Shown here: in pieces, positions 1-64,000 of the stretch | How positions within the stretch are numbered: position 1 is the stretch's first letter | How the letters are laid out: each line of letters opens with the position of its first letter | Assembly (NCBI RefSeq): GCF_030384885.1 | Contig: NZ_CP128613.1 | Reading direction: 5' to 3' (one strand) | Source: Escherichia coli | GTDB taxonomy: Bacteria > Pseudomonadota > Gammaproteobacteria > Enterobacterales > Enterobacteriaceae | DNA length: 64,000 nt | Position numbers and translations under genes: made by a program | The notes under the pieces: model-generated | Seen by the model: only the letters and a program-made list of their open reading frames with translations | The model's database searches: none | Told to the model about the DNA's origin: nothing

Positions 1-499
1 AACCTAACGCGCCGACCCAGGTCAGCGGCGCGCTGCGCTGTTGATCTTCCATCGCTCGCGCCAGGTGACGTTGGGTGACGTGGGAGATTTCGTGCGCCAT
101 AACTGAAGCCAGTTGGCTTTCGTTATCGGAATAACGGAACAGGGCAGAGTGCAGCACCACGTTGCCGCCAAAGAAAGCAAAGGCGTTAATTTCGTCGTTG
201 TTGATCAGAAAAAAATGAAACGGTGTCTTAACCGAATTGGCATGCGAAACCAGACGCATTCCTAGTGAATTAATGTACTGCGTTAATAGTGGATCATTAA
301 TTAACGGCGCGCTGCCGCGTAGCTGGCGGACATAATAGTCGCCCATCTGCATTTCCTGACCAATGGAAAGCGTGCTTCCTGCGGAGGTTCCCATATCCGG
401 CAAGGTGTCTGCACTATCGGCAAACGCCGGGGCTACCTGACCAATGGTCATGGCAGCAATGAGGGTAGCAACCAGGTTTTTTTTCAACTGCCTGAACAT
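1..499 (-). CDS. bepA: BepA (YfgC) periplasmic M48 zinc metalloprotease/chaperone, N-terminal ~166 codons; gene continues beyond window start
   Basis: Reverse-strand translation from ATG at 499..497 gives [27 protein letters not shown] (signal peptide) and further in [12 protein letters not shown] (HExxH motif). Absent from ORF track because it runs off the window edge. Confidence 0.85.
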
Positions 500-711
500 A
501 ACCTCTGTCCTGTGTTTCTGGAGATAGTCATTTGACCGATACTGTGAAATATCGTTCCCACCGCGCCGCCTTTGAGTGTAACGGCGAAGATTAGTCCACT
601 CAAATGACTTTTCAGTTTCCTGAATTCGTCATAAAAAGCGAAGTCTTTTTTGTGACATTTCGATACAATTGCGGATCGCAATCCCGCTCTTGAGGTTCAG
701 GGAAGGTCTTT

Positions 712-1773
712 ATGCTCGAAATGTTGATGCAATGGTATCGCCGCCGTTTTAGCGACCCGGAAGCGATTGCCTTGCTGGTTATTTTAGTTGCCGGATTTGG
801 CATTATTTTTTTCTTTAGTGGCCTGCTTGCTCCGCTGTTGGTGGCTATTGTGCTGGCCTATTTGCTGGAATGGCCAACCGTGCGCCTGCAATCTATTGGC
901 TGCTCCCGCCGCTGGGCGACGTCGATTGTATTGGTGGTTTTCGTCGGTATATTGCTATTGATGGCGTTCGTGGTAATGCCTATCGCCTGGCAACAGGGCA
1001 TCTACTTAATTCGCGATATGCCGGGGATGCTCAATAAGCTCTCTGATTTTGCCGCCACGTTGCCGCGCCGCTATCCGGCGTTGATGGATGCGGGGATTAT
1101 TGATGCAATGGCCGAAAATATGCGCAGCCGAATGCTCACCATGGGCGATTCGGTGGTGAAAATTTCCCTCGCCTCGCTGGTCGGTTTGCTGACCATTGCC
1201 GTCTATCTGGTGCTGGTGCCATTGATGGTCTTCTTCCTGCTGAAAGACAAAGAGCAAATGTTGAACGCCGTTCGCCGGGTGCTGCCGCGTAACCGTGGTC
1301 TGGCAGGACAGGTGTGGAAGGAGATGAATCAACAAATCACCAACTATATCCGCGGCAAAGTGCTGGAGATGATCGTGGTGGGGATTGCCACCTGGCTGGG
1401 ATTCTTACTCTTCGGGCTGAACTATTCGCTGCTGCTGGCGGTGCTGGTCGGCTTCTCGGTACTTATTCCGTACATTGGTGCATTTGTGGTGACCATTCCG
1501 GTGGTTGGCGTGGCGCTATTCCAGTTTGGTGCTGGCACGGAATTCTGGAGCTGCTTCGCGGTGTATCTGATCATTCAGGCGCTGGACGGCAACCTGTTAG
1601 TACCTGTGTTGTTCTCCGAAGCGGTTAACCTGCATCCGCTGGTCATTATTTTATCAGTAGTGATCTTCGGTGGTTTGTGGGGATTCTGGGGCGTATTCTT
1701 CGCCATTCCATTGGCGACGCTGATCAAAGCCGTGATTCACGCCTGGCCCGATGGGCAAATCGCGCAAGAATAA
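712..1773 (+). CDS. perM: AI-2E family inner-membrane permease PerM (YfgO)
   Basis: 353-aa ORF, highly hydrophobic multi-TM protein; position divergent from bepA and convergent with focB as in E. coli. Confidence 0.85.
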   Translation: MLEMLMQWYRRRFSDPEAIALLVILVAGFGIIFFFSGLLAPLLVAIVLAYLLEWPTVRLQSIGCSRRWATSIVLVVFVGILLLMAFVVMPIAWQQGIYLIRDMPGMLNKLSDFAATLPRRYPALMDAGIIDAMAENMRSRMLTMGDSVVKISLASLVGLLTIAVYLVLVPLMVFFLLKDKEQMLNAVRRVLPRNRGLAGQVWKEMNQQITNYIRGKVLEMIVVGIATWLGFLLFGLNYSLLLAVLVGFSVLIPYIGAFVVTIPVVGVALFQFGAGTEFWSCFAVYLIIQALDGNLLVPVLFSEAVNLHPLVIILSVVIFGGLWGFWGVFFAIPLATLIKAVIHAWPDGQIAQE

Positions 1774-1777
1774 TCTT

Positions 1778-1812
1778 CAGCCCGACGAACTGTTTCGCCG
1801 GGCTGATTTTTA
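1778..1812. terminator. Candidate bidirectional rho-independent terminator between convergent perM and focB
   Basis: Inverted repeat agcccgacgaa / ttcgccgggct with 4-nt loop followed by gattttta. Confidence 0.5.
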
Positions 1813-2658
1813 GGGTTCCTGACGTAAATAAATAGCCCGATAACAAATACTCACCAGCACTGCACCGCCGATAATATTACCCAGCATCACCGGGAGCAGA
1901 TTGGCGGTAATAAAATGGCTGACCGTCAGTGCCGGAAAATTGTCTGCGCTACTGTGCGCCAGTTGCCAGAAGGAGGTAGGGGCGAAATGGCGAATGGCAA
2001 TGGCGAACGGAATCACAAACAAATTGGCGATACAGTGCTCAAAGCCACTGGCGACAAACAGGGTGATGGGCAAAATCATGGCGACGATTTTGTCGCATAA
2101 TGAACGTCCGCAATAACTCATCCACAGCGCCAGACAAACCATCAGATTGCACATAATGCCGAGGCTGACTGATTCAGTAAATGTATGATGCATTTTGCCC
2201 TCGGCGCAGTGTAAAACCGCGACTCCCCACATCGCGTTTTCACTCATCACCAGCCCGGAAAACCAGATTAACAAACTGAAACAGGCAATACCTGCCAGAT
2301 TACCGCAGGCCACCAGAAGTGCATTAATCAGCCATGTTCGCAAGCTAATAACGCCCCGACTTTTTGCCATCACCGTTATTACCGACGAGGTGAACAGGCT
2401 GGTGCCGCAAACCGCCAGCAAAATAAAGCCGAGTGTAAAGCAAAGGCCACCCACCAGATGGGTTAATGCCTGTGAAGACGGGGCATCGGCGATAACGGTA
2501 AGGTAAAAAGTAAATCCGATCGCCATAAACACGCCTGCGGACATCGCCATTAAAAAGACCGACACTTTGCTGCGGGCAATTTTATGGGCGGCAATCCGTT
2601 CAGCGATTGCCGCTTTTCTGGCGCTCAACTGCAAGTCGAAAGAGAGTTTGTTTCTCAT
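1810..2658 (-). CDS. focB: Formate channel FocB (FNT family)
   Basis: 282-aa multi-TM ORF immediately downstream of hyfR on the same strand; matches hyf-operon terminal gene. Confidence 0.85.
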   Translation of the reverse strand: MRNKLSFDLQLSARKAAIAERIAAHKIARSKVSVFLMAMSAGVFMAIGFTFYLTVIADAPSSQALTHLVGGLCFTLGFILLAVCGTSLFTSSVITVMAKSRGVISLRTWLINALLVACGNLAGIACFSLLIWFSGLVMSENAMWGVAVLHCAEGKMHHTFTESVSLGIMCNLMVCLALWMSYCGRSLCDKIVAMILPITLFVASGFEHCIANLFVIPFAIAIRHFAPTSFWQLAHSSADNFPALTVSHFITANLLPVMLGNIIGGAVLVSICYRAIYLRQEP

Positions 2659-2679
2659 GCATACTCCTGCAAAAACAGA

Positions 2680-4692
2680 TTACAACACCTCGCGAACCGA
2701 GATCCCCAGCCGCTGCATTCGTGACAGCAGCGTGGTGCGCTTCATCCCTAATCGCGTCGCCGCGCCACGGGGCCCGGCAACAATGCCATTGGTTTCTCGC
2801 AATACCTGAACAATGCGCTGACGTTCTTCTTCGTCGTTTTCTGGCGTCGTCGGGTTCAGCAACTGCGCCATTGAACGGCGAAGCGCCGAATTTTCATTTA
2901 ACGTTGGCAGTAAACGGCTTTGGCGGACATTAAGATGTAAATTCAGACTGTTACCGCGAGTCAGTAATACCGCTCGCTCAATCACGTTTTCCAGCTCGCG
3001 CACGTTGCCCGGCCAGTCCCACGACATCAACTGGCGTAGCGCTTCTGTTGGAATGGCATCAATTGTGCGATTCATATGGCGAGCCATTTTTTGTGTAAAA
3101 TGTTTTGCTAAAAGAGGGATATCTTCCGGACGGTCGCGTAGCGGCGGCAATTCCAGTGGAAAGACGTTAAGTCGATAAAAGAGATCGCTGCGAAACTGGC
3201 GATCTTCAACCATTTGCCACAAATCACGGTTGGTGGCGGCAATGACTCTGACATTCACCGGGATCGTTCTACTCCCACCGAGACGCTCAATTTCCCGCTC
3301 CTGTAATACGCGTAGCAGTTTGGGCTGAAGTTCTAACGGCAGATCGCCAATTTCATCGAGAAATAACGTGCCGCCATCGGCAATTTCAAAACGACCACGA
3401 TGAGTGTTAATCGCGCCAGTAAATGCCCCTTTGTCGTGACCGAATAACTCACTTTCCAGAAGACTGGCGGGGATAGCGGCGCAGTTGATTTTGACCAGCG
3501 GCTTGTCGCGTCGCGGGCTCAGTTGATGGATCGCCCTGGCGATCACCTCTTTGCCGGTTCCGGTTTCACCACAAATCAACACCGTACTGTCGCTCTTCGC
3601 CACAATATCTACCTGCTGGAGTAAATCTTCCATTGCCTGGCTTTGATAGATAATGTCACCAACGCCCAGATTCGAAAGGAGCTGCTCGCTAAGCTGGTGA
3701 TTTTCTTGCTGTAAACTTTCCTGCAAATCGGTCATGCTGCGCCAGGCATCAGCATTACCAACGGCAATAGCGATGCGATCGGCAATATGTTGTAGTAGCT
3801 GGCAGTTTTCCTCACTAAAGAGAGTGGGAGAGGTATGCGCCAGCAACAATGCACCCGGTGTATGGTTGCCAAAGGTAAGCGGTATAAGGAGCGCAGATTC
3901 GCAGCCGTTAGATGCAAGTAAGTGTAATAACGGGTCGCGTTGCCAGAGAAACAGATCGTCTGCACGGTGCGTCAAGGTCGGTTGTCGGGTTTGTAGCGTT
4001 TGTGTCAGCAATACACTTTCGCCAGGCATACAGCGTGGCAGACACGCACAATGTGAGGCAGAAAGATCGCTGCACCACAGGCTGAACTTCTCGTTCTTTC
4101 GATGATCGCCCAGTACCATACTGACTGAAGCCAGACCGAAAAAATGATGGATCTCACGAGCGACGTCAGCGATCAGATCGTCGAGATCAAGATGTGACAA
4201 CACTGCATTAGTGATATCCACCAGTACCCGATGATGATCGCGATCTTTCTCCAGCAAACGCAGCGCCACCTGCTGTTCTTCATCATTGAGCCATGATTGC
4301 AGAACCGGAGTGATTATGTGTGCCAGCCAGTTAAACAGTGTGCAATCCTGGGGAGTAAAACGACTGCCGTGGGTGCGAATAAAGCGTAGCTCCGCCATTC
4401 CACTACTGCCGAGAAGGACGGCGTGGCGCGAATAATCGACCATCTCGCCCTGATACTCTGTTGTTGCCGTCACATCGCTGCCATCATCATGGTAGCGGTA
4501 ATAGAAGTTGCTTTTGAGAACATGCAGTTCAATAAGTTGTACCGGGCTGAACGGCGGCGGCAGCGGGATGAAGGCGCGTAATAAAGACGCCTTGCCGTGT
4601 TTCTGCGCTAACCGCTCCGCGAGCATTCCGTTTACCGCTTCAATTGTTATTCCTTGTGGCGGGGCAAACATCGCCTCGTCTGACATAGCCAT
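2680..4692 (-). CDS. hyfR: Sigma-54-dependent transcriptional activator HyfR
   Basis: Contains Walker A GETGTGKE and the GAFTGA sigma-54 contact motif (GHDKGAFTGA), C-terminal HTH; start taken at second Met (MAMSDEA). Confidence 0.9.
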   Translation of the reverse strand: MAMSDEAMFAPPQGITIEAVNGMLAERLAQKHGKASLLRAFIPLPPPFSPVQLIELHVLKSNFYYRYHDDGSDVTATTEYQGEMVDYSRHAVLLGSSGMAELRFIRTHGSRFTPQDCTLFNWLAHIITPVLQSWLNDEEQQVALRLLEKDRDHHRVLVDITNAVLSHLDLDDLIADVAREIHHFFGLASVSMVLGDHRKNEKFSLWCSDLSASHCACLPRCMPGESVLLTQTLQTRQPTLTHRADDLFLWQRDPLLHLLASNGCESALLIPLTFGNHTPGALLLAHTSPTLFSEENCQLLQHIADRIAIAVGNADAWRSMTDLQESLQQENHQLSEQLLSNLGVGDIIYQSQAMEDLLQQVDIVAKSDSTVLICGETGTGKEVIARAIHQLSPRRDKPLVKINCAAIPASLLESELFGHDKGAFTGAINTHRGRFEIADGGTLFLDEIGDLPLELQPKLLRVLQEREIERLGGSRTIPVNVRVIAATNRDLWQMVEDRQFRSDLFYRLNVFPLELPPLRDRPEDIPLLAKHFTQKMARHMNRTIDAIPTEALRQLMSWDWPGNVRELENVIERAVLLTRGNSLNLHLNVRQSRLLPTLNENSALRRSMAQLLNPTTPENDEEERQRIVQVLRETNGIVAGPRGAATRLGMKRTTLLSRMQRLGISVREVL

Positions 4693-4721
4693 CAACAGTC
4701 CTTATTAATGAGAAATCCTTC

Positions 4722-5135
4722 TCACGCAATTTTTCTGGCCATCAGATAGATGGACGGTTCCTGCACAATTTCATCCAACAGATGAATGAATTGAATGCTA
4801 CGCGCCTGCCACACAGACGTCGCGTCATCTGCCAGTGGCGCGAATGCCCGGGTCAACAGGGCGGTGTGGCTGGCGTCAATAACAATCTCACCAAAGGTCA
4901 TCACCCCCAGCATCTTACGTCGGGCTTGCTCCTCTTCGACCTGTGCAAGCCAATCTTCGTATTCCGTCTGTGGGCAGCGGAAGGCGACATTCAGACAATC
5001 AATCACGCCAACGTGATGACCGATAGCCAACGAGTAATACATTACCTGGGAGCTGTGTTCCGGCATCTCGTCGCTACTGGCGATAAATTTTTTTCGCAGC
5101 GTCCAGAAAACAATTTCCCCGCACTCCTCAGCCAT
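4722..5135 (-). CDS. hyfJ: Hydrogenase-4 maturation/assembly protein HyfJ (HycH-like)
   Basis: 137-aa ORF between hyfI and hyfR, overlapping hyfI stop by 8 nt. Confidence 0.8.
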
Positions 5136-5886
5136 GTAACCCCCGGAGAACGCGAAAGAGTTGCTGAACGATACTATTGAGACGCGGATCGTCGGCTTCG
5201 CGCAACCAGGTGTTAACCCGATTTCCTGTAGGATCGTCGCTTAAATGGCGCAGGAGCCGATCGCAAATTTCTCGCCCCTGACGATAGCCCGCCAGCCGCC
5301 TCGCTTCTCGCTCAATGGCGATACGCTGTGATGGCGGGCTCTGCGGCCACAGCGGTTGCATGGTCACCCCGGTGGGATCGCGATAATCCACCGCGTGAAT
5401 CTTCTGTTGTAGCAAACCGAGCGCCACGGCGAAACCGTGAATGGTGGCGGCCGGTGTTGGCGGGCAGCCGGGGATCCAAACATCAATGGGGACAATGGTG
5501 TCGCTGCCGCCCCAGACGCTGTAAAGATCGTGGAAAATACCGCCGCCGACACCGCACGCGCCGTAGGAAACACAGATTTTATGATCGGGGGCAGACTCAT
5601 ATGCCCGAAGTGCAGGCATACGCATCGCCCGGGTGACTGCGCCAGTAAATAACAAAATATCGGCGTGACGCGGTGATGAAACAACCTTAATGCCAAAACG
5701 TTCTGCGTCGAATACTGGTGTGATGGCGGCAAAAATTTCGATTTCGCAGGCGTTGCAGCCGCCGCAATCGACGCGATAAACGTAGGCCGAGCGACGGATA
5801 TCCTGTAGCAAATGCTGCTTCATCTTTTGCGTTTGTTCGTCCAGCGTGATGGGCTGGCTGACATGTTGCGTAAGCACTGGACTCAT
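5128..5886 (-). CDS. hyfI: Hydrogenase-4 small subunit HyfI (NuoB-like, Fe-S)
   Basis: 252 aa; [12 protein letters not shown] and GCPPTP cysteine motifs typical of NuoB/HycG-type subunits. Confidence 0.9.
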
Positions 5887-6428
5887 AGCTGCTCCTTAGC
5901 CACCAGCGGTTCATCTGTGTCGTCGTTGATCAGCGTCGCGCGTTGTTTGCATTCCGGGCAGACGCTCGCTTGTGCCCACAACATTTCGCGGTTTTGTGGT
6001 GCATTTTGTTGCTGTGCCAACAGTTCTGCAGCCAGTGCGACGGTTTTTTGCGGGGCAAACGGGCGTTCGCAACGGCTGCAACGTTGTAGATGGAACGTCG
6101 CGCGGGTATAGAGATCGGCTTTATTGGTGACGGTCAGTTCAAAGTTATTGGTAAGCTGAATGGCTCTGGTCGGGCACACTTCTTCACAACGTCCGCAGTA
6201 AATACAACGCCCCAGATAGAGCTGCCAGGTGCGCGTATTTTGCTGGTCGTCGGTCTGGATAGTCAGCGCATTTGCCGGACAAGCACAGGCGCAGGCACCG
6301 CAGGCAATACATTGGCTGGGCATCAGGTCCGGTTTCCCGCGAAAGCCTGGGCTGACCTCCAGTGGCGCGAAGGGATATTTCACCGTCGCGGTTCCGGCGC
6401 GCATAATAGTTTTCAGTAACTTCAGCAT
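5883..6428 (-). CDS. hyfH: Hydrogenase-4 2x[4Fe-4S] ferredoxin-type subunit HyfH
   Basis: 181 aa; two CxxCxxCxxxCP clusters ([24 protein letters not shown]). Confidence 0.9.
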
Positions 6429-6437
6429 TTTCTGTCC

Positions 6438-8153
6438 TTACTTCAGCGGCGAACGGTTACGATCAATGCCGTAGCGTTCGATCTCTTTATACGGCACGGT
6501 TTTTGACTGGCGCTTGCGCACATCAACCAGCGTCACACGGTCGGTACAGGAGTAGCAGGGATCAAGGCTACCGATAATCAGCGGTGCGTCAGAAACGGTA
6601 TTGCCGCGCAGCATGTAACGCAGCACTGGCCAGTTGGCGTAGGTGGCGGCACGACAGCGCCAGCGGAACAATTTTTGGTTATCACCGAGCATGCTCCAGT
6701 GCACGTCTTCACCGCGTGGCGCTTCAACAAAGCCCAGCGCGAATGCGTGAGGTTTATAGCTAAAGCCTTCGGTCAGCAGTGGGGTATCCGGCATGTTGTC
6801 GAGGGCAAATTCCAGCATTGCCAGCGAATCAAACGTCTCTTTGACACGGACCATCACGCGGGAGAAGACATCGCCGCCGGTAAAGGTAAACAGCGTTTTG
6901 GGAATATTGCCGTAGTCGGCGTAGGGGTGATCAAAGCGCAAATCACGGGCAAAACCACTGCCACGGATCAGCGGCCCTACGGGGCTATAATCACGGGCGA
7001 TTTGTCGGTCGAGAATGCCAATGCCCTGAGTGCGTTGTTCCATATTCGGCGTGGCAAGCAGCATCTCTACCAGCTCCGACACGTCGGCGCGCATCTCGCG
7101 CACCAGTTTCATCGTTTGCAGACGTTGCTCTTTGAGAATATCGCGGCGAACACCACCAATCAGATTCAGACCGTAGGTTTTACGCGACCCGGTCAGCAAT
7201 TCCGCCATCGTCATCGACTTTTCCCGCACGCGGAAAAATTGCATAAAACCGGTATCAAAACCAACAAAATGGCAGGAGAGGCCAAGGTTGAGCAAATGAC
7301 TATGCAGCCGTTCGACTTCCAGCAGAATCGAGCGAATAGTATGCGCTCGTTGCGGCACCTCAATCCCCAGTGCATTTTCAACCGAGTTGGTATAGGCCAC
7401 ACTGTGGGCAAAACCGCAAATCCCACACACGCGGTCCGACAAGAAGGTCACTTCGTTGTAGCCCATCCGCGTTTCCGCCAGTTTCTCCATGCCGCGATGG
7501 ACATAAAACAGGCGGTAATCAGCATCGACAATTTGCTCGCCATCCACAAACAAGCGGAAGTGACCTGGTTCATCGGAGGTGATATGCAGCGGGCCAACAG
7601 GGATCACCCGCGCATCGCTGTTGCCCTCGTTGATAAACGGATACGTTTCGGTATCAGTCGTCGGTTCAGGGCGCAGTCGATAATCCATCGCGTCTTTGCG
7701 CAGCGGATGCATATCTTCCGGCCAGTCATCGGGCAACACCAGGCGACGCTGATCCGGCAGGCCAACCGGAATCAGCCCGTACATATCGCGAATTTCTCGC
7801 TCGCCCCAGACCGCGGCAGGGACGCGCGGTGTGACTGACGGAAACTCCCGACTGTCGGCATCGACCAGTGCCTTCACCACGATCCAGCATTTTTCGGCCC
7901 CTTCCATTGAAAGGGCATAATAAACCGCGTAATGACCGTTAAGTGTCCGCTCGTCGTTGCCAAACAGGACCGGAAGCCAGCCATCATGTTGATAATAAAG
8001 ATAATGTACAACGTCAGGCAGCAGATTTATTTTCACCGTAATGGTGACCTGTTCAGGCGTTTGTCGCTCTTCATCCAGCACCGCGCCGGGGAACTGCGTT
8101 TTCAGGGCGGCGAGAATCGCTTCGCCACGATTTGACGATGAATTAACGTTCAC
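6438..8153 (-). CDS. hyfG: Hydrogenase-4 [NiFe] large subunit HyfG
   Basis: N-terminal [11 protein letters not shown] and C-terminal DPCYSCTDR nickel-binding motifs. Start assigned to GTG at 8153 (GGAG 8 nt upstream, MNVNSSS...); the ORF-track ATG at 8198 would overlap hyfF by 56 nt. Start is uncertain. Confidence 0.85.
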
Positions 8154-9723
8154 TGTGTTTCTCCGAAACAGATGCGGTGCCTGAAGGCAAAAAATCATGC
8201 CAGGTGCTACGTTGTGCAGGCAGGTCGTGCGTCCCTGAGAGGACTATAGTGGAAGCGCCCGCTAGGATCCTGATGACAGGTTGTGGAATATGCGTTCCCA
8301 TCGCCAGCATCATGACCAGCAGAATCACCATTGGCGAGGTGGTCAACCAGCCAAGTTCACCCCGGTTAACGGCCTGCGGCGGTTTCGCCATTAATACCCG
8401 CGCAGCCATCCGTACCAGGCCCGCCAGCACCAGCGTTAACAGCAATAACAGCAGGACGATAATCAACAGGTGATTACGAGCCAGTCCGGCGGTAACGGTC
8501 ATAAATTCGCTAAGAAAAATATTGAAGGGCGGCATCCCGGCCAGCGCCAGCGCACCGCCGCCAAACAGCACGGCGGTAAATGGCATGATTTTGAGCATTC
8601 CGCAGACGACGTTGAGATCGCGTGTGCCGTACTTGAGCAGTACATTGCCGGAACCGCAGAACAGCAGCGTTTTTGCCAGACTGTGGTTTAAGGTGTGCAG
8701 CAGCGCAGCAAAAATTCCCAGCGGCCCGCCAATGCCTAGCGCCACCGCGACCAGTCCCATGTTCTCCACGCTGGAGTACGCCAGCAGACGCTTAATGTCC
8801 CGCTGTACCAGAATGAAAAATGCCGCCACGGCAACCGACAACATGCCGAAGATGAGCAACAACCGGTTGGGGAAATCGCTGCCGATGGCCTGGCAAATAA
8901 TGATGTAATAGCGAATCAGCACCAATAGCGCGCAGTTCAGCAATACGGCGGAGAGCAGGGCGCTGACCGGACTCGGCGCTTCACTGTGAGCATCCGGCAG
9001 CCAGGCGTGCATGGGAAATAGCCCGGTTTTGGTGCCAAAGCCAATTAGCACAAACACAAAGGCCAACAGCATTAATGTTGGGTCAAGCAAGGACGATTGC
9101 TTAAGAACCTCGCTCCAGAATATCGCCATTTCTGCCTGCGGCATAACGCTGGCGGCGTTGGCGTATACCAGCACGGTACCGAACAGACCAAAAGCGACAC
9201 CAACAGTACAAATAATGATGTACTTCCATGCAGCTTCCAGAGATGAACGCTGACCGTAAATGCCTACCAGAAACGCCGAGCTTAAGGTGGTGGCTTCGAT
9301 CGCCGCCCACATCACAATCAGGTTATTGCTGGTAACAACCAGCAGCATGGTGAACAAAAACAGATGGAAGAAACCGTAGTAATCGCACAGCGTAACGGGT
9401 GAAAGCTCGCCGTGAGCCACTTCATGACGCATGTAGCCAATCGAGTAAACACCGGTGAGAAAGCCAATCACACCAAGAATGGCGAGGAACAAACCGCCCA
9501 GACCATCAATATGAAGCCACAGTCCCGCAGCGAATATTTCTCCCGCATCAGCGGCAGTTTGGACCACCCACAGTGCCAGAATCAGCAGCAGTGTGATCCC
9601 TAAGCTATGTAGTACTGTCACCGTGCGAGTCGCAGAGTGTCCCCGTTTCCGGCAGGCAAAACAGAGCAGCGAAAAAAGCAGCGGCGTGAGCAGGAGTAAA
9701 GCGAACATCACAGAATAACTCAT
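8143..9723 (-). CDS. hyfF: Hydrogenase-4 membrane subunit HyfF (NuoL/M/N antiporter-like)
   Basis: 526-aa polytopic membrane protein in conserved operon position. Confidence 0.9.
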
Positions 9724-9727
9724 CTCA

Positions 9728-10378
9728 TTATCCCTTCAGCGCGGTCAAGTTGTTCACGTCCAGCGTGCCGTGGGTACGCCATATTTTTCTTGCCAGTAAC
9801 ACCATCACAATGACGGCGAAGATGGCGTCGGTAGCGATACCAATTTCCACCAGTTCCGGTGCACGCCAGGCAAGAAGCGCCAGCACCAGATGGGAGCCGT
9901 TTTCCATCAGGCAGTAACCAAAAATTTGCCGCAGGATATTGCGCTGGCTGACAATGCACAGCAGGCCAAGCAGAAAATGACCTAACGCCACCGCCAGCGC
10001 CGGTTTCAGCCCGGTAGCCATCGGTAGCTTCACGGGCTGAACGACAAATGCGCAAAGCAGGACAATTAATGCCGCGAGCAATGCCATCATTGCCGGACCG
10101 AATAACGCTTTTTCCGGGAGGTTCTGGGGAATATTTCGTGCAGCGTAAATCATGATTAACGGTACCATCAGTACTTTGGTGATAAAGGCGCTGGCGGACC
10201 AGATCAGCAGTTGCTCTGCGGCGAACAGGCACGAGAGGGTGGCGAAAATAGACACCAGCACCAGCGACTGGCAGGCGTAAAATCCGCATGACAGGCGATA
10301 GCTTTTGACACTAATCACAAACAGCGATGTCAGCATCATCAGTCCCGCCAGATTATTTACGATCATAGAACCGGTCAT
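9728..10378 (-). CDS. hyfE: Hydrogenase-4 membrane subunit HyfE
   Basis: 216-aa hydrophobic ORF between hyfD and hyfF. Confidence 0.85.
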
Positions 10379-10389
10379 TCATCATCTCC

Positions 10390-11829
10390 TTACTGCAACC
10401 AGGTCGCGGCGAATACGCTGGAAATCAGCGACATCACAATCAGTACAATCAACACCAGGCGCATTGATCCTGGCAGCGGTGCGGCATCGGCGACGGCTTC
10501 GCTCGGTTTGCCAGGCACGACGCGACCAAACCAGCGAATAAACCAGGCGAAACTGGCGACCGATTCAATCATCAGCAGAATCATGGCGGGCAGCAGGATC
10601 CAGTACTCCACTGACAACGAAAAACCGGCAGCAAACAGTGGGAATTTACTGAAGAAGCCGTTGAACGGCGGCACGCCAGTAATCGCCAGCGCGGCCACGC
10701 AGAAACCCACGCCTGGCAACGGCAGGGTGTGCAATACGCCACGCAGACGCGGCAACAAGCGCGTGCCGCAGCTGTAACTCAGCGCACCTGCTACAAGGAA
10801 AAACAGGCTTTTAGCGAACGCGTGGTTGACGATGTAGGCGATGCTGCCCTCCAGTGCCAGCCGCGAGCCGAAGATGGAGAGCGACAAGCCGAAGAACATC
10901 CAGCCAAGTTGAGTGATGGTCGACCAGGCCAGCAACCGCTTCATATCCTGCTGCGGCAAATACATCAGAAAGCCGTAAAGAATGGTGACCAGTGCCATGA
11001 CCATGCCAACGCCGCCAATCACATGCGGGATATTGCCGCCGTCGATAATGGCGCGGGCAAAAATGTAAACGCCCACTTTCACCATCGATGCGGCGTGGAG
11101 ATAGGCGCTGATCGGTGTTGGCGCTTCCATTGCATCCGGTAGCCACGCTTGCATCGGTAGCTGGGCCGATTTTCCCCACGCGGCAAACAGGATGCCGCCA
11201 TAAACCAGATAACGTGCGTCGCCGTGTAACTCGCTCATCGCGCTAAGCGCAAACGTTCCGGTCTGCAAAAACAGCGTGGCGGCGGCAAGATACAACCCCA
11301 GCGAACCGATATGAGTGATAAGTAACGCTTTTAGTGCTGAACGTTGCGCTTTATCGCTCTGGTAATAACTGATCAATGCCCAGGAGCAGCCGCCCGTAAT
11401 TTCAAAAAACAACAACTGACCGAGCAGCGTCGAGGAGAGTACCAGTCCCGCCATCGCGCCGATAAAAACCAGCAAAAATGCGTAATAACGATTCGTGCCG
11501 TTATGCGGGTGTTCGCGATTTTTATCCGTCAGATAACCCGTGGAGTAGATCGTGACCAGCAAACCGAGGAACACCACCACAAACAGAATCAGCGTACTCA
11601 CGCGATCAATGACCAGGCCAAACAACGCCACATCCCCCACGTTGACCAACGTCAACGTGACGGCAACTTTATCGGCCTGATAAAACGCGGAGATCAGCGA
11701 CAACATGCACAGCGTGGTCAGCGCGGCGAACAAAATCCCCCATTCGGCGGCCCGACGTTGTGGCGAAAACGAAACGACCAGTGCGCCGATAAAAGGCAGC
11801 AATAACGTCGTCAGAGCAAGATTTTCCAT
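10390..11829 (-). CDS. hyfD: Hydrogenase-4 membrane subunit HyfD (NuoL/M/N antiporter-like)
   Basis: 479-aa polytopic membrane protein. Confidence 0.9.
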   Translation of the reverse strand: MENLALTTLLLPFIGALVVSFSPQRRAAEWGILFAALTTLCMLSLISAFYQADKVAVTLTLVNVGDVALFGLVIDRVSTLILFVVVFLGLLVTIYSTGYLTDKNREHPHNGTNRYYAFLLVFIGAMAGLVLSSTLLGQLLFFEITGGCSWALISYYQSDKAQRSALKALLITHIGSLGLYLAAATLFLQTGTFALSAMSELHGDARYLVYGGILFAAWGKSAQLPMQAWLPDAMEAPTPISAYLHAASMVKVGVYIFARAIIDGGNIPHVIGGVGMVMALVTILYGFLMYLPQQDMKRLLAWSTITQLGWMFFGLSLSIFGSRLALEGSIAYIVNHAFAKSLFFLVAGALSYSCGTRLLPRLRGVLHTLPLPGVGFCVAALAITGVPPFNGFFSKFPLFAAGFSLSVEYWILLPAMILLMIESVASFAWFIRWFGRVVPGKPSEAVADAAPLPGSMRLVLIVLIVMSLISSVFAATWLQ

Positions 11830-11845
11830 ATTCCGTCAGTGCTCC

Positions 11846-12793
11846 TTACAGACCGGTTAACCAGAAGACCCAGGCAAGCGCAGCAAGGCTGAAGCCAAGC
11901 CAGGTCACATGGTGAATGAGTAAAAAACGCCCGCGTGCCAGCGTGTTTTCTGCGATAGAGGCCAGAACAAAAATCAGCAAAACCTTGAGCAGCGTAACGA
12001 CAAGTGAAGTCAGCAGGCAGGTGAGAGAAAGCTCTTGCGCGCGCCCAAAGGGCAGAAACAGGGCCACAAACAGTGATGCCATCACGACCTGTTTCAGCCC
12101 CAGCCCCAACTTCGCCAGCGCCAGCCCGGCACCGGAATATTCGGTCAGCGGGCCTTCCTGTAATTCCTGTTCTGCTTCAGCAACATCAAAGGGAATTTTT
12201 CCCATCTCAATGAAGCAGGCAAAACCACAGGCCAGTAACGCCAGTACGGTGGTTAGTGGCGAGTTCCAGCCCGTCGCCAGCGTCTTGCTGATCATCTCGA
12301 TATGCGTGGAATCCGCTATCAGCGCCAATACCAGCAGTGAGAGAATGAGCATGGGTTCGACCAGAATGCCGAGCGTCAACTCGCGACTGGCACCGACTCC
12401 CGCAAACGGGCTTCCGGTATCCAGCCCGGAAAGAGCAAAGAAAAAACGAAACAGGGCAAGAAGATAGATAAGGGTGATCAGATCGCCGCCGCCCGCAAAA
12501 GGGGAAACAGTAATAAATAGTGGTAGGGCCATCGCCAGCACCAGCATGCTGCTGATTAATACCCACGGCATCAGGCGGAACATCAGACCTGAAGATGTCG
12601 GCGCAACTTCCTGGCGTTTAAACAGTTTGTGGATATCGCGATAATCCTGCCAGATCCCCGGTCCGCGACGGGAGTGCATACGCGCGCGTATCTGCCGGGA
12701 AATCCCCGTAAAAAGCGGGGTTAGCGCCAGCAGAATCACGGCCTGTGCTAACGCAAAAATGATCAGATATCCGTCGCAAAGAGTTTGTCTCAT
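11846..12793 (-). CDS. hyfC: Hydrogenase-4 membrane subunit HyfC (NuoH/HycD-like)
   Basis: Hydrophobic ORF; start moved to internal Met (MRQTLCDGY) to give ~315 aa. Confidence 0.85.
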   Translation of the reverse strand: MRQTLCDGYLIIFALAQAVILLALTPLFTGISRQIRARMHSRRGPGIWQDYRDIHKLFKRQEVAPTSSGLMFRLMPWVLISSMLVLAMALPLFITVSPFAGGGDLITLIYLLALFRFFFALSGLDTGSPFAGVGASRELTLGILVEPMLILSLLVLALIADSTHIEMISKTLATGWNSPLTTVLALLACGFACFIEMGKIPFDVAEAEQELQEGPLTEYSGAGLALAKLGLGLKQVVMASLFVALFLPFGRAQELSLTCLLTSLVVTLLKVLLIFVLASIAENTLARGRFLLIHHVTWLGFSLAALAWVFWLTGL

Positions 12794-12803
12794 GGTGATT
12801 TCC

Positions 12804-14822
12804 TTAGACGGCAATAGCGATTAGCAGCACAACCAGTGCGGCGACCACATACAGGCAATAGAGACGAAAGTCGCCGCTTTGCAGATGCTGTATTTCTTTG
12901 GCCAGCCGTTGGGTGGCGCTCACGATGGGGCGGATCACCCGCTCATCCCAAAAGGGTTCTGTGCTCTGAGCCCTGGCGGTGATGTGCGCGAGACCTTTGT
13001 TCAGCCTCAGCGTAGGGTCGAGCTGTTGTCGTAGACGAAATAGCGCAGAAAAGACCACACGCAGCGGCTGCATCACGCCATTGCCTGACGGGGCCATCTC
13101 ATTTTCCCAGCCGTAGCCGCATGCCCACGCATCCCCTGTGCGACGAAACGCTGCACGGCGCGAACGACACCACAGCCAGTAAAGGCCAGGCAGCAAAGGC
13201 ATCGCCAGTAGTAACAGCAACAGTAATGAGGGAGTGACCCGTGTATGAAACGTGCCGGGGACAAGTGCCATTCCGCTGGCGACAGTGACGGGAGGGGTAT
13301 TGGTAAACGCATGGGCAATGTGCATTATTTTCGGTGCCAGCCAACTGGCACTAAGCGCAATTAATACGCAGAAAGCCGCGAGCAGTAACATGGCGACGAT
13401 CATCGTATTTGGCACTTCCTGTGCCTCTTCAGCGTGTGTACTGCGCGGCGCACCACAGAAAGTAATACCGTACATTTTGACGAAGCACATTACTGCCAGC
13501 CCACCAGTGACAGCCAGCATCACCATAGCAATAGGACCCGCAAGTTGTAGCGCTACGGCTTCCACACGACTTAGTGAGAACAGCGACTGCCAGGTGTACC
13601 ATTCGCTGATAAAACCATTCAGCGGAGGAATGGCTGATATCGCGAGGCAACCAATCAGGCATGCTGCGGCTGTCCACGGCATCCGTTTTGCCAGTGCCCC
13701 CATTTTTTCCATGTCGTGGGTATGCAAACGCGAAATAATCGCACCCGCGCCGAGAAATAGCAGCCCTTTGAACAGCGCATGGTTGAGCAGATGAAACAGT
13801 GCGCCGAGCAGTCCAACCACGGTGAGCAGCGGGTCGTGCAGTGACAGACCGACCATGGACACACCGACCGCCAGCAAAATAATGCCGACGTTTTCGACGG
13901 TACTCCAGGCCAGCAGCCGTTTGATATCCTGTTCCGCCAGCGCATACAGCACGCCCAGGAGCGCGGAGATTGCGCCGATCGCCATCACCAGAATGCCCCA
14001 CCACAGCGGCAAACCCGTTTGCGCCAGCAGATCCATCGCCACTTTCAGGATGCCGAAAATACCGATTTTGACCATTACGCCAGACATCAACGCCGAAGCG
14101 TGCGATGGTGCGGCAGGGTGAGCGCGCGGCAACCAGCTGTGCAACGGCATCATCCCGGCTTTCGCGCCAAAACCGAAGAAGGCCAGCAGGAACACCGCCG
14201 ACGCCAGCCCCGGAGAAAGTGAAAGCGTGCGGAAACTGGCAAAATCGAGGTTGCCGCTTTCGCGCCACATCAGCAAGAAGGCGATCATAATCAGCACCGA
14301 TCCGGCGTGAGCGATAAAAAAGTAGAGCATGCCAGCGTTGATTGACGTTTTATCCTGCCTGGCAATGACCAGAAACCAGGAAGACAGCGACATCATTTCA
14401 AACAGCACGATGAACCAAAAAGCGTTGTCCATCACCAGCAGGGCAACCATCGATGCGATGAAAAGATTCATAAAGAAGCCCATCGCCGCCGCGCCTTTGC
14501 CCTCGTATTCGCGCATATAAGTCAATGAATAGAGCGAACAAACCACCACCAGCAAGGAGATAACCAGCACCATAAATGCCGAGAGGCTATCTATTCGCAG
14601 GGTTAAATCGGCAAAGTCAAAAGGCGTGGCAAAACGGGCGACTAAAGTTACGCCTGCATGTAATTGCGTAATTCCGCTGATGATGCCAATCGCGCCGCCC
14701 ACCAGCGATGTGATGCCGGAAAGCTTAATAGCCAGTCTGTCCAGACCGAGTAAAAACAGCGAAGCCAGACTGGCAAACAGATAGAGGATCAGCGACCAGG
14801 TTAATAATTGCAGGGCATCCAT
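12804..14822 (-). CDS. hyfB: Hydrogenase-4 membrane subunit HyfB (NuoL/M/N antiporter-like)
   Basis: 672-aa polytopic membrane protein; ATGA start/stop overlap with hyfA. Confidence 0.9.
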   Translation of the reverse strand: MDALQLLTWSLILYLFASLASLFLLGLDRLAIKLSGITSLVGGAIGIISGITQLHAGVTLVARFATPFDFADLTLRIDSLSAFMVLVISLLVVVCSLYSLTYMREYEGKGAAAMGFFMNLFIASMVALLVMDNAFWFIVLFEMMSLSSWFLVIARQDKTSINAGMLYFFIAHAGSVLIMIAFLLMWRESGNLDFASFRTLSLSPGLASAVFLLAFFGFGAKAGMMPLHSWLPRAHPAAPSHASALMSGVMVKIGIFGILKVAMDLLAQTGLPLWWGILVMAIGAISALLGVLYALAEQDIKRLLAWSTVENVGIILLAVGVSMVGLSLHDPLLTVVGLLGALFHLLNHALFKGLLFLGAGAIISRLHTHDMEKMGALAKRMPWTAAACLIGCLAISAIPPLNGFISEWYTWQSLFSLSRVEAVALQLAGPIAMVMLAVTGGLAVMCFVKMYGITFCGAPRSTHAEEAQEVPNTMIVAMLLLAAFCVLIALSASWLAPKIMHIAHAFTNTPPVTVASGMALVPGTFHTRVTPSLLLLLLLAMPLLPGLYWLWCRSRRAAFRRTGDAWACGYGWENEMAPSGNGVMQPLRVVFSALFRLRQQLDPTLRLNKGLAHITARAQSTEPFWDERVIRPIVSATQRLAKEIQHLQSGDFRLYCLYVVAALVVLLIAIAV

Positions 14823-15439
14823 TAGCGTTGCTCCTGAGTGAGGGAAAGGGGATCCTCCCCGCCATTGGCAAACCAGCTTGCGGCAAGGCGCTGTTTTTCT
14901 TTCATCTGACGTTGCAGGCTATCGTCGGTGATCAGCCGTAACGCATGATTCGGGCAAGCGCGAACGCAGGCCGGACCTTCTGGCAAGAAATCACACAGGT
15001 CGCATTTCACCGCGACGGTCTGGACACCCGGTTCCCAGCGCAGCAAAGCATGTTGGGTCGGCGCGTTTTCTTCGCCGTCTTTGAGTGAGCCGTCAGCCTG
15101 AAAAACATATTGCGCAGGGGCATTCACCGGACGGCTTCCTGAAGCGCTGATTGCGCCAAATGGGCAGACCACGGCGCAAAGCTTGCAGCCAATACAGAGG
15201 CTTTCGTTGAGTTGGATCGCATCATCTCTCTGGGAGATGGCATTGACCGGGCAGACCTGCAGGCAAGGGGCTTCCTCACAGTGATGACACACGACAGGGG
15301 CAGTGAGTGTTGACGTCTTCGCCAGGGCCAGGCGCGGGTGTTGCTGTAAACCTTGCGTTTTATGCACGTCCGAACAGGCAGCGAGACAGGTATTACATCC
15401 TGTACACCACAGTGGTTCGGCCACCACAAAGCGGTTCAT
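14822..15439 (-). CDS. hyfA: Hydrogenase-4 ferredoxin-type subunit HyfA (4x Fe-S cluster motifs)
   Basis: CTGCNTCLAAC, CHHCEEAPC, CIGCKLCAVVCPFGA, CDLCDF motifs; start at internal Met (MNRFVVAEP) giving ~205 aa. Confidence 0.9.
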   Translation of the reverse strand: MNRFVVAEPLWCTGCNTCLAACSDVHKTQGLQQHPRLALAKTSTLTAPVVCHHCEEAPCLQVCPVNAISQRDDAIQLNESLCIGCKLCAVVCPFGAISASGSRPVNAPAQYVFQADGSLKDGEENAPTQHALLRWEPGVQTVAVKCDLCDFLPEGPACVRACPNHALRLITDDSLQRQMKEKQRLAASWFANGGEDPLSLTQEQR

Positions 15440-15480
15440 GTCGGCTCCTTGAAAATGATATGAAACATTGCATTTCATAT

Positions 15481-15497
15481 TGCATAAAGGATGCCAG
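15481..15497 (-). promoter_or_regulatory. Sigma-54 (-24/-12) promoter of the hyf operon
   Basis: Reverse strand reads cTGGCATcctttaTGCAat, i.e. GG-N10-GC with good match to TGGCAC-N5-TTGCA, ~40 nt upstream of the hyfA start; consistent with a HyfR (sigma-54 activator) regulated operon. Confidence 0.7.
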
Positions 15498-15691
15498 TCT
15501 GATTAATTTAATATATTCAATAAGTTATGTGTTAACTGGATTCTGAACGGTACAAAAATGATGGTCATTAACGTTCAGCAATAAATGGATTCGACACCCG
15601 TGTCGCAGGGGAAAGCGAGAATGTGATCTTGATCACGAGAAGTGAGGTGTGCTGGCCGCAAGCGCAGCCAGCACTGAATGGAGCAAAGTAA

Positions 15692-16162
15692 TCAGGCGTG
15701 TTCTTTCAGCCAGTTCAGCACAACGTCGTGGTGATTGCTGGTTTTGAAATCGTCAAAGACATGTTCGATTTTGCCATCAGCGTCAATCAGGAAGCTGATG
15801 CGATGAATACCATCGTAGGTTTTGCCCATGAAGGACTTTTCACCCCAGACGCCGAATTGTTCGCACACCTGGTGGTCCTCATCAGACAGGAGCGTAAAGT
15901 TAAGCAGCTCTTTTTCCGCAAAACGAGAGAGTTTTTCGGGTTTATCGGTGCTGATACCCAGCACATCAACGCCCGCTTTTTTCAATTCATCCATGTTATC
16001 GCGTAAGCCGCAGGCCTGTACGGTACAGCCGGGAGTCATGGCTTTTGGGTAAAAATAAACCAGAACACGCTGTCCCTGGAAGTCGGTCAAATTAACTTGT
16101 TCTCCGTCTTGATCCGGCAAGCTAAATTTCGGTGCGATATCACCGGCTTTCAGTGGATTCAT
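15692..16162 (-). CDS. bcp: Thiol peroxidase / bacterioferritin comigratory protein (peroxiredoxin Bcp)
   Basis: 156 aa; peroxiredoxin active-site context AMTPGCTVQACG. Confidence 0.9.
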   Translation of the reverse strand: MNPLKAGDIAPKFSLPDQDGEQVNLTDFQGQRVLVYFYPKAMTPGCTVQACGLRDNMDELKKAGVDVLGISTDKPEKLSRFAEKELLNFTLLSDEDHQVCEQFGVWGEKSFMGKTYDGIHRISFLIDADGKIEHVFDDFKTSNHHDVVLNWLKEHA

Positions 16163-16734
16163 TACTTAACTCCATCCTGTTCATCATGTGGGGAATAATT
16201 GACGACGTTTATACTGCCTTGTGCATTGAGTTCTGTACATAGGGCTTTAAACGCTTGCTCAATATTTGCTGCATCCGCAGAGGCGGGACTGTGGGCGGTG
16301 ATCTGAATATGCAACTGTGCAGCCCGTTCATTTTCAGCAGGTTGCGTGCGCGACACCAGCTCCGCAATGTTCATGTGGTGCGCGTCGAAAAGTGCCGTGA
16401 AGCGTTCAATTAAATGCGGGGAGTCTGCCACATCGACCTGAACCCAGACCGATGCTGGCATTGGCGGACGCGGACGCGCCGTCGTGCGCTTCATCACGAT
16501 TAAAAGATCCAGTTCGGCACCTTTCAACGGTAACGTTGATTCAATCAGAGTGATGGCATTCCATGAACCGGAAAGCAGCATGATAAACGTGAACTCTTCT
16601 CCCAGCATTGCCAGGCGACTGTCTTCGATATTACAGCCGCAACTACTGACATGACGGGTGATGGTGTTCACAATTCCAGGGCGATCGGCACCCAACGCAG
16701 TGATCACCAGATAATGTTGCGATGACAGTGTCAA
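16162..16734 (-). CDS. gcvR: Glycine cleavage system transcriptional repressor GcvR
   Basis: Tandem ACT-like regulatory protein; start assigned to TTG at 16734 (MTLSSQHYLVITALGADRPG) giving 190 aa; ORF-track start 16800 is probably an over-extension. Confidence 0.8.
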   Translation of the reverse strand: MTLSSQHYLVITALGADRPGIVNTITRHVSSCGCNIEDSRLAMLGEEFTFIMLLSGSWNAITLIESTLPLKGAELDLLIVMKRTTARPRPPMPASVWVQVDVADSPHLIERFTALFDAHHMNIAELVSRTQPAENERAAQLHIQITAHSPASADAANIEQAFKALCTELNAQGSINVVNYSPHDEQDGVK

Positions 16735-16879
16735 ACTGGTTATTCCTTTAAGGGGTGAGTTGTTCTTAAGGAAAGCATAAAAAAAACATGCATACAACAA
16801 TCAGAACGGTTCTGTCTGCTTGCTTTTAATGCCTTACCAAACGTACCATTGAGACACTTGTTTGCACAGAGGATGGCCC

Positions 16880-17758
16880 ATGTTCACGGGAAGTATTGTC
16901 GCGATTGTTACTCCGATGGATGAAAAAGGTAATGTCTGTCGGGCTAGCTTGAAAAAACTGATTGATTATCATGTCGCCAGCGGTACTTCGGCGATCGTTT
17001 CTGTTGGCACCACTGGCGAGTCCGCTACCTTAAATCATGACGAACATGCTGAAGTGGTGATGATGACGCTGGAGCTGGCTGACGGGCGCATTCCGGTGAT
17101 TGCCGGGACCGGCGCTAACGCTACTGCGGAAGCCATTAGCCTGACGCAGCGCTTCAATGACAGTGGTATCGTCGGCTGTCTGACGGTAACCCCTTACTAT
17201 AATCGTCCGTCGCAAGAAGGTTTGTATCAGCATTTCAAAGCCATCGCTGAACATACTGACCTGCCGCAAATTCTGTATAATGTGCCGTCCCGTACTGGTT
17301 GCGATCTGCTCCCGGAAACGGTGGGCCGTCTGGCGAAAGTAAAAAATATTATCGGAATCAAAGAGGCTACAGGGAACTTAACGCGTGTAAACCAGATCAA
17401 AGAGCTGGTTTCAGATGATTTTGTTCTGCTGAGCGGCGATGATGCGAGCGCGCTGGACTTCATGCAATTAGGCGGTCATGGGGTTATTTCCGTTACGGCT
17501 AACGTCGCAGCGCGTGATATGGCCCAGATGTGCAAACTGGCGGCAGAAGGGCATTTTGCCGAGGCACGCGTTATTAATCAGCGTCTGATGCCATTACACA
17601 ACAAACTATTTGTCGAACCCAATCCAATCCCGGTGAAATGGGCATGTAAGGAATTGGGTCTTGTGGCGACCGATACGCTGCGCCTGCCAATGACTCCAAT
17701 CACCGACAGTGGTCGTGAGACGGTCAGAGCGGCGCTTAAGCATGCCGGTTTGCTGTAA
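16880..17758 (+). CDS. dapA: 4-hydroxy-tetrahydrodipicolinate synthase DapA
   Basis: [13 protein letters not shown]..., GTTGES motif; 292 aa from second in-frame Met. Confidence 0.9.
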
Positions 17759-17774
17759 AGTTTAGGGAGATTTG

Positions 17775-18809
17775 ATGGCTTACTCTGTTCAAAAGTCGCG
17801 CCTGGCAAAGGTTGCGGGTGTTTCGCTTGTTTTATTACTCGCAGCCTGTAGTTCTGACTCACGCTATAAGCGTCAGGTCAGTGGTGATGAAGCCTACCTG
17901 GAAGCAGCACCGCTTGCGGAGCTTCATGCCCCGGCTGGAATGATTTTGCCGGTGACCTCCGGTGATTATGCAATCCCGGTGACCAACGGTAGTGGTGCTG
18001 TCGGTAAGGCGCTGGATATTCGTCCACCAGCCCAGCCGCTGGCACTGGTTTCTGGCGCGCGTACCCAGTTCACGGGCGATACCGCTTCATTGCTGGTGGA
18101 AAATGGTCGTGGCAATACTCTGTGGCCGCAGGTGGTTAGCGTGCTGCAGGCGAAAAACTACACCATCACCCAACGTGATGATGCGGGTCAGACGCTGACC
18201 ACCGATTGGGTACAATGGAACCGTCTGGACGAAGACGAGCAGTATCGTGGTCGTTATCAAATCTCTGTTAAGCCGCAGGGTTATCAGCAGGCGGTTACGG
18301 TTAAACTGCTGAACCTGGAACAGGCGGGCAAACCGGTTGCAGACGCGGCTTCCATGCAGCGTTACAGCACGGAGATGATGAACGTTATTTCCGCCGGTCT
18401 GGATAAATCTGCCACTGACGCCGCGAACGCTGCGCAAAATCGTGCCTCCACCACTATGGACGTACAAAGTGCAGCTGATGACACCGGTTTACCGATGCTG
18501 GTCGTACGCGGGCCGTTCAATGTGGTTTGGCAACGTCTGCCAGCGGCGCTGGAAAAAGTGGGCATGAAAGTGACCGACAGCACCCGTTCGCAGGGCAACA
18601 TGGCCGTAACTTACAAGCCGCTGTCTGACAGCGACTGGCAGGAACTGGGCGCGAGCGATCCAGGCCTGGCATCCGGTGACTATAAACTGCAGGTTGGCGA
18701 TTTAGATAACCGCAGCAGCCTACAGTTCATCGATCCGAAAGGTCATACTCTGACTCAGAGTCAGAACGACGCGCTGGTAGCTGTCTTCCAGGCTGCGTTT
18801 AGCAAGTAA
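17775..18809 (+). CDS. bamC: Outer-membrane protein assembly factor BamC (NlpB) lipoprotein
   Basis: Signal peptide with lipobox LLAAC; 344 aa; conserved position after dapA. Confidence 0.9.
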
Positions 18810-18815
18810 AAATAC

Positions 18816-18843
18816 AGGGCTGGAGTCATCCGGCCCTTTTTTC
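18816..18843 (+). terminator. Candidate rho-independent terminator after bamC
   Basis: agggctgg...ccggccc stem followed by tttttt. Confidence 0.5.
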
Positions 18844-18852
18844 TGATATGAT

Positions 18853-18868
18853 ACGCAAACGTGTGCGT
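18853..18868. promoter_or_regulatory. Candidate PurR operator (pur box) upstream of purC
   Basis: ACGCAAACGTGTGCGT matches the 16-bp PurR palindrome consensus ACGCAAACGTTTGCGT at 15/16 positions; lies ~150 bp upstream of purC start. Confidence 0.6.
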
Positions 18869-18904
18869 CGGCAGAAAAATGCGATTTTAGCGGTAATTCG
18901 CACG

Positions 18905-18962
18905 AAATTTGTTTGTCGGACGTAGGTCGGATAAGGCGTTCTTGCCGCATCCGACAAAACAT
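18905..18962. repeat. REP-like palindromic element
   Basis: gtcggataaggcgttcttgccgcatccgac imperfect palindrome typical of E. coli REP sequences. Confidence 0.5.
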
Positions 18963-19021
18963 CTGGCACATCAGACAGCAAAAGATTTTAAAACGTTAAT
19001 TCACACCCAGGAGTGATAAAG

Positions 19022-19735
19022 ATGCAAAAGCAAGCTGAGTTGTATCGTGGTAAAGCGAAAACCGTATACAGCACGGAAAACCCGGACCTGTTGGTGCTCG
19101 AATTCCGCAATGATACGTCAGCAGGGGATGGCGCGCGCATTGAGCAGTTTGATCGCAAAGGTATGGTGAACAACAAGTTCAACTACTTCATTATGAGCAA
19201 ACTGGCTGAAGCGGGTATCCCGACTCAAATGGAGCGTCTGCTCTCCGATACCGAATGTCTGGTGAAAAAGCTGGATATGGTGCCGGTTGAGTGTGTCGTG
19301 CGTAACCGTGCTGCTGGCTCTCTGGTGAAACGTCTTGGAATCGAAGAAGGTATTGAGCTGAACCCGCCGCTGTTCGATCTGTTCCTGAAAAACGACGCCA
19401 TGCACGATCCGATGGTCAACGAATCTTACTGCGAAACCTTTGGCTGGGTAAGTAAAGAGAACCTGGCGCGTATGAAAGAGCTAACCTACAAAGCGAACGA
19501 CGTGCTGAAAAAACTGTTCGATGATGCTGGTCTCATTCTGGTCGACTTCAAGCTGGAGTTTGGTCTGTACAAAGGTGAAGTGGTACTGGGCGATGAGTTC
19601 TCCCCGGACGGCAGCCGCCTGTGGGACAAAGAAACGCTGGAGAAAATGGACAAAGACCGTTTCCGCCAGAGCCTCGGTGGCCTGATCGAAGCCTATGAAG
19701 CCGTTGCCCGCCGCCTGGGTGTACAGCTGGACTGA
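19022..19735 (+). CDS. purC: SAICAR synthetase PurC
   Basis: [31 protein letters not shown]...; 237 aa from internal Met. Confidence 0.9.
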
Positions 19736-19902
19736 TTTTTCTATTCATCATCTTGCCGTGCTGCTGGCACGGCAAGACAACCGCTCTCATAAGATGTGCA
19801 TTGAACGCTCATTCCTCCGCCATTTCATCCCGCTTTCCTGTGGTAATCTTCCTCTGAACCACCTACGATCATTTCTATAATGAATATATTGTTGAGGTAT
19901 CT

Positions 19903-20766
19903 ATGCGTTGGCAAGGGCGACGTGAAAGTGACAATGTTGAAGACAGGCGCAATAGCTCCGGTGGTCCGTCAATGGGCGGTCCCGGTTTCCGTCTGCCAAG
20001 CGGTAAAGGCGGGCTGATTTTACTGATAGTCGTGCTGGTTGCAGGCTACTATGGCGTTGATTTAACCGGATTGATGACCGGACAGCCGGTTTCCCAACAA
20101 CAATCAACGCGGTCAATTAGCCCTAATGAAGACGAAGCCGCAAAATTCACCTCGGTGATTCTGGCAACCACGGAAGACACCTGGGGACAGCAATTCGAGA
20201 AGATGGGTAAAACCTATCAGCAACCGAAGCTGGTCATGTACCGTGGAATGACGCGCACCGGCTGCGGGGCGGGCCAGTCCATTATGGGACCGTTCTATTG
20301 CCCGGCGGATGGCACGGTTTATATCGATCTCTCCTTCTATGATGACATGAAAGACAAACTTGGCGCGGATGGCGATTTTGCCCAGGGGTACGTTATCGCC
20401 CATGAAGTCGGTCATCATGTGCAGAAACTGTTAGGCATCGAGCCGAAAGTCCGTCAACTGCAACAAAACGCGACGCAGGCGGAAGTGAACCGCTTATCTG
20501 TGCGTATGGAACTCCAGGCCGACTGTTTTGCCGGTGTCTGGGGGCATAGTATGCAGCAGCAAGGCGTTCTGGAAACCGGCGATCTGGAAGAAGCGCTGAA
20601 CGCGGCGCAGGCCATCGGCGATGACCGTTTACAGCAGCAAAGTCAGGGGCGAGTCGTACCAGACAGTTTCACTCATGGCACTTCTCAGCAACGCTACAGC
20701 TGGTTTAAACGTGGTTTCGACAGCGGCGATCCGGCACAATGCAATACTTTTGGTAAAAGCATTTAA
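19903..20766 (+). CDS. ypfJ: Putative zinc metalloprotease YpfJ
   Basis: 287 aa; N-terminal TM segment and HEVGHH motif. Confidence 0.85.
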
Positions 20767-20780
20767 CTTTCGGGGCAGGG

Positions 20781-22796
20781 ATGGCTGAACTGACTGCGCT
20801 TCACCCATTAACAGCGCAAATGAAACGTGAAGGGATCCGCCGCTTGCTGGTATTGAGCGGGGAAGAACGTTGGTGCTTTAACTGTGCGCTTAAGTTGCGT
20901 GATGCTTTACCTGGCGACTGGTTGTGGGTTTCACCGCAGCCAGTCGCTGAAAACCACTGTACTCCCTCGGCGCTACAAACTTTACTTGGACGCGAGTTCC
21001 GGCATGCGATATTCGACGCCCGCCAGGGCTTTGATGCCGCTGCCTTTGCGGCACTTAGCGGAACGTTGAAAGCGGGAAGCTGGCTGGTGTTGTTACTCCC
21101 TGTATGGGAAGAGTGGGAAAACCAACCGGATGCCGACTCGCTGCGCTGGAGTGATTGCCTTGACCCTATTGCCACGCCGCATTTTGTCCGACACCTCAAA
21201 CGCGTACTTACGGCGGATCACGACGCTATCCTCTGGCGGCAAAACCAGCCGTTCACGTTGACGCATTTTATTCCCCGTACTGACTGGCAACCCGCGACTG
21301 GCGCACCACAACCAGAACAACAGCAACTCTTACAGCAGCTACTCACCATGCCGCCGGGTGTGTCAGCGGTAACTGCTGCGCGTGGGCGCGGTAAGTCGGC
21401 GCTGGCAGGGCAACTCATTTCTCGTATTGCGGGTAGTGCGATTGTCACCGCGCCTGCAAAAGCGGCAACGGATGTACTGGCACAATTTGCGGGCGAAAAG
21501 TTTCGCTTTATTGCGCCGGATGCCTTGTTAGCCAGCAATGAGCAAGCCGACTGGCTGGTGGTTGACGAAGCCGCGGCCATACCTGCGCCGTTGTTGCATC
21601 AACTGGTATCGCGTTTTCCTCGAACGTTGTTAACCACTACGGTGCAGGGCTACGAAGGCACGGGACGTGGTTTTTTGCTGAAATTTTGCGCTCGCTTTCC
21701 GCATTTACACCGTTTCGAACTGCAACAGCCGATCCGCTGGGCGCAGGGATGCCCGCTGGAAAAAATGGTCAGTGAGGCACTGGTTTTTGACGATGAAAAC
21801 TTCACTCACGAACCACAAGGTGACATCGTCATTTCCGCTTTTGAACAGGCCTTATGGCGAAGCGATCCGGATACACCATTAAAGGTATATCAGCTATTGT
21901 CTGGCGCGCACTACCGGACCTCGCCGCTGGATTTACGCCGGATGATGGATGTACCTGAGCAACATTTTTTCCAGGCGGCTTGTGAAAACGAGATCGCCGG
22001 GGCGCTGTGGCTGGTGGAGGAGGGCGGATTATCTCAAGAACTCAGCCAGGCGGTATGGGCAGGTTTTCGTCGCCCGCGGGGTAATCTGGTAGCCCAGTCG
22101 CTGGCGGCGCACGGCAGCAATCCACTAGCAGCGACATTGCGCGGACGGCGGGTCAGCAGGATAGCAGTTCATCCAGCTCGTCAGCGTGAAGGCATTGGGC
22201 AACAGCTTATTGCCCGTGCTTTAAACTATACGCATGACCTCGACTATCTTTCGGTGAGTTTTGGCTACACCGCGGAGTTATGGCGTTTCTGGCAACGCTG
22301 CGGTTTTGTGCTGGTGCGAATGGGTAATCATCGTGAAGCCAGCAGCGGTTGCTATACGGCGATGGCACTGTTACCGATGAGTGATGCGGGTAAACAGCTG
22401 GCTGAACGTGAGCATTACCGTTTACGTCGCGATGTGCATGCTCTCACGCAGTGGAATGGCGAAACGCTCCCCGTCGATCCACGAAATGATGCCGTCCTTT
22501 CTGAGGACGACTGGCTTGAACTGGCCGGTTTTGCTTTCGCTCATCGTCCGCTATTAACGTCGTTAGGTTGCTTAACGCGTCTGCTACAAACCAGTGAACT
22601 GGCATTACCGGCGCTGCGTGGTCGTTTACAGAAAAACGCCAGTGACGCGCAGTTATGTACCACACTTAAACTTTCAGGCCGCAAGATGTTACTGGCCCGT
22701 CAGCGAGAAGAGGCCGCGCAGGCGCTGTTCGCACTTGATAATGTTCGCACTGAGCGTCTGCGCGATCGCATAACGCAATGGCAATTTTTTCACTGA
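20781..22796 (+). CDS. tmcA: tRNA(Met) cytidine acetyltransferase TmcA (YpfI)
   Basis: 671 aa; Walker A GRGKSA in helicase-like domain plus C-terminal GNAT-like region. Confidence 0.85.
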   Translation: MAELTALHPLTAQMKREGIRRLLVLSGEERWCFNCALKLRDALPGDWLWVSPQPVAENHCTPSALQTLLGREFRHAIFDARQGFDAAAFAALSGTLKAGSWLVLLLPVWEEWENQPDADSLRWSDCLDPIATPHFVRHLKRVLTADHDAILWRQNQPFTLTHFIPRTDWQPATGAPQPEQQQLLQQLLTMPPGVSAVTAARGRGKSALAGQLISRIAGSAIVTAPAKAATDVLAQFAGEKFRFIAPDALLASNEQADWLVVDEAAAIPAPLLHQLVSRFPRTLLTTTVQGYEGTGRGFLLKFCARFPHLHRFELQQPIRWAQGCPLEKMVSEALVFDDENFTHEPQGDIVISAFEQALWRSDPDTPLKVYQLLSGAHYRTSPLDLRRMMDVPEQHFFQAACENEIAGALWLVEEGGLSQELSQAVWAGFRRPRGNLVAQSLAAHGSNPLAATLRGRRVSRIAVHPARQREGIGQQLIARALNYTHDLDYLSVSFGYTAELWRFWQRCGFVLVRMGNHREASSGCYTAMALLPMSDAGKQLAEREHYRLRRDVHALTQWNGETLPVDPRNDAVLSEDDWLELAGFAFAHRPLLTSLGCLTRLLQTSELALPALRGRLQKNASDAQLCTTLKLSGRKMLLARQREEAAQALFALDNVRTERLRDRITQWQFFH

Positions 22797-22869
22797 CTCC
22801 TTCAATTTTCTCCCATGGTCATTGTGAGTCAGCGGCGTAAAATTAATGACATCAGTTAAGGAGTTCGCC

Positions 22870-23571
22870 ATGAAACATGACCATTTTGTTGTTCAAAGCC
22901 CGGATAAACCTGCACAACAGTTGTTACTGCTTTTCCATGGTGTCGGGGATAACCCGGTAGCGATGGGTGAGATCGGCAGCTGGTTTGCGCCGCTGTTTCC
23001 TGATGCACTGGTGGTGAGCGTCGGTGGCGCGGAGCCGAGCGGTAATCCGGCGGGGCGTCAGTGGTTTTCGGTGCAGGGTATTACGGAAGATAATCGCCAG
23101 GCGCGTGTGGATGCCATCATGCCGACGTTTATTGAGACGGTGCGCTACTGGCAGAAACAGAGCGGAGTAGGGGCTAACGCCACGGCGCTAATCGGTTTCT
23201 CACAAGGCGCGATTATGGCACTGGAGAGCATTAAAGCCGAACCGGGTCTTGCTTCGCGCGTCATTGCCTTTAACGGACGTTACGCCAGCTTGCCGGAAAC
23301 CGCGTCTACAGCCACGACAATTCACTTGATTCATGGCGGTGAAGATCCGGTTATCGATCTGGCGCATGCGGTTGCGGCGCAGGAAGCGTTAATCAGTGCA
23401 GGTGGTGATGTGACGCTGGATATTGTGGAGGATTTAGGCCATGCAATCGACAATCGCAGTATGCAATTTGCCCTGGATCACTTGCGTTATACCATTCCGA
23501 AACATTATTTCGACGAAGCGCTAAGTGGTGGCAAACCTGGCGATGATGATGTAATTGAAATGATGCAATAA
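22870..23571 (+). CDS. ypfH: Esterase/carboxylesterase YpfH (alpha/beta hydrolase)
   Basis: GFSQGA nucleophile elbow (GxSxG); start at MKHDHFVVQ. Confidence 0.85.
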   Translation: MKHDHFVVQSPDKPAQQLLLLFHGVGDNPVAMGEIGSWFAPLFPDALVVSVGGAEPSGNPAGRQWFSVQGITEDNRQARVDAIMPTFIETVRYWQKQSGVGANATALIGFSQGAIMALESIKAEPGLASRVIAFNGRYASLPETASTATTIHLIHGGEDPVIDLAHAVAAQEALISAGGDVTLDIVEDLGHAIDNRSMQFALDHLRYTIPKHYFDEALSGGKPGDDDVIEMMQ

Positions 23572-23574
23572 TAG

Positions 23575-23660
23575 CCTGGTAGGCCTGATAAGACGCGTGA
23601 GCGTCGCATCAGGCATCGTTCACCATTGCCGGATGCGGCATTAACGCCTTATCCGGCCAC
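23575..23660. repeat. REP (repetitive extragenic palindrome) pair
   Basis: gcctgataagacgcgtgagcgtcgcatcaggc and tgccggatgcggcattaacgccttatccggcc palindromes between convergent ypfH and ypfN. Confidence 0.7.
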
Positions 23661-23665
23661 TTAGC

Positions 23666-23866
23666 TTACTTCTTCGGTTGATCCTTTTTCGGCCAGTCAT
23701 CGTCATCGTCCCACTTATCGTTGAAATCACGATGCGGGGGAAGCTCCGGTTTGTTGGCGAGAAATTTCTTATGGTCGACGCGCTTGAGATCTTTAATCAC
23801 GTTCAGCAGGACGCCTACCAAAAAGACAATCACCAGAATCCACCAATATTTAGCCAGCCAGTCCAT
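23666..23866 (-). CDS. ypfN: Small membrane protein YpfN
   Basis: [27 protein letters not shown]... single TM then acidic/basic tail; 66 aa. Confidence 0.75.
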
Positions 23867-23893
23867 GCTTATTTCCTCTTGCAGAACCACTCA

Positions 23894-25021
23894 TCAGGCG
23901 ACGAGCTGTTCCATGATACGTTGATACATACGGGCAAGTAGCTGCAGGTCGGCAGCGTTCACACATTCATTAATTTTATGAATAGTGGCATTGACCGGCC
24001 CGAGTTCCACCACCTGCGCCCCCATGCGGGCAATAAAGCGCCCGTCAGACGTTCCGCCTGTGGTCAGTAGCTGCGGTTTAATTTCATTATAGTGCTCAAC
24101 CGCGTTAACGACCGCATCCACCAGTTTGCCGCGCGCGGTCAAAAATGGCTGCCCGGAAAGCCACCAATCCACCGTATAACGCAGTTGATGTTTTTCAAGC
24201 AGGGCAAGCACCTGCGCTTTGATCATCTCATCCGTCAGTTCGGTGCTAAAGCGGAAGTTAAACTGCACAAACAGTTCACCCGGAATAACGTTGTTACTGC
24301 CCGTTCCCGCCTGAATATTGGCAATCTGCATACTGGTCGCCGGGAAAAATTCATTACCCTGATCCCACTCAATAGCCACTAATTCATTAAGGAAAGGTGC
24401 TGCGCGATGTACCGGGTTGTCAGCCAGATGCGGGTAGGCTACATGCCCCTGCACGCCATGAATGGTGAGGTTGCAGGTTAACGATCCGCGACGACCATTT
24501 TTCACCACGTCACCAACCACTTCGATGCTCGATGGTTCGCCGACCAGGCAGTAATCGAGACGCTCATTACGCGCCATTAACGCTTCGACGACTTTTACCG
24601 TACCGTTGTGGGCACTGGCTTCTTCATCAGAAGTGATCAGGAATGCCAGTCGACCTGTATGGTTGGGATGTTGCGCGACAAAACGTTCTGCTGCTACCAC
24701 CATCGCCGCCAGTGAGCCTTTCATATCTGCCGCGCCGCGCCCGAACAACATGCCGTCACGAATGGTTGGTTCAAACGGCGGATTAATCCAACGGTCTGCG
24801 TCGCCAGGCGATACCACGTCGGTATGTCCGGCAAAGGCTAACGTTTCGCCCTGCCCACGCCACGCCCAAAAGTTTTGCGTATCGGCAAAGTCCATGCGTT
24901 CAACGGTAAAACCGATCGCCTGCAAACGTTCAATCAACAAAGCCTGGCATCCTGCGTCATCAGGACTCAGGGAAGGGCGGCGAATAAGCTGTTGTGTCAG
25001 CTCAATAACCGGGCACGACAT
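23894..25021 (-). CDS. dapE: Succinyl-diaminopimelate desuccinylase DapE (M20 peptidase)
   Basis: 375-aa [29 protein letters not shown]... Confidence 0.9.
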
Positions 25022-25024
25022 AGA

Positions 25025-25399
<375 letters not shown>

Positions 25400-25761
25400 T
25401 TATGAGAATAAATACTCATTTAAGGGTGAAAACATTTTGCCTGCAAATGATTATCAAGAAATATAACATTATCGAAGTATTCAAATTAACAACTATTAAA
25501 TAATATTAAACATTTTTAACGTAAGCATTAAGAATATTCATCTTGTTATCTGCCTGTATTTTAAACAGAATTAAACCAGTACTAGATTCCGTATGAATAT
25601 CTCGAAATGTTGCTGTGTATCACATACAAATCATTACTGCAGGACCATAGTATTTACATAAAGTTTGTCCCCCGGAGGTAGTCATCGCAGCAATCGAGTA
25701 AATTAGCTTCACCACGGTATATTGTTTCCGTAGAATACCCATAATTATAAGAGAGGTTGTT

Positions 25762-25821
25762 ATGATTGAACGTGAACTGGGGAACTGGAAAGACTTTATC
25801 GAAGTTATGCTTCGTAAGTAA
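25762..25821 (+). CDS. ypfM: Micro-protein YpfM (19 aa)
   Basis: ATG at 25762 preceded by GAGAGG; encodes MIERELGNWKDFIEVMLRK; too short for the ORF track. Confidence 0.6.
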   Translation: MIERELGNWKDFIEVMLRK

Positions 25822-25881
25822 TTCCTGAGACAAAGTACAAACAGAAAGTACCTGCTGAACAGGTTCTTTATCGGAAAGTTG

Positions 25882-25914
25882 AAAAAGGCGACACATTGGT
25901 ATGTCGCCTTTTTA
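25882..25914. terminator. Candidate bidirectional rho-independent terminator (ypfM / acrD)
   Basis: aaaaAGGCGACAcattggtaTGTCGCCTtttt perfect 8-bp stem flanked by A/T runs on both sides. Confidence 0.6.
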
Positions 25915-25919
25915 ATTGC

Positions 25920-28900
25920 TTATTCCGGGCGTGGCTTCAGCGGGAAGCGGCGGCGCACCAGCACAAAGAACAGCGGCACGAAGTAAATAGCCAGAATCGT
26001 GGCCGAAATCATCCCGCCCATTACGCCAGTACCCACCGCATGCTGGCCACCGGAACCGGCCCCAGTGCTGGTTGCCATTGGCAATACGCCGAAGATAAAG
26101 GCCAGAGAGGTCATCAGAATCGGACGTAAACGCTGACGGCAGGCGTGGAGCGTCGCTTCAAACAGGTCGTGGCCTTTTTGGTTCATCTCGTTAGCAAATT
26201 CGACGATCAGGATGGCGTTTTTCGCCGATAAACCAATCACCGTTAACAGGCCTACCTGGAAGTAAACGTCGTTTTCCAGCCCGCGCAGCCAGGTTGCCAG
26301 CAGCGCGCCGATAACGCCCAGCGGCACGACCAGCATTACCGAGAACGGCACTGACCAGCTTTCATACAGCGCCGCCAGACACAGGAATACCACCAGCAAT
26401 GAAATGGCATACAGCGCCGGAGCCTGCGCGCCGGAGAGTCGCTCCTGATACGACATCGCCGTCCATTCCAGACCAAAGCCGCTTGGCAACTGCTTCACTA
26501 ACGATTCCATAATATCCATTGCAGTACCGGTGCTGACCCCCGGCGCGGCTTCCCCGACAATCTCTACCGCTGAATAACCGTTATAGCGTTCCAGACGCGG
26601 CGAGCCTGTTTCCCAGCGTGAGGTCGCGAAAGCAGAGAAGGGGACCATGCCACCATCTTTATTTCGTACATACCAGAGATTGATGTCATCTGGCAGCATG
26701 CGATATGGCGCAGCGGCCTGCACATAGACTTTCTTCACGCGACCGCGATCCATAAAGTCATTCACATAGCTTGAACCCCACGCGGTTTGCAGCGTGTCGT
26801 TAATATCGTCGATAGCAACGCCCAGCGCCTGAGCTTTACGCTGATCGATATCAATCTGCAACTGCGGACTGTCGTCAAGGCCGTTATGGCGTACACGGGT
26901 TAACTCCGGATTTTCCGCCGCCAGAGCCAGCAACTGGTTACGTGCTGCCATCAGCGCATCGTGACCCGCACCAGCGTGGTCCTGCAACTCCATATCAAAA
27001 CCCGCAGAACTGCCAAGGCCGCTAATTGCTGGCGGGCTGCTGGCGATAACGCGAGCTTCTTTAATCTTATTAAATTCCTTCGTTGCACGTTCGATAATGG
27101 CAAACGAGGTGCCGGTCTTACTGTCGCGTTCGCTCCAGTCTTTCAGGCGGATAAACATTCGTGCCACGTTTTGCCCGTTACCCCCAGGGCCAGAACCAAC
27201 GGTGGCAAACACCGACATGATATTGTCTTTTTCATGGGTGAAGTAATACTTCTCGATTTGCTCAACGACTTTCAGGGTCTGTTGCTGAGTTGAACCGCTG
27301 GGTAATTGCACCGAGGTAGTGAACATGCCACGGTCTTCCAGTGGCAAGAACGACGTCGGCAAACGCAGGAACAGGAACACCATGCCGCCAAGCAGCAGGA
27401 CATAAATCACAATCCAGCGCAGGCTACGGTGGAGAATTTTCGCCACCCCTTTTTCGTAGCGTTCGGCGTTACGATTAAACATCTGGTTAAACCAGGCAAA
27501 AAAGCCTTTTTGCCCGTGATGCTCACCTTTTTTCAGCGGCTTAAGTAGCGTGGCGCACAGAGCCGGAGTGAGGATCATTGCTACCAGTACTGACAGCACC
27601 ATCGCCGCAACAATGGTAATAGAAAACTGGCGATAGATAGCTCCGGTGGTGCCACCGAAGAAGGCCATTGGCACAAATACCGCCGACAGCACCATCGCAA
27701 TCCCGACCAGTGCCCCCTGGATCTGCCCCATCGATTTACGTGTGGCTTCGCGAGGAGTGAGTCCTTCCTCACTCATAATACGTTCGACGTTTTCCACCAC
27801 CACGATGGCGTCATCCACCAGCAGACCGATCGCCAGCACCATCGCGAACATGGTTAAGGTGTTGACGCTGTAACCGAAGGCGTAAAGTACGGAGAAGGTT
27901 CCCATCAACACCACCGGCACGGCGATAGTTGGTATCAGCGTGGCACGGAAGTTTTGCAAGAACAGATACATAACGAGGAAAACCAGGGCGATAGCTTCCA
28001 GCAGCGTTTTCACCACGTCTTCAATGGAGGCTTTAACAAATGAGGTGGTTTCATATGCCACCTTGTATTCCAGTCCGTGTGGGAAGTACTGCGCCAGTTC
28101 GTCGAGACGATTGAGTACCAGCTCCGCTGTTGCCATTTCGTTCGCGCCGGAGGCCAGTTTTACCCCCAGCCCGGAGGCTGGCTTACCGTTGAAGCGGCTG
28201 AGATAATCGTATTTCTCTGCCCCCATTTCGACGGTGGCGACATCGCCCAGCCTTACTTCTGAGCCGTCCTGATTCACCCGTAAGGTGATATCGCGGAACT
28301 GTTCTGGTGTTTGCAGCAGTGACTGGGCGTTAATGGTGGCGTTGAGCGCCTGCTTATCGACGGAAGGCGTACCACCAAGTTGCCCAACCGCAATCTGCGC
28401 GTTCTGTGACTCAATGGCATCAGTGACATCTTTAGCCGTCATCTGAAAACTGTTGAGTTTCGCCGGGTCCAGCCAGATACGCATTGAATATTGCGAACCA
28501 TAGGCATCGATATCCCCGACGCCATTCACGCGGCTTAATGGGTCCTGAATATTACTGGCAACGTAATCGGCAATATCCTGCTTATCCATCGAACCATCGG
28601 TAGAGACGAAGGCAATGGTAAGAATGTTGGTATCGCCGGTTTTACGCACCGTCACGCCCTGATTTTGCACCGCCTGCGGCAACTTTCGCATGGCTGATTG
28701 CAGCTGGTTTTGTACTTGCTGCACTGCTTCGTCCGGATCGGTGCCCGCTTTAAAACTTAAGGTGACAGATGCCTGACCGGTGCCACTGCTTTGAGACGAC
28801 ATATACATGAGATTATCGAGGCCGGTCATATTTTGCTCGATAACCTGGGTCACGGTGTTTTCCAGCGTCTGAGCCGATGCGCCGGGATAGTTAGCGGTTA

Positions 28901-29033
28901 CTCGCACATTAGGCGGTGCAAGATCCGGGTATTGTTCAACGGGCAATGAGAAAATCGCCAGGGTTCCTGTCAGACACAACAGGATTGCCAGCACCCAAGC
29001 AAAAATGGGGCGATCAATAAAGAAATTCGCCAT
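25920..29033 (-). CDS. acrD: RND multidrug/aminoglycoside efflux pump AcrD
   Basis: 1037-aa RND transporter, [23 protein letters not shown]... Confidence 0.9.
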
Positions 29034-29104
29034 TAAAAGAGGACCTCGTGTTTCTGCGTATTGTTGTTGGCATGCCTTGCTTCACTGTAGCGGCAAGGTA
29101 CGGA

Positions 29105-29121
29105 CCAATCGTGGAGAAAAA
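29105..29121 (-). promoter_or_regulatory. Candidate BaeR box upstream of acrD
   Basis: Reverse strand TTTTTCTCCACGATTGG resembles the BaeR consensus TTTTTCTCCATDATTGGC as I recall it; ~75 bp upstream of acrD start. Confidence 0.45.
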
Positions 29122-29196
29122 AAGGAGTTAATGTAAATTATCATGCCCTTTTATACTGAACCTTAAGTGCAAGTATTCTTTGGTCAGTAGGTGGCA

Positions 29197-30897
29197 TTAC
29201 ATTAGCTGGCTTTCCTCACCCTCCGCAGAGCGAAAGCTAATACTCACTAACGTGCCGCCACCGGAAGGTTGTGAAAAAGTCAGCGTTCCACCCAGTCGTT
29301 CCGCGCGTTCGCGCATAATATTCAGACCATAGTGACCTTCGGGTTCTTTCGGTTCTCCGATGCCAATCCCGTTATCACGGATATAGACTGTGTGATTGCC
29401 GTCCGGTGCGGTGACGCAGCTGACGGCAATTTCGCTGGCGTTGGCGTGCTTCATCGCATTGAGTACCGCTTCGCGAATAATTTGCAACAAATGCACCTGC
29501 ATTTGCGCATCCAGCGCCAGTGTTGGCAGACGGCAGTCGAGAGTCAGTTTTGCGCTGGTTTGATTTTGTAACGTATCCAGCATTTCCCGCAACGCGGAGG
29601 GAAGATCCGCTTGCTGCAGCGTCAGGCGGAACGTGGTCAACAGCTCGCGTAACTGTCGATAAGCATCATTCAATGCCTGGGAGAAATCGGCCATGATATT
29701 TTGTGCGGTGGCGTTATCTTCCGGTATCGAACGTTTAAGTAACGTCAACTGGATACGTAAGTAAGAAAGCACCTGGGCCAGCGAATCATGTAATTCCCGT
29801 GCGATGGTGGCACGTTCTTCCATCAACAGTAACTGCTGAAAATGCTTCTGCGCCTGATTAAAGTACAAACCGCGCCCCAGCATCGACGAAACGCTGTTAA
29901 GCAGCGGTTCTGATGATGACACGTGGCTATTTTGCCAGTGCAGTTCGCCGTAAACCGTCTCTTGCATCGTTACCGGTAAAATCTGCATCGGCAATTCGGG
30001 GTTTGGTTTCCCTTCACTAATCCGCCAGTTTTCACCGACATTCAACTCCAGATATTCAGCCGCTTCATTGTCGCGAACAATCTGCAAAATATGGCGGAAA
30101 CAATGCACATCTATCTGGCTGGTGTTCAGCGCCTGCGAACACTGATACAACACCTCCAGGCGACGCTTGGCCTCGTGGAGATCACGGGTTTTTTCTTCTA
30201 CTGACGCTTCCAGCGAACGATACAATTTATGCAGCTCGCTCGACATCTGGTTAAAGGTTTTGGCCAACAGTCCCAGCTCATTGGGCAGACTGGTATCCAG
30301 CGGCGGCGAATCGAACTGGCCGTGTTCAATACGCTGACTGGCGGTAACCAGCTGATTCAGCGGGGCAACCACCTGATGGCGTATGCGGCGCAGAGTAAAA
30401 AAGACCAGCGTGAAAATACCGATGCCGCCAGCCAGGGAGATCGCCACCACCAGCAGCATTTTGCGTTCGGCGTAGTGCTGTAAAGCCAGCACGAACAGGT
30501 CTATCTGATTAACATAATTATTAATATTGGCCTGATACCACGGCAAATCGCCCTTGCTGAGCCGATTATTCATCTCCAGCCAGTTGGCATTCAGATGCGC
30601 ATAGCGGGTTTTTACTGCCTCTGGCACATACCAGACGTTGAGATTGGTTAACACCGGTGAGTGCAGTGCCTGTTGGAACAGCTGGCGATGCGCATTGAGT
30701 TGTGGACTGCCGCTTTGCAAGTCGTAGCCCAGGCGGTAACTCTGCATACGCAACGATCCGGCAATATTGATAGCCTCAGCGTCGCGCAAACTGCTCGCCA
30801 GAGTTAGCAGTGCGATACCCGTGGAAAGAATCGACAGCAGCACAATGTAAAAAAAGGCCCGGGCCAAACTGGCCGAGACGGGGCGTTTAACAATCAC
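29197..30897 (-). CDS. narQ: Nitrate/nitrite sensor histidine kinase NarQ
   Basis: Two TM segments, HAMP, H-box ELHDSLAQ, C-terminal ATPase; start assigned to GTG at 30897 (MIVKRPVSASLARAF) giving 566 aa. Confidence 0.85.
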   Translation of the reverse strand: MIVKRPVSASLARAFFYIVLLSILSTGIALLTLASSLRDAEAINIAGSLRMQSYRLGYDLQSGSPQLNAHRQLFQQALHSPVLTNLNVWYVPEAVKTRYAHLNANWLEMNNRLSKGDLPWYQANINNYVNQIDLFVLALQHYAERKMLLVVAISLAGGIGIFTLVFFTLRRIRHQVVAPLNQLVTASQRIEHGQFDSPPLDTSLPNELGLLAKTFNQMSSELHKLYRSLEASVEEKTRDLHEAKRRLEVLYQCSQALNTSQIDVHCFRHILQIVRDNEAAEYLELNVGENWRISEGKPNPELPMQILPVTMQETVYGELHWQNSHVSSSEPLLNSVSSMLGRGLYFNQAQKHFQQLLLMEERATIARELHDSLAQVLSYLRIQLTLLKRSIPEDNATAQNIMADFSQALNDAYRQLRELLTTFRLTLQQADLPSALREMLDTLQNQTSAKLTLDCRLPTLALDAQMQVHLLQIIREAVLNAMKHANASEIAVSCVTAPDGNHTVYIRDNGIGIGEPKEPEGHYGLNIMRERAERLGGTLTFSQPSGGGTLVSISFRSAEGEESQLM

Positions 30898-31102
30898 ACG
30901 CGTCTTCTCCACATAAAATCATTAATGTTCCAGTTTGCTGAAATGCAATTTAATCAGTGATGGGATTATTTGATCTGCCACAGTTTATAGCGAAATAGTG
31001 ACTTATTCTGGGCACATGAACATTGCCGATTCCCCTGTAAGTCGGGTAATAACAACACTCATATAAAGAATAAGGTTTTTACAACCAAAAAAGAAGGTCG
31101 TT

Positions 31103-33082
31103 ATGAATCGTTTTATTATGGCCAACAGTCAGCAATGTCTGGGTTGTCATGCTTGTGAAATCGCCTGTGTCATGGCTCACAATGATGAGCAACATGTCCT
31201 GAGCCAACACCATTTTCATCCCCGAATTACGGTTATCAAACATCAGCAGCAACGTAGTGCGGTGACCTGTCACCATTGCGAAGATGCGCCCTGCGCCCGT
31301 AGTTGCCCTAATGGCGCGATCAGCCATGTTGATGACAGCATTCAGGTCAATCAGCAAAAGTGTATTGGCTGTAAATCCTGCGTGGTAGCTTGTCCATTTG
31401 GTACGATGCAAATCGTCCTGACACCCGTCGCGGCAGGCAAAGTTAAAGCCACGGCGCATAAATGCGACCTTTGTGCAGGTCGCGAAAGCGGTCCTGCCTG
31501 TGTCGAGAATTGTCCGGCGGACGCTCTGCAACTGGTCACTGACGCCGCACTTTCCGGCATAGCGAAATCTCGCCGCCTGCGCACCGCACGTCAGGAGCAT
31601 CAACCGTGGCATGCCAGTACTGGGGCACCAGAAATGCCGGCGATGAGTAAAGTCGAGCAAATGCAGGCAACCCCCGCGCGAGGCGAGCCGGATAAACTGG
31701 CGATTGAAGCGCGCAAAACTGGTTTTGATGAAATTTATCTGCCATTTCGCGCCGACCAGGCACAACGGGAAGCCTCGCGTTGCCTGAAGTGCGGCGAGCA
31801 CAGCGTTTGTGAATGGACCTGCCCTCTGCATAACCACATTCCGCAGTGGATAGAGCTGGTGAAAGCCGGAAATATCGACGCCGCCGTCGAGCTTTCTCAC
31901 CAGACCAACACCCTGCCAGAAATTACCGGACGCGTTTGCCCGCAAGACCGTCTGTGCGAAGGAGCCTGCACCATTCGCGATGAGCACGGAGCGGTAACTA
32001 TCGGCAACATCGAACGCTACATTTCGGATCAGGCGTTGGCGAAAGGTTGGCGTCCTGACTTAAGCCATGTCACCAAAGTGGATAAGCGGGTGGCGATTAT
32101 CGGTGCAGGTCCGGCAGGGCTAGCCTGTGCGGATGTTCTGATCCGCAATGGCGTGGAGGTGACGGTGTACGATCGCCATCCAGAAATCGGTGGCCTGCTC
32201 ACCTTCGGCATTCCTTCTTTCAAACTGGATAAGTCCCTGCTGGCGCGTCGCCGGGAAATCTTCAGCGCGATGGGGATTCACTTCGAACTCAATTGTGAAG
32301 TGGGTAAAGATGTCTCTTTGGATTCGCTTTTGGAACAATACGACGCGGTCTTCGTTGGCGTAGGCACTTACCGTTCCATGAAAGCGGGTTTACCTAATGA
32401 AGATGCGCCGGGCGTTTATGACGCGCTGCCATTCCTCATCGCCAACACTAAACAGGTGATGGGACTTGAAGAGTTACCTGAAGAGCCGTTTATCAATACC
32501 GCCGGACTCAATGTCGTGGTACTGGGCGGTGGCGACACCGCGATGGACTGTGTGCGTACCGCGCTGCGCCATGGCGCGAGTAACGTCACCTGTGCCTACC
32601 GTCGTGATGAAGCTAACATGCCTGGCTCGAAGAAGGAGGTGAAGAACGCCCGCGAAGAGGGGGCAAACTTCGAATTTAACGTCCAGCCGGTGGCGCTTGA
32701 GCTGAATGAGCAAGGTCATGTTTGCGGAATTCGTTTCCTGCGTACGTGTCTTGGCGAGCCGGATGCCCAGGGGCGTCGGCGTCCGGTGCCGGTGGAAGGC
32801 AGTGAGTTTGTGATGCCAGCCGATGCGGTGATCATGGCATTTGGTTTTAATCCTCATGGTATGCCGTGGCTGGAGTCGCACGGTGTAACGGTGGATAAAT
32901 GGGGCCGCATCGTAGCGGACGTTGAAAGCCAGTACCGTTACCAGACCACGAATCCGAAAATCTTCGCAGGTGGCGATGCCGTGCGTGGTGCGGATCTGGT
33001 GGTTACCGCAATGGCAGAAGGACGTCATGCGGCACAGGGGATCATTGACTGGCTGGGGGTAAAATCAGTCAAATCTCACTAA
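31103..33082 (+). CDS. aegA: Fe-S / FAD-NAD(P) oxidoreductase AegA (GltD-like)
   Basis: 659 aa; multiple CxxCxxCxxxCP ferredoxin motifs and GAGPAGL dinucleotide-binding motif. Confidence 0.85.
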   Translation: MNRFIMANSQQCLGCHACEIACVMAHNDEQHVLSQHHFHPRITVIKHQQQRSAVTCHHCEDAPCARSCPNGAISHVDDSIQVNQQKCIGCKSCVVACPFGTMQIVLTPVAAGKVKATAHKCDLCAGRESGPACVENCPADALQLVTDAALSGIAKSRRLRTARQEHQPWHASTGAPEMPAMSKVEQMQATPARGEPDKLAIEARKTGFDEIYLPFRADQAQREASRCLKCGEHSVCEWTCPLHNHIPQWIELVKAGNIDAAVELSHQTNTLPEITGRVCPQDRLCEGACTIRDEHGAVTIGNIERYISDQALAKGWRPDLSHVTKVDKRVAIIGAGPAGLACADVLIRNGVEVTVYDRHPEIGGLLTFGIPSFKLDKSLLARRREIFSAMGIHFELNCEVGKDVSLDSLLEQYDAVFVGVGTYRSMKAGLPNEDAPGVYDALPFLIANTKQVMGLEELPEEPFINTAGLNVVVLGGGDTAMDCVRTALRHGASNVTCAYRRDEANMPGSKKEVKNAREEGANFEFNVQPVALELNEQGHVCGIRFLRTCLGEPDAQGRRRPVPVEGSEFVMPADAVIMAFGFNPHGMPWLESHGVTVDKWGRIVADVESQYRYQTTNPKIFAGGDAVRGADLVVTAMAEGRHAAQGIIDWLGVKSVKSH

Positions 33083-33149
33083 TAGCCTGCGCAGACAAAT
33101 CCGGCTTCACAGCGTAAGATAATTGTTCATTTCGCGCTGTGGAGTCGGT

Positions 33150-33725
33150 ATGACGCAACAAATCACCCTCATTAAAGACAAAATTCTCTCCGATAACTAT
33201 TTCACCCTGCACAACATTACTTACGATCTCACGCGAAAAGATGGCGAAGTTATCCGCCATAAACGTGAAGTTTATGATCGTGGTAATGGTGCGACGATCC
33301 TCCTGTACAACGCGAAGAAAAAGACCGTCGTTCTGATTCGTCAGTTCCGCGTCGCTACCTGGGTTAATGGCAATGACAGCGGGCAGCTGATTGAAACCTG
33401 CGCCGGGCTGCTGGATAACGACGAACCGGAAGTGTGTATTCGCAAAGAAGCGATTGAAGAGACGGGGTATGAAGTTGGCGAAGTGCGCAAATTATTTGAA
33501 CTGTATATGTCGCCAGGCGGTGTGACTGAGCTAATCCACTTTTTTATCGCCGAATACAGTGACAGCCAGCGCGCTAATGCGGGCGGTGGTGTCGAAGATG
33601 AAGATATTGAAGTGCTCGAGCTGCCGTTCAGCCAGGCGCTGGAGATGATCAAAAGCGGCGAAATACGTGACGGTAAGACGGTGTTATTGCTTAACTATTT
33701 GCAAACATCACATTTAATGGACTGA
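33150..33725 (+). CDS. nudK: GDP-mannose pyrophosphatase NudK (Nudix hydrolase)
   Basis: Nudix box [21 protein letters not shown]; start at [11 protein letters not shown]. Confidence 0.85.
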
Positions 33726-33850
33726 AAAATAACAATAATATTTCGTTGTTTATTATTGGCTCAATCCGATAAATCCGATTGAGCCGCGCTACCTGCGCAA
33801 CGAAGATACGACTTGTGCTGTTTGTTTGAACTTCTGGGGTCGTACCGTCC

Positions 33851-34894
33851 ATGCGCTATCGCATTTTCCTTCTCTTTTTTTTCGCTTTGTTGCCGACGTC
33901 TTTGGTGTGGGCGGCACCAGCGCAACGGGCATTTTCCGACTGGCAGGTCACCTGTAATAATCAAAATTTCTGTGTGGCGCGCAATACGGGCAATCATAAT
34001 GGACTGGTGATGACCCTGAGCCGCAGCGCCGGGGCGCATACCGATGCCGTTTTACGTATTGAGCGCGGCGGGTTGAAGTCGCCGGATGCGTCGGAAGGGG
34101 AGATAGCGCCACGGCTGCTGTTAGATGGCGAGCCGTTGGCGTTGAGTGGTAACACGTGGCGGATTTCACCATGGTTATTAGTAACCGATGATACGACAAC
34201 CATCACCGCGTTTTTGCAGATGATTCAGGAAGGGAAAGCGATCACCTTACGCGACGGCGATCAGACCATTTCACTGAGTGGCTTAAAAGCAGCGTTGTTG
34301 TTTATTGATGCCCAGCAAAAGCGCCTCGGCAGTGAAACTGCGTGGATCAAGAAAGGGGACGAACCGCCGCTCAGTGTACCGCCAGCGCCTGCGCTAAAAG
34401 AGGTCGCGGTAGTGAACCCGACGCCGACCCCACTTTCTCGTGAAGAACGTAACGATTTGCTGGATTACGGTAACTGGCGGATGAATGGTCTGCGCTGTTC
34501 GCTTGATCCGTTGCGTCGTGAAGTGAGCGTTACGGCGCTGACCGACGATAAAGCATTAATGATGATTAGCTGTGAAGCAGGCGCGTATAACACCATTGAT
34601 CTTGCGTGGATTGTGTCGCGTAAAAAGCCACTGGCTTCGCGCCCGGTACGGTTGCGTTTGCCGTTCAACAACGGTCAGGAGACCAATGAACTGGAACTGA
34701 TGAACGCAACATTCGATGAAAAATCGCGTGAACTGGTGACCTTAGCAAAAGGGCGCGGATTAAGCGATTGTGGCATTCAGGCGCGCTGGCGCTTTGACGG
34801 TCAGCGTTTTCGCCTGGTGCGTTACGCCGCAGAACCCACCTGTGATAACTGGCATGGGCCAGACGCCTGGCCCACGTTGTGGATCACCCGTTAA
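33851..34894 (+). CDS. ypfG: Periplasmic protein YpfG (DUF1176 family)
   Basis: 347 aa with N-terminal signal peptide MRYRIFLLFFFALLPTSLVWA. Confidence 0.8.
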   Translation: MRYRIFLLFFFALLPTSLVWAAPAQRAFSDWQVTCNNQNFCVARNTGNHNGLVMTLSRSAGAHTDAVLRIERGGLKSPDASEGEIAPRLLLDGEPLALSGNTWRISPWLLVTDDTTTITAFLQMIQEGKAITLRDGDQTISLSGLKAALLFIDAQQKRLGSETAWIKKGDEPPLSVPPAPALKEVAVVNPTPTPLSREERNDLLDYGNWRMNGLRCSLDPLRREVSVTALTDDKALMMISCEAGAYNTIDLAWIVSRKKPLASRPVRLRLPFNNGQETNELELMNATFDEKSRELVTLAKGRGLSDCGIQARWRFDGQRFRLVRYAAEPTCDNWHGPDAWPTLWITR

Positions 34895-34907
34895 ACATAA
34901 TAGCGGG

Positions 34908-35014
34908 AACATGTCAGCCTGATAAGACGCGTCAGGCCGGATAAGACGCGTCAGCGTCGCATCCGGCAATCAGCATCCGGCAATCAGCATCCGGCAATCA
35001 GCATCCGGCAATCA
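34908..35014. repeat. REP-like units followed by 4 tandem copies of a 14-bp repeat (gcatccggcaatca)
   Basis: Two gataagacgcgtcag units, then gcatccggcaatca x4 at 34959..35014, in the ypfG-tktB convergent spacer. Confidence 0.8.
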
Positions 35015-35017
35015 CCA

Positions 35018-37021
35018 TCAGGCACCTTTCACTCCCAGTACCTTATGCGCTTTTGCCACAATATTCTCGGCGGTAAAGCCAAAGAACGGGAACAGCTTAT
35101 CCGCAGGAGCAGATTCCCCATAACCCGTCATCCCGACAATTGCCCCTTTCAGACCAACATATTTGTACCAGTAATCGGCGATGCCTGCTTCCACCGCCAC
35201 GCGAGCCGCAACGTTAGAAGGCAACACCGACTCACGATATTCCTCATCCTGGGCGTCGAAAATATCGGTCGAGGGCAGGGAAACAACGCGTACATTGCGA
35301 CCTTCTCCCGCTAATTTCTCTGCCGCTTGCAGGGTGATTTCCATCTCTGAACCAGTGGCAATCAAAATAATATCCGGCTTGCCGCCGCTGTCTTTCAACA
35401 CATAACCACCGCGGGCAATCTCTTTTACCTGATCTGGCGTACGTTCCACCTGGGCCAGATTCTGCCTTGAGAGGATAAGCGCCGTCGGCCCGTTGTGACG
35501 CTCGACCGCCAGCTTCCAGCCCACCGCAGCTTCCACCTGATCACACGGTCGCCAGGTGCTAAAATTCGGCGTCAGGCGCAGACTGGCCAGTTGCTCAACG
35601 GCCTGGTGCGTCGGACCATCTTCCCCTAAGCCAATAGAGTCGTGGGTATAAACCATAATCTGCCGCGCTTTCATCAGTGCCGCCATCCGCGCGGCGTTAC
35701 GGGCGTATTCAACAAACATCAGGAACGTCGCGGTATACGGCACGAAGCCGCCGTGGTGCGCAATGCCATTGGCGATAGCGGTCATACCAAATTCACGCAC
35801 CCCGTAGTGAATATAGTTGCCCGCCGGATCTTCCTTCAGCGACACAGAACCTTTCCAGATGGTGAGGTTGCTGGGAGCCAGATCCGCCGAACCGCCGAGC
35901 AACTCAGGCAGCATGGGCCCGTAAGCGTTAAGCGTATTTTGCGAAGCCTTACGGGTCGCGATTTTCGCCGGATTCGCCTGCAACTCATTGATATATTTCT
36001 GCGTCGTTTTTTCCCAGTCTTTTGGTAAACCACCGCTCATCCGGCGAGTAAACTCTTCTGCCAGTTGCGGATGAGCCTTTTTATACGCGGCAAACTTCTC
36101 ATTCCAGCTCTGCTGTGCTTTTTCGCCTTTTTCGCGAGCGTCCCAGGCGTGATAAATCTCTTTGGGGATCTCAAATGGCGGATGATGCCAGCCCAGTTTC
36201 TGTCGAGCCAGCGCCACCTCTTCTTCACCCAGCGGTGCGCCGTGCGCCTCTTCTTTACCTGCTTTATTCGGTGAACCAAAGCCAATCACCGTACGGCAGA
36301 TAATCAGCGATGGCTTATCTTTTACGCTTTGCGCTTCAAGAATCGCTTCCTTCACCGCCTGCGGATCGTGACCGTCGATTTCATGGATCACATGCCAGTG
36401 ATAGGCTTCAAAACGTTTTGCCGTATCGTCGGTAAACCAGCCTTCGGTTTCACCGTCGATGGAAATACCATTGTGATCGTAAAAACCAATCAGCTTGCCC
36501 AGCCCCAGCGTGCCCGCCAGCGAACAGACTTCGTGAGAAATACCTTCCATCAGGCAGCCGTCACCCATAAACACATAGGTGAAGTGATCGACAATTTCAT
36601 GATCCGGCTGGTTAAACTGCGCCGCCAGTGTACGTTCTGCTATCGCCAGTCCGACCGCGTTCGCCAAACCTTGTCCAAGTGGACCGGTGGTGGTTTCAAC
36701 ACCAGGCGTATAGCCAATCTCCGGGTGACCAGGGGTTTTCGAATGCAACTGACGGAAGTTCTTCAGCTCTTCCAGCGGCAGGTCGTAACCGGTCAGATGA
36801 AGCAAACTGTAGAGCAGCATCGACGCGTGACCGTTGGAGAGAATAAAGCGGTCGCGATCATACCAGGTTGGATCGGTGGGGTTATGTTTAAGAAAATCGT
36901 TCCACAGCACTTCGGCAATATCAGCCATGCCCATCGGCGCGCCGGGATGACCAGAATTGGCTTTTTGTACCGCATCCATACTGAGCGCGCGAATCGCATT
37001 GGCAAGGTCTTTTCGGGACAT
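35018..37021 (-). CDS. tktB: Transketolase 2 (TktB)
   Basis: TPP-binding GDGCLMEG motif; start at [27 protein letters not shown] giving 667 aa. Confidence 0.9.
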
Positions 37022-37040
37022 ATAACACTCCGTGGCTGGT

Positions 37041-37991
37041 TTATAGTTTGACGGCAAGAAGATCTTCCAGTTTGCGTTGATCAACGGCGAACAGGCGGAT
37101 GCCTTCAGAGAGTTTTTCTACCGCCATTGCATCCTGATTGTGCTCCCAACGGAACTCCGCTTCGCTCATCGGGGCTGGGCGTGGGAACGTCTGAGAAGGC
37201 GGGATTAATTTACGCACTACTGGAGAAACTTTTTCCTGCAGCTCCTTCAGCAAATTCGGCGCAATAGTCAGTCGATCACAGCCGGTTAAGGCGAGGATTT
37301 GTTCGGTGCGACGGAAGCTCGCGCCCATTACAATGGTTTCGTAGTGGTGTTGCTTATAGTAGTCGTAGATATTGCGCACTGACTTAACGCCCGGATCTTC
37401 TTCCACCACATACGGGTCCATCGGCTTACGCGCCTGATACCAGTCATAAATACGCCCGACAAACGGCGAAATCAGAAAAACGCCTGCTTCTGCACAGGCC
37501 CGCGCCTGAGCAAAAGAAAACAGTAGCGTCAGGTTGCAGTTAATACCTTCTTTTTCCAGTTCTTCTGCCGCGCGAATTCCTTCCCAGGTTGAAGCCAGCT
37601 TGATCAGAATACGTGATTTCTCAACGCCTTGTTGCTGATACAAGTCCACCAAATGGCGCGCCTTCTCAATACTTTTTTCTTTATCAAAAGAGAGGCGTGC
37701 ATCAACTTCTGTTGACACGCGACCGGGTACGATTTTGAGAATTTCAGTACCGAAATTGACCGCCAGTTTGTCACATGCAGCGACCACCTGTTGTTCCTGG
37801 GTCTTGCCATTTTTTTTACCCCAGGCGATAGCATCGTCTATTAAATGCTCATATTGTGATAATCCGGCAGCCTTGAGTAACAGCGAAGGATTGGTGGTGG
37901 CATCCTGGGGATGATAATGGCGAATGGACTCAATATCGCCGCTGTCTGCCACGACAGTGGTGAACTGTTTGATGCCGTCTAACTCGTTCAT
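37041..37991 (-). CDS. talA: Transaldolase A (TalA)
   Basis: 316 aa, [23 protein letters not shown]...; immediately upstream of tktB as in the talA-tktB operon. Confidence 0.9.
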
Positions 37992-38278
37992 AGGAAATAC
38001 TCCTTGAAAAGTAAAGTGTTAGATGAGTGCGTTAATTCACACTTCTGAGAAATTTCGCTAAACGCATCAAAAAAGCATAGCAGACAGGCATGGTATTGCT
38101 GGATTAAGCAGGTAACATCAGTGTTATAGGATTATTACCAAAACATTATGTTAATGGTGAGAGTTTGGACTTGCTCAAAGTCTGTAGGCTCCGGCAAGGT
38201 AATAATGTGCGCCACGTTGTGGGCAAGGCTGTTGCTCACACACTTTATTTGTGAACGTTACGTGAAAGGAACAACCAA

Positions 38279-40558
38279 ATGGATGACCAGTTAAAACAAA
38301 GTGCACTTGATTTCCATGAATTTCCAGTTCCAGGGAAAATCCAGGTTTCTCCAACCAAGCCTCTGGCAACGCAGCGCGATCTGGCGCTGGCCTACTCACC
38401 AGGCGTTGCCGCACCTTGTCTTGAAATCGAAAAAGACCCGTTAAAAGCCTACAAATATACCGCTCGTGGTAACCTGGTGGCGGTGATCTCTAACGGTACG
38501 GCGGTGCTGGGGTTAGGCAACATTGGCGCGCTGGCAGGCAAACCGGTGATGGAAGGCAAGGGCGTTCTGTTTAAGAAATTCGCCGGGATTGATGTATTTG
38601 ACATTGAAGTTGATGAACTTGACCCGGACAAATTTATTGAAGTCGTCGCTGCGCTCGAACCGACCTTCGGCGGCATCAACCTCGAAGACATTAAAGCGCC
38701 AGAATGTTTCTATATTGAACAGAAACTGCGCGAGCGGATGAATATTCCAGTATTCCACGACGATCAGCACGGCACGGCAATTATCAGCACTGCAGCCATC
38801 CTCAACGGATTGCGCGTGGTGGAGAAAAACATCTCCGACGTGCGAATGGTGGTTTCCGGCGCGGGTGCAGCAGCAATTGCCTGTATGAACCTGCTGGTGG
38901 CGCTGGGGCTGCAAAAACATAACATCGTGGTTTGTGATTCAAAAGGCGTTATCTATCAGGGCCGTGAGCCAAATATGGCGGAAACCAAAGCCGCATATGC
39001 GGTGGTGGATGACGGCAAACGTACCCTCGATGATGTAATTGAAGGCGCGGATATTTTCCTGGGCTGTTCCGGCCCGAAAGTGCTGACCCAGGAAATGGTT
39101 AAGAAAATGGCTCGTGCGCCGATGATCCTGGCGCTTGCGAACCCGGAACCAGAAATTCTGCCGCCGCTGGCGAAAGAAGTGCGTCCGGATGCCATCATCT
39201 GTACCGGCCGTTCCGACTACCCGAACCAGGTTAATAACGTGCTTTGCTTCCCGTTCATCTTCCGTGGCGCGCTGGACGTTGGCGCAACCGCCATCAACGA
39301 AGAGATGAAACTGGCGGCGGTACGCGCGATTGCAGAACTGGCCCATGCGGAACAGAGCGAAGTCGTTGCTTCGGCGTATGGCGATCAAGATCTGAGCTTC
39401 GGCCCGGAATACATCATTCCAAAACCGTTTGATCCGCGTTTGATCGTTAAGATCGCTCCTGCGGTCGCTAAAGCGGCGATGGAGTCGGGCGTGGCGACGC
39501 GTCCGATTGCTGATTTCGACGTCTACATCGACAAGCTGACTGAGTTCGTTTACAAAACCAACCTGTTTATGAAGCCGATTTTCTCCCAGGCCCGCAAAGC
39601 GCCGAAGCGCGTTGTTTTGCCGGAAGGGGAAGAGGCTCGCGTTCTGCATGCTACTCAGGAACTGGTGACGCTGGGACTGGCGAAACCGATCCTTATCGGT
39701 CGTCCGAACGTGATCGAAATGCGCATTCAAAAACTGGGCTTGCAGATCAAAGCGGGCGTTGATTTTGAGATCGTCAATAACGAATCCGATCCGCGTTTTA
39801 AAGAATACTGGACCGAATACTTCCAGATCATGAAGCGCCGTGGTGTAACTCAGGAGCAGGCGCAGCGGGCACTGATCAGTAACCCGACAGTGATCGGCGC
39901 GATCATGGTTCAGCGTGGCGAAGCCGATGCAATGATTTGCGGTACGGTGGGCGATTATCATGAACACTTCAGCGTGGTGAAAAATGTCTTTGGTTATCGC
40001 GATGGCGTTCACACCGCAGGCGCAATGAACGCGCTGCTATTGCCGAGTGGTAACACTTTTATTGCCGATACCTACGTCAATGACGAGCCAGACGCAGAAG
40101 AGCTGGCGGAGATCACCTTGATGGCGGCAGAAACTGTTCGTCGTTTTGGTATTGAGCCGCGTGTGGCTCTGTTGTCGCACTCCAACTTTGGTTCTTCTGA
40201 CTGCCCGTCGTCGAGCAAAATGCGTCAAGCGCTGGAACTGATCAGAGAGCGTGCGCCAGAACTGATGATTGATGGTGAAATGCACGGCGATGCAGCGCTG
40301 GTGGAAGCGATTCGCAGCGATCGAATGCCGGACAGTCCTTTGAAAGGTTCTGCCAATATTCTGGTGATGCCGAACATGGAAGCTGCCCGTATTAGTTACA
40401 ACTTACTGCGTGTTTCCAGCTCGGAAGGTGTGACTGTCGGTCCGGTGCTGATGGGTGTGGCGAAACCGGTTCACGTGTTAACACCAATCGCATCCGTACG
40501 TCGTATCGTCAACATGGTGGCGCTGGCCGTGGTTGAAGCGCAAACCCAACCGCTGTAA
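38279..40558 (+). CDS. maeB: NADP-dependent malic enzyme MaeB (malic enzyme + phosphotransacetylase-like domain)
   Basis: 759 aa, [23 protein letters not shown]... Confidence 0.9.
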
Positions 40559-40575
40559 TTCATTCTTAACTCTCA

Positions 40576-40608
40576 CGCTTACCCTGAATATTCAGGGTAA
40601 GCGGTTTT
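40576..40608 (+). terminator. Rho-independent terminator after maeB
   Basis: cgcttaccctgaa-tat-ttcagggtaagcg 13-bp perfect stem followed by gtttt. Confidence 0.7.
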
Positions 40609-40609
40609 A

Positions 40610-40850
40610 CTGTAATATATTAGTAAAGCTTATTACTAAGTTTTCGAATAATAAAAAAAGCAGCATATAAACTATCTCGATATCATTTTATTTATATTCA
40701 TGCGTTGCATATGAAAGTTTATGCATCACAGTAAATATCTCTCCATTCTTAGTGATCTACCTCACCTTTTAAACGCGCTTGCCGAATTTTGTTATTTACT
40801 CTGACGAAAAATTGTCACGATACACGAAAGTTTTTCACAGGCGGCGACTC
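40610..40850 (+). promoter_or_regulatory. AT-rich eut operon promoter/operator region (P1, EutR-dependent) upstream of eutS
   Basis: ~240-bp AT-rich leader before first eut gene; exact -10/-35 and EutR site not resolved by eye. Confidence 0.4.
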
Positions 40851-41186
40851 ATGGATAAAGAACGCATCATTCAGGAATTTGTGCCCGGCAAACAGGTCAC
40901 ACTGGCGCATCTCATCGCGCATCCCGGCGAGGAACTGGCGAAGAAAATCGGCGTTCCGGATGCGGGCGCAATTGGCATTATGACGCTAACTCCCGGCGAA
41001 ACGGCGATGATCGCCGGTGATTTAGCGCTGAAAGCCGCCGATGTGCATATCGGTTTTCTCGACCGTTTTAGCGGCGCACTGGTGATTTATGGTTCGGTGG
41101 GCGCAGTAGAAGAAGCGTTATCACAAACCGTCAGCGGTTTAGGTCGCTTATTAAATTATACGCTGTGTGAAATGACCAAAAGTTAA
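40851..41186 (+). CDS. eutS: BMC shell protein EutS
   Basis: [25 protein letters not shown]...; 111 aa from internal Met. Confidence 0.85.
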
Positions 41187-41198
41187 TACGAGGCATTC

Positions 41199-41678
41199 AT
41201 GAAACGAATTGCGTTTGTGGGTGCCGTCGGGGCAGGAAAAACAACGTTATTTAATGCATTACAGGGGAATTATACCCTCGCAAGAAAAACACAGGCCGTG
41301 GAATTTAATGATAAGGGTGATATTGATACGCCGGGTGAATATTTTAGCCATCCCCGCTGGTATCACGCCTTAATTACCACGCTACAGGATGTGGACATGC
41401 TGATTTATGTCCACGGCGCGAATGACCCGGAAAGCCGATTGCCTGCCGGGTTGCTGGATATTGGTGCCAGCAAACGGCAAATCGCCGTCATCAGTAAAAC
41501 GGACATGCCGGATGCTGACGTCGCAGCAACGCGAAAGTTATTGCTTGAAACTGGTTTTGAAGAGCCGATTTTCGAGCTAAACAGCCACGACCCGCAAAGC
41601 GTGCAGCAACTGGTGGATTATCTGGCATCTCTCACCGAACAGGAGGAAGCAGGTGAAAAAACTCATCACAGCGAATGA
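41199..41678 (+). CDS. eutP: Ethanolamine utilisation GTPase-like protein EutP
   Basis: P-loop GAVGAGKTT. Confidence 0.85.
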   Translation: MKRIAFVGAVGAGKTTLFNALQGNYTLARKTQAVEFNDKGDIDTPGEYFSHPRWYHALITTLQDVDMLIYVHGANDPESRLPAGLLDIGASKRQIAVISKTDMPDADVAATRKLLLETGFEEPIFELNSHDPQSVQQLVDYLASLTEQEEAGEKTHHSE

Positions 41679-42354
41679 TATTCGTGAAGCACATGCGCGC
41701 GGCGAACAGGCAATGTCCGTGGTTCTGCGCGCCAGCATTATTACCCCGGAAGCCCGTGAAGTGGCGGATCTGTTGGGTTTTACCATCACCGAATGTGATG
41801 AATCGACTGCGGTAACGACGTCCGTTCCCGCCAGCGTGCCAGCCGATAAAACCGAAAGCCAGCGCATCCGCGAAACCATCATCGCCCAGCTACCGGAAGG
41901 CCAGTTTACCGAAAGCCTGGTCGCGCAGCTGATGGAAAAAGTGATGAAGGAAAAACAGTCGCTGGAGCAGGGGGCAATGCAGCCGAGTTTTAAATCGGTG
42001 ACCGGCAAAGGCGGCATCAAAGTTATTGATGGCAGCAGCGTGAAGTTTGGTCGTTTCGATGGCGCGGAACCGCACTGCGTAGGCTTGACTGATCTCGTGA
42101 CCGGAGACGACGGCAGCAGCATGGCCGCCGGTTTTATGCAGTGGGAGAACGCCTTCTTCCCGTGGACCCTGAACTACGACGAAATCGACATGGTACTGGA
42201 AGGGGAGCTTCATGTTCGCCATGAAGGCGAAACCATGATCGCTAAAGCAGGCGACGTGATGTTTATCCCGAAAGGTTCCAGCATCGAATTTGGTACGACA
42301 TCCAGCGTGAAATTCCTGTATGTCGCCTGGCCGGCTAACTGGCAATCCCTATGA
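41653..42354 (+). CDS. eutQ: Cupin-fold protein EutQ
   Basis: 233 aa; 26-nt overlap with eutP. Confidence 0.85.
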   Translation: MKKLITANDIREAHARGEQAMSVVLRASIITPEAREVADLLGFTITECDESTAVTTSVPASVPADKTESQRIRETIIAQLPEGQFTESLVAQLMEKVMKEKQSLEQGAMQPSFKSVTGKGGIKVIDGSSVKFGRFDGAEPHCVGLTDLVTGDDGSSMAAGFMQWENAFFPWTLNYDEIDMVLEGELHVRHEGETMIAKAGDVMFIPKGSSIEFGTTSSVKFLYVAWPANWQSL

Positions 42355-43154
42355 AAGATTTCATCACCGAAGCATGGCTAAGAGCGAACCATACGCTCAG
42401 CGAAGGCGCAGAGATCCATCTCCCTGCGGACAGTCGCCTGACGCCCTCTGCCCGGGAGTTACTGGAAAGCCGCCATCTGCGCATCAAGTTTATTGACGAG
42501 CAGGGCCGCCTGTTTGTTGACGATGAACAGCAGCAGCTACAGCCCGTTCACGTGCTGACCAGTAGTGATGAACATCCGCAGGCGTGCTGCGAACTGTGTC
42601 ACCAGCCAGTGGCGAAAAAGCCGGACACGCTGACTCACCTGTCGGCGGAAAAAATGGTCGCCAAAAGCGATCCGCGCCTGGGTTTTCGCGCTGTTCTCGA
42701 CAGCACCATTGCGCTGGTAGTGTGGCTGCAAATTGAACTGACAGAACCGTGGCAGCCGTGGCTGGCGGATATCCGTTCGCGTCTTGGCAACATTATGCGT
42801 GCCGATGTGTTGGGCGAACCGCTGGGCTGCCAGGCGATTGTCGGGTTTTCTGACGAAGATCTGCATCGACTTTCTCACCAGCCACTACGTTATCTCGACC
42901 ACGATCATCTGGTGCCGGAAGCCAGCCACGGACGTGATGCGGCGTTGCTGAATCTGCTACGCACCAAAGTGCGGGAAACCGAAACCGTCGCGGCGCAGGT
43001 GTTTATTACCCGTAGTTTTGAAGTATTACGCCCGGACATCTTGCAGGCGCTGAACCGCCTTTCCAGCACGGTTTACGTGATGATGATTTTGAGCGTAACG
43101 AAGCAGCCGCTAACGGTGAAGCAGATCCAACAACGACTGGGGGAAACGCAATGA
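42351..43154 (+). CDS. eutT: Corrinoid adenosyltransferase EutT
   Basis: 267 aa; ATGA overlap with eutQ; conserved operon position. Confidence 0.85.
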
Positions 43155-44167
43155 TTATTGAACGTTGTCGTGAACTGGCGTTGCGAGCGCCCGCCAGAGT
43201 GGTATTTCCGGATGCGTTAGATCAACGTGTGCTGAAAGCTGCGCAATATTTACATCAACAAGGTCTGGCAACGCCCATTCTGGTCGCCAATCCGTTTGAA
43301 CTTCGTCAGTTTGCGCTCAGTCACGGCGTGGCGATGGACGGGCTACTGGTGATTGATCCTCATAGCAACCTCGCAATGCGGGAAGAATTTGCTGACCGCT
43401 GGCAGGCCCGTGCGGGAGATAAAACGCCGTCGGATGCGCTGGAAAAACTTACCGATCCACTGATGTTCGCTGCCGCAATGGTCAGCGCTGGTAAAGCGGA
43501 TGTCTGTATCGCGGGCAACCTCTCTTCAACGGCAAATGTACTACGTGCCGGATTACGCGTTATCGGCTTGCAGCCTGGCTGTAAAACGCTCTCCTCCATT
43601 TTCCTGATGCTGCCACAGTACAGCGGTCCAGCGATGGGCTTTGCCGATTGCAGCGTAGTGCCACAGCCGACGGCGGCACAACTGGCGGATATCGCGCTTG
43701 CCAGCGCCGAAACCTGGCGAGCCATCACTGGAGAAGAGCCGCGCGTGGCGATGTTGTCGTTTTCCAGTAACGGCAGCGCCCGTCACCCCTGCGTTGCCAA
43801 CGTGCAGCAAGCGACAGAAATCGTCCGTGAGCGCGCGCCGCAGCTGGTCGTCGATGGCGAGTTGCAGTTTGACGCCGCCTTTGTGCCGGAAGTGGCGGCG
43901 CAAAAAGCGCCAGCCAGCCCGCTACAGGGCAAAGCCAATGTGATGGTTTTTCCGTCGCTGGAGGCGGGAAATATTGGCTACAAAATCGCACAACGACTTG
44001 GCGGATATCGTGCCGTCGGGCCATTGATACAAGGACTTGCCGCGCCGATGCACGATCTCTCTCGTGGTTGTAGCGTGCAGGAAATTATCGAGCTGGCGCT
44101 GGTGGCAGCTGTGCCGCGTCAGACAAAAGTGAACCGCGAAAGCAGTTTACAAACACTGGTTGAATGA
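43151..44167 (+). CDS. eutD: Phosphotransacetylase EutD
   Basis: 338 aa PTA-family protein; ATGA overlap with eutT. Confidence 0.85.
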
Positions 44168-44205
44168 ACGGTCCCGTTCTGGACCCCTATAAAGAGGAAA
44201 ACACA

Positions 44206-44499
44206 ATGGAAGCATTAGGAATGATCGAAACCCGGGGCCTGGTTGCACTGATTGAGGCTTCTGATGCGATGGTGAAAGCTGCGCGCGTCAAACTGGTCGG
44301 CGTGAAGCAGATTGGCGGCGGCCTGTGTACTGCCATGGTTCGCGGTGATGTTGCAGCCTGTAAAGCCGCGACCGATGCCGGTGCCGCAGCGGCACAGCGT
44401 ATCGGTGAACTGGTATCCGTACATGTTATTCCGCGTCCGCACGGCGATCTGGAAGAGGTCTTCCCGATCGGCCTGAAAGGCGATAGCAGCAACCTGTAA
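44206..44499 (+). CDS. eutM: BMC shell protein EutM
   Basis: [28 protein letters not shown] canonical BMC-domain N-terminus; 97 aa. Confidence 0.9.
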
Positions 44500-44604
44500 T
44501 CACCCTGTGTGACGTCGATCCGGGCGTCACGCTCTCTCCTTTTTCTTTTACCTTCCGCGGAGGGTAGGGGGAGTTTTTACCTGAAATACGCCACGGAGGC
44601 GGGT

Positions 44605-44892
44605 ATGAAACTGGCAGTCGTCACAGGACAAATTGTTTGTACCGTACGCCATCACGGACTGGCGCATGACAAATTGCTGATGGTGGAAATGATTGATCCA
44701 CAAGGTAATCCTGATGGGCAATGTGCTGTCGCCATCGACAATATTGGCGCGGGAACCGGGGAGTGGGTGTTGCTGGTGAGTGGCAGTTCCGCCCGCCAGG
44801 CGCATAAAAGCGAAACGTCACCGGTCGATCTGTGCGTGATTGGCATCGTCGATGAGGTGGTGTCTGGCGGTCAGGTAATTTTCCACAAATAA
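44605..44892 (+). CDS. eutN: BMC vertex protein EutN
   Basis: MKLAVVTGQIVCTVRHHGL..., 95 aa. Confidence 0.85.
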   Translation: MKLAVVTGQIVCTVRHHGLAHDKLLMVEMIDPQGNPDGQCAVAIDNIGAGTGEWVLLVSGSSARQAHKSETSPVDLCVIGIVDEVVSGGQVIFHK

Positions 44893-44903
44893 GGCAGAAC
44901 ATC

Positions 44904-46307
44904 ATGAATCAACAGGATATTGAACAGGTGGTGAAAGCGGTACTGCTGAAAATGCAAAGCAGTGACACGTCGCCCGCCGCCGTTCATGAGATGGGCGTTT
45001 TTGCTTCCCTGGATGACGCCGTTGCGGCGGCCAAAATTGCCCAGCAAGGGTTAAAAAGCGTGGCAATGCGCCAGTTAGCCATTGCTGCTATTCGTGAAGC
45101 AGGCGAAAAACACGCCAGAGATTTAGCAGAACTTGCCGTCAGTGAAACGGGTATGGGCCGCGTAGAAGATAAATTTGCCAAAAACGTCGCTCAGGCACGC
45201 GGTACGCCAGGCGTTGAGTGCCTCTCTCCACAGGTGCTGACCGGTGACAACGGCCTGACTTTAATTGAAAACGCGCCCTGGGGCGTGGTGGCTTCGGTGA
45301 CGCCTTCCACTAACCCGGCGGCAACCGTAATTAATAACGCCATCAGCCTGATTGCCGCGGGCAACAGCGTCATTTTTGCCCCGCATCCGGCGGCGAAAAA
45401 AGTCTCCCAGCGGGCGATTACGCTGCTCAACCAGGCGATTGTTGCCGCAGGCGGGCCGGAAAACTTACTGGTTACCGTGGCAAACCCGGATATCGAAACC
45501 GCGCAACGCTTGTTCAAGTTTCCGGGCATCGGCCTGCTGGTGGTGACCGGCGGCGAAGCGGTAGTAGAAGCGGCGCGTAAACACACCAATAAACGTCTGA
45601 TTGCCGCAGGTGCCGGTAATCCGCCTGTGGTGGTGGATGAAACCGCCGACCTCGCCCGTGCCGCTCAGTCCATCGTCAAAGGCGCTTCTTTCGATAACAA
45701 CATCATTTGTGCCGATGAAAAGGTGCTGATTGTTGTTGATAGCGTAGCCGATGAACTAATGCGTCTGATGGAAGGCCAGCATGCGGTGAAACTGACCGCA
45801 GAACAGGCACAGCAGTTACAACCGGTGTTGCTGAAAAATATCGATGAGCGCGGAAAAGGCACCGTCAGCCGTGACTGGGTGGGTCGCGATGCGGCGAAAA
45901 TCGCGGCGGCAATCGGCCTGAACGTGCCGCAAGAAACGCGCTTGCTGTTTGTAGAAACCCCCGCAGAACATCCGTTTGCCGTGACCGAACTGATGATGCC
46001 AGTGCTGCCGGTCGTGCGCGTCGCCAACGTGGCGGATGCCATTGCGCTGGCGGTGAAACTGGAAGGCGGTTGCCACCACACGGCAGCAATGCACTCGCGC
46101 AATATCGAGAACATGAACCAAATGGCGAACGCCATTGATACCAGTATTTTCGTTAAGAACGGACCGTGCATTGCCGGGCTGGGGCTGGGCGGGGAAGGCT
46201 GGACCACGATGACCATCACCACGCCAACCGGTGAAGGGGTAACCAGCGCGCGTACGTTTGTCCGTCTGCGTCGCTGTGTATTAGTCGATGCGTTTCGCAT
46301 TGTTTAA
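44904..46307 (+). CDS. eutE: Acetaldehyde dehydrogenase (CoA-acylating) EutE
   Basis: 467-aa aldehyde dehydrogenase-family ORF. Confidence 0.9.
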   Translation: MNQQDIEQVVKAVLLKMQSSDTSPAAVHEMGVFASLDDAVAAAKIAQQGLKSVAMRQLAIAAIREAGEKHARDLAELAVSETGMGRVEDKFAKNVAQARGTPGVECLSPQVLTGDNGLTLIENAPWGVVASVTPSTNPAATVINNAISLIAAGNSVIFAPHPAAKKVSQRAITLLNQAIVAAGGPENLLVTVANPDIETAQRLFKFPGIGLLVVTGGEAVVEAARKHTNKRLIAAGAGNPPVVVDETADLARAAQSIVKGASFDNNIICADEKVLIVVDSVADELMRLMEGQHAVKLTAEQAQQLQPVLLKNIDERGKGTVSRDWVGRDAAKIAAAIGLNVPQETRLLFVETPAEHPFAVTELMMPVLPVVRVANVADAIALAVKLEGGCHHTAAMHSRNIENMNQMANAIDTSIFVKNGPCIAGLGLGGEGWTTMTITTPTGEGVTSARTFVRLRRCVLVDAFRIV

Positions 46308-46317
46308 GGAGCAACCG

Positions 46318-47154
46318 ATGGCGCACGACGAACAATGGCTTACCCCGCGTCTGCAAACGGCGGCAACGCTGTGTAACCAGACGCCCGCCACCACGGAGTC
46401 TCCGTTGTGGTTAGGGGTGGATCTGGGCACCTGCGATGTGGTGTCGATGGTTGTCGACTGCGACGGTCAGCCGGTGGCGGTATGTCTCGACTGGGCCGAT
46501 GTGGTCCGCGACGGCATCGTCTGGGATTTCTTCGGTGCTGTCACCATTGTTCGTCGCCATCTCGACACCCTCGAGCAGCAATTCGGTCGCCGTTTTAGCC
46601 ATGCGGCGACCTCATTTCCACCAGGTACGGATCCGCGTATTTCCATCAACGTGCTGGAGTCTGCCGGGCTGGAAGTGAGCCATGTGCTGGATGAGCCAAC
46701 CGCAGTCGCGGATCTGCTGCAACTGGACAACGCCGGTGTAGTGGATATTGGCGGCGGCACTACCGGAATTGCCATCGTGAAAAAGGGCAAGGTGACTTAT
46801 TCAGCGGATGAAGCGACCGGCGGACATCACATTTCTCTGACTCTCGCCGGAAATCGCCGTATTTCGCTGGAAGAGGCAGAGCAGTACAAGCGCGGTCACG
46901 GTGACGAGATTTGGCCTGCGGTGAAGCCGGTGTACGAAAAAATGGCGGACATTGTTGCCCGGCATATTGAAGGGCAGGGCATTACTGATTTATGGCTGGC
47001 GGGCGGCTCCTGTATGCAACCGGGCGTGGCGGAACTGTTTTGCAAACAATTCCCGGCGTTACAGGTGCATCTACCGCAGCACAGTTTGTTTATGACCCCG
47101 CTGGCGATCGCCAGTAGCGGGCGAGAGAAAGCGGAGGGACTATATGCAAAATGA
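46318..47154 (+). CDS. eutJ: Chaperone-like protein EutJ (actin/Hsp70 fold)
   Basis: VDLGTCDV and DIGGGTTG phosphate-binding motifs; 278 aa. Confidence 0.85.
   Translation: MAHDEQWLTPRLQTAATLCNQTPATTESPLWLGVDLGTCDVVSMVVDCDGQPVAVCLDWADVVRDGIVWDFFGAVTIVRRHLDTLEQQFGRRFSHAATSFPPGTDPRISINVLESAGLEVSHVLDEPTAVADLLQLDNAGVVDIGGGTTGIAIVKKGKVTYSADEATGGHHISLTLAGNRRISLEEAEQYKRGHGDEIWPAVKPVYEKMADIVARHIEGQGITDLWLAGGSCMQPGVAELFCKQFPALQVHLPQHSLFMTPLAIASSGREKAEGLYAK

Positions 47155-64000: not shown

Follow-up and report, generated by a model that had tools for sequence, protein, structure and literature searches.

A probable GTG start for Escherichia coli hyfG, with its Shine–Dalgarno sequence in the end of hyfF

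In the stretch of Escherichia coli DNA analyzed here (64,000 nucleotides of NZ_CP128613.1, hereafter the window, to which all positions refer), hyfG very probably begins at the GTG codon at 8153, served by a Shine–Dalgarno (SD) sequence in the end of hyfF, while an in-frame ATG at 8198 would go unused and coupling to hyfF by re-initiation is plausible. This start is already annotated and published, and as such the finding is already known. E. coli hyfG is described as initiating with GUG, and that GUG start has been speculated to control enzyme levels (Finney et al. 2019, PMC7384014). A sequence-only reading of the window had called the start ambiguous, though it leaned towards the GTG and took the overlap to imply coupling. 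Two in-frame candidates do exist, but the ambiguity is only apparent, as the public annotation already settles it. For cloning or tagging HyfG, the current start annotation is right and the upstream ATG should be avoided.

The complete hyfABCDEFGHIJ-hyfR-focB operon lies on the minus strand and is annotated in RefSeq, with hyfG directly after hyfF (Table 1). HyfF matches the NCBIfam model NF005041, ‘hydrogenase 4 subunit F’, over residues 1-526 of 526, with 1179 bits against a cut-off of 951. For HyfG, no specific NCBIfam model reached its cut-off, and the name is therefore based on similarity to HycE, operon context and RefSeq, which lists the protein as ‘hydrogenase 4 catalytic subunit HyfG’. 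The full-length similarity to HycE places it among the large subunits of group 4a [NiFe]-hydrogenases. Like HycE, HyfG has the two-domain layout of a NuoC–NuoD fusion: in NCBIfam, residues 86-169 match NuoC_fam and residues 198-478 match NuoD models; neither match reaches the cut-off set for its family, which is to be expected of a hydrogenase, these being homologous families. A close orthologue in one of the nearest relatives (L082) carries PF00329, PF00374 and PF00346. The translation contains both NiFe-ligating Cys pairs, one of RxCGxC type and, near the C-terminus with its cleavable tail, DPCYSC of DPCxxC type; the R*VTLV cleavage context agrees with the description given by Finney et al. 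(2019, PMC7384014).

Table 1. Features of the hyfF/hyfG junction, in window coordinates
Feature	Position	Strand	Details and basis
hyfF CDS	8143..9723	minus	526 aa, hydrogenase-4 antiporter-like membrane subunit F; ORF list, translation, RefSeq
hyfF stop TAA	8143..8145	minus	Within hyfG codons 3-4; codon walk
hyfG CDS, read from GTG	6438..8153	minus	571 aa, [NiFe]-hydrogenase-4 large subunit; same coordinates as RefSeq WP_001102313.1
Predicted hyfG GTG initiation codon	8151..8153	minus	N-terminus (M)NVNSSS; conservation in 77/79 loci, Finney et al. 2019
Predicted hyfG SD, GGAG	8161..8164	minus	7-nt spacer to GTG; inside hyfF codons Ser-Glu
hyfF/hyfG overlap, 11 nt	8143..8153	minus	hyfG in +1 frame relative to hyfF
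In-frame ATG without SD	8196..8198	minus	Would give a 56-nt overlap with hyfF; from hyfF codons CAT-GAT (His-Asp)
TAG closing the hyfG frame upstream	8244..8246	minus	Codon walk

Beyond the closing TAG, the hyfG frame meets ATG 8198 as its first canonical start codon and GTG 8153 as its second. Initiation at the ATG would yield a protein of 586 aa, with a 15-residue N-terminal extension. This reading draws some appeal from the codon being the sole in-frame ATG, and from ATG being the preferred start codon, with which every gene of the 12-gene operon (window 1810-15439) except hyfG begins. We nevertheless regard it as highly improbable. When the 17 nt upstream of each candidate were hybridized to the 16S anti-SD sequence, GTG 8153 gave a duplex of -6.6 kcal/mol, a strength that just 3% of the positions across the 7-kb region equal or exceed. 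The corresponding energy for ATG 8198 is +0.6 kcal/mol, which amounts to no SD at all, and 86% of the region's positions are equal or better. The sequence-only reading had thus placed both candidates correctly, the ATG with its long overlap and no SD, the GTG with its short overlap and an upstream GGAG; the ‘8 nt’ that it gave for the GGAG is the 7-nt spacer, counted from the last G. The chance of an in-frame ATG in the 31-codon open stretch is ∼38% (ATG alone), and hence its presence there is not beyond chance. The hexanucleotide c-ATG-at of E. coli consists of the His-Asp codons of hyfF, which follow the sole conserved Trp of the HyfF tail, and the ATG is best seen as a by-product of these two codons in a tail of low conservation.

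Comparison with HycE bears on the same choice. HycE (PDB 7Z0S chain E, 7z0s_E) matches the long ORF over residues 22-586 (E = 1.5e-292), with HycE residue 4 facing its residue 22, or residue 7 when counting begins at the GTG. The GTG form reaches 3 aa beyond the HycE N-terminus and the ATG form 18 aa, and the 15-residue extension of the latter has no counterpart in HycE. The proposal that the N-terminus encoded from the GTG fits HycE-type subunits is borne out by this alignment, and orthologue alignments checked for support of the upstream ATG gave none, favoring the GTG instead.

Could hyfG start still further downstream, for example at GTG 8081 (residue 25 of the GTG form)? That codon is in frame and recurs at the same alignment position in many loci, but it encodes the conserved Val of FPGAV, a motif that accounts for the recurrence. 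It lacks an SD (-1.7 kcal/mol), and the residues that precede it, 7-24, align with HycE 4-21 and are conserved as protein, which marks them as coding. We consider a start at this position vanishingly unlikely.

Annotation is uniform on this point. Every E. coli RefSeq record inspected (2013C-4282, K-12 C3026 and two further strains) has hyfG starting at the GTG, and none has it starting at ATG 8198; strain 2013C-4282 and the window share 100% identity across the junction. Gene calls in two unrelated assemblies of close relatives likewise give 571 aa and an 11-nt overlap. Across complete E. coli genomes, we found the junction of the hyf region (window ∼1800-15500) in 4294 of 5426; the remaining 1132 match only hycE, and so about a fifth of E. 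coli are without hyfG. Of the 4294, 4196 (K-12 included) have the 86-nt junction unchanged from that of the window, and this near-invariance means that variation within the species cannot discriminate the two starts. Two E. coli genomes, L084 (NZ_CP173544.1) and L086 (NZ_CP080121.1), have hyfF annotated as a frameshifted pseudogene near the junction, and one of the two gives hyfG the name ‘NADH-quinone oxidoreductase subunit C’ instead.

Comparison between species is more informative. We fetched 80 hyfF loci of other species by HyfF alignment and located hyfG in 78 of them, which with the window makes 79 loci; L049 and L052 gave no match to hyfG, and the order hyfF-hyfG thus holds in 78/80. 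All 79 loci have an SD-linked start 6-10 nt 3' of (A)GGAG, at the very end of hyfF. GTG serves as this start in 77, which range from Enterobacterales to Shewanella, Gilliamella and a Desulfovibrio MAG; the other two, from Uliginosibacterium and a soil MAG, are the most distant loci and have ATG. The spacer is exactly 7 nt in 66/79. The bases flanking the start vary freely, codon 2 being AAC, AGT, AGC, ACT, ATT, AAT, ACA or TCA. Because these flanks vary and the hyfF tail is unalignable, the invariance of the SD and GTG is not merely a reflection of low divergence. The survey shows that the predicted SD-N7-GUG arrangement is near-universal in FHL-2 operons and not particular to two species, which is the modest new element here.

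The upstream ATG shows no such conservation. In the two closest relatives outside E. coli (L082 and L083; HyfF 81% and 85% identical), GGC-AAG stands in its place, and an ATG at the homologous position is absent from all other loci in the 79-locus set. Some in-frame ATG does occur upstream of the SD-linked start in 11/79 loci, at non-homologous positions and without an SD. In 38/79 loci, a stop codon interrupts the hyfG frame less than 15 codons 5' of the start, and therefore an N-terminal extension of the E. coli length is impossible there. These data argue as much against a mixed scheme, in which both starts are used and a minor 586-aa isoform accompanies the main product of 571 aa. An in-frame AUG within a translated region may allow some leaky initiation at a low level, and no stop separates the two candidate codons, but everything that speaks against ATG 8198 applies equally here; moreover, the extension is not conserved even among genus-level relatives, which makes a functional isoform unlikely. 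We judge such dual initiation to be about as improbable as sole use of the ATG. Given the conserved sequence arrangement, we infer that GTG 8153 is the codon used in vivo.

How the hyfF stop and the hyfG start are placed relative to each other varies within narrow limits. In 74/79 loci, the arrangement falls between a 3-nt spacer and a 23-nt overlap. Most frequent are a 1-nt spacer (26 loci) and the 4-nt overlap GTGA (21 loci), followed by an 8-nt overlap (10), a 2-nt spacer (9), a 23-nt overlap (3) and an 11-nt overlap (2). Eight loci have tblastn HSPs that run past the hyfF stop, and all of these have TAA and then a 1-nt spacer. In E. coli, the hyfF stop lies 8-10 nt 3' of the first base of the hyfG GTG, and the surrounding CGTTAAT is invariant in the alignment across E. 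coli, Citrobacter and Klebsiella indica. Immediately after the GTG, a 12-nt indel (window 8140-8150 versus ∼4574-4593 in L002-L005; alignment columns 128-139) separates the 11-nt overlap of E. coli from the 23-nt overlap of Citrobacter and K. indica, four codons having been lost from both overlapping frames together. Judged from this alignment, the overlap of E. coli is derived from one of 23 nt, the length found in Citrobacter and K. indica.

On this geometry, translational coupling of hyfF and hyfG is plausible. Ribosomes ending hyfF would keep the SD/GTG region unfolded, and those finishing the gene would probably re-initiate at the hyfG GTG, which would couple synthesis of HyfG to that of the membrane subunit HyfF. 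No structure that would enforce coupling was seen in the RNA fold of the 106-nt junction (z = 0.19). We also considered a programmed frameshift fusing HyfF and HyfG and rejected it, as there is no slippery motif, the stop is conserved, and an SD and start are present.

The C-terminal tail of HyfF (window 8143-8240, residues ∼495-526; alignment columns 497-568) is poorly conserved and variable in length, with a Thr/Gly-rich insertion in Dickeya. The only residues retained in it are a single Trp and, where the hyfG SD is read as part of hyfF, a Glu preceded by Gly, Ser or Gln: Ser-Glu in E. coli, Gly-Glu or Gln-Glu in the other loci. The hyfG SD appears to dictate these last conserved residues: they would be the only ones conserved at the extreme C-terminus because the SD constrains the last hyfF codons.

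GUG is a weaker start codon than AUG, and hyf is barely expressed in laboratory E. coli. The deep conservation of GUG suggests selection on the hyfG start codon itself, because a single transition would give AUG and many loci are free of the constraint that overlapping hyfF codons would impose. Going further is more doubtful. It is conceivable, although we lean somewhat against it, that GUG together with an SD embedded in hyfF is an ancient, selected feature of FHL-2 which deliberately limits synthesis of the large subunit, or couples it to that of the membrane arm, and that this may contribute to the poor Hyd-4 output of E. coli. The hyfF/hyfG junction is a sensible place to look for ways of raising Hyd-4 expression.

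Short overlaps also occur elsewhere in the operon. The sequence-only reading had pointed to ATGA or short overlaps at hyfA/B, hyfH/I and hyfI/J; all three junctions do overlap, by 1, 4 and 8 nt, respectively, but the ATGA is found at hyfH/I, whereas hyfA/B has TAATG. An apparent start ambiguity similar to that of hyfG is seen for three other genes, all on the minus strand, for which the ORF list and RefSeq differ in length: hyfA (14822-15478), 218 versus 205 aa; hyfC (11846-12814), 322 aa from TTG versus 315 aa from ATG; and hyfR (2680-4695), 671 aa from TTG versus 670 aa from ATG. In each of these, an SD precedes the annotated ATG.

A separate observation concerns the hyfG coding region far from its start. 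The gene is intact in the window, encoding 571 aa, whereas HyfG of K-12 (L087) has 555 aa, 16 aa having been lost by a 48-bp in-frame deletion. The deletion is flanked by 10-bp direct repeats, GCCCGTGATT, at window 6998..6989 and 6950..6941 on the minus strand. The window and HycE have the deleted segment, and so does every one of the 80 hyfG loci from outside E. coli, with the pattern ARD[YFH]SxVGPxxRxSGxxRD; we take it to be the GxxxRGSG motif, conserved up to the 49-kDa subunit of complex I. With a 148-nt query and at least 80% coverage, the full segment was found in 2179 of the 4294 hyf-positive complete E. coli genomes, and those sampled from the rest had an exact 48-nt gap. By these counts, roughly one in two hyf-positive E. 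coli carries the deletion allele, and K-12, the laboratory model, is among them. The inactivity of E. coli Hyd-4 is called unexplained in the FHL-2 papers searched by keyword, and the search did not find the hyfG deletion in them; the literature search was limited, and the deletion may be reported elsewhere. Loss of these 16 aa from HyfG may bear on the long-standing question of why Hyd-4 of K-12 is inactive.

Set against known systems, hyfG of the window is the same gene, with the same GTG start, as hyfG of E. coli K-12 (b2487) and of Pectobacterium atrosepticum, both belonging to hydrogenase-4/FHL-2. Its paralogue is E. coli hycE, which encodes the large subunit of hydrogenase-3/FHL-1, and the N-termini of the two proteins lie 3 residues apart if hyfG is read from the GTG. 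The junctions of the paralogues differ: hycE begins with ATG and does not overlap hycD, whose stop lies 17 nt before it, whereas hyfG has a GTG and an 11-nt overlap. The upstream neighbor of hycE is hycD, a homologue of HyfC, because FHL-1 lacks HyfD, HyfE and HyfF. The coupled pairs trpE/trpD and trpB/trpA, of ATGA/TAATG type, likewise have a stop within a few nucleotides of the start and an SD in the upstream coding sequence. These classic pairs overlap by 1 or 4 nt, whereas hyfF and hyfG, a putative coupled pair, overlap by 11 nt with a GTG start.

Follow-up and report, generated by a model that had tools for sequence, protein, structure and literature searches.

The stretch of Escherichia coli DNA analyzed here (64 kb; hereafter, the window) carries acrD and its upstream neighbour narQ, both on the minus strand. 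The acrD CDS (25920–29033), defined by its translated ORF and by the RefSeq annotation of strain 2013C-4282, encodes an RND aminoglycoside/multidrug efflux permease of 1037 aa, and narQ (29197–30897, same annotation) encodes a nitrate/nitrite sensor kinase. A 601-bp query around the site considered below is 100% identical to strain 2013C-4282, and of 5426 complete E. coli genomes, 5424 were matched by it. The narQ stop codon bounds a narQ–acrD spacer of 163 bp (29034–29196). A sequence-only reading of the window had reported a BaeR-box-like sequence upstream of acrD at 29105–29121, and a 17-mer of this kind is indeed present there, reading CCAATCGTGGAGAAAAA on the plus strand and TTTTTCTCCACGATTGG on the minus strand, which is the acrD strand. 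With acrD starting at 29033 and narQ ending at 29197, the 17-mer falls within the spacer, in the acrD orientation, 72–88 nt 5′ of the acrD ATG (29033).

The BaeR motif consensus TTTTTCTCCATDATTGGC is credited to Nishino et al. (2005) in three later papers (PMC3915751, PMC3799227, PMC11644481). In E. coli K-12 MG1655, the acrD instance of this motif is TTTTTCTCCACGATTGGC, the mdtA instance is TTTTTCTCCCTTATTGGC, and the spy instance is TTTTTCTCCATAATTGGC; combined, the three yield exactly TTTTTCTCCATDATTGGC. The first 17 bases of the K-12 acrD instance are TTTTTCTCCACGATTGG, followed by C. Thus, the 17-mer of the window corresponds to the first 17 bases of the 18-mer at the same locus and is identical to them at 17 of 17 positions, so that it is the known site itself rather than a mere look-alike; the 18th base (29104) is T in the window and C in K-12. 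Over the full 18 positions (29104–29121), 16 match TTTTTCTCCATDATTGGC, and the resemblance to the consensus of acrD, mdtA, and spy claimed from the letters alone therefore holds. The motif scan that had been proposed as a check was run with TTTTTCTCCATDATTGGC: allowing up to two mismatches, the acrD site was the only match in the window, with 0.02 matches expected, and 2 of 100 dinucleotide shuffles contained any match at this threshold.

As TTTTTCTCCATDATTGGC already fits acrD itself, we avoided circularity by deriving a second consensus without acrD, from mdtA and spy (TTTTTCTCCMTWATTGGC). The acrD site differs from it at three positions, and matches of such quality are expected 0.20 times per 64-kb window. 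The sequence match alone is therefore suggestive, being moderately significant but not overwhelming. If the match must also fall in the right spacer and orientation, only ∼2.5e-4 matches are expected by chance (0.20 × 163/64000 / 2, by hand arithmetic). Position, orientation, and conservation together settle that the site is more than a chance match. The second published BaeR consensus, the Yamamoto 9-mer TCTNCANAA, is matched only inexactly at acrD, where the site reads TCTCCACGA; with eight matches in the window against seven expected, this 9-mer is too short to be specific and is not diagnostic.

Over 501 bp around the site (28828–29328), the window and K-12 are only 95.2% identical, but the 89 nt bearing all the upstream elements described below are the same. 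The difference at the 3′ end of the motif involves two adjacent bases, the 18th and the one after it (C for T), yielding GGTCCG in the window (29102–29104 region) versus GGCTCG in K-12. Of 5426 complete E. coli genomes, only 18 carry the GGTCCG variant, which, along with the identity to K-12 of 95.2%, points to a minority lineage or a minority allele at narQ–acrD as the origin of the window. Since these two positions vary between genera, the variant is unlikely to have a functional effect.

To characterize the site by phylogenetic footprinting, we collected AcrD orthologs from one genome per species using the first 400 aa of AcrD as the query. This yielded 57 orthologs (75–100% identity) from Escherichia, Citrobacter, Enterobacter, Kosakonia, Pluralibacter, Cedecea, Erwinia, Pantoea, Serratia, Yersinia, Hafnia, Rahnella, Pectobacterium, and Brenneria. 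AcrB-like paralogous loci (L062–L084, 62–65% identity) were left out as uninformative, because the gene upstream of them is an adaptor (acrA-like). Allowing for a single mismatch, TTCTCCACG was located upstream of acrD in 56 of the 57 orthologs, at a distance from the ATG varying from 79 to 348 nt. An alignment anchored on this sequence has 57 rows, the window and 56 orthologs, and all column counts below refer to the 56 sequences other than the window.

The anchored alignment revealed a near-invariant block, gaTaATTTACAyTwTCTCCTywwTTTCTCCACGwTT, with the core ATTTACAyTwTCTCCTywwTTTCTCCACGwTT. Across the 57 upstream regions, information per column is ∼2 bits in the block and ∼0 in its flanks; hence, the site is conserved against the background of the flanking non-coding DNA, as would be the case for a BaeR site. 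In particular, the bases at 29119–29110 (TTTCTCCACG) are identical in 53–56 of 56 orthologs, and the TT at 29108–29107 in 54–56, while 29109 is either A or T. The 3′ end of the motif, GG at 29106–29105, varies between genera, G being present in 25 and 16 of 56 orthologs, respectively. Farther upstream, C at 29127, T at 29126, and C at 29124 are shared by 54–55 of 56 orthologs, and each position of TTTACA (29137–29132) by 53–55. The conserved letters are thus the CTCC and CACG positions, with variable T/A positions between them. Judging from the alignment, the 17-mer covers only the promoter-proximal half-site and a T-rich spacer; the functional unit would reach ∼16 nt further upstream, and the conserved module extends to ∼29137–29142.

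Within the block, the putative promoter-proximal BaeR half-site with its flank, TTTCTCCACGATT (29107–29119, minus strand), has the core TCTCCAC at 29117–29111 and would span approximately −42 to −30 relative to the −10 hexamer proposed below. It is preceded by an upstream direct repeat, ACTCCTTTT (29120–29128, minus strand), whose CTCC core lies 11 bp 5′ of the proximal CTCC. Both cores (29127–29124 and 29116–29113) are conserved in 54–56 of 56 orthologs, and their arrangement is the tandem direct-repeat architecture expected of a dimer of the OmpR/PhoB family. In E. coli, the upstream repeat is degenerate: it reads ACTCC, and its 3′ positions are T-rich instead of CAnAA.

The ACTCC form of the upstream repeat is due to A at position 29128. 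T occupies this position in the upstream regions of 54 of the 56 other Enterobacterales, E. albertii among them, giving TCTCC. Among 5426 complete E. coli genomes, 5337 contain an exact match to the K-12 59-mer around the box, with A at 29128; its version with T at 29128 is matched exactly in none of the complete E. coli genomes searched. A genome labelled as E. coli in GTDB, strain SCPM-O-B-8794, has the ancestral TCTCC in the upstream repeat, yet the first 400 residues of its AcrD are 100% identical to those of the window; either this allele is a rare one within E. coli, or the genome is mislabelled or belongs to a cryptic lineage. From the sequence comparison, A29128 is possibly a lineage-specific weakening of the upstream BaeR half-site.

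Nine bp 5′ of the upstream repeat lies the invariant TTTACA element (29132–29137, minus strand; approximately −60 to −55). One candidate identity for it is a third, degenerate BaeR half-site; another, since its other strand reads GTAAA, is half of a CpxR site. TTTACA is as conserved as the BaeR repeats, but its distance from the upstream repeat is 9 bp rather than 11 bp. Further upstream, a weak CpxR-like sequence, ATAAA-AGGGC-ATGAT (29140–29154, minus strand), is conserved only in part; it corresponds to the CpxR site GTAAA-agcgc-ATGAT predicted in Salmonella LT2 106 bp upstream of acrD (PMC4846824).

Downstream of the block, a putative sigma-70 −10 hexamer, TACAGT (29084–29089, minus strand), starts 21 nt after CTCCAC. 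It is conserved as TAnAGT, the five fixed positions (T, A, A, G, T) being shared by 51–56 of 56 other orthologs, and the spacing CTCCAY-N21-TAnAGT is seen in 55 of 57 aligned sequences (the window and the 56 orthologs). With this hexamer as −10, acrD transcription is expected to start near 29077. At the spacing of 17 bp, the −35 position is occupied by ACGATT, which matches TTGACA at two of six positions and is no −35 hexamer. Moreover, no consensus sigma-70 promoter (at least 9 of 12 matches to TTGACA-N16–18-TATAAT) was found in 28900–29350, which is consistent with an activator-dependent promoter. A terminator scan of the same interval yielded no intrinsic terminator-like hairpin after narQ; hence, with none in 29034–29196, read-through from narQ into acrD is compatible with the sequence.

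An inverted repeat, CCTTGC/GCAAGG (29098–29093 and 29080–29075), brackets the putative −10 hexamer, and similar inverted repeats in other registers are present in Enterobacter, Kosakonia, and Erwinia. RNAalifold applied to this region in 45 orthologs predicted no consensus pairs. Since, in addition, the arms pair in different registers across genera, a conserved RNA or DNA structure at CCTTGC…GCAAGG is unsupported.

The same geometry is seen at the other BaeR targets. In K-12, spy has CTCCAT-N21-TACACT and mdtA has CCTCCAT-N21-TACACT; spy orthologs of Salmonella and Citrobacter have CTTCAY-N21-TAYACT, and mdtA orthologs of Citrobacter and Klebsiella have CTCCAT-N21-TAAACT. Thus, like acrD, the sites of spy and mdtABCD-baeSR have a TCTCCAY-type core 21 nt 5′ of a TA.A.T hexamer, a T-rich stretch upstream of the core, and, further upstream, additional TCT(C/T)CA-like repeats. 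The mdtA and spy orthologs listed came only from Citrobacter, Klebsiella, and Salmonella (protein identity of at least 82% and at least 89%, respectively), so that the comparison across the regulon is shallow. Taking TACAGT as the −10 hexamer, the acrD block would lie at a distance that allows for activation, in the acrD orientation and upstream of a BaeR-dependent gene.

There are differences as well. The invariant TTTACA is found at acrD alone among acrD, spy, and mdtA. The 3′ AATTGGCG of the spy site is shared by different genera, unlike the 3′ end of the acrD motif. At mdtA, the element conserved across genera is TTTCATAATTCCTCCAT, 10 bp upstream of the K-12 18-mer TTTTTCTCCCTTATTGGC. This 18-mer is the closest to the published consensus, but it is not conserved in Klebsiella (TTTTTAAGCGGCGTTCGC) and C. 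freundii, whereas TTTCATAATTCCTCCAT is conserved and has the CTCCAY-N21 spacing to the −10-like hexamer. Judging from only four additional loci (one nearly identical to K-12, three from different taxa), the published consensus may rest on a misregistered mdtA instance.

BaeR is a winged-helix response regulator of the OmpR/PhoB family, whose dimers use 11-bp direct repeats. The PhoB pho box and OmpR sites are tandem direct repeats of ∼11 bp replacing the −35 element at promoters with only a −10 element. The acrD block resembles them in that each repeat combines conserved 5′ positions with 3′ positions rich in A/T. It differs from the pho box in the recognition sequence, TCTCC versus CTGTCAT, and from PhoB and OmpR sites in that its 22-bp unit ends 17 bp from the −10 hexamer, compared to ∼10 bp.

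Published data on acrD agree with stress-dependent control by BaeR. In K-12 treated with 5% ethanol, deletion of baeR lowers acrD expression with log2FC −2.9 (7.5-fold down, p = 2e-39), with no change in unstressed cells (PMC7657598, supplement). For an acrD promoter–lux fusion to respond to indole, BaeS/BaeR have to be supplied (PMC4780735). In Erwinia amylovora, purified BaeR shifts an acrD promoter fragment carrying TTCTTCACGATT in EMSA, while tolC is not shifted (PMC3915751), and this motif falls within the conserved acrD block. These observations support the sequence-only reading in treating the site as the envelope-stress control point of acrD. PMC2731931 also names acrD in a set of four BaeR sites reported for E. 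coli and describes the effect of CpxR on acrD as strictly BaeR-dependent. On the other hand, ChIP-exo in K-12 under 5% ethanol detected BaeR peaks at spy and mdtA but not at acrD, and the authors judged the control of acrD by BaeR to be indirect (PMC7657598). A contribution of a weakened upstream repeat to the absence of the acrD ChIP signal is a matter of speculation.

Taken together, the identity to the K-12 site, the phylogenetic footprint, the N21 spacing common to spy and mdtA, the 11-bp repeats, and the published BaeR dependence make it very probable that the conserved block serves BaeR as its activator site in the acrD promoter. It is improbable that the block is instead the site of another regulator, CpxR or a further unidentified factor, with BaeR acting on acrD indirectly. 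This would account for the absence of the ChIP-exo peak at acrD despite BaeR-dependent expression, and deletion of cpxR in K-12 indeed lowers acrD expression (log2 −1.88; PMC7657598, supplement). Moreover, the GTAAA complementary to the invariant TTTACA would fit CpxR, and a CpxR-like GTAAA-N5-ATGAT has been predicted adjacent to it in Salmonella (PMC4846824). However, compared with the CpxR box GTAAA-N5-GTAAA, the acrD spacer offers a single GTAAA and the weak ATAAA-N5-ATGAT by the BaeR repeats, and neither the 17-mer nor the most conserved part of the block, TTTCTCCACG, resembles a CpxR box. No match to GTAAAN5GTAAA with up to two mismatches was found in the spacer (29034–29196), compared to 54 matches against 42 expected in the whole 64-kb window, and we rejected a CpxR box as the explanation of these bases. 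Strict dependence of the CpxR effect on BaeR, as described in PMC2731931, argues against CpxR acting here in its own right. The TCTCCAY core and the −10-like hexamer are equally far apart at spy and mdtA, where BaeR binding is confirmed by ChIP, and indirect action of BaeR is at odds with its binding to the Erwinia ortholog in vitro (PMC3915751).

A yet smaller probability is given to the block being a basal promoter element, that is, a T-tract or UP-like element with a −35 substitute serving constitutive transcription, with no regulator involved. The block is T-rich, lies directly upstream of the conserved −10 hexamer, and is deeply conserved along with it. Still, the deletion of baeR has no effect in unstressed cells and a strong one under stress, a pattern not expected of a constitutive element; the positions conserved are specifically CTCC and CACG, while the T/A positions between them vary, and the motif is common to two other stress-induced promoters. 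Chance resemblance without any function is hardly credible at all. The expectation of 0.2 matches with three mismatches to the acrD-free consensus per 64 kb would leave some room for it, but the block is near-invariant across Enterobacterales, while the flanking spacer has fully diverged, and the site lies in the correct spacer and orientation, at the proper distance from the −10 hexamer, and is identical to the described K-12 site. As seen in the alignment, the phylogenetic footprint effectively refutes this reading already.

If the block is the BaeR activator site, acrD would be controlled as follows. Envelope stress in the form of indole, tungstate, copper/zinc, or ethanol would lead BaeS, the sensor kinase, to phosphorylate BaeR, and BaeR dimers would bind head-to-tail on the 11-bp repeats ACTCCTTTTTT (29128–29118) and TCTCCACGATT (29117–29107). 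With TACAGT as −10, the dimer would be centred at about −43, with the CTCC cores at approximately −50 to −47 and −39 to −36, and this centre would place the proximal protomer at the position of the −35 hexamer. As the promoter has a usable −10 hexamer (29089–29084) and no −35, the bound BaeR would recruit sigma-70 RNA polymerase in a class-II-like manner, switching acrD on. CpxR reportedly enhances the activation, but only in the presence of BaeR. The comparisons made here show the identity to the K-12 sequence, the deep conservation, the repeats, and the spacing to a −10-like hexamer that spy and mdtA share, while BaeR-dependent expression and binding in vitro come from the literature. We infer here the arrangement of the protomers, the assignment of the −10 hexamer and the transcription start, and the contact with and recruitment of polymerase.

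More tentatively, and with doubts prevailing, we propose that a three-part module, TTTACA-N3-TCTCC-N6-TCTCCACGwTT, positioned 21 nt from the −10 hexamer, is the real cis-regulatory unit, larger than the 18-mer. If so, recognition would not involve the 3′ TTGGC of the published consensus, which would be a coincidence specific to Escherichia, and the mdtA instance in the consensus would be displaced by 10 bp from the conserved mdtA site TTTCATAATTCCTCCAT. Also in that case, A29128, as a lineage-specific T-to-A change of E. coli, would weaken BaeR occupancy, which could explain why acrD lacks a ChIP-exo peak despite its BaeR-dependent expression.

The comparison with K-12 confirms the 17-mer at 29105–29121 as the already known BaeR motif of E. 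coli acrD, a conserved and ordinary site. It had been proposed as a useful landmark, and as a known regulatory site in a well-studied locus, it is a valid one for annotation, although by itself it adds nothing new to biology. The footprint, the geometry shared with spy and mdtA, and the A29128 substitution could improve the position weight matrix of BaeR, and the same refinements could help to reconcile the reports of in vitro binding with the negative ChIP-exo result. For E. coli, the BaeR site of acrD would be the place where envelope stress caused by indole, metals, or ethanol becomes expression of an aminoglycoside/multidrug efflux pump.

Follow-up and report, generated by a model that had tools for sequence, protein, structure and literature searches.

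The spacer between ypfG and tktB

The window, by which we refer to the whole stretch of 64,000 nt of Escherichia coli DNA analyzed here, contains the convergent genes ypfG and tktB, with talA following tktB in the annotated gene order. Between them lie a REP hairpin and two arrays of short direct repeats which overlap the hairpin (Table 1).

Table 1. Features of the ypfG-tktB region in the window
Feature	Positions	Strand	Basis
ypfG CDS (DUF1176 protein), convergent upstream gene	33851-34894	+	ORF list; RefSeq annotation of the identical strain 2013C-4282
Left-arm array, 19-nt unit GTCAGGCCGGATAAGACGC, 2.3 copies	34913-34954		Tandem Repeats Finder (period 19); repeat search
GCCTGAT of the distal left-arm copy	34917-34923		Complementary to ATCAGGC (35017-35023) across the tktB stop; MFE prediction, tktB-sense RNA
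Canonical REP hairpin	34936-34967		Inverted repeat: 14-nt arms 34936-34949 and 34954-34967, 4-nt loop, 86% complementary
14-nt array, four perfect units GCATCCGGCAATCA	34959-35014		Sequence; Tandem Repeats Finder; repeat search
Degenerate fifth (terminal) unit CCATCAGGCACCTT	35015-35028		79% copy in repeat search; Tandem Repeats Finder extension
tktB CDS (transketolase 2)	35018-37021	-	ORF list; RefSeq annotation; stop TGA is the reverse complement of 35018-35020

The four 14-nt units (also written gcatccggcaatca) follow each other head-to-tail with zero mismatches and start at 34959, 34973, 34987 and 35001 in the repeat search. Tandem Repeats Finder extends the array to 34959-35024 with a period of 14, 4.7 copies, 96% matches and a score of 118. 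As the chance expectation for 42 consecutive lag-14 matches in 64 kb is approximately 1.6e-19, the array is not due to chance, and it is the sole array with at least three copies across the whole window. A preliminary description of this DNA had claimed four perfect 14-bp copies in a position between convergent genes; the copies are confirmed by the sequence, Tandem Repeats Finder and the repeat search, and ypfG (+) and tktB (-) do flank the array.

If the unit is read in the tktB direction, it consists of a 5-nt spacer, TGATT, and the 5' arm of a REP, GCCGGATGC. The whole region in this direction is GGT GCC TGA TGG (TGATT GCCGGATGC)x4 GACGC TGAC GCGTC TTATCCGGC, followed by C TGAC GCGTC TTATCAGGC TGACATGT... 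The first 14-nt unit doubles as the right arm of the REP hairpin, which comprises GCCGGATGC GACGC TGAC GCGTC TTATCCGGC and has within its stem the 2-base mismatch usual for REPs. The 19-nt unit of the left-arm array represents the loop and the 3' half of the REP, and its copies at 34917-34935 and 34936-34954 each contain one gataagacgcgtcag unit. The degenerate terminal unit (..GGT GCC TGA TGG) is the remnant of a z2-type REP arm, and the last codon and the stop of tktB (GCC TGA) sit inside it. The preliminary description had also reported two gataagacgcgtcag REP-like units, which the array was said to abut, and had suggested a REP-derived expansion. Both REP-like units are real (34921-34935 and 34940-34954), and the suggested derivation holds, since the 14-nt unit combines a 5-nt spacer with one arm of the neighboring REP hairpin. 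The adjacency is correct as well, but the array is itself part of the REP, and the tktB stop sits in its last, degenerate unit.

As expected for a REP of about 30-35 nt, the palindrome of the locus is imperfect and has a mismatch inside its stem, and its site is extragenic, between the ypfG and tktB stops; REPs typically lie at the 3' end of an operon. It shares its arm with other copies, as GCCKGATRMGRCGC has 12 matches compared to 0.45 expected, at four other loci of the window. The tetranucleotide GTAG, which is conserved at the foot of REP hairpins and needed for TnpA_REP binding (PMC3333891), is replaced by GTCAG at the start of both left-arm copies of the window (34913-34936); it is present in most E. 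coli alleles, among them the K-12-type and W-type alleles and in those of three further loci (L015, L016, L102). The locus is a REP, and the window copy is a variant without GTAG. In K-12, the element downstream of talA-tktB is named REP179a-c, according to PMC10100675, which quotes the EcoCyc name, and the RefSeq record of MG1655 has no repeat_region feature at the ypfG-tktB locus. The locus is the same, but while the K-12-derived allele (L004) combines two left arms with two units, the window allele carries four units, and its divergent left flank lacks GTAG. In a side observation, substitutions relative to K-12 cluster in this left flank in a way that resembles gene conversion.

Length polymorphism of REPs and BIMEs between E. 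coli strains has long been known (Bachellier et al. 1997, as cited in PMC2817692; Ton-Hoang et al. 2012, PMC3333891). Like BIME-2 and atypical BIMEs, the array is an intergenic, REP-built structure between convergent genes, in which the length of the tandem differs by strain. It differs from BIMEs, which are built as REP-linker-iREP of about 100 nt, in that its units are single REP arms of 14 and 19 nt in direct orientation and that the locus has just one complete hairpin; two opposed REPs with a linker were not found in the E. coli alleles, where the extra arms are direct repeats. Single REP arms, beyond whole BIME units, can therefore amplify in tandem. A classical BIME-type tandem is located elsewhere in the window, at 48333-48517, with inverted REP pairs, a 100-nt unit in 1.9 copies and a Tandem Repeats Finder score of 328; the REP arm matches within it span 48334-48466. 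At 23583-23657 lies a further REP cluster, whose three arm matches alternate in orientation.

In every predicted RNA fold of both strands the canonical REP hairpin is the innermost helix. For alleles with two left arms a second tier is predicted from the second copies of both arms, and any additional 14-nt units stay mostly unpaired in the predictions. The two complementary heptamers of the window haplotype, at 34917-34923 and 35017-35023, are predicted to form an outermost stem, which would enclose the whole array and take in the stop codon. The fold in tktB sense has a z-score of -2.1, that in ypfG sense one of -4.7. We dropped a terminator or promoter role, as no intrinsic-terminator-like site was found at the locus, and the promoter search returned one promoter-like match no better than shuffles. 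The identity with a known sRNA was rejected in the same way, as the Rfam search returned just one REP-type match below threshold: naRNA4 (RF02564), the HU-binding RNA derived from REP325, scores 39.2 bits at 34935-34995 (-) compared to a gathering threshold of 59.5. Sequence and structure of the hairpin are similar to those of naRNA4/REP325, but with a sub-threshold score the locus is not a member of this family.

Copy number and alleles in E. coli

To take the array from one strain to the species, units were counted in complete E. coli genomes with queries made of k synthetic units and 100 nt of the tktB flank. A genome was counted at a coverage of at least 80%, and the counts were confirmed by the exact start points of the alignments. 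The locus was found in 5,425 out of 5,426 genomes. Fifteen of these have no unit, 840 have one, 4341 two, 124 three, 34 four, 65 five, 5 six and 1 seven, so that at least one unit occurs in 5410 genomes, at least two in 4570, three in 229, four in 105, five in 71, six in 6 and seven in 1. Two copies occur in 80% of the genomes and at least three in 4.2%, and the four-copy class of the window accounts for 0.6%. Copy-number steps are whole units, and the expanded alleles are scattered among hosts and sources. The exact 461-nt allele of the window was found at 100% identity in strain 2013C-4282 only, among the matches listed.

The preliminary description had proposed VNTR behavior and a count of copies in other E. 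coli genomes, with an identical number in all strains as the outcome that would speak against it. The numbers at the orthologous site range from 0 to 7 in 5,425 genomes, and differing numbers occur on identical flanks, so that VNTR behavior is supported. It is extremely improbable that the array is an assembly or sequencing artefact, a reading which the census refutes, as the 56-nt array is shorter than any read and the alleles are graded in hundreds of independent complete genomes. Multiple array places per genome are explained by offset alignments in multi-copy arrays (for example in ET220 with five copies), and the genome search gave no evidence for the same array at other loci. One 29-kb record counted among the plasmids (NZ_CP019906.1, strain MDR_56) contains a 153-nt ypfG fragment at its very end (29013-29165); it is probably a misassigned chromosomal contig.

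The Simpson diversity of the 5,425 genomes is 0.335, which amounts to no more than a moderate polymorphism. Two units were found in all K-12 derivatives and O157:H7 genomes sampled, which suggests that the unit number is stable within lineages and changes at a low rate. Behind the strong mode at two copies there may be a low mutation rate, common ancestry or stabilising selection.

We fetched 25 E. coli loci from other records and parsed them for left arms and units. The left arm also varies, from one copy (L007-L009) over two (K-12, W, O157 and the window) to three (L015, L016, L102). Flanked by the YpfG protein WP_001270542.1 and the TktB protein WP_000087280.1 we observed two units in the K-12-derived L004, four in L013 and five in L018, while the pair WP_049254476.1 and WP_023281409.1 flanks five units in L002 and seven in L014. 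On the window-type flank (ACATAATAGCGGGAAC...GTCAGCCTG) three left arms are combined with two, three or four units, and two left arms with four units. Differing numbers on identical flanking proteins, and on at least four flank haplotypes, indicate that copy-number change is recurrent.

One allele points to a participation of the degenerate unit. L019 has zero units and a hybrid junction, GCATC|AGGCACC, which is the product expected from a misalignment of the last full unit with the degenerate terminal unit. The hybrid allele indicates that the degenerate unit takes part in slippage.

In about 15% of the genomes a different GC-rich palindromic element replaces the REP, and one unit is retained (L010, L011). 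This element has a length of about 77 nt (CCCTCGCCCCTCTGGGGAGAGGGTTAGGGTGAGGGG...) and is present in L010, L011 and L019 as well as in L024 from Escherichia sp. E1V33. We take it to resemble the Box C repeats. Neither a Box C-like motif nor a copy of the element was found in the 64-kb window.

The array can be compared to the VNTRs used for MLVA typing of E. coli, such as the ten loci of GECM-10 (CVN001-017, CCR001), with which it shares perfect head-to-tail units, a whole-unit allelic series and homoplasy. The GECM-10 units measure 39, 18, 15, 15, 18, 6, 6, 59, 6 and 6 nt. None is a 14-nt unit, and 0 out of 20 primers match the window, each having at least 5 mismatches everywhere in it, so the array lies outside these ten generic loci. 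Its diversity of 0.335 is below the average quoted for MLVA panels. The literature search did not find the ypfG-tktB array as a VNTR in any paper, and tktB and ypfG are not listed in the RepRanger supplements. The practical value is modest: as a length marker the array is easy to size and informative on lineage, with eight alleles by unit number, and more if these are combined with the Box C-like alternative and the one to three copies of the left arm.

Origin of the REP and of the tktB stop

For the origin of the element we searched relatives of YpfG, with one genome per species. ypfG and tktB are convergent neighbors across Enterobacteriaceae. An overlap of 11 nt joins the two genes in Citrobacter, Kosakonia, Pseudescherichia and Yokenella (loci L025, L026, L031, L037, L041, L050, L064 and L068, at about 2234-2244 in each), where TktB ends in ...KVLNA* or ...KVLNV*, or in ...KVLNG* in Yokenella. 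In Escherichia a REP-bearing insert parts ypfG from tktB, TktB ends in ...KVLGVKGA*, and the final codon and the stop of tktB are supplied by the REP arm (GCC TGA TG). Insertion of a REP split two overlapping convergent genes and gave one of them a new stop codon.

Further arrangements of the arm can be seen in other Escherichia. In L023 an intact z2-type REP (GCCTGATGCGACGCTGGCGCGTCTTATCAGGCCTAC) starts exactly at GCC TGA and is followed by a second, inverted REP; L023 and L022 (E. whittamii) both carry a y plus z2 REP pair. In E. whittamii the same arm is duplicated independently with a period of 15 nt, compared to 14 nt in E. coli, and in three Escherichia lineages an arm between stop and hairpin has independently been duplicated or spaced. 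From these comparisons the degenerate terminal unit of the window is an old REP arm that donated the tktB stop, and the imperfect periodicity left by this arm is the likely seed of the array.

Other genera have acquired REPs of their own, or inserts of another kind, at the ypfG/tktB junction. In Salmonella enterica subsp. arizonae and diarizonae (L034, L036) we noted a 421-nt ypfG-tktB insert at about 2245-2665, with a small ORF of about 76 codons and two CxxC motifs (MKINNGPVLCPHCGC...FCLMCHK...).

Mechanism of change and a possible spacing role

Beyond the anatomy, the REP identity, the polymorphism, the recurrence and the origin, which are observed, we infer slippage as the mechanism, and neutrality: the array is a REP-derived VNTR which probably changes by slippage among arm copies, with little or no selective effect. 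A single REP sits in the 3' region which the convergent ypfG and talA-tktB share. Its arm nearer to tktB (9 nt) has been duplicated head-to-tail together with a 5-nt spacer, and the opposite 19-nt half of the hairpin has been duplicated too. The first step was probably enabled by an older imperfect 14-nt periodicity, in which the tktB terminus GCCTGATGG, itself similar to a REP arm, precedes the true arm GCCGGATGC by 5 nt. Subsequently the copy number would shift through out-of-register realignment of identical units in replication (slipped-strand mispairing), probably aided by hairpins between arm copies. Simple slippage cannot explain every founding event, because the K-12-type 19-nt duplication has a junction without microhomology, which counts against it.

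Arm copies might instead have been added by the REP-associated tyrosine transposase (RAYT) TnpA_REP. It would cut single-stranded DNA at C^T sites beside a REP to which it is bound, and units would then be gained by primer extension and strand transfer, in line with the model for BIME amplification. Among the substrate features of this enzyme, C^T sites, a perfect type I site (TGCC^TGAT) and the stem mismatch are present in the window. GC^TGATT marks the borders of each 14-nt unit and C^TGAC those of the window-type 19-nt units, and the type I iREP site has a match in the tktB end GGTGCC^TGATGG (cleavage rules in PMC3333891). Differences in BIME length are, moreover, unlikely to arise from slippage alone according to Nunvar et al. 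(PMC2817692). Such a fit does not discriminate, however, as any unit with one CT can be phased likewise, and the junction of the K-12-type 19-nt duplication is A|G and not C|T. The GTAG feature is absent: in the window allele GTCAG stands in place of the tetranucleotide that TnpA_REP requires, and yet its allele family still varies, which we count for slippage, while keeping in mind that the relatives L015, L016 and L102 keep one GTAG. In vitro the enzyme acts on BIMEs and iREPs, and amplification of single arms was not found in the literature searched. The gene tnpA_REP is absent from many B1 strains and from some B2 strains. We regard an addition of arms by RAYT as unlikely.

Another route to the same alleles would be RecA-dependent unequal crossing-over or gene conversion, either between arrays or with other REPs. 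Arrays of at least two units offer 28-98 nt of homology, and the clustered substitutions of the left flank (GTAG to GTCAG, GCCGGAT to GCCTGAT) resemble conversion from a z2-type REP. This homology is short for RecA, above all in the commonest two-unit state, and whole-unit steps on otherwise identical flanks are equally expected under slippage. We consider RecA-dependent exchange in place of slippage to be rather improbable.

The extra units form a spacer in the 3' UTR, predicted to be mostly unpaired, between the tktB stop and the REP hairpin. By geometry the distance from stop to hairpin is 3+5+14(n-1) nt, which amounts to 8, 22, 36 and 50 nt for one to four units; the hairpin of the window allele is therefore 50 nt away. 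The hairpin itself probably works as other REPs do, as a barrier to 3' exonucleases or as an attenuator, and the variation in copy number is most likely neutral or nearly so. The locus resembles the stop-proximal, ribosome-stalling REPs (Liang, Rudd and Deutscher 2015, as described in PMC12306157) in having a REP directly 3' of a stop, and in Escherichia L023 the REP arm itself holds the tktB stop. It is unlike them in the window, where the inserted units move the hairpin away.

This comparison bears on the question whether the copy number is functional, such that the distance between stop and hairpin tunes ribosome stalling or mRNA decay and with it the output of TalA and TktB, and the variation is selected. 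REPs at 15 nt or less from the stop are reported to down-regulate translation (Liang et al. 2015, cited in PMC12306157), and the geometric distances given above can be set beside this limit. Where two left arms are present, the second-tier helix is predicted to begin 11 nt past the stop with two units (K-12-type) and 39 nt past it with four, and the independently duplicated or spaced arms of three Escherichia lineages point in the same direction. Against this, 80% of the genomes share one copy number, and expansions to three or more units are rare (4.2%) and scattered among hosts and sources. The folds are predictions, and the z-score in tktB sense is just -2.1. We therefore hold a selected tuning by distance to be very unlikely, and it is a shade more doubtful still that the unit number acts as a heritable, reversible spacer which switches REP-dependent stalling and tmRNA-linked down-regulation of TalA-TktB on and off. 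An ordinary length polymorphism of the slippage type, with little or no selective effect, is most likely.

If the spacer reading were true, the hairpin would have been moved from a position with the stop inside the stem (some Escherichia) to 8-22 nt in the common alleles and 36-92 nt in the expanded ones, and the repeated arm duplications would represent selection for moving the hairpin off a stop codon that the REP had created. If stop spacing matters, the natural allelic series provides a ready test of the proposed 15-nt rule for translational control by REPs.

A last observation concerns the hairpin in L008 and L009, an allele class which includes ST131 and strain 536. Here the REP has two uncompensated substitutions in its arms (GACCGG... 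and ...CCGAC) and a weaker predicted fold (-29.5 compared to -33.6 kcal/mol), and none of the expansions observed belongs to this haplotype. This REP looks like a decaying one.
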